From: Candidatus Uhrbacteria bacterium CG_4_9_14_3_um_filter_36_7
GTDB lineage: Bacteria; Patescibacteriota; Patescibacteriia; UBA9934; GWF2-40-263
Assembly (NCBI GenBank): GCA_002791255.1
Contig: PFWS01000022.1
Coordinates: 1-28,958, forward strand
Length of the DNA: 28,958 nt
Direction of reading: 5' to 3'
Numbering within the stretch: position 1 is the first letter of the stretch; each line of letters opens with the position of its first letter. A program made the translations under genes and the position numbers. Positions 1 to 28,958 of the stretch are shown piece by piece. The notes below the pieces were generated by a model that was given only the letters and a program-made list of their open reading frames with translations, was not told the DNA's origin and searched no databases.

Positions 1-302
1 ATTAGTCCAAACCTTCCTTGGCCAAAAATTCTCGATCTTTCACCTCCCAAAACTTGGAATCCAGGCCCCCAAAAGTGAACGGTTACATCTTCATTCGTCT
101 CAAGGATTTCTTTCCCGGCCTCTCGGTACTCTTCGAATGTTGGGTTGGTGGTCATTTCGCTGCTTTCGCACACCACCATGTCCGGGAGACGGTATTGGAC
201 ATAACCGTCCTGACATTTGAAAAAGGTCTGGAGGCCAGCCGACGCGGGTGTTGTTGTAGCGGTAACTGTGATAATAAATAACAGAAGCAGCAGTCTATTC
301 AT
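1..302 (-). CDS. Secreted hypothetical protein, 3'-truncated by the window edge (not in the ORF track)
   Basis: Manual translation from ATG at 302: MNRLLLLLFIITVTATTTPASAGLQTFFKCQDGYVQYRLPDMVVCESSEM..., open to position 1. It has a signal peptide with ASA cleavage site, an AAGGAG SD 8 nt upstream and a near-consensus promoter at 347-375. Confidence 0.8.
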   Translation of the reverse strand, partial: MNRLLLLLFIITVTATTTPASAGLQTFFKCQDGYVQYRLPDMVVCESSEMTTNPTFEEYREAGKEILETNEDVTVHFWGPGFQVLGGERSRIFGQGRFGL

Positions 303-346
303 CTCTTCGTCTCCTTATGATGTTGATAGAAATCAAAAACTCTTAA

Positions 347-375
347 ATTATGGCATATTTAAAATGATTTGTCAA
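347..375 (-). promoter_or_regulatory. Sigma70-type promoter for the 1..302 gene
   Basis: Minus strand TTGACA (375-370), 17 bp spacer, TGc-CATAAT (352-347) extended -10. Confidence 0.7.
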
Positions 376-438
376 TATTAACTGACAAATTAGATACTCT
401 ATACTCAAAGCAAGATCTCTAAGTTATACTTTGATTAT

Positions 439-1137
439 ATGAAAAGAATTTTATTTTTTACATTTTTTATTTTTTTATTACCTTTTTTGTTTATAGGTGC
501 TGGTTGCGGTAGAGACACATCAAATACAGAAAATTTACCTTCTAAAGAATCTCAGAATCAAGATTCCCAGGTTGAATCAAATAATCAAAATAATACTCAA
601 AATAATGAATGGGTAGAAACTAGTGAAGTATTATCTGAAAATGAATTAGGCTTTACAATAGAGCCAACAGAAGCGTGGGGAGAATTTTCTGAGGTTTTGT
701 ATAATAGATACTTATCATCTGAGCCTGACCTTGGTGAAGATAAAGAAATTCGTGGCGCTTTTAGTAATGAGAAAGATGTGGTTTACCGTGCTACATTAAG
801 TGCAATCGCACGTGGAGGATATGTTGGTGATAATATTGGTTACAAGAAGAAATCTGATGGATATTATGTTGTAAATCTTACAGGGGAGATAAAGATCCCA
901 GATGATGTTTTGGTCCGTGAAGTTCCTCTTAGTAATGTTTCAGCTCTATTATTAAGCGGACCGAATGAAAGTGAAGGCCCAAGTTTTTTTCCGAATCAAC
1001 CAAATGAATTTGCTGCCATAATAAATACACCAAATGGTATTGCTCCTGGAGGTGTATTTATTGCAAATTTAGGTGGTGGCAATGTAACAATAGAAGAATT
1101 TCAAGAAATGTTAACCAGAGTAAAAATTGATTTGTAA
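439..1137 (+). CDS. Hypothetical lipoprotein
   Basis: MKR + hydrophobic stretch + lipobox IGAG-C, then an Asn/Gln/Ser-rich linker and an acidic globular domain. TATACT lies 8 nt upstream of the ATG. Confidence 0.85.
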   Translation: MKRILFFTFFIFLLPFLFIGAGCGRDTSNTENLPSKESQNQDSQVESNNQNNTQNNEWVETSEVLSENELGFTIEPTEAWGEFSEVLYNRYLSSEPDLGEDKEIRGAFSNEKDVVYRATLSAIARGGYVGDNIGYKKKSDGYYVVNLTGEIKIPDDVLVREVPLSNVSALLLSGPNESEGPSFFPNQPNEFAAIINTPNGIAPGGVFIANLGGGNVTIEEFQEMLTRVKIDL

Positions 1138-1192
1138 GCTTTTTACATGCCTGTCTTCGATCAAAAAAGAATCTAGGCATGATGAAATGAGA

Positions 1193-1221
1193 TTGACAAA
1201 AAAAGATTTTTATGTTATATT
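1193..1221 (+). promoter_or_regulatory. Strong sigma70-type promoter of the DEAD-box helicase
   Basis: TTGACA (1193-1198), 17 bp spacer, TGt-TATATT (1216-1221). Confidence 0.75.
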
Positions 1222-1227
1222 TTTACT

Positions 1228-1321
1228 TAAATTTTAGTCGCATGAAGCGCTAAATAACCGGCTCGAATCTTTGTGTCATTAAGAAGTGACCCAGTAGAAA
1301 CTCGGGTCATTTCTTTATTTT
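1228..1321 (+). promoter_or_regulatory. Structured ~95-nt 5' leader of the helicase gene
   Basis: Hairpin TTTAG(t)CGC/GCG-CTAAA, and a long stem AAGAAGTGACCCAGT/ACT(c)GGGTCATTTCTT followed by TATTTT and the ATG. An upstream GTCATT (1275-1280) competes for AGTGAC. Confidence 0.5.
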
Positions 1322-2563
1322 ATGAAACAAACAAAATTAAACCAATTTGGTTTTAATGAGCTTGGTATTAGCTCAGTGTTATTGGAAGTTTTAAATCATC
1401 TCAAGTTTATTTGTCCAACCCCTATTCAAAATCAATGTATTCCAGTTGGTTTGCAAGGGAAGGATATTATAGGAATTGCTCAAACAGGTACAGGAAAAAC
1501 ACTTGCATTTGGCATTCCCCTTATTGAATCACTTGTTATTAAACCAACAAGACATCAAGGGTTAATTTTATTACCAACTCGTGAGCTTGCTCTTCAAGTG
1601 AACGAAGTATTGGAAAAAATTGGTCGTTCTTTTGGTCTGCGTACCGCTGTTTTGATTGGTGGAGCTTCAGCTTATCGTCAAATAGCAGCTCTACGTCGTG
1701 ACCCTCATATTATTGTTTCAACTCCTGGACGTTTGATTGATCATTTAAAGCAAAAAAGACTTTCTCTTGAACGAGTTCAAATGGTTGTTTTAGATGAAGC
1801 AGACCGTATGTTTGATATTGGTTTTCTTCCACAAGTTAAAGAGATTTTACATTTTATTCCACACGTTCATCAGACTTTTTTATTTTCGGCCACTATGCCC
1901 AGGGCAATCCAGGATCTTTCTTTACAGTTTATGAAAAACCCACAGCGAATTGAAGTGGCTCCAGAGGGAACCCCAGCTTCAGAAGTAGAACAAGAAATAT
2001 TTGTGATACATAAAGAGGGACGCACTAAACTTTTAGATAAACTTCTTGTAGATCATCTTGGAACTATTCTTATTTTTTCCCGCACTAAACACGGAGCAAA
2101 AAAATTAGCAAAATCCGTGAGAGATATGGGACACTCTGCAACAGAAATTCATTCCAATAGATCATTGTTTCAACGACAAGCTGCTCTTTCAGGGTTTAAA
2201 ACAGGTAAATATCGTGTGCTCGTAGCAACTGATATAGCAGCTCGTGGTATTGATGTAGAACGTATTTCTCTTGTTATTAACTATGATTTGCCAGATAACC
2301 CTCATGATTATATTCATCGCATTGGTCGCACTGGCCGAGCAGGAAATTCTGGCAAGGCGGTTTCTTTTGCTGGTCCACAGGAAAGAGGGGCAGTAAGACA
2401 AATTGAACGGCTCATTAAAAAAAATATTCCTGTGGCCACCCTTCCTTCTTTACCAGAATTTCAAATTGATCCTATAGAAATGAAATCAGATTTTAACACT
2501 AGACCACGTAGAAGTAGACCATTTCATAATCGAAGGCAAAATTTTCGTCGACATTCATCTTGA
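1322..2563 (+). CDS. DEAD-box ATP-dependent RNA helicase (RhlE/CshA-like)
   Basis: Q motif (PTPIQ), AQTGTGKT, PTRELA, TPGRL, DEAD, SAT, ARGID, HRIGRTGRAG and an Arg-rich C-terminal tail. Confidence 0.97.
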   Translation: MKQTKLNQFGFNELGISSVLLEVLNHLKFICPTPIQNQCIPVGLQGKDIIGIAQTGTGKTLAFGIPLIESLVIKPTRHQGLILLPTRELALQVNEVLEKIGRSFGLRTAVLIGGASAYRQIAALRRDPHIIVSTPGRLIDHLKQKRLSLERVQMVVLDEADRMFDIGFLPQVKEILHFIPHVHQTFLFSATMPRAIQDLSLQFMKNPQRIEVAPEGTPASEVEQEIFVIHKEGRTKLLDKLLVDHLGTILIFSRTKHGAKKLAKSVRDMGHSATEIHSNRSLFQRQAALSGFKTGKYRVLVATDIAARGIDVERISLVINYDLPDNPHDYIHRIGRTGRAGNSGKAVSFAGPQERGAVRQIERLIKKNIPVATLPSLPEFQIDPIEMKSDFNTRPRRSRPFHNRRQNFRRHSS

Positions 2564-2606
2564 TTTCTCTTGTCATCTTTGTGTGAAGAAGATACGGTAA
2601 AGATGT

Positions 2607-3146
2607 ATGAATAAATTTACGTTTTTATCTAACTGGTTCATTATTATTAGTTTAGTGATTTTTTTGATTATTCTTGTTTTGATTATTTGGTTTTTTCAAG
2701 CGAATACTATTACTTTATCTCCTCTTACTAATATAAACTCAATTAATTCAAGTCAAAATAAATCACTTTCAGAAAATTTGAATACTTCCACAGAAGGTCA
2801 AACTATTACCGAAGAAGTGATTGTTTATTCACCCAAGCGTCAGGAGCAAGTGACTTCACCGCTTGTGATTGAAGGACAAGCACGGGGAATGTGGTTTTTT
2901 GAAGCTTCTTTTCCAGTAGTACTTAAAGATGTTCAAGGTAATATTATAGCTCAAGGTATTGCAACAGCCCTGGATGATTGGATGAGTGAAGATTTTGTTC
3001 CATTTCGAGCAAGTCTTGTATTTACCAGTCTGCCACAAGCAGGGGCTGGAACCCTTATTTTACAAAAAGATAATCCATCAGGATTACCAGAAAATGATGC
3101 TTTAGTAGAAGTGCCAGTGATTTTTGCTTCACCAATCTCATTATAA
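2607..3146 (+). CDS. Membrane-anchored protein with Gmad2 immunoglobulin-like domain
   Basis: N-terminal TM helix, Ser/Asn/Thr linker, then SPLVIEGQARGMWFFEASFPV...GTLILQKDNPSGLPEN, typical of Gmad2. Confidence 0.8.
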   Translation: MNKFTFLSNWFIIISLVIFLIILVLIIWFFQANTITLSPLTNINSINSSQNKSLSENLNTSTEGQTITEEVIVYSPKRQEQVTSPLVIEGQARGMWFFEASFPVVLKDVQGNIIAQGIATALDDWMSEDFVPFRASLVFTSLPQAGAGTLILQKDNPSGLPENDALVEVPVIFASPISL

Positions 3147-3791
3147 AGACAGATTATTTTTTGTTTTTTTTTGTTTATGTATGAAGTGGTGAATAATCAG
3201 TGGTAAAAAAGAAACAATAATAACAAGGAAAATAATCATCGTGAAATGATCTTTGACAAAAGGAATAGTGCCAAAGAGATATCCTCCACCAACAAATAAA
3301 ATCACCCAAACGATTGCTCCAAATATATTAAACATAGTGAAGACGTTTGCCGACATATGGCTAAGCCCGGCTATAAATGGAACCAGTGTACGGATAATTG
3401 GAATAAAACGAGCAAGCACTACAGCTTTTGCCCCATGTTTTTTATAAAATAAATGAGCTTTGTTGTAATGCTCTTGTTTAATTAGATTCCGTTTAAGAAG
3501 CCATTTACCGATAGTTCGGCCAATCCAATAGTTGGTAGCATCTCCAAGAATAGCAGCTGCACAAAATAGAAGTGTGAGCCAAATTACAGATATTGAACTT
3601 TGGTGAGAAAGGGCGCCAGCAGTAAAAAGAAGCGAATCTCCAGGAAGAAAAGGGGTAAGAACCACACCTGTTTCAAGAAAAATAATTAAAGCAATAATAA
3701 GAAAAATATCATTCCCATAAATATTCATGGCAGAAATAAGAAAAGAATCAAGATGGAGAATTATGTTTAAAATTATTTGAAGAAATTCCAT
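3141..3791 (-). CDS. dedA: DedA family (VTT domain) membrane protein
   Basis: FLETGVVLTPFLPGDSLLFTAGAL, LGDATNYWIGR and ARFIPIIRT are DedA motifs. Confidence 0.93.
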   Translation of the reverse strand: MEFLQIILNIILHLDSFLISAMNIYGNDIFLIIALIIFLETGVVLTPFLPGDSLLFTAGALSHQSSISVIWLTLLFCAAAILGDATNYWIGRTIGKWLLKRNLIKQEHYNKAHLFYKKHGAKAVVLARFIPIIRTLVPFIAGLSHMSANVFTMFNIFGAIVWVILFVGGGYLFGTIPFVKDHFTMIIFLVIIVSFLPLIIHHFIHKQKKTKNNLSL

Positions 3792-3840
3792 ATATAAAAG
3801 CTATTGTACAAGCCGTGTTTATTTTGGGCAAAATATATTT

Positions 3841-5034
3841 ATGAAAAAAATGTTTTTTTATTTTTTGAAAATATTTTTTGTTCTATCGATCATTATTTTT
3901 ATGATTGGCATTATTGAGTGGTCAAAAAAGAATACCACGATAAACCGACTTACAGAAAATAAAGAAATAAAATTACAAGAGAATCAAGTATTAAATGACA
4001 ATAGTTACGTGATAGAAACTATAGCTCAAAATTTAGAAGTTCCTTGGGGTATGGCCTTTACCAATGAAAATCGACTGCTGGTAACTGAGCGACCAGGCAG
4101 AGTTCGATTGATAGAGAATAGTGTTCTTCAAAAAGAACCCCTGTATGTTTTTGATGAAGTAATTGCACAGGGGGAAGGTGGGCTTATGGGACTTGCGATT
4201 GATCCTGCTTATAATGAAAATAAATTTGTCTATATGTCTTTGACTTATATTCAAGATGGAATACGTTTTGTAAAAGTGGTCCGTCTGCGTGATCAAGGAA
4301 ATAGACTGGAAGAAAAAATAACTATTTTTGATGGAATTCCTGCGGCTCAATACCACGTAGGAAATCGTCTGGCTTTTGGTCCAGATGGAAAGCTCTATAT
4401 AACGACTGGTGATGCTTTGCAGGCAAGTGAAGCTCAAAATATTGATTCTTTGGCAGGAAAAATTCTCCGGATAAATGCAAACGGATCTATACCTGAAGAT
4501 AATCCATTTCCCGGAAGTCCTATATGGAGCTATGGACACCGCAATCCGCAAGGGCTCGCCTGGAATCCAGCGGACGGTTTGCTTTATGAAAGTGAACATG
4601 GACCATCTGGATTTGATGGATCAGGTGGGGGTGATGAAATAAATCTGATTCAAAAAGGGGGTAATTATGGGTGGCCGCTTGCTTCACACGAAGAAACGTA
4701 TCCAGGAACCATTGATCCGCTTATTACATTTACACCAGCTAAGGCTCCAGCTAGTTTATTATTTTATACAGGCGAAAAATTATCTATCTTTACTAATCAT
4801 CTTATTTTTGGAGCCCTTGTTGGTCAGGCAATCATCGATATTACTCTTGATTCTGATGATCCAAATTTAATTGTTTCAACTAAGGAGGTTAATAGTGTGC
4901 AAGAGGGGCGCATAAGAACGCTTATCCAAGGACCAAATGATTGTATTTATTTTTCTACTAGTAATCAGGATGGTAGAGGAAATCCAAAGCCAGATGATGA
5001 TAAGATTATGCGTATGTGTCCAGATATTAATTAA
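3841..5034 (+). CDS. PQQ-dependent sugar/aldose dehydrogenase (GSDH family), membrane-anchored
   Basis: LEVPWGMAF, VTERPGRV, GEGGLMGLAIDP, HVGNRLAFGPDGKLYITTGD, YGHRNPQGLAW, EHGP and GGNYGWP. N-terminal TM helix. Confidence 0.92.
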   Translation: MKKMFFYFLKIFFVLSIIIFMIGIIEWSKKNTTINRLTENKEIKLQENQVLNDNSYVIETIAQNLEVPWGMAFTNENRLLVTERPGRVRLIENSVLQKEPLYVFDEVIAQGEGGLMGLAIDPAYNENKFVYMSLTYIQDGIRFVKVVRLRDQGNRLEEKITIFDGIPAAQYHVGNRLAFGPDGKLYITTGDALQASEAQNIDSLAGKILRINANGSIPEDNPFPGSPIWSYGHRNPQGLAWNPADGLLYESEHGPSGFDGSGGGDEINLIQKGGNYGWPLASHEETYPGTIDPLITFTPAKAPASLLFYTGEKLSIFTNHLIFGALVGQAIIDITLDSDDPNLIVSTKEVNSVQEGRIRTLIQGPNDCIYFSTSNQDGRGNPKPDDDKIMRMCPDIN

Positions 5035-5108
5035 ATTAAAAAACTTGGCTTTATAAGCATCTCATTTTATAGTAATACAAGAGACATTGATTTATTATTT
5101 TGCATTGT

Positions 5109-5603
5109 ATGTATACAAAAATAATTATTACTGTGATTATTCTTGTCGTGATTGTGGCTATTGCACTTGCGATCGATTGGTCACGTTTATTTTCTTCATC
5201 CAATCTACCTAATATTCAAGAAGAAATTGAACAAATAGATCCAAGTGAAATTCTTAATAAGAATCAAAATCAGAATTCGTCACAAGATAGTTCTAAAGAC
5301 CAGCTAATAAATAATTCAAATGAGCAAGTAAAGATTATTCAAATAACAGGAACTAATTTTGTTTTTTCGCCAAATGAAATTCGCATAAAAAAAGGAGACC
5401 AGGTTCGTATTATTTTTACTAGCAATGAAGGATTTCATGATTGGGTGATTGATGTTTTTAATGCAGCTACAGAGCGTGTTCAAAGTGGACAAACAACTGA
5501 AATCGTGTTTATTGCCGATAGAGCCGGAAGTTTTGAATATTATTGCAGTGTTGGTAATCATCGAGCGCAGGGAATGGTTGGAACACTTATTGTTGAAGAG
5601 TAA
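5109..5603 (+). CDS. Membrane-anchored cupredoxin (plastocyanin/azurin-like) with full type-1 Cu ligand set
   Basis: N-terminal TM helix, FSPNEIRIKKGDQV, His in GFHDW and C-x4-H-x4-M in YYCSVGNHRAQGM. ATG 5109 is preferred over TTG 5100. Confidence 0.9.
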   Translation: MYTKIIITVIILVVIVAIALAIDWSRLFSSSNLPNIQEEIEQIDPSEILNKNQNQNSSQDSSKDQLINNSNEQVKIIQITGTNFVFSPNEIRIKKGDQVRIIFTSNEGFHDWVIDVFNAATERVQSGQTTEIVFIADRAGSFEYYCSVGNHRAQGMVGTLIVEE

Positions 5604-5637
5604 CTTCATGTTTTCTTCATGTTTTGTATGCTAGGTT
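5604..5637 (+). promoter_or_regulatory. Tandem direct-repeat response-regulator box plus -10 for the two-component operon
   Basis: Perfect 11-bp tandem CTTCATGTTTT x2 (5604-5625). TAGGTT (5632-5637) lies 11 nt after the second CTTCAT. Confidence 0.65.
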
Positions 5638-5646
5638 TAAAGTGTT

Positions 5647-6309
5647 ATGAAAATTTTGGTAGTTGAAGATGAACCAAAACTCAATAAGGGTTTAGTTGAA
5701 GGTTTACAAAATCGTGGCTATGCCGTTGATTTTGCTTTTGATGGGGAGGAGGGCGAACAAATGGCAAGAATCAATGATTATGATGTGATCATTCTTGATA
5801 TCATGCTTCCAAAGCGTGATGGTTTACAAGTATGTGATCATTTGCGATCTATAGGAAATCATACCCCAATTCTTTTTTTAACAGCTAGAGATTCTGTAGA
5901 AGATAAAATAATTGGGCTTAATTTAGGAGCAGATGATTATCTGGTAAAGCCTTTTTCTTTTGAAGAACTAGTTGCTAGAATTAGAACACTTCTACGTCGT
6001 CCTCGTTTTTCAACAGGGGATATTATAAAACTTGATAAACTTCATTTGGATACTCGGTCACAAGAATTGATAGTAGATGGAAAATTGATTCGCCTTACAC
6101 TGCATGAATACGGTGTTTTAGAGTATTTTTTACGCCATCTTGGAGAAGTGGTAACACGAGAAGATTTGCTTACCCATGTTTGGGATCGATTTTTTGATTC
6201 ATTTAGCAATGTTGTAGATGTGCATGTAAAGAATGTGCGTAAAAAATTACCAAAAGTCTATGCGAAACGTATTCAAACGGTCTGGGGAAAAGGGTATCGG
6301 CTTGTTTAG
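5647..6309 (+). CDS. OmpR/PhoB-family response regulator
   Basis: MKILVVEDE, DIMLP phospho-acceptor Asp, LTARD, GADDYLVKPF and a winged-helix C-terminus (VVDVHVKNVRKKL, TVWGKGY). Confidence 0.96.
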   Translation: MKILVVEDEPKLNKGLVEGLQNRGYAVDFAFDGEEGEQMARINDYDVIILDIMLPKRDGLQVCDHLRSIGNHTPILFLTARDSVEDKIIGLNLGADDYLVKPFSFEELVARIRTLLRRPRFSTGDIIKLDKLHLDTRSQELIVDGKLIRLTLHEYGVLEYFLRHLGEVVTREDLLTHVWDRFFDSFSNVVDVHVKNVRKKLPKVYAKRIQTVWGKGYRLV

Positions 6310-7309
6310 AGAACATCTTTTCCGAGCAAGAATAACTCTGACTATTCTTTATACCATTATTTTGGCTATAATTCTTTTTTTATCAAGTGGTATTACTTAT
6401 TCTTTTTTTTCTAATCGTCTTGAATATCGTTTTAATAGATTTCATCTTCCAGCTCATCTTATTCTTATTGAAGAGCGATTTGTTCCACCTCGGATTGAGC
6501 AAGTGCGCCAAGATCTTTTTCATGTTTCTTTTGCAGTTAATAGTTTGCTTCTTGTGGGAGCAAGTATTCTTAGTTATTGGCTGGCAGGAATCACTTTAAA
6601 ACCAATTCAAACATCTTACGATCGTCAACGTAGATTTTTAAGTGATGCTTCTCATGAACTTCGGACACCTCTTGCTATTTTACAGACTAATCTTGAGAAT
6701 GAAATTGGAAATACTCATTTATCTGAACATGTCCATGCACAGGCAAAAAATCATTTAGAAGAAGTTGAACGAATGAGTCGTCTAGTGCGTGATCTTTTAA
6801 CTTTATCGCGTCTTGATGAAGATGTGGTACTTAAAAAAGATTTGCAATCAGTTAATATTATTTCAAGTATTGAACAAGCCATTATACGGCTTGAACCTAT
6901 TGCTAAAAGATCATTGGTAAATCTTTATTTTTCAAATCATCCTCCAACTATTTTTATTTTGGCAAATCCTGATCTTTTACTTCAAGTATTAAGTAATGTT
7001 ATTAAAAATGGCATTATTTATAATAAGAAGCAGGGAAGAGTAGATATTGAAGTGAAGCAAAAAGGTTCCCGAGTGGAGGTGGTAATAACAGATACAGGTG
7101 TTGGCATTGATCCGCTTGAACAAGAAAAAATATTTGAAAGATTTTATCGGGTTGATAAAAGTCGATCTCGCCAAAGTGGAGGAAGTGGGCTTGGTCTTTC
7201 AATTGTAAAATCTATTATGGATCAATTTGGTGGATCTATTAGCCTTAAAAGCACTAAAGATAAAGGAACACAGGTTTGTCTTATCTTTCGTATCCACAAA
7301 GCTTCATAA
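6302..7309 (+). CDS. Sensor histidine kinase (HisKA + HATPase_c)
   Basis: Two TM helices with a short external loop, H-box DASHELRTPL, N-box NVIKNGIIYN, DTGVGI, FERFYRVDKSRSR and GSGLGLSIV. The start is uncertain: TTG 6302 overlapping the regulator stop is preferred, and the open frame extends to 6233. Confidence 0.93.
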   Translation: MFREHLFRARITLTILYTIILAIILFLSSGITYSFFSNRLEYRFNRFHLPAHLILIEERFVPPRIEQVRQDLFHVSFAVNSLLLVGASILSYWLAGITLKPIQTSYDRQRRFLSDASHELRTPLAILQTNLENEIGNTHLSEHVHAQAKNHLEEVERMSRLVRDLLTLSRLDEDVVLKKDLQSVNIISSIEQAIIRLEPIAKRSLVNLYFSNHPPTIFILANPDLLLQVLSNVIKNGIIYNKKQGRVDIEVKQKGSRVEVVITDTGVGIDPLEQEKIFERFYRVDKSRSRQSGGSGLGLSIVKSIMDQFGGSISLKSTKDKGTQVCLIFRIHKAS

Positions 7310-7335
7310 TTTCTTCATCTGGTTTTTTGTATAAT
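7302..7335 (+). promoter_or_regulatory. Second CTTCAT-N5-CTTCAT box plus TATAAT
   Basis: CTTCAT at 7302-7307 and 7313-7318, with TATAAT at 7330-7335. The 11-nt gap is the same as in the 5604 box. Confidence 0.65.
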
Positions 7336-7409
7336 TATTTTATGAGACAAGATAGATTGCATGCATCTATTTTTCTCACCTATTTATTCATAAGATTTAT
7401 CTTTTGACT

Positions 7410-7955
7410 ATGAAAATATCTACCAAAAAGATGACTATTGCAGGCTTATCTGCATTTGTTCTTATTATAGGCGCAGGTATTGCAACTTCCTTTGCTGCTC
7501 AAGGAAAAATTATTACATTTTCTGACCGAATTACTAATGAAATTGTTCATTTTGAGGAAGGTCGAGAAAATTTAATCAATGCCATTGCGGAAAAATTTAG
7601 CTTGAATGTTACTGATGTCGAAGCTGTCTTTAATGAGCATCGAGAGGAAATGTTTGCAGATCGTGAAGTTTATTTTACTCAACGAGTAAATGAACAAGTA
7701 ACAAATAGTGAGCTTACTCAAGCTCAAGCAGATGCTCTTATTGCCAAGCGCGCGGAACTTATTGATTTTGCAAAGACTTTAGAAGGAAAGAGTCCAGAGG
7801 AAATTCAGCAAATTGTGCAAGAACAAATGGAATCATTAAAAGTTTGGGCACAGGAAAATGATATTACGCTTAAAGATTTACGTGCTCTTCATTTAGGTTT
7901 TGGACCAATGCACGGATCTATGCATGGTCATGGTAAAATGATGCGTGGATTTTAA
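7410..7955 (+). CDS. Secreted helical hypothetical protein with His/Met-rich C-terminal tail
   Basis: Signal peptide ending SFA-A, predicted helical body (LINAIAEKFSLNVTDVEAVFNE) and tail GPMHGSMHGHGKMMRGF. The ORF track starts at TTG 7404. Confidence 0.85.
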   Translation: MKISTKKMTIAGLSAFVLIIGAGIATSFAAQGKIITFSDRITNEIVHFEEGRENLINAIAEKFSLNVTDVEAVFNEHREEMFADREVYFTQRVNEQVTNSELTQAQADALIAKRAELIDFAKTLEGKSPEEIQQIVQEQMESLKVWAQENDITLKDLRALHLGFGPMHGSMHGHGKMMRGF

Positions 7956-8328
7956 CCAGTCGTTTTATAACAAAAACAGTCGGATTAAATTCCGGCTGTT
8001 TTTGATTTAGCGGCAGGTTCACGTCCTCTTTTACGTCTTTATCTTCTAGAATGACTCCGTCAATTATTTCAGCAGCGTGAAAGCTGCCGACTGCTTGATT
8101 GAGTTTTTCGATAGCAACAAGACATCCCCCCTCGTCTGTTTCTGGTGGCAGATTCATTCCATACCCCCACCAGAGTCCATACACCACCCCCGCCATAAGA
8201 GCATATGAAATTAACCAATCTACAATAACGATTACAGGAAGAATCCATGTCCATACGTTTCTAGTATCTACCTTACCATTTTTCCAGACTTTCTTTTGTG
8301 TTTTTTGTATCCATTGACAAAGAAACAT
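7918..8328 (-). CDS. Hypothetical single-TM membrane protein (ORFan), C-terminus doubtful
   Basis: GAGGG SD before the ATG, its own TTGACA-17-TAACGT promoter and a hydrophobic segment followed by an acidic domain. The last ~30 codons run through the terminator and overlap the convergent gene. Confidence 0.55.
   Translation of the reverse strand: MFLCQWIQKTQKKVWKNGKVDTRNVWTWILPVIVIVDWLISYALMAGVVYGLWWGYGMNLPPETDEGGCLVAIEKLNQAVGSFHAAEIIDGVILEDKDVKEDVNLPLNQKQPEFNPTVFVIKRLVKIHASFYHDHA
7972..8003. terminator. Bidirectional intrinsic terminator
   Basis: AAAAACAGTCGGA-ttaaat-TCCGGCTGTTTTT, 17 nt after the 7955 stop. Confidence 0.8.
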
Positions 8329-8378
8329 TTTTTCCCTCTTTCTAAACAGGGGAACAGTTTAAGGAAATAACTCTACAG

Positions 8379-8407
8379 ACGTTATTATTTTTTTTTATTT
8401 TTGTCAA
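8379..8407 (-). promoter_or_regulatory. Sigma70-type promoter for 7918..8328
   Basis: Minus strand TTGACA (8407-8402), 17 bp spacer, TAACGT (8384-8379). Confidence 0.55.
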
Positions 8408-8429
8408 TATTATGCAACAAATTTGTCTA

Positions 8430-11348
8430 CTATCCTATTTCCTGCCCGCTGATTTTCGCAAATAATAGGAAAACAACTGTAAGCCCAATAGTCATAACAA
8501 TTGGAGCAATAATAGATATCCAGTTTCTTTTTCCAGGTGCAAAACGTTTGAGGAATAGGGAATTAGTAACAACAGATACTGAGCTAAAAGCCATAGCAAG
8601 GCCAGCAAGTTCTGGTTTTAAGATAATACCAATGCCAGCAAAAACACGCGCTGCCACAGGGATACCAATGGTATTATAGAACAAGGAGAAGAATAGATTT
8701 TGTTTAATTTTGCTTAAGGTCTCACGGCTAAGGGCAATTGCTGTTACAACATCTTGTAAATCACTTTTCATAAGTACCATCCCGCCAGTTTCCATAGCAA
8801 CATCTGTGCCAGCTCCCATTGCAATACCAACATCCGCTTGAGCTAGAGCCGGAGCATCATTAATTCCATCTCCAACCATTGCAACTGTAAGGCCAGTGGC
8901 TTGAAGTTTTTTGACTTCATTTGCTTTATCCTCTGGAAGCACTTGTGCAAGCACGTTATCAATACCAACTTGTTTAGCAATTGCTTGGGCAGTGCGTTCA
9001 TTATCTCCAGTAATCATAAAGACTTGTAGACCAAGACGCTTAAGTTCGCTTACAGCTTTAGCTGATGTTTCTTTGACAGTATCAGCTACCGCAATAATTC
9101 CTAAAATTTCTTTATCTGTGGCAAGCAACATCGCTGTTTTTCCAGCTTCTTCTAGACGTTTCATTTTTCGTTCAGCTGTGTGTGAATCAAGGTGAATATA
9201 ATCATCTATAAGACGACGATTGCCCAAATAATAGGTTTGTCCATCGACGACTCCACGTACTCCGTGTCCAGGAATAGCTTGGAAATCAGATGATTGTGGA
9301 ATAATTATTTCCTCATCTTTGGCATATTGGCAGATAGCTTCCGCAAGAGGATGCTCTGATTTTTGCTCAAGAGAGGCAGCAATTTCCACTAAACGTTCTT
9401 CATCTGAAAGAGAAAGACCAACAATATCTGTAAGCTCTGGTTTGCCTTTGGTAAGAGTTCCAGTTTTATCAAAGATAATAGCCTTTACTTTGCAAGCGGC
9501 CTCAAGTGGTTCTCCACCCTTAATAAGAATTCCATGTTCTGCTCCCTTGCCAGTGCTAACCATAATAGCAGTCGGAGTTGCAAGCCCAAGCGCGCATGGA
9601 CAAGCGATTACAAGTACGGCTGTAAAAGCCATAAGAGCAAAACTTAAAGAAGATCCAAGAAAAAGAAACCAAACGATAAATGTAAGAAGAGCTATTATAA
9701 TAACTGCTGGAACAAACCAAGAAGAAATACGGTCAGCAAAAGCAGCAATAGGTGCGCGTGAAGATTGAGCTTCTTCAATCATGCGAATAATCTGCGAAAG
9801 CATTGTTTCTGATCCAACCCCAGTAGCTTTAAATTGAAAGTTTCCATTTTTGTTAATGGTCGCGCCAATTACTCTATCACCAATTTGTTTTTCAACAGGC
9901 AAACTTTCACCAGTAAGCATTGATTCATCGATTGATGAGGAACCACTGACTATTTCTCCATCTACAGGCACTTTTTCTCCAGGGCGAACTTCTACAATAT
10001 CTCCGATAACTACTTCTTCAATAGCAATATCAAAAGTTTTGCCTTCTCGAATAACACGCGCTGTTTTTGCTTTAAGCCCCATTAGTTTTTTAATTGCCTC
10101 AGAAGTTTGACCCTTAGCTTTGCTTTCAAGCCATTTTCCAAGAACAACGAATGTAATTAAGAAAGCAGCAGTTTCAAAATAAAGTTCAGGAATTTTTTCT
10201 CCATTTAAACCAAGAATACTTCCTTTTGTGACAGCATATATAATTATGTTTATAAGACTATAGAAGAAAGCAGCAGAGGTTCCAATTGCAATCAAACTAT
10301 CCATGTTGAACATTCTCATGCGTAAACTAGACCAAGCCCCTTTGTAGAATCCAGCTCCAATCACAAATTGAACCGGAATTGTGAGAACTAGAGAAATAAT
10401 TCCCACCCAAGGAAGGATTTGTGATCGTAGAGGGAAAAATGATATAAAGTCGAGCAACATGAAAAAGAGCATTGGTAAACTAAGAATGAATCCAGCAATA
10501 AATTTTTTCCAATAGGAATTTGTTTCTGCTTGTCGTCGCAAGCGTTCTTCTTCCGGGTTTGCTGTGCTTGCTATTTTTGCAGAATACCCAGCTTTTTTTA
10601 CACGTTCGATAATCTGTGGCATGGAAACCTTGGCAGAATCATACACCACACGTGCTTTGGCAGCAGCAAAATTTACACGAGCTCCTTCAATGCCATCAAG
10701 TTTTTTAATACTCTTTTCAATAAGCCCAGCACAAGAAGCACAGTGCATGCCAGTTATAAGAAGTGTTTCTTGTTTTTTTCCGGAAGCCATAGTAGCTTCT
10801 TGTTTTTCCGACTCTGTTATTGACGTTTGTGCGGGCATTATCGAGGTAGGTGTTGTGTTTTGATCAAGACGTTTAGTTCCATCAAGTGTAAGACCAAGGT
10901 GCAGAGTCCTTGATAAATGATCGACGATTTTTTGAAGATCAGGAATATCTTTTGGTGAATCCACGCTTTGTTTTTTTGAGACAGTTACTACCCCTTCAAA
11001 AGTAGGAGAACCTGTTTTGTCTGTTTGCACTTTTCCTTCCGCAGTTGCTGTCATTTCATAAGAGAGTTTGACATGTCCTTCAGGAGATATGTCGTGTTTT
11101 GTTTCAGATTTTTCTTTGATCGTCTCCGATGTAGTTGTCTCTATTATTTTTGTTTCATATCCAAGATTTTGGATTTCTTCAACAATCTTTGTTACATCGG
11201 CTTGTTCATTAACTTCAATATCACCTGTGCCTTTTTGGGAATCAATATTTGAATGCACAACACCTGGTAAATCTTCTAAAGCTAAAGCAATAGTCTTTTC
11301 ACAAGAAGCGCAATGCATTCCTTTAATTTGTAGATGAATCATTTTCAT
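8430..11348 (-). CDS. copA: Cu(I)-translocating P1B-1 ATPase
   Basis: Two GMHCASC metal-binding domains, [26 protein letters not shown], and the Cu+-specific YN (FYNT) and MxxSS (MAFSS) motifs. Confidence 0.96.
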
Positions 11349-11354
11349 AGAATT

Positions 11355-11561
11355 TTAGACCTCCTTTATATGATAACCGTTTTTTTCAAGTTCTTTGTTG
11401 ATAACACTTAAATCAAGATGGGTTTTAGAAACTATATTAGTTGTTCCATCTTCTTTAATATCAACAGATTGTACGCTTTCCATTTTTTTTATGATTATTT
11501 GGCACAGCTTTGCGCAAGAAGTGCAATGCATGCCAATAATCGTGAATGTTTGTTGAGTCAT
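11355..11561 (-). CDS. copZ: CopZ-like copper chaperone (HMA domain)
   Basis: 68 aa with GMHCTSC, located between the cupredoxin fusion gene and copA. Confidence 0.85.
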   Translation of the reverse strand: MTQQTFTIIGMHCTSCAKLCQIIIKKMESVQSVDIKEDGTTNIVSKTHLDLSVINKELEKNGYHIKEV

Positions 11562-11567
11562 AGAGAT

Positions 11568-13364
11568 TTATTGCACATGAATAAGAGCTCGTCCCATTCC
11601 CATTGGGCAAGTGATTTCATAATCTCCTTTTTCAGTAGGAATAAAGTTAATTGTTGTTGGTGATGGATAAGTATCATCGACTGCAATACCAAGTTCTTCA
11701 TTATAAAAACCAACCATACAACCAATAGGAACAGAATCTGGAGTTATGGTCCATTCAGCTGGAATATTTACAGAAACAGTAAATTCATCTGGTGACAAAA
11801 TACTATCTGACTCAATAGATTTAATAATCTGTTTGTTTCCACTCATGATAGCTTTTTGAGATATAGTATTGGAATTATCTGTATTTAATAATGAGGAAGA
11901 TGGTCTTCTGCCTCCGCATGAAGTGGACGTTGAATCAGTATTATCAGCATAAGCCGCTTGTGCTTGGGCGGTGATACCACTAGTTTTCCCACTTGTCTCT
12001 ACCACATCAAAATATCCTCGATACATACCCATAGAGCAGGAGAAGGGAATGCGTCCCGTTTTTTGTGGGGTAAATTCAATAATGTTCTCACCCTTTTTTA
12101 GATTTTTTTGAATTCCCAAACTTGGAACACTTAAGGCAACCGCGCAACTAAATTGGCTTTGTGAAGTAATAACCCAGCGTACTGGAATACCCTTAGTAAT
12201 CGTAAAGCGATTTGGTTTATAGCCAGACACTTCTTGAGTCATACGTACAATTTGTAAGTTGACTTGGTTTTCAACTGAAGTATTTGTCGTAGTTTTTTGG
12301 GAAGTATCATTGCTAAAACCCGCTAAAACCATAGCATTACTAAAGTTTAGTAAACCAAAGATGAACAAAGCAAGCCCGACTGTTGCATAGAATTTTTTTG
12401 CAAATATTCCTTTAATAACTGATGTGAGCCCACCAATACCAATAAGGGCTGGTGCCGTACCTAGGGCAAAGAGTCCCATAGCAATAGCGCCTTGTGTAAA
12501 ATTTCCAGTACTAATAGCATATAATTGCATAGCCTGAGTAAATCCGCATGGCAAGAAGAAAGTCAAACTTCCCATTATAAATGATGAACGATGGCTATAT
12601 TCTTTTTGGTGTTTTGAAAAACCAAAGCGTTTTGCTAACCAGCCGGGGAGAGTTAATAGAGAACCTTCACTTATGCGTGGTGAAATACCTGATAATTTAA
12701 TACCAAGCACGGTCATGACTATAGCAATAACTAATGTGAGTAACGCGAGAGTACTGTTTGATAAACGGAAAAACTCGCCTAAAGACCCAAGTAGTCCTCC
12801 TAAAAATGCATAACTAAGCACACGACCTGTATTGAAATACAGGTGTGGTCGGAATTTTTGCCAAGCCGAAGCTTCTGGATGTTTTTCCGCGTGTCTAGAG
12901 GAAAGACCCAAAACTAAGCCACCCACAAGAGCCATGCAGGTAGATACACCTGCTACAAGCCCAACAAAAATAGCAAAAAATGGAGTAATAGTACTTGTTT
13001 CATTGAGAGATATATCAAAAATTCCTATATTTTTTCCGATCCAGTAGAGAATAAAAAGTAAAAATCCAGCTCGGATGAGATTTTGATAATCATTTTTATC
13101 TTTAGAAAACCAAGGTGATTTTCCTTTTTGGCCAATTTCATACCCAGCCTTTTTAATTGCTTGTTCAAGTTCTGTTTGATTAACAGCTTGGTCAATTTTA
13201 AGGTTGACATGAACAGTAACAAGACCTTGTTTTACATTAACATTAACTTTTTGAACGCCAGGCAATTCCTTAAGAGCCTGATCGATTACAAGTTCGCAAG
13301 AGCTACAATGAAGTTTACGAACAGGTATTATTATTGCGTGATAATTTATATGGTTTTGTTTCAT
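11568..13364 (-). CDS. HMA - DsbD_2/TauE-like membrane domain - tandem CupA-like cupredoxin fusion protein
   Basis: N-terminal LHCSSC HMA domain, membrane domain with GVSTCMALVGG and FFLPCGFTQA, and two C-terminal cupredoxins ending FSCSMGM and ITCPMGM. ATG 13364 is preferred; the ORF track starts at 13379. Confidence 0.9.
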   Translation of the reverse strand: MKQNHINYHAIIIPVRKLHCSSCELVIDQALKELPGVQKVNVNVKQGLVTVHVNLKIDQAVNQTELEQAIKKAGYEIGQKGKSPWFSKDKNDYQNLIRAGFLLFILYWIGKNIGIFDISLNETSTITPFFAIFVGLVAGVSTCMALVGGLVLGLSSRHAEKHPEASAWQKFRPHLYFNTGRVLSYAFLGGLLGSLGEFFRLSNSTLALLTLVIAIVMTVLGIKLSGISPRISEGSLLTLPGWLAKRFGFSKHQKEYSHRSSFIMGSLTFFLPCGFTQAMQLYAISTGNFTQGAIAMGLFALGTAPALIGIGGLTSVIKGIFAKKFYATVGLALFIFGLLNFSNAMVLAGFSNDTSQKTTTNTSVENQVNLQIVRMTQEVSGYKPNRFTITKGIPVRWVITSQSQFSCAVALSVPSLGIQKNLKKGENIIEFTPQKTGRIPFSCSMGMYRGYFDVVETSGKTSGITAQAQAAYADNTDSTSTSCGGRRPSSSLLNTDNSNTISQKAIMSGNKQIIKSIESDSILSPDEFTVSVNIPAEWTITPDSVPIGCMVGFYNEELGIAVDDTYPSPTTINFIPTEKGDYEITCPMGMGRALIHVQ

Positions 13365-13372
13365 AGAATAAA

Positions 13373-13427
13373 AAAACACAAGAATAAAATATTTCTTTCT
13401 TAAAAAGAAAAGATATCCTTGTGTTTT
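13373..13427 (-). promoter_or_regulatory. Intercistronic stem-loop between the leader ORF and the first cop gene
   Basis: Perfect 10-bp outer stem (13373-13382 / 13418-13427) plus imperfect inner stem ATATCTTTTCT/AGAAAGAAATAT. It starts immediately after the leader TAG and ends 8 nt before ATG 13364. Confidence 0.65.
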
Positions 13428-13793
13428 CTATTCTCGTTTGATAATTGTAAGCAGCGGATCTGTGTCGCGGAAAACATTCGATTTAAGAAAAATAGTATTT
13501 ATTTTTTTTGTTAAATTAATAGGGAAGATAATGGGTTCTGTAATCAATAAGACATTTTCTAAAAGTGGTGAAACTGTTTTGGTTTCTACTGTTGTTTTCG
13601 TTTCGTTCTTTACCAAAGACAAACAATGAAGAGCACAACTATGAGGTATATTTATTGGTATGGAAGTTTGATTACTGCTACAAGGATGTTTTTGAGAAGT
13701 ATGTTGATGCGCAAAAACAGCTCGCGGTCCAAAAATAAGAGCGATTATTATAAAAGATAAAAGAAAAAATTGAGAAAATTTATGATGCATCAT
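13428..13793 (-). CDS. Secreted His/Cys-rich leader protein, putative copper-sensing upstream ORF (CutF/DUF2946-like architecture)
   Basis: Signal peptide ending AVFA, then HQHTSQKHPC...HSCALHC (CxxHC) and C-terminus DPLLTIIKRE. It is the first gene of the cop cluster. The start could be ATG 13793, ATG 13790 or TTG 13808. Confidence 0.7.
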   Translation of the reverse strand: MMHHKFSQFFLLSFIIIALIFGPRAVFAHQHTSQKHPCSSNQTSIPINIPHSCALHCLSLVKNETKTTVETKTVSPLLENVLLITEPIIFPINLTKKINTIFLKSNVFRDTDPLLTIIKRE

Positions 13794-13813
13794 ATCGTCA
13801 ATAATCAATTATT

Positions 13814-15610
13814 TTACATTACTTGATGTCGACGACGTTCGTGTTCTTTGAGATATCGTTTGCGAATACGAATTGATTTTGGTGTTACTTCAACTAGTTC
13901 ATCTTGATCAACGTACTCGAGAGCCCGTTCAAGATTCATTTCCATAGGTGGTGTGAGTTTGATGGCCATATCAGCACCAGAGGAACGCATATTTGTGAGT
14001 TTTTTACCACGAATGGGATTTACTGTTATATTTTCTTTCATACTCATTCCAATTACCATTCCTTCATATACTTCCACACCCGCATCAACAAAAAGCGGTC
14101 CACGATCTTGCAATCCTTCAAGGGCGTAAGCTGTGGTTACTCCATCAAAGCCAGAGATAATAGATCCAGTTGTTCGGCGATTAATTTCGCCTTTCCATGG
14201 AGCATAATCAGAGAATTGATGAGAAAAAGTTCCTTCTCCTTTTGTATCTGTTAAAAATTCAGAGCGATATCCAAGCAGACTACGAGTCGGAATATTATAT
14301 TCCAAACGAGTCGAACCATTTTCACTTTTCATATTTATCATTTCTCCTTTGCGCACTCCAAGCTTTTCAATGACTGATCCTACGTAAGCATCTGGTATAT
14401 CTATCACTGCAATTTCAATTGGCTCTAGGGTTTGTCCATCTTTTTCTTTAACAATCACTTTTGGTTGGCTTACTTCTAGTTCAAATCCTTCACGTCTCAT
14501 TTGTTCAATAAGAATCGATAAATGCATTTCTCCTCGACCGCTTATGGTAAACACATCACCAGCATCTGAAAATTCAATTTTTAATCCAACATTTACTTCA
14601 AGCTCTTTAAGTAGTCGATCGCGAATTTGTCTGGAAGTGATAAGTTCTCCTTCGCGTCCAGAAAACGGAGATTTATTGACAGCAAAATCCATTTTAAGAG
14701 TTGGTGGATCAATGGCAATAGTAGGGAGTGGTTCAGCTTGTGGATCTTCAGCAATGGTATCTCCTACATAAATTTCTGGAATACCAGCTATTTGAATTAT
14801 ATCCCCAGCTTCTGCTTCTGTAACTTCAATTTTATTTAATCCTTGATGATTAAAAAGTTTTGTTACTTTATAGTTTGATCGACTTCCATCTGGGGAGATA
14901 ACAGTTACTATCATGCCTGTGCGTAGTTTTCCTTCATAAATACGTCCAACAGCTAAGCGTCCAACATAAGAATCGTAAGCAAGATTAGATGGCTGCATGC
15001 GCATAGGAACACTAGTATTATGGGCAGCTGGTGGAACACTTGAAAGAATAAGATCAAATAGGGGGCGTAAATCATTGCTTTCATCAGTAAGTTCGCGTTT
15101 GGCAATTCCCTCTCGACCATTAGTAAAAATATGTTGGAAATCGAGCTGTTCATTAGTAGCTCCAAGTTCGACAAAAAGATCAAAGACCATATTTAATACT
15201 TCGTGTGGACGTGCCATTGGTTTATCAATTTTATTAATAACCACGATCGGTTTAAGTCCAAGAGCAAGGGATTTGCGTAAGACAAATTTAGTTTGAGGCA
15301 TAGGCCCTTCAAAAGCATCAACAAGCAAAAGAACACTATCAACCATACGTAAAATACGCTCAACCTCAGATCCAAAATCAGCATGTCCTGGGGTATCGAC
15401 AATATTAATTTTTATTCCATCAAGTACAATAGCTGTATTTTTTGCATAAATTGTGATTCCACGCTCTCGCTCAAGCTCATTTGAGTCCATAACACATTCT
15501 TGAACCACCTCTCGTTCATTAAAAGTTCCAGATTGTTTAAGCAAAGCATCCACAAGCGTTGTCTTGCCGTGGTCTACGTGGGCGATAATAGCAATATTTC
15601 TAAATTCCAT
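13814..15610 (-). CDS. typA: Translational GTPase TypA/BipA
   Basis: [62 protein letters not shown] and [11 protein letters not shown]. Confidence 0.98.
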
Positions 15611-15620
15611 AGATCGGAAG

Positions 15621-15672
15621 AGTATAATATGAAAATCAATTTATGGGAAGCCCTATGACAATATGTTATACT
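15621..15672. promoter_or_regulatory. Divergent promoters for typA and cupin
   Basis: Minus-strand TATACT (15626-15621) with TTCCCA 17 bp upstream. Plus-strand TGt-TATACT (15667-15672). Both -35 positions fall on the same hexamer, 15644-15649. Confidence 0.45.
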
Positions 15673-15697
15673 TAATTATTAATTCCTAATTTTTTTT

Positions 15698-16060
15698 ATG
15701 GATGGATATATTATTAATATCGAAAAAAAGACGCTTGATAATAATGCTTATCGAGAAGTATTATTTACTACCAAGCGTAGTCAACTTGTTGTCATGACCC
15801 TTCAACCAGAAGAAGAAATTGGTATGGAAGTTCATGAAGAACATGATCAATTTATTCGTGTGGAAATGGGGGAGGGGAAAGCAATTTTAAATGGAGAAGT
15901 TCATTTGCTTGAGGATGGAAGTGCGGTTGTGATCCCAGCAGGAGTAGAACATAATATTATAAATGCTTCTGCCATTCATCCTTTGCGTCTATATACAATT
16001 TATACTCCACCAGAGCACCCAGAAGGAACAATTCATCAAACAAAGCAAGAAGCTCGATAA
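15698..16060 (+). CDS. Cupin domain protein (cupin_2)
   Basis: EIGMEVHEEHDQFIRVEMGEG and VIPAGVEHNIIN, with C-terminal YTIYTPPEH. Confidence 0.92.
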   Translation: MDGYIINIEKKTLDNNAYREVLFTTKRSQLVVMTLQPEEEIGMEVHEEHDQFIRVEMGEGKAILNGEVHLLEDGSAVVIPAGVEHNIINASAIHPLRLYTIYTPPEHPEGTIHQTKQEAR

Positions 16061-16063
16061 AAT

Positions 16064-16095
16064 AAAAAGCAACGGTTTAAACCGCTGCTTTTTTT
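16064..16095. terminator. Bidirectional intrinsic terminator between cupin and SIMPL genes
   Basis: AAAAAGCAACGGT-ttaa-ACCGCTGCTTTTTTT between convergent stop codons. Confidence 0.8.
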
Positions 16096-16105
16096 GTGGG
16101 CACAT

Positions 16106-16879
16106 TTATTCTTCTAGAAGGTAAGTTACATTTACATTTAATTTTACCTCTTTGGTTCCTGTTGGAATGGTTGGAGCACTTTCACCACCACCCATTCCAA
16201 TTGCTGCTGATTTTTCATAATATATAGGTCCTACAGAATTATCGTACCATTCTGAATAGCCTATAATTTTTCCAAGTTTTAACCCAAGTTTGCCAGCAAT
16301 TTGCTGTGCTTTTTCTTTGGCTTCTTCTAAGCCTTTTTCTCGTGCCTGATCTTTCAAATTTGTTAAATCATCAATTGAGAAAGTAGGTCCAGAAATATTA
16401 GTTACTCCTTTTTGCCCAGCAAGTTGTAAAACTGAAGAAATGTTTTTCATTTCACGTATTTTTACCATCAGTTGCTGACTGACAATCCAATCTCCCTTTT
16501 TACTTCTTTGAGTTTCCGGATCCCAATAATCTTCTTGATAAACCGTATAGGAAGCGGTTTGAATATCTTCTTCAGTTATATTTAATTCTTTTATTCCCTC
16601 AATAATTGTATTCATGGTTTGAGTATTTTTTTCTTGAGCAGTTGGAACATCTGTAGCTCGTGTCTCAACCCCAAGAGATAATTGGGCAATATCAGGTGTG
16701 GCCACCACTTTGCCCTCAGCATCAATCATAATCGTGTGTTCATACGGTGTTGGTTTACCAACTTGTTTTGCTTCAAACACGACTTGAATTGTTTTTGCTG
16801 CAAAGAACAAAATAAGAAGAATAAAAAGAATAAATAAAGGAACCGCAAAGGCGCGCTGTGCCTTAAAAGATGGCCACAT
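16106..16879 (-). CDS. SIMPL domain (DUF541/YggE/BP26) protein
   Basis: N-terminal TM helix, AEGKVVATPDIAQLSLGV, IQTASY, AREKGLEEAKEKAQQIA and NVNVTY. Confidence 0.92.
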   Translation of the reverse strand: MWPSFKAQRAFAVPLFILFILLILFFAAKTIQVVFEAKQVGKPTPYEHTIMIDAEGKVVATPDIAQLSLGVETRATDVPTAQEKNTQTMNTIIEGIKELNITEEDIQTASYTVYQEDYWDPETQRSKKGDWIVSQQLMVKIREMKNISSVLQLAGQKGVTNISGPTFSIDDLTNLKDQAREKGLEEAKEKAQQIAGKLGLKLGKIIGYSEWYDNSVGPIYYEKSAAIGMGGGESAPTIPTGTKEVKLNVNVTYLLEE

Positions 16880-17000
16880 ACAAAAATAAAAGTAATGTTT
16901 AAAATGATCCTTGTGGGATCAGGAAGATATTATACGTTGTTTAATAAAAAGTAACAAAAAATATTTTTTAGAATTTATTTATAAAATTTGGATAGTGATT

Positions 17001-17564
17001 TTATAAACCAATTTCTGATGTGATTGATTGCATTGCTTTAATTGAAATTTCAAAAAATTTTGATTTTTCTAATCCTATTTTTTCAATATCAGATATAAGA
17101 TCACGAGAAACATTTGCAGCAAATTTTTTGTCCTTAAATTTTTTATTGAGAGAACTTGCCTTCATTCCTTCTAATTTTTCCGGTCGCATTAAAGCATAAG
17201 CATAAATCAGGCCAGTAACGCTTTCACCTGCCGCTAGAGCATAATCAAGCTTACTCTCACGAACTATTTCCGTATGCTTTTCGTTATGTGCAGAAATTGC
17301 ATGAGCCACTTCTTTTGATATTTCACAATCTTCATTTTTTAAAATATCCATAGTTTTTATTCCGTGTTGATTCCAATTTTCAGAGGTTTGCTCCCAGTCT
17401 AAATCATGTAAAAGACCTGCAAGTCCCCACATTTCTTCATCCTCTTTTAATTCTCTTGATAAAGCTCTCAACACAACTTCACTTTCGCGAGAATGGATTT
17501 GATTATTCTTATCTTTTAAATATTTCTGTACAAGTTCGTGGGCTTTTTCAGTTGTTATTTGCAT
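17001..17564 (-). CDS. HD/HDIG-domain putative phosphohydrolase (COG2316-like)
   Basis: HSRESE, WGLAGLLHDLDWE, HG, AISAHN, LTGLI-like segment and KKFKDKKFAANVSRD. Confidence 0.88.
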   Translation of the reverse strand: MQITTEKAHELVQKYLKDKNNQIHSRESEVVLRALSRELKEDEEMWGLAGLLHDLDWEQTSENWNQHGIKTMDILKNEDCEISKEVAHAISAHNEKHTEIVRESKLDYALAAGESVTGLIYAYALMRPEKLEGMKASSLNKKFKDKKFAANVSRDLISDIEKIGLEKSKFFEISIKAMQSITSEIGL

Positions 17565-17598
17565 AAAATCTATGTCAGATAATTATGGGCGTTTATAT

Positions 17599-17631
17599 TG
17601 GTCGGCCTTGCATACCACAGATTGAACCGAC
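17599..17631 (-). repeat. Degenerate copy of the tRNA-Pro 3' end (possible att relic)
   Basis: TGGTCGGCCTTGC matches tRNA 18791-18803 TGGTCGGGCTGGC at 11/13. TTGAACC (T-loop complement) recurs 5 nt further out, in the same orientation. Confidence 0.35.
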
Positions 17632-17682
17632 GGATACATGGTTCACAATAATTTTAGATGAAACATTAATTTTTTTACAAGA

Positions 17683-18246
17683 TTATCTTTCAGGATTCGA
17701 TATTGCTGATTTAATATCGGCTAATAAAACTTCAAATTCTGTATAACCGGAAGCTTCATTAAAATGACCTGCATTTTTAATCAAATTAATTTCCACATTT
17801 AATTTATTCGATATTCTTTTTGCTTTATCTAAAGACAAGTATGGATCATTGTCTGAATGATAAATCTTAAAGCTTTTGCAGTTTTTCCTAATGGTACTCC
17901 AATCGAAATCTCGTTGAGCAAAAGTTTTCATACCTTCATCAAATTCATTTTCAGCTTTTCCGATAAAACCAGCTACTAAAAAAGCGGCTTTAACTGGATA
18001 TTTTTCAATAACATTAAGTGTAAAAGGGACACCTAAACTGTGACCGACCAATATAGCATCTTCATTTATGTATTTTCCGTATTTCTTAAGTACTTGCATC
18101 CATGAATCTAAAGTTTGGTTTTCTGGTGTTGGGAATTGTGGAATGAATACAGAATGTCCTTCTAACTCAAATTTCTCCTTTAACCAAGGAAACCAGTTTT
18201 CTTTAGGATGTCCTCCAACCCCATGAAATACAAAGATATTTGCCAT
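17683..18246 (-). CDS. RBBP9/YdeN-family alpha/beta hydrolase
   Basis: FVFHGVGGHPKENWFPWL, nucleophile LVGHSLG, SDNDPY and NAGHFN. Confidence 0.93.
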   Translation of the reverse strand: MANIFVFHGVGGHPKENWFPWLKEKFELEGHSVFIPQFPTPENQTLDSWMQVLKKYGKYINEDAILVGHSLGVPFTLNVIEKYPVKAAFLVAGFIGKAENEFDEGMKTFAQRDFDWSTIRKNCKSFKIYHSDNDPYLSLDKAKRISNKLNVEINLIKNAGHFNEASGYTEFEVLLADIKSAISNPER

Positions 18247-18247
18247 A

Positions 18248-18598
18248 TTATTTGTTAATCATAGAATTTATTAATCCAGAAAGCATTTTACCGATATTCA
18301 ATAATTTATCATATAAAATTGTATATTGTTTTTTATCGATAATTTTTTCCAGCTTCAAAATCCGCAATAAGGCGACACATTCATTAACCGAACCTCTAGA
18401 AATAATATAGAAATTTTTCTTATCATTTTTGCTATATTTGCCCGCACCTTCTGCAATGTTTAAAACAATGCTCATCGAAGCACGTTTCAACTGATCTTTG
18501 ATATCTTTGGATATTTTATTTTCTTGAAATATTTTTAATACTTCCAAATAAAACAATTCAGATTCTTGATATACTGGAAATTTTTCAAAATCAAACAT
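18248..18598 (-). CDS. Four helix bundle protein (23S rRNA IVP / TIGR02436 family)
   Basis: FEKFPVYQ, DQLKRASMSIVLNIAEGAG, ISRGSVNECVA and IGKMLSGLI. Confidence 0.93.
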   Translation of the reverse strand: MFDFEKFPVYQESELFYLEVLKIFQENKISKDIKDQLKRASMSIVLNIAEGAGKYSKNDKKNFYIISRGSVNECVALLRILKLEKIIDKKQYTILYDKLLNIGKMLSGLINSMINK

Positions 18599-18610
18599 AG
18601 CTATTGAATG

Positions 18611-18657
18611 ATTTTAACCTTGTAAAAACGTGAATTGATTATAACAAGGTTTAAAAT
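18611..18657. other. AT-rich inverted repeat upstream of the four-helix-bundle gene
   Basis: ATTTTAACCTTGT (18611-18623) / ACAAGGTTTAAAAT (18644-18657), with one bulge. Confidence 0.5.
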
Positions 18658-18661
18658 ACAA

Positions 18662-18768
18662 TCCTTAATTCTAAACCTAAATTCTTATTCTTAATTCTTA
18701 GAAATTTGCGTTGGATTGGCGTATTTAAGAGAAGAATTAAGGTTAAGGATAAGATTAAGAATTAAGGG
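18662..18768. repeat. Two arrays of degenerate ~6-nt tandem repeats in inverted orientation
   Basis: Left (cttaat/ttctta)n at 18662-18700. Right ttaaga-gaagaa-ttaagg-ttaagg-ataaga-ttaaga-attaagg at 18725-18767. The arms are complementary. Confidence 0.7.
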
Positions 18769-18790
18769 AAATTTGCTCATCACAAATTTC

Positions 18791-18866
18791 TGGTCGGGCT
18801 GGCGGGATTTGAACCCGCGACCTCATCGTCCCGAACGATGCGCGCTACCATCTGCGCTACAGCCCG
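18791..18866 (-). tRNA. tRNA-Pro(CGG), 76 nt with encoded CCA
   Basis: CGGGCTG/CAGCCCG acceptor stem, D-arm GCGC/GCGC, anticodon arm CATCG-TTCGGGA-CGATG, T-arm GCGGG-TTCAAAT-CCCGC and 3' ACCA. Confidence 0.98.
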
Positions 18867-18876
18867 ATCTAAAAGA

Positions 18877-19914
18877 TTAAATAACAAGTTGTCCGCAAGC
18901 TGCTTGGATTTCATCACCAAAGCTTTTACGAATAGTAACTTGCACCCCATGTTCTTTTAAATAGTTTTGAAAAAAGTCCATTTGCTGTTTAGATGTTTTT
19001 TTAAGTGCAGGATCAGTAATATTGTAGGGAATAAGATTAACTCTTACATTTGTGATCAAGTGAATTAATTTTACTAGAGCTTTTGCATGATGTTCGTCAT
19101 CATTTATGCCACGCAAGAGAATATATTCAAAAGTAAGATGTTGGCGACGATGAGCAATTTTTTCCTGATATTTTTTTGACCATGTAATTAATTTTTTAAA
19201 AAAATCATCATAAGAGCTTGGAATGATTTGTTTACGGGTGATAGGATCAGCACTATGTAAAGAGATAGCTAAGCGTACTGCTGGCCATTTCGGATCCGTC
19301 AAAATTTGTTCAAGACGAGGAATTATTCCGACTGTTGAAACGGTTATACGGGTTGATCCAAGAGAAGTAAAGGCAAGAAGATCATGCAGAGCTTCTCTCA
19401 CAGATTCATAATTTGCAAGCGGTTCTCCCATTCCCATAAATACAACATTGCTTATACGCTCAGATGTACTTATATGTGAAGACAGATATATTTGCCAAAA
19501 CCGATATTGATCGACAATTTCGTCACTTAGGAGATTTCGTTTGAGCCCCATTTTTCCAGTTGCACAAAATGTACAACGCATAGCACAACCGACTTGTGAT
19601 GAGACACAAACTGTCCACTGTTTTCTAGTATTCTTCATAATAACGGATTCAATAAGAAATCCGTCTTGTAAGCTAAACAAAGCTTTGTAGGTATTTTTTT
19701 CTTTACTAACAAACATGTTTTGAATCACAAAAGAGAGCCAAGGAATTTCTTCTTTAAGCTTATTTCGCACGGAAAAAGGAATAGTAAGTACTTGATGCCA
19801 ATCCGTGAAATTCGGATGAAATAATCCCGTTTGAATTTGTTTCCATCGAAAGCTTGGCTCAAGAGGAAATTGTTTTTGAAACCAGGTTAATCGAGTGAGC
19901 AATGGTTCATTCAC
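18877..19914 (-). CDS. rlmN: 23S rRNA m2A2503 / tRNA A37 radical SAM methyltransferase
   Basis: CVSSQVGCAMRCTFC, MGMGEPLAN, ISLHS, VNLIPYN and AACGQL. GTG start overlaps the SPFH stop. Confidence 0.93.
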   Translation of the reverse strand: MNEPLLTRLTWFQKQFPLEPSFRWKQIQTGLFHPNFTDWHQVLTIPFSVRNKLKEEIPWLSFVIQNMFVSKEKNTYKALFSLQDGFLIESVIMKNTRKQWTVCVSSQVGCAMRCTFCATGKMGLKRNLLSDEIVDQYRFWQIYLSSHISTSERISNVVFMGMGEPLANYESVREALHDLLAFTSLGSTRITVSTVGIIPRLEQILTDPKWPAVRLAISLHSADPITRKQIIPSSYDDFFKKLITWSKKYQEKIAHRRQHLTFEYILLRGINDDEHHAKALVKLIHLITNVRVNLIPYNITDPALKKTSKQQMDFFQNYLKEHGVQVTIRKSFGDEIQAACGQLVI

Positions 19915-20666
19915 AGATTATTTTTTTGATTCAGCGCTTCAAAAGCACGAAGAATTTCAACTGGAATAGCAAATATAATCGTATTTGATTGATCAGAGGA
20001 TAAATCATTAATAGTTGAAAGTGTGCGAAGATGAAGAGCTCCTGGAGTACTTGAAAGCATTTCGGCAGCACGGCGTAAATTTTCTGCAGCTTGAACTTCC
20101 CCTTGTGCTTTAATGACCACAGATCGTCGTTCGCGTTCCGCTTCTGCTTGTTTGGCAATCGTACGTTTCATTTCTTCTGGCAGAGTAATATCTTTAAGTT
20201 CCACATTTTCAATTTGGATACCCCATGGATCAGTTAAAACATCTACAATTTCTTTAATTTTTTTCGATGCTTGTTCTCGTTTTGAGAGAAGTTCATCAAG
20301 ATCAAGTTCTCCAACTACATTACGCATGGTTGTTTGGGCAAGCTGGCTTACAGCATAACGAAAATTTTCAACCTCAATTACTGCTTTAGCTGCATCCCGA
20401 ACCTTATAATAAATAACTGCATTAATACGGGCGGAAATATTATCCTTAGTAATTGCTTCTTGATCTGGAACATCAACTGCCTTTATTCTAACATCTACCT
20501 TGGTCATTGATTGAATAATAGGAAGAACGATTCTCCAACCTGGATCAAGTGTGCGATAATATTTGCCGAAAAGAAATTTTACCCCACGTTCATATTGATT
20601 AATTTGACGAATACTTATAAGTAAAATGAAAAGCAATATAATAAATAGAAGAAGCAGAAATTCCAT
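19911..20666 (-). CDS. SPFH/band-7 stomatin-like (slipin) protein
   Basis: YERGVKFLFGKY, QEAITKDN, LAQTTMRNVVG, DPWGIQIENVELKDI and QAEAERERRS. Confidence 0.95.
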   Translation of the reverse strand: MEFLLLLFIILLFILLISIRQINQYERGVKFLFGKYYRTLDPGWRIVLPIIQSMTKVDVRIKAVDVPDQEAITKDNISARINAVIYYKVRDAAKAVIEVENFRYAVSQLAQTTMRNVVGELDLDELLSKREQASKKIKEIVDVLTDPWGIQIENVELKDITLPEEMKRTIAKQAEAERERRSVVIKAQGEVQAAENLRRAAEMLSSTPGALHLRTLSTINDLSSDQSNTIIFAIPVEILRAFEALNQKNNL

Positions 20667-20753
20667 AAGAAAAAATTAAATTATTTTGTTTATAAGTTTA
20701 GTCTTTTTTTTATCTTTTGTCATGAATGATTTTTTGCGATAAAATATTTTCTC

Positions 20754-22541
20754 ATGTCACAGATAAAATCTCAGATTCATCAAAAAAAATTATGGGGCTT
20801 TTTTAAGCCATTTATATGGCCGGAGAAAAAGACAATTTTTCTGGTCGTGTTTTTATTTTTGATAACCTCAATGACTCAAGTTTTTGAACCTGTGGTTTAT
20901 GGTCGGATTGTAGATATTATTATCAATTCGTTAAACGGAGGAGCTATTCAAAATCTTTTTGAACAAATTGGTTCATGGTTACTAATTTGGATTTTGCTTT
21001 TTGTTACAACTACTCTTTTTTCCACAATAGCTCTCTATTTTGTATGGCGAATGGGTAATAATGCTACAGATCGTTTCTGTTTATGTGCAATAAAAGATGT
21101 TCTTGGTTGGAGTCACGAACGTTATGCGGATATTGCCACTGGAAAAATCATGAAATATTTTGATGACGCGCTTGATGGGTTATTCATTTTAGTTGATGAT
21201 ATTCTTAATAATGTTTTGCCAACTGTGCTTACTTTTTGTTTTGTGCTTGGAGTTGGATTTTGGATTGATTGGCGGTTAACCTTGATTTCGCTTGGTTTAT
21301 CTCCTCTTTCTATTATTTTGGGTTGGTTTTCTTGGAAAAAAGCTGGTCCCAGACAACATAAAATTAATCGTGCTTGGGGTAATGTATCGCGGCATTTAGC
21401 CGAAAGTGTGGCTAATATTAGTTTGATTCAAAATTTTGTTCAAGAAAAAACACGAGAGCGTGAATATACAGATCATATTAGTAAAGCCACCAGCGGACAG
21501 CTGCGTTTAAATATTTTTTGGGCGATTTTTTATGGAGTTGGAGGAAGTTCTATTTTGCTTGCTCGTGTACTTGTCTTTGTTGGAGGTATTTATTTTGTTT
21601 CAACAGGATCTTTAACCATTGGAACTCTTATTACATTTTTAGGATTTTTAGGTTTTATTTTAAACCCTATTCAACATTTTCTTGCCTCCACACTTCCGCG
21701 TCTTTCAAGAGGTATGGTTAATCTTGAGCGTTTTCGCTTACTTCTTTCAAAACCGAATCTTATTCAAGATCCAAAAGCAGCAAAAATACTTAATTTACGT
21801 GAGGCGAAGATAGAGTTACGCCATGTTTGGTTTACGTATAAAAATCAATCAAAACCAACTCTTCAAAATATTCATTTAAAAATTCCAGGTGGAACTAGCT
21901 GCGCTCTTGTTGGACCAAGTGGTGCAGGTAAATCAACTCTTATTAAATTGCTCAATCGTGTTCTTGATCCGCAAAAAGGCTCTATTTTTATTGATGGTCA
22001 AGATCTTCGTACCTTATCACTCGCTTCTTTGCGTTTACATATTGGCATTGTCAATCAAGAAACCCTTTTATTCCATGATAGTATTTTAAAAAATGTTCGT
22101 TTTGTAAAACCAAAAGCAAAACGAAGTGAAGTGATTGAAGCCTGCAAAAAAGCTCAGGCTCATGAATTTATTTCAAAACTTCCAAGAGGGTATGAAAGTT
22201 TAGTCGGTGAGCGTGGGGTAAAACTTTCAGGTGGAGAGCGTCAGCGTCTTGCCTTAGCGCGTATTTTTCTTGCAGATCCCCCTATTCTTATTTTGGATGA
22301 GTCAACCAGTGCGCTTGATAGTGAAACCGAATATCGGCTTCAATCTACTTTGCAAGAAATTATGAAAGGCCGCACAACAATTATTATTGCTCATAGACTT
22401 TCAACAATTTATCTTACTGATCAAATTTTTGTTATTAAAGAAGGAAAAATTATTGATCACGGTATTCACGAAGAGCTTATGAAAAAAGGTGGTCTATATG
22501 ATCATCTTTGGAAATTACAATCAGGTGGGTATATTAAATAA
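20754..22541 (+). CDS. ABC exporter, fused permease/ATPase (MsbA/MdlB-like)
   Basis: Six-TM domain, GPSGAGKST, LSGGERQR, ILILDESTSALD and IAHRLST. Confidence 0.95.
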   Translation: MSQIKSQIHQKKLWGFFKPFIWPEKKTIFLVVFLFLITSMTQVFEPVVYGRIVDIIINSLNGGAIQNLFEQIGSWLLIWILLFVTTTLFSTIALYFVWRMGNNATDRFCLCAIKDVLGWSHERYADIATGKIMKYFDDALDGLFILVDDILNNVLPTVLTFCFVLGVGFWIDWRLTLISLGLSPLSIILGWFSWKKAGPRQHKINRAWGNVSRHLAESVANISLIQNFVQEKTREREYTDHISKATSGQLRLNIFWAIFYGVGGSSILLARVLVFVGGIYFVSTGSLTIGTLITFLGFLGFILNPIQHFLASTLPRLSRGMVNLERFRLLLSKPNLIQDPKAAKILNLREAKIELRHVWFTYKNQSKPTLQNIHLKIPGGTSCALVGPSGAGKSTLIKLLNRVLDPQKGSIFIDGQDLRTLSLASLRLHIGIVNQETLLFHDSILKNVRFVKPKAKRSEVIEACKKAQAHEFISKLPRGYESLVGERGVKLSGGERQRLALARIFLADPPILILDESTSALDSETEYRLQSTLQEIMKGRTTIIIAHRLSTIYLTDQIFVIKEGKIIDHGIHEELMKKGGLYDHLWKLQSGGYIK

Positions 22542-22557
22542 TTTTTTACTCACCTGT

Positions 22558-22586
22558 TTGACAGATTAAAATAAAAATAATAAAAC
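22558..22586 (+). promoter_or_regulatory. Promoter for the 34-aa small ORF
   Basis: TTGACA (22558-22563), 17 bp spacer, TAAAAC (22581-22586). Confidence 0.5.
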
Positions 22587-22635
22587 TTAAGCGGTTTTTA
22601 ACCTTATTTTTTGAAACCTGATAGAGGGGCAAACA

Positions 22636-22740
22636 ATGATAGATGATGACAGAAATTATGTAAGGTTTGGTTATGTTTGTATCTGTGGACTGTTATTTTG
22701 TGGCATATTTATTCTTGTAATGTGCCTATTGGCTCAGTAA
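22636..22740 (+). CDS. 34-aa Cys-rich single-TM small protein (below the ORF-track cutoff)
   Basis: MIDDDRNYVRFGYVCICGLLFCGIFILVMCLLAQ*. GAGGGG SD 6 nt upstream, with its own promoter and terminator. Confidence 0.65.
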   Translation: MIDDDRNYVRFGYVCICGLLFCGIFILVMCLLAQ

Positions 22741-22769
22741 GTCAGTTCTCGCTTGGTCGTCTGACCCCC

Positions 22770-22801
22770 CCCTGCCTTTTTCGTACAAGGCAGGGTTTTT
22801 T
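22770..22801 (+). terminator. Intrinsic terminator after the small ORF
   Basis: CCCTGCCTT-8 nt-AAGGCAGGG followed by TTTTTT. Confidence 0.85.
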
Positions 22802-22808
22802 GTATGCC

Positions 22809-22920
22809 TTGACCACTTTATAAAAAATACGCTATAAACTCTTTTGGGTGAAATACATGGTGTATTTCATTGTGGACCCATGACTAGTAAGAGAAACACC
22901 TTCATGGAAGGGGTCCCGCA
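22809..22920 (+). promoter_or_regulatory. Promoter and structured leader of the alpha/beta hydrolase
   Basis: TTGACC-18-TATAAA. Hairpin TGAAATACA/TGTATTTCA. GGACCC (22874-22879) pairs with GGGTCC (22911-22916), overlapping the AAGGGG SD. Confidence 0.5.
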
Positions 22921-23619
22921 ATGCAGAAGATAAACGTTATTTTGTTTCCAGGTGCTTGGGGAAATCAAACTGAAAAACAAATAATCTGGTGGTTCCGGTT
23001 TGCGATAGCTTTCTTGATGGCGTTTTTTACCAAAAAAGGTCAAACGGTTAGAGTAGTTCCGGTTGTCTATCATGGTAGTAGCCGGAAGGAAATCATCAGT
23101 AACGCTGTTTATCAACTCTCGACTCTCGACTCTGCTGCCTATAATCTGGCTGTCTGCTACAGCACTGGTGGGCAGGTCGTTCGGCTTGTGGCTCAAAATA
23201 TAAGATTTGATGATGTTCTCCTCATTAGTAGTTTAGAAAGAGGTGGAGTGCCTATTGAACGATTGCTGAAAGGGTTCAGGGTCATGTTGATCCCTTTCCT
23301 TCGGGCGATGTTTACGAACATGCTTTTTCTTACAGAAAAAGGATTGCAGTTTGTTTTCGGAACTCTGGAAGGGATTAGAGAACACATTCACCACCAAATT
23401 TTTTGGCCGTGTCTGGCGCTCGACATGCCAATTTTTTTGCCACCTCGACTTTCTTGTACTTGTGTAAAGGCAGTCTATGGTTCTGAGGATTTTTTTCTTG
23501 GCAGGCCAAGATATAGATCAGAAAATGTACAAGGGGTTGAGGTTGTAGGTGCTGGTCATGGCCTCATTCTAGATAAAGAGAAGCTGACTCAGGCTTTGAG
23601 TCAGTTATATACACAGTGA
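22921..23619 (+). CDS. Divergent alpha/beta-fold hydrolase
   Basis: Oxyanion-like LFPGAWG, nucleophile elbow CYSTGG, Asp in GSEDFF and His in GAGHG. Confidence 0.7.
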   Translation: MQKINVILFPGAWGNQTEKQIIWWFRFAIAFLMAFFTKKGQTVRVVPVVYHGSSRKEIISNAVYQLSTLDSAAYNLAVCYSTGGQVVRLVAQNIRFDDVLLISSLERGGVPIERLLKGFRVMLIPFLRAMFTNMLFLTEKGLQFVFGTLEGIREHIHHQIFWPCLALDMPIFLPPRLSCTCVKAVYGSEDFFLGRPRYRSENVQGVEVVGAGHGLILDKEKLTQALSQLYTQ

Positions 23620-23638
23620 TCTTTTTGTAAGAGTTCTG

Positions 23639-23663
23639 GCGCGCGAGGGGGGCGCGCTTTTTT
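23639..23663 (+). terminator. Intrinsic terminator
   Basis: GCGCGC-gaggggg-GCGCGC-TTTTTT after the 23619 stop. Confidence 0.8.
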
Positions 23664-23665
23664 GT

Positions 23666-24748
23666 TTATTCTTTTCCAACTGCTTCAGAAATATTTTTAA
23701 ACCCATCTTGTTTTAGAAGTTTTTCTAAACCAAATTTTATTTCACTTATAACTTGTGGCCCTTTATATATCATGCCAGTAATAAGTTGAAGCAAGGAAGC
23801 GCCAGCTTTGATGTAACTATAAGCATCTTTTGCTGTAAAAATACCTCCACAAGCAATAAGTATTTTTTTGCCATTAAAATAGTTATATAAATAGCGTATT
23901 TGCTCAAGAGAAAGATCACTTACAGGTTTACCACTAAGACCGCCATTTCCATAAGAATGTTTCTTTGTAAGATTGGTACATATAAATCCATTGACTTCAT
24001 GTTTTTGCGCGACTTTTGCGATCGTTTCTAGTTCATCTTGGGAAAGATCAGGTGACATTTTTAAGAAAAGTGGTTTTTCATTACGCACTGCATTAATAGC
24101 TTTTAATAAATGATCAAGATGTTCTGGATCAGTAAAGGGTTGTCCGCCATAGGCATTTGGACAACTAATATTAATTGTGTCATAACTTCCGATCGAAGAA
24201 AATATTTGATATGTTTTTACATAATCTTCAATGGCTGTTTGGGTCTGTGCAGTTTCTTGACAATTCGTTTTGGCAATACTAATTCCAATAGGAATTTGAA
24301 ATGAAAAAGATTGCAGATGTTTAAAGATTGCTTGAGCTCCATCATTTTTTAGTCCGTAATAGACACGCAAGCTTTGAAGATCTGGATGTCGCCAAAGCCT
24401 TGGTTTAGGATTTCCTTGATAAGGATTTGCTGTAATCGAGCCAACTTCTTCAAACCCAAATCCAACCCTTGGAAGAATTTGTGTAAGCCTTGCATCTTTA
24501 TCAAATCCTGCGGCTAGACCAATCGGATTTTTAAAGTGAATGCCCGCAATAGTTTGTTCAAGAATTGGATGAGATGAATCAAACATTTTTCCAATTAATT
24601 GTTGTGTCCATTGAAAAGATCCAAGATGTCTTCCTATAAAAGTAAAAGTATTGTGAACATGTTCTGGATCAATAGTAAAAAGAATTGGTTTAAGTATTTT
24701 TTGATAGAGAAAACCGAAAACTGTATTACGAAGAGAATAAGGATTCAT
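23666..24748 (-). CDS. pyrD: Quinone-type (class 2 scaffold) dihydroorotate dehydrogenase-like flavoprotein
   Basis: N-terminal extension KPILFTIDPEHVH, GLAAGFDK, EVGSIT, GNPKPRL, NISCPN, LKMSPD, GGLSG, CGGI and GASLLQLITGMIYKGP. Confidence 0.85.
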   Translation of the reverse strand: MNPYSLRNTVFGFLYQKILKPILFTIDPEHVHNTFTFIGRHLGSFQWTQQLIGKMFDSSHPILEQTIAGIHFKNPIGLAAGFDKDARLTQILPRVGFGFEEVGSITANPYQGNPKPRLWRHPDLQSLRVYYGLKNDGAQAIFKHLQSFSFQIPIGISIAKTNCQETAQTQTAIEDYVKTYQIFSSIGSYDTINISCPNAYGGQPFTDPEHLDHLLKAINAVRNEKPLFLKMSPDLSQDELETIAKVAQKHEVNGFICTNLTKKHSYGNGGLSGKPVSDLSLEQIRYLYNYFNGKKILIACGGIFTAKDAYSYIKAGASLLQLITGMIYKGPQVISEIKFGLEKLLKQDGFKNISEAVGKE

Positions 24749-24837
24749 AGCAGAGACATCCTAACAGAAATCAGAAAAAAATTCATTAGTGTTTAAATTT
24801 TTGCTATACTATAATCTTTCTTTTTATTTTTTAACTT

Positions 24838-26244
24838 ATGGCTTCTTCGTCAAAAAAAAATTCTAAACCATTTCCACCTGCTTTGCCTTTACGTAAACTC
24901 ATTGGTCCAAGTTTTGTTATTCTCGCTCTTGGTCTTGGTTCTGGAGAAGTGATTCTATGGCCGTATCTTGTTTCGAATTATGGGCTGGGTATTGCTTGGG
25001 GAGCTTTAATAGGAATTACTTTTCAGTATTTTATTAACATGGAAATTGAGCGCTATGCACTTGTAAAGGGAGAAAGTGTATTTGTGGGACTAGCCAAACT
25101 TTGGCGACTGGCTCCATTTTGGTTTATTTTTTCTACCTTTATCGGTTTTGGACTTCCAGGTATTATCGCCGCATCTGCAAAGGTTTTAAGTTCTTTACTT
25201 GGTTTTGAAGATTTTCGTTGGATGGCTATTTTGTTTCTTTTGCTGATTGGTTTTATTTTAAGCTCAGGAAAAACGGTTTACGGACTTATGGAAAAATTAA
25301 CGAAGATTGTTTTGCTTATTGGTGTTCCATTTATTTTTATCTTAGTTTTTTTTGTGAGTCAGCCAAGTGATTGGTGGCAACTTGCTCAGGGTTTAGTGGG
25401 TAATGGAGAAGGGTATTGGTTTATTCCAGCTGGAATGGTTCTTGCTACATTTCTTGGTGCATTTGCTTATTCAGGTGCAGGAGGAAATTTGAATCTCACT
25501 CAATCAATTTATATTAAGGAAAAAGGATATGGAATGGGAAAGTACGCTCAAAAAATTGCTGGGCTTTTTAAGCGTGGTCAACAAGAACAAGAAATTCAAT
25601 TAGAAGGAGTTGATTTTCCATTAAACGATCAAGCAAAAAAATATTTTTCTCTTTGGTGGAAACGAATTAGTATTGAACATTTACTTGTTTTTTGGCTTAT
25701 GGGATTTATTTCCATTGTCTTATTAATGTTGCTTTCCTATACCACAACGTTTGGACAAACCACTAATACTCAAGGAATTCAATTTGTTATTCATCAAGGG
25801 GCGGCTATTGGATCATTGTTGTCGCCAATAGTTGGATCACTTTTTCTTGTATCAGTATGTATTATGCTTTTTCAAACTCAACTTGGAGTTATGGATTCAA
25901 CATCACGTATCATGGCTGAAAATACTGCCCTGATTCAAACATGTCACAAACAAAAGAAAACAGTTCATTTATCAAAAATATATTTTCTTTTTGTTTGGGC
26001 ACAAATTGCTTTTGGAATTTTATTATTTTTGTTTGGTATTTCTGAACCCAGAACCCTGATTGTGCTTGGTGCTTGTCTTAATGCGGTTGCTATGTTTGTT
26101 CATATTGGTTTGGTTTCTTATTTAAATCAACGTGCTTTACCAGAAGTTTTTCGTCCAGCCATTTGGCGTAAAATTATTTTAGGATGTATTTTCGTCTTTT
26201 TTGGATTTTTTAGTATTTTGGTTCTTCTGGATCAATTATTTTGA
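24838..26244 (+). CDS. Nramp-related (YcsG-like) transporter
   Basis: IGPSFVILALGLGSGE, AYSGAGGNLNL and about 11 TM helices. It lacks the canonical Nramp DPGN motif. Confidence 0.8.
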   Translation: MASSSKKNSKPFPPALPLRKLIGPSFVILALGLGSGEVILWPYLVSNYGLGIAWGALIGITFQYFINMEIERYALVKGESVFVGLAKLWRLAPFWFIFSTFIGFGLPGIIAASAKVLSSLLGFEDFRWMAILFLLLIGFILSSGKTVYGLMEKLTKIVLLIGVPFIFILVFFVSQPSDWWQLAQGLVGNGEGYWFIPAGMVLATFLGAFAYSGAGGNLNLTQSIYIKEKGYGMGKYAQKIAGLFKRGQQEQEIQLEGVDFPLNDQAKKYFSLWWKRISIEHLLVFWLMGFISIVLLMLLSYTTTFGQTTNTQGIQFVIHQGAAIGSLLSPIVGSLFLVSVCIMLFQTQLGVMDSTSRIMAENTALIQTCHKQKKTVHLSKIYFLFVWAQIAFGILLFLFGISEPRTLIVLGACLNAVAMFVHIGLVSYLNQRALPEVFRPAIWRKIILGCIFVFFGFFSILVLLDQLF

Positions 26245-26247
26245 AGT

Positions 26248-28095
26248 TTATTCAATCGGCCAAGCAATAGGTAGTATGCCAGTAAATGGATGGTCTCCAA
26301 AAATGACATCTGTGACTCCCGAGCCTTGTGTGCCTGGTAACCAAGCGGTGATAATCACGTCTATATCATGATTAATATTTTTAATATCTATTGGTCGTCC
26401 ACAAATTAATAAGACAATCAGTTTTTTACTTTTCTGTTTTAGACGTTCTATTACCAGAAGATCTTCTGTAGAAAGATGAAGTTTTTCCTGATCTCCTTCT
26501 CCTTCTGCATATGGTTTTTCTCCTACAACAGCTATACCAATATCCGCCAAATCAGTTATTTGAGGAAATTTAGCTTCCTCGCTATATTCAACCACAGTAG
26601 TTGTATCAACAGTTTGTTTAATAGCTTGTAAAATAGTTGTCCCTGGAATTTGATTTCCGTTTATTCCTTGCCACTCAATAGTCCAACCGCCTGATTGTCG
26701 ACCTAAATTATCAGCACTTGATCCTGCCACAAGAATATGAGAATTATTTTTTGAAAGCGGTAGAACATGTTCTGTGTCTTTAAGGAGAACAACAGATTTA
26801 CGCACAGCTTCTCTGGCAAGTTCTTTGTGAGACAATAAATCTATTTCATAAAATCGTTCTTGGTCTGTAAATGATTTTTCAAATAATCCGATTTGAAATT
26901 TTGCTAATAGAATTCGAGAGACTGCATCGTTTAAACGTTTTTGAGAAATATCTTCTTTGGCAAGTGCTTCATACATAACCTCAAAGAACTCTTTATAATC
27001 ATCTGGTATCATCACCATATCAATACCTGAGTTTATAGCTTTCACAACACTTTCATATTTGTTTGTTGGATTGATCTGATTGACTCCATGCCAATCAGAA
27101 ACAATAAAGCCCTTGAAGCCTAATTCATTCTTTAAAACTTCAGTTAGTAAATAAGAATGGCCAGCCATTTTTTCTCCATTCCAACTATGTAAACCAGCCA
27201 TAATGGAAAAAACACCTTCTGAAATAGCGGCTTTAAATGGAGTTAGATGAGTAGAGCGTAATTTTTCTTCAGTAATAGTGCTTTGACCTTGATCAAGAAA
27301 ATAAAATTGATTCGTTGACGTGCCCCATTTAGTTGCGCCTGCTCCAAGATAATGTTTGGCAGTGGCCATAACTATTGGTTCATTTGTAGACGTTGTTTGT
27401 AATCCTTGGATAAGGGCGCGACCAAGACGAGATACAAGATCTGGGTTAGATCCAAATGTTTCATAGGTTCGGCCCCAACGGTTATCTGTGGCAATATCAA
27501 GAGACGGAGCAAAATTCCAGTAAATACCCGTAGCTCGAAGCTCTTTAGCTACAGCCTCACCAATACGTTTTATAAGATTTTCATCATGCGTAGCTCCAAG
27601 ACCAATTTGATGAGGAAAAATGGTTGCACCAGCCAAATTTCCGTGTCCATGAACTGCATCAACTCCATACAAGAGAGGAATCTGTAATCGAGTTTGCTGA
27701 GTTTGCTCTTGAAAACTATTAATCATTTGAGTCCAACCTTGCGGAGTATTAGGTTCTGGAAGAGAACCGGCTCCACTTAAAAGAGCACCAAGTTTATATT
27801 GAGCAATATCATTGATATTTCCAAGATATTTTCGTTCAACCAAAGCCATTTGGCCTATTTTTTCTGATTCAGTCATACGGCTAAGTAGATTATTAACACG
27901 TTCTTCACTTGATAGGCTTGAATCTTGATAGGGAAGTTTAGAATTATTTTTTGGTTGATCTTCATTTTTTTCTAAACTATAAGTGGATACACTTTTCTCA
28001 TTTAATTTACGAGCAGATGAAATAGACCAATAAATCAGAGCAAATAATCCAGTAAGTAAAAGAAAGATATATTTAATTTTCATAAAAGCAAGCAT
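26248..28095 (-). CDS. Glycoside hydrolase family 3 (beta-glucosidase/exo-glucanase), N-terminally anchored
   Basis: EKIGQM, YGVDAVHGH, RWGRTYETF, AKHYLG, nucleophile VSDW and GEKPYAEGEGD. No Fn3 tail. The start may be 28083. Confidence 0.95.
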   Translation of the reverse strand: MLAFMKIKYIFLLLTGLFALIYWSISSARKLNEKSVSTYSLEKNEDQPKNNSKLPYQDSSLSSEERVNNLLSRMTESEKIGQMALVERKYLGNINDIAQYKLGALLSGAGSLPEPNTPQGWTQMINSFQEQTQQTRLQIPLLYGVDAVHGHGNLAGATIFPHQIGLGATHDENLIKRIGEAVAKELRATGIYWNFAPSLDIATDNRWGRTYETFGSNPDLVSRLGRALIQGLQTTSTNEPIVMATAKHYLGAGATKWGTSTNQFYFLDQGQSTITEEKLRSTHLTPFKAAISEGVFSIMAGLHSWNGEKMAGHSYLLTEVLKNELGFKGFIVSDWHGVNQINPTNKYESVVKAINSGIDMVMIPDDYKEFFEVMYEALAKEDISQKRLNDAVSRILLAKFQIGLFEKSFTDQERFYEIDLLSHKELAREAVRKSVVLLKDTEHVLPLSKNNSHILVAGSSADNLGRQSGGWTIEWQGINGNQIPGTTILQAIKQTVDTTTVVEYSEEAKFPQITDLADIGIAVVGEKPYAEGEGDQEKLHLSTEDLLVIERLKQKSKKLIVLLICGRPIDIKNINHDIDVIITAWLPGTQGSGVTDVIFGDHPFTGILPIAWPIE

Positions 28096-28163
28096 AAAAT
28101 AGATTCACCATTTGAATTGGTGAATATTTATTTTGTGAATAATCAGCTTAATGGCTTATGTTT

Positions 28164-28688
28164 TTATTGAAGAGTTGGAAGAATAGAGTAAATTTTTACT
28201 CCATAAATAGTGAAGAGAATAGATTTCCATTCATCTTCTGGGATGAATTTATTGGAAAGAGGATATTGTATTTGTCCTTCCCGTTCATGGTGTTTTGTTA
28301 GAGCCCTATACAGGTGGTGGCCTGCATAGTGAATTTTTTGGAGATTATAATTTTCAAATGCTTGTTTAACTTGATCTAATAATTTTAAGATATTTTCATG
28401 ATCGCGTTTAGCAATAACACTTGGTCCCATGCCTTTTTTAAGACCAATATATTCATCAAAACGTGGAAACAGAATTTGATCTTCAAGCAAGATATGTTTT
28501 TCAAGGTGAATAGAAAATATTGCGAAGATATTTTTTGCCCGCTGAGAATCAATTTTTTCTGCAATGACTTCATCAAGAAGTCGAACAAGATATTGATGAT
28601 CAGCATCCATGAACATGGAAACATGATTCATAAAAATAAATAACCATTTAGCATTTCTGATGCAATCTTTAAATTGACCTCTTTTCAT
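28164..28688 (-). CDS. Hemerythrin/HHE cation-binding domain protein
   Basis: DH, HLEKHILLEDQILFP, DHENI and HHEREGQIQYP repeats. Alternative start at ATG 28631. Confidence 0.8.
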   Translation of the reverse strand: MKRGQFKDCIRNAKWLFIFMNHVSMFMDADHQYLVRLLDEVIAEKIDSQRAKNIFAIFSIHLEKHILLEDQILFPRFDEYIGLKKGMGPSVIAKRDHENILKLLDQVKQAFENYNLQKIHYAGHHLYRALTKHHEREGQIQYPLSNKFIPEDEWKSILFTIYGVKIYSILPTLQ

Positions 28689-28745
28689 CTTATAACGATT
28701 GTAAGAAAAAACAATACATTTTTTTAAAATAAAATTTTCTTATAG

Positions 28746-28773
28746 TTGACGCTTTTTTTCTATTTTGTATTCT
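28746..28773 (+). promoter_or_regulatory. Promoter for the terminal partial ORF
   Basis: TTGACG (28746-28751), 16 bp spacer, TATTCT (28768-28773). Confidence 0.5.
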
Positions 28774-28826
28774 GGATAGTAGGGTCTTCTTTTTTCTATA
28801 AAGAGGACATAAACCAGGAGGTTGCC

Positions 28827-28958
28827 GTGGGTAGAAGAACCCAGCAAAATATATACAGATTAGATCGTGACGAAGAGGTTCTCTTTCCGGTTCTCCCAGA
28901 CCTTGGAGAACTGGACGAGTGGGTAGAGGAAGATATTCAGAGGCTACTTGAGGAGCCT
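28827..28958 (+). CDS. Hypothetical acidic protein, 3'-truncated by the window edge
   Basis: AGGAGG SD (28816-28821) and GTG at 28827. MGRRTQQNIYRLDRDEEVLFPVLPDLGELDEWVEEDIQRLLEEP is open to the end of the window. Confidence 0.7.
   Translation, partial: MGRRTQQNIYRLDRDEEVLFPVLPDLGELDEWVEEDIQRLLEEP

Follow-up and report, generated by a model that had tools for sequence, protein, structure and literature searches.

The question raised by this locus is how a bacterium in which the familiar copper repressors were not detected might control the genes of its copper export operon. Bacteria of the Candidate Phyla Radiation (CPR) possess few transcription factors, lack a periplasm and have next to no Shine-Dalgarno (SD) sequences. 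The window—the whole stretch of 28,958 nucleotides that was analysed—comes from contig PFWS01000022.1 of Candidatus Uhrbacteria bacterium CG_4_9_14_3_um_filter_36_7, whose genome assembly (GCA_002791255.1) comprises 745 kb in 63 contigs and is ~85% complete. Sequencing runs that contain the locus are DNA metagenomes from groundwater and aquifers, with no RNA run among the matches. A first-pass annotation of the window had proposed that a small open reading frame (ORF) at the head of the copper cluster encodes a copper-sensing leader peptide, which acts together with a hairpin on a repressor-less efflux operon.

The genes of the locus are arranged in the order of transcription as follows.

End at 13814, reverse strand: typA/bipA, 20 nt upstream of the leader ATG at 13793.
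13428..13793, reverse strand: leader ORF, 121 aa, from ATG 13793, with the stop codon TAG (13430-13428) within the range.
11568..13364, reverse strand: fusion of HMA, DsbD_2 membrane core and cupredoxin-like domains, 598 aa (Pfam), the putative gated gene.
11355..11561, reverse strand: CopZ-like HMA chaperone, 68 aa (Pfam HMA).
8430..11348, reverse strand: CopA-type P1B ATPase, 972 aa, with two HMA domains (Pfam E1-E2_ATPase, Hydrolase, HMA).

The Pfam matches agree with the efflux operon of HMA-DsbD_2-cupredoxin protein, CopZ and CopA that had been read from the sequence, and the gap between the leader ORF and the fusion gene is 63 nt. Relatives of the fusion gene were found in 51 of 61 neighbouring genomes, nearly always directly ahead of copZ or copA. 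The 598-aa fusion protein (11568-13364) carries a second cupredoxin-like repeat at its C-terminal end. About 100 nt downstream of copA lies a 136-aa ORF (7918-8328, reverse strand) with a transmembrane segment and without a Pfam match, which overlaps the 3′ end of a convergent Met/His-rich gene described below.

On its upstream side the leader often abuts a housekeeping gene (20 nt after typA in the window, 1–2 nt in several relatives), which leaves little room for a promoter or operator. In the loci L025, L042, L044, L045, L049 and L053, an NMNAT-like gene (..GRFQPYHIGHH..) ends 1–2 nt before the start of the leader or overlaps it; from this arrangement, the copper cassette in the NMNAT-linked loci appears to be co-transcribed with the housekeeping gene.

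Four parts can be distinguished in the leader protein.

13710..13793, reverse strand: signal peptide, residues 1-28, assigned by inspection, with a cleavage-like AVFA/H.
13623..13637, reverse strand: CALHC (C53..C57), a putative metal site of the CxxxC form with His in fourth place.
13512..13568, reverse strand: moderately hydrophobic segment P76-L94, at the hydropathy peak of the family; AF2 helix 76-89.
13431..13472, reverse strand: 14-residue tail FRDTDPLLTIIKRE, delimited by the family alignment and ending at the stop.

The signal peptide with AVFA, the CxxHC at 13637-13623 and the DPLLTIIKRE end that had been picked out earlier are thus all present. By inspection, the N-terminus (MMHHKFSQFFLLSFIIIALIFGPRAVFA, followed by HQH) resembles a Sec signal peptide, with MMHHK, a hydrophobic core and AVFA/H. 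The C-terminus reads ..DPLLTIIKRE, with a single Pro in the tail, and among the 1597 ORFs of the genome the leader alone has the KRE-type ending of its family. Given the family alignment, AF2 modelled three helices in all, including residues 2-27 and 76-89 (pLDDT 69, pTM 0.35); the Atlas model of the leader was poorer (pTM 0.17). The models point to isolated helices, with no confident globular fold.

Neither the leader nor its family had a match in Pfam or NCBIfam. Of two single-sequence searches, one returned only the protein itself and the other five hits among 1.8 billion representatives, while word-index profile searches recovered 4–7 proteins annotated as "hypothetical protein" from Candidatus Uhrbacteria or Patescibacteria. 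The family was instead found by position, through inspection of the ORFs upstream of fusion-gene relatives. In almost every such locus the fusion gene is preceded by an ORF of 100–140 aa with a hydrophobic N-terminus, a Cys motif and a shared ending (IIKRE, IFKRE, TQKRE, TIMRE, TIRRE, VMIRD and similar). A profile of 36 members, searched across the order, had matches in 84 of its 162 genomes, which represent 41 of its 55 genera; the first profile had located the family in four further families of the same class. The leader thus belongs to an unnamed small-ORF family from Uhrbacteria-type CPR bacteria, and across the loci examined the members were always linked to copper genes, as the earlier proposal required.

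Only three blocks are conserved in the family alignment (A2): the signal peptide, the two Cys and the 14-residue tail. Each Cys is retained by 90% or more of the aligned sequences, with GCC replacing CxxHC in one clade, and the tail has the consensus [FH][RH]DPxxILTx[IQ]KRE, its last residue always adjoining the stop. The pattern foreseen in the first-pass annotation—signal peptide, CxxHC and a terminal ..KRE tail around a divergent middle—is therefore a property of the family. Across 40 loci the Arg at position -2 of the tail is encoded by all six codons (CGA, CGC, CGG, CGT, AGA, AGG), Lys and Glu each by both of theirs, and the leader ends in TAG (14 loci), TGA (10) or TAA (16). Because synonymous codons vary and all three stops occur, we take the tail to be selected at the protein level.

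Spacing is conserved as well. The first Cys stands on average 66.1 residues (sd about 2.4, n = 33) from the C-terminus, with a span of 61–72 residues in 37 loci and 69 in the window protein, whereas the stretch before the first Cys measures 52 ± 9 residues (37–68, sd 9.1). The linker between Cys motif and tail is 42–53 residues long with a median identity of 20%, and a hydrophobic peak is centred 35–47 residues from the C-terminus across the family.

If the leader is to be a regulator, other candidates for that role have to be considered. CsoR (PF02583) and ArsR-type HTH_5 were not found in the 85%-complete genome; the sole match in a CopY-like search of the genome was a TrmB-type regulator, and in a MerR-like search a DNA methylase, with no CueR. 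Among the 84 genomes of the order that carry a leader, 19 have CsoR, and in the other 65 none was detected. In L004 and L006-L010, csoR lies directly upstream of leaders of the GCC type (CC type) in the same operon, and copper control in these csoR-linked loci may be purely transcriptional. The window itself holds a two-component system.

5647-6309, forward strand: OmpR-type response regulator.
6233-7309, forward strand: histidine kinase with two transmembrane segments and a 45-aa outer loop.

These two genes (5647-7309) lie 1.1 kb past the end of copA, convergent with it, and the kinase is followed in the same block (to 7955, forward strand) by a gene for an exported 183-aa protein that ends in ..GFGPMHGSMHGHGKMMRGF, a Met/His-rich copper-type motif. 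The block 5647-7955 may represent a CopRS-like system. A search near the leader for CTTCAT-N5-CTTCAT, the boxes suggested for the OmpR-type regulator, found none, even with 2 mismatches allowed. The label "repressor-less" stands in so far as no known copper repressor was found in the genome, but it needs qualifying: relatives carry csoR and a two-component system lies nearby.

Between the leader and the fusion gene, folding revealed one dominant structure.

13366..13433, reverse strand: helix closing the intergenic region, with a 55-nt core at 13427-13373.

In its outer stem, AAAACACAAG (13427-13418) pairs perfectly with CTTGTGTTTT (13382-13373), and TTTATTCT stands between the hairpin and the ATG at 13364. 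The hairpin folds at -25.8 kcal/mol (z = -6.2), and none of 200 shuffled sequences was as stable. In addition, GAA-UAG (13433-13428), the last sense codon and stop of the leader, pairs with UUAUUC (13371-13366), 2 nt short of the next ATG; the helix therefore spans the entire intergenic region. The hairpin described earlier, 55 nt long with a perfect 10-bp outer stem, starting just after the TAG and ending 8 nt short of the following ATG, was correct in those respects but was only part of this longer helix.

The same architecture recurs in the relatives. The intergenic region measures 34–69 nt in 39 of 40 loci and 93 nt in the remaining one (median 46.5 nt), and in 38 of the 40 the minimum free energy (MFE) helix starts in the stop codon or at most 2 nt past it. 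When the last four codons were folded along, the last sense codon and stop were paired in 32 of 40 loci, their partners being the bases directly before, or including, the next ATG. Stem sequences vary from locus to locus and pairing is kept. As a proxy for covariation, we compared cognate with non-cognate pairings by permutation: stem arms bind their own partners at -10.6 kcal/mol versus -5.4 kcal/mol for those of other loci, and tail codons bind their own start regions at -6.1 versus -4.4 kcal/mol; in neither case did any of 2000 permutations reach the cognate mean. The hairpins that had been predicted to follow the stop in relatives are thus present in nearly all loci, with locus-specific complementarity. 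RNAalifold, applied to MAFFT-aligned intergenic regions, found no consensus structure, the loci being too unlike in stem length and loop to be aligned by sequence, and searches against Rfam gave only sub-threshold chance matches.

A qualifying hairpin after the stop was present in 31 of 40 family loci as against 13 of 74 (18%) other same-strand gene pairs of the genome, so that a post-stop hairpin as such is not rare. A few loci have the fusion gene without a same-strand leader upstream, and in these no closing helix was found. Since the tail codons are also under RNA constraint, part of the conservation of the tail may be at the RNA level. Stop-codon read-through, or fusion to the next gene, was ruled out as a function of the region, as intergenic lengths keep no reading frame.

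What such a helix might conceal depends on how ribosomes start in this organism. A GGAG/GAGG core occurs within 20 nt upstream of only ~6% of ORFs of at least 150 aa across the whole genome, position -1 is T in 75% of ORFs of this size, and start regions are A/U-rich. By this measure, translation initiation appears to be largely SD-independent. With SD sequences barely used, hiding of the start site or termination of transcription is at least as plausible a mode of action for the helix as the SD-shielding described for CutF.

Leader and helix are not tied to one downstream gene. Together they head four copper-linked gene types: the HMA-DsbD_2-cupredoxin fusion, copZ-copA (L032, from another family of the class), a DUF411 gene (L034) and a DUF1573 gene (L015 and L016, in genomes G033 and G007), the cassette in the last case facing away from the fusion gene. 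In L016 the V-I-K-R-E codons and stop pair with nine bases that end 1 nt before the ATG (z = -4.8). The DUF1573 protein of L015 and L016 is membrane-anchored and has a CMC motif; its position behind the leader is a hint of a link to copper for the DUF1573 proteins in these bacteria. In two leader-bearing genomes with other downstream genes, no full fusion protein was found. This variety downstream fits a cis-regulatory module better than a protein with a fixed partner.

We consider it moderately probable that the ORF serves as a leader, translated and exported, with a cis effect on the copper operon like that of CutF. Comparison of the loci shows that the last two to four codons of the leader and its stop form the base of an RNA helix of 15–25 bp, the opposite strand of which is the A/U-rich start region of the next gene. 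As almost no gene of this genome has an SD sequence, a ribosome needs an open start region to initiate, and one that reaches the leader stop must unwind the 5′ arm and so free the next start site. The design of the system suggests that output would be set by the time for which the ribosome dwells at the stop, and this dwell time in turn by the conserved 14-residue tail inside the exit tunnel. For a ribosome positioned on the stop codon, the hydrophobic segment would lie 25–35 residues back, just leaving the tunnel, and the CxxHC ~66 residues back, a distance that would correspond to the length of tunnel plus translocon and would bring the motif to the membrane's outer face or past it. This geometry uses the accepted tunnel and translocon dimensions quoted in PMC9973294. 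Copper bound at CxxHC might then alter the pull on the nascent chain and hence the pause. From the design and its precedents, we infer a tail-prolonged stay of the ribosome with modulation by copper at CxxHC, which would be more than plain coupling between two genes.

A more far-reaching version, which we advance tentatively and with less than even confidence, is that RDPxxILTxxKRE-stop is a new proline-free arrest or termination-pause peptide which, with its 66-residue ruler, exported CxxHC and hydrophobic segment, constitutes a co-translational sensor of copper across the membrane and the main copper regulator of the export operon, in most of these reduced genomes the only one. It counts against the leader reading that the tail resembles no known arrest motif and contains no PP, RAPP or RGPP. 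Helix-mediated translational coupling is also common between ordinary genes of an operon, where sensing is not needed.

The strongest competitor, although in our judgement an unlikely one, is that the ORF encodes a stable small copper-binding protein of the cell envelope, with an extracytoplasmic CxxHC, a membrane helix and a cytoplasmic tail. Such a protein would hand copper to, or partner, the neighbouring copper proteins through a tail that serves as a protein contact, and the helix would merely couple translation to the next gene or stabilise the mRNA. The second hydrophobic segment, weak in the window protein, amounts to a clear transmembrane helix in roughly half of the family; combined with an Arg-rich tail, it fits an N-out/C-in topology in these proteins, and a second transmembrane helix with a basic C-terminal tail also suits a stable bitopic membrane protein. 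AF2 models three helices, and in most loci the gene adjoins that for the HMA-DsbD_2-cupredoxin protein. However, the stretch from the Cys motif to the tail is conserved in nothing but length, and in the GCC clade the linker is hydrophilic and the second helix missing, although the spacing stays at 68 residues. A dedicated partner is also hard to reconcile with four downstream gene types and with the occurrence of the family where the fusion protein was not found. Further points against a stable protein are that the motif ends exactly at the stop, that its codons lie in the helix and that no confident fold is predicted.

It is less probable still, and in our view improbable, that the helix is an intrinsic terminator or attenuator, with a ribosome on the leader stop covering the 5′ arm and blocking termination; if no ribosome followed closely or paused, transcription would stop before the copper genes. 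The A-tract, stem and U-tract have the appropriate shape, with AAAACACAAG ... CTTGTGTTTT then TTT here, and 3′ arms of many loci end in GTGTTTTT. The stem in the window is followed by U7 and most loci have similar U-runs, but a U-rich sequence is normal for the start regions of this genome. Attenuation would also be served by a stop that abuts the 5′ arm (38 of 40 loci) and by a leader that often lies behind a housekeeping gene without room for a promoter. A consensus terminator scan made no call, because the stems are AU-rich and the loops large. In many loci, moreover, the 3′ arm extends as far as the next start codon or overlaps it, which occlusion of the start site explains better. The two modes, transcriptional attenuation and start-site occlusion, are not exclusive, attenuation being a variant of the leader idea.

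One further property of the intergenic regions bears on a role at the DNA level. TTATTC occurs in 16 of the 40 regions between leader and gene as against 2.2 expected, often 20–26 nt before the ATG (loci L008, L010, L018, L022, L025-L027, L035, L036, L039, L040, L042-L044 and L052); in the window it lies at 13366-13371 and 13383-13388. Being the complement of GAA-TAA, its enrichment is partly explained by complementarity, which does not account for every case. A promoter inside the helix was considered and rejected: none was found by the scan, and TTATTC stands at no consistent distance from the ATG. In 33 of 40 loci the sense strand forms a more stable fold than its complement, and G.U pairs make up 15% of the total; both observations argue for RNA structure and against a DNA operator. 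That the inverted repeat is an operator for a copper repressor, or a promoter of the next gene, with the ORF incidental, is thus very improbable: a long palindrome just upstream of a copper gene and the intergenic enrichment of TTATTC would suit it, but stem sequences differ between loci while pairing is kept, the mRNA strand is the better folder and holds G.U pairs, no promoter-like site was found by the scan, CsoR, CopY, CueR and ArsR were not found in the genome, and the ORF is conserved at the protein level.

Should the reading as a cis-acting leader hold, nascent-chain metal sensing would extend beyond proteobacterial DUF2946 proteins and proline-based stalling into the Candidate Phyla Radiation. 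It would explain how copper export is controlled in the majority of such genomes, those without CsoR, CopY or CueR, and the 14-residue tail, the length ruler and the helix would be defined parts that can be tested.

The closest precedent is CutF, a DUF2946 protein of the cutFOG operon of Rhodobacter capsulatus, which has been found by experiment to act only in cis (PMC9973294; bioRxiv 10.1101/2025.02.05.636593). Both CutF and the leader are small exported proteins with a Sec signal peptide, a CxxxC-type motif and a conserved C-terminal motif, and both are followed by a short intergenic stem-loop that hides the next start region and by a copper gene. Set against CutF-like criteria, the leader has fewer than 150 aa (121 aa), a signal peptide, CxxxC and an intergenic region of less than 100 nt with a stem-loop. 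However, the leader family has no detectable sequence relationship to CutF. The Pfam model DUF2946 (PF11162) did not match the window protein at E values up to 1 and matched one of 22 family members at E = 0.95; look-alikes in the Atlas that are labelled DUF2946 (124 shared features, TM 0.31) are leads only. The leader tail is without PPP or PP, so that EF-P logic is not applicable, and no residue separates its conserved motif from the stop. The family also differs from CutF in that its Cys motif lies ~66 residues from the C-terminus. CutF shields an SD sequence, while in the helix of the leader the final codons of the leader itself pair with a start region devoid of an SD. The hosts and targets differ too: the leader belongs to a monoderm-type CPR bacterium without a periplasm, and CutF gates a multicopper oxidase, where the leader would gate an HMA-membrane-cupredoxin protein together with CopZ and CopA. 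A published survey of CutF-like proteins required a PP motif in the last 15 residues and therefore excluded the leader family by design; surveys of this kind miss whole families built on the same design.

CruR of Bordetella pertussis lies upstream of a TonB-dependent transporter and has a RAPP arrest motif, with arrest observed in vitro; its intergenic region is 162 nt long, Rho-dependent termination is involved and CruR works without a signal peptide (PMC9426467, PMC12992588). It resembles the leader in having a Cys motif and in being an upstream ORF that, through its translation, governs the copper gene behind it once transcription has begun, a control that for the leader is proposed. In contrast, none of RAPP, long intergenic region, Rho action and signal-peptide independence applies to the leader. 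Neither the window protein nor any of the 40 family tails contains a RAPP, RGPP or RAPP-like motif, and the description of the leader as CutF/CruR-like without a Pro-rich arrest motif proves accurate in that it has neither PP nor RAPP and is not a DUF2946 member. As regards the CutF/CruR-like logic as a whole, all comparative predictions were borne out, but the SD-shielding mode, like the term "repressor-less", has to be qualified.

A second group of precedents consists of force-sensing arrest peptides. In SecM, MifM and VemP, stalling has been demonstrated, and release follows from the pulling force of translocation or membrane insertion. These are exported or membrane-inserted chains in which a C-terminal arrest segment keeps the ribosome over a stem-loop that hides the next start, an arrangement like the one proposed for the leader; they differ in that they monitor Sec or YidC rather than a metal and have arrest points within the ORF or at defined motifs unrelated to ..ILTxxKRE. 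TnaC and SpeFL are short cytoplasmic peptides that have no signal peptide or Cys motif, sense small molecules in the exit tunnel and act with Rho. They share with the leader a conserved peptide that runs up to the stop codon, where in TnaC and SpeFL a halted ribosome governs the genes downstream, as is proposed for the leader.
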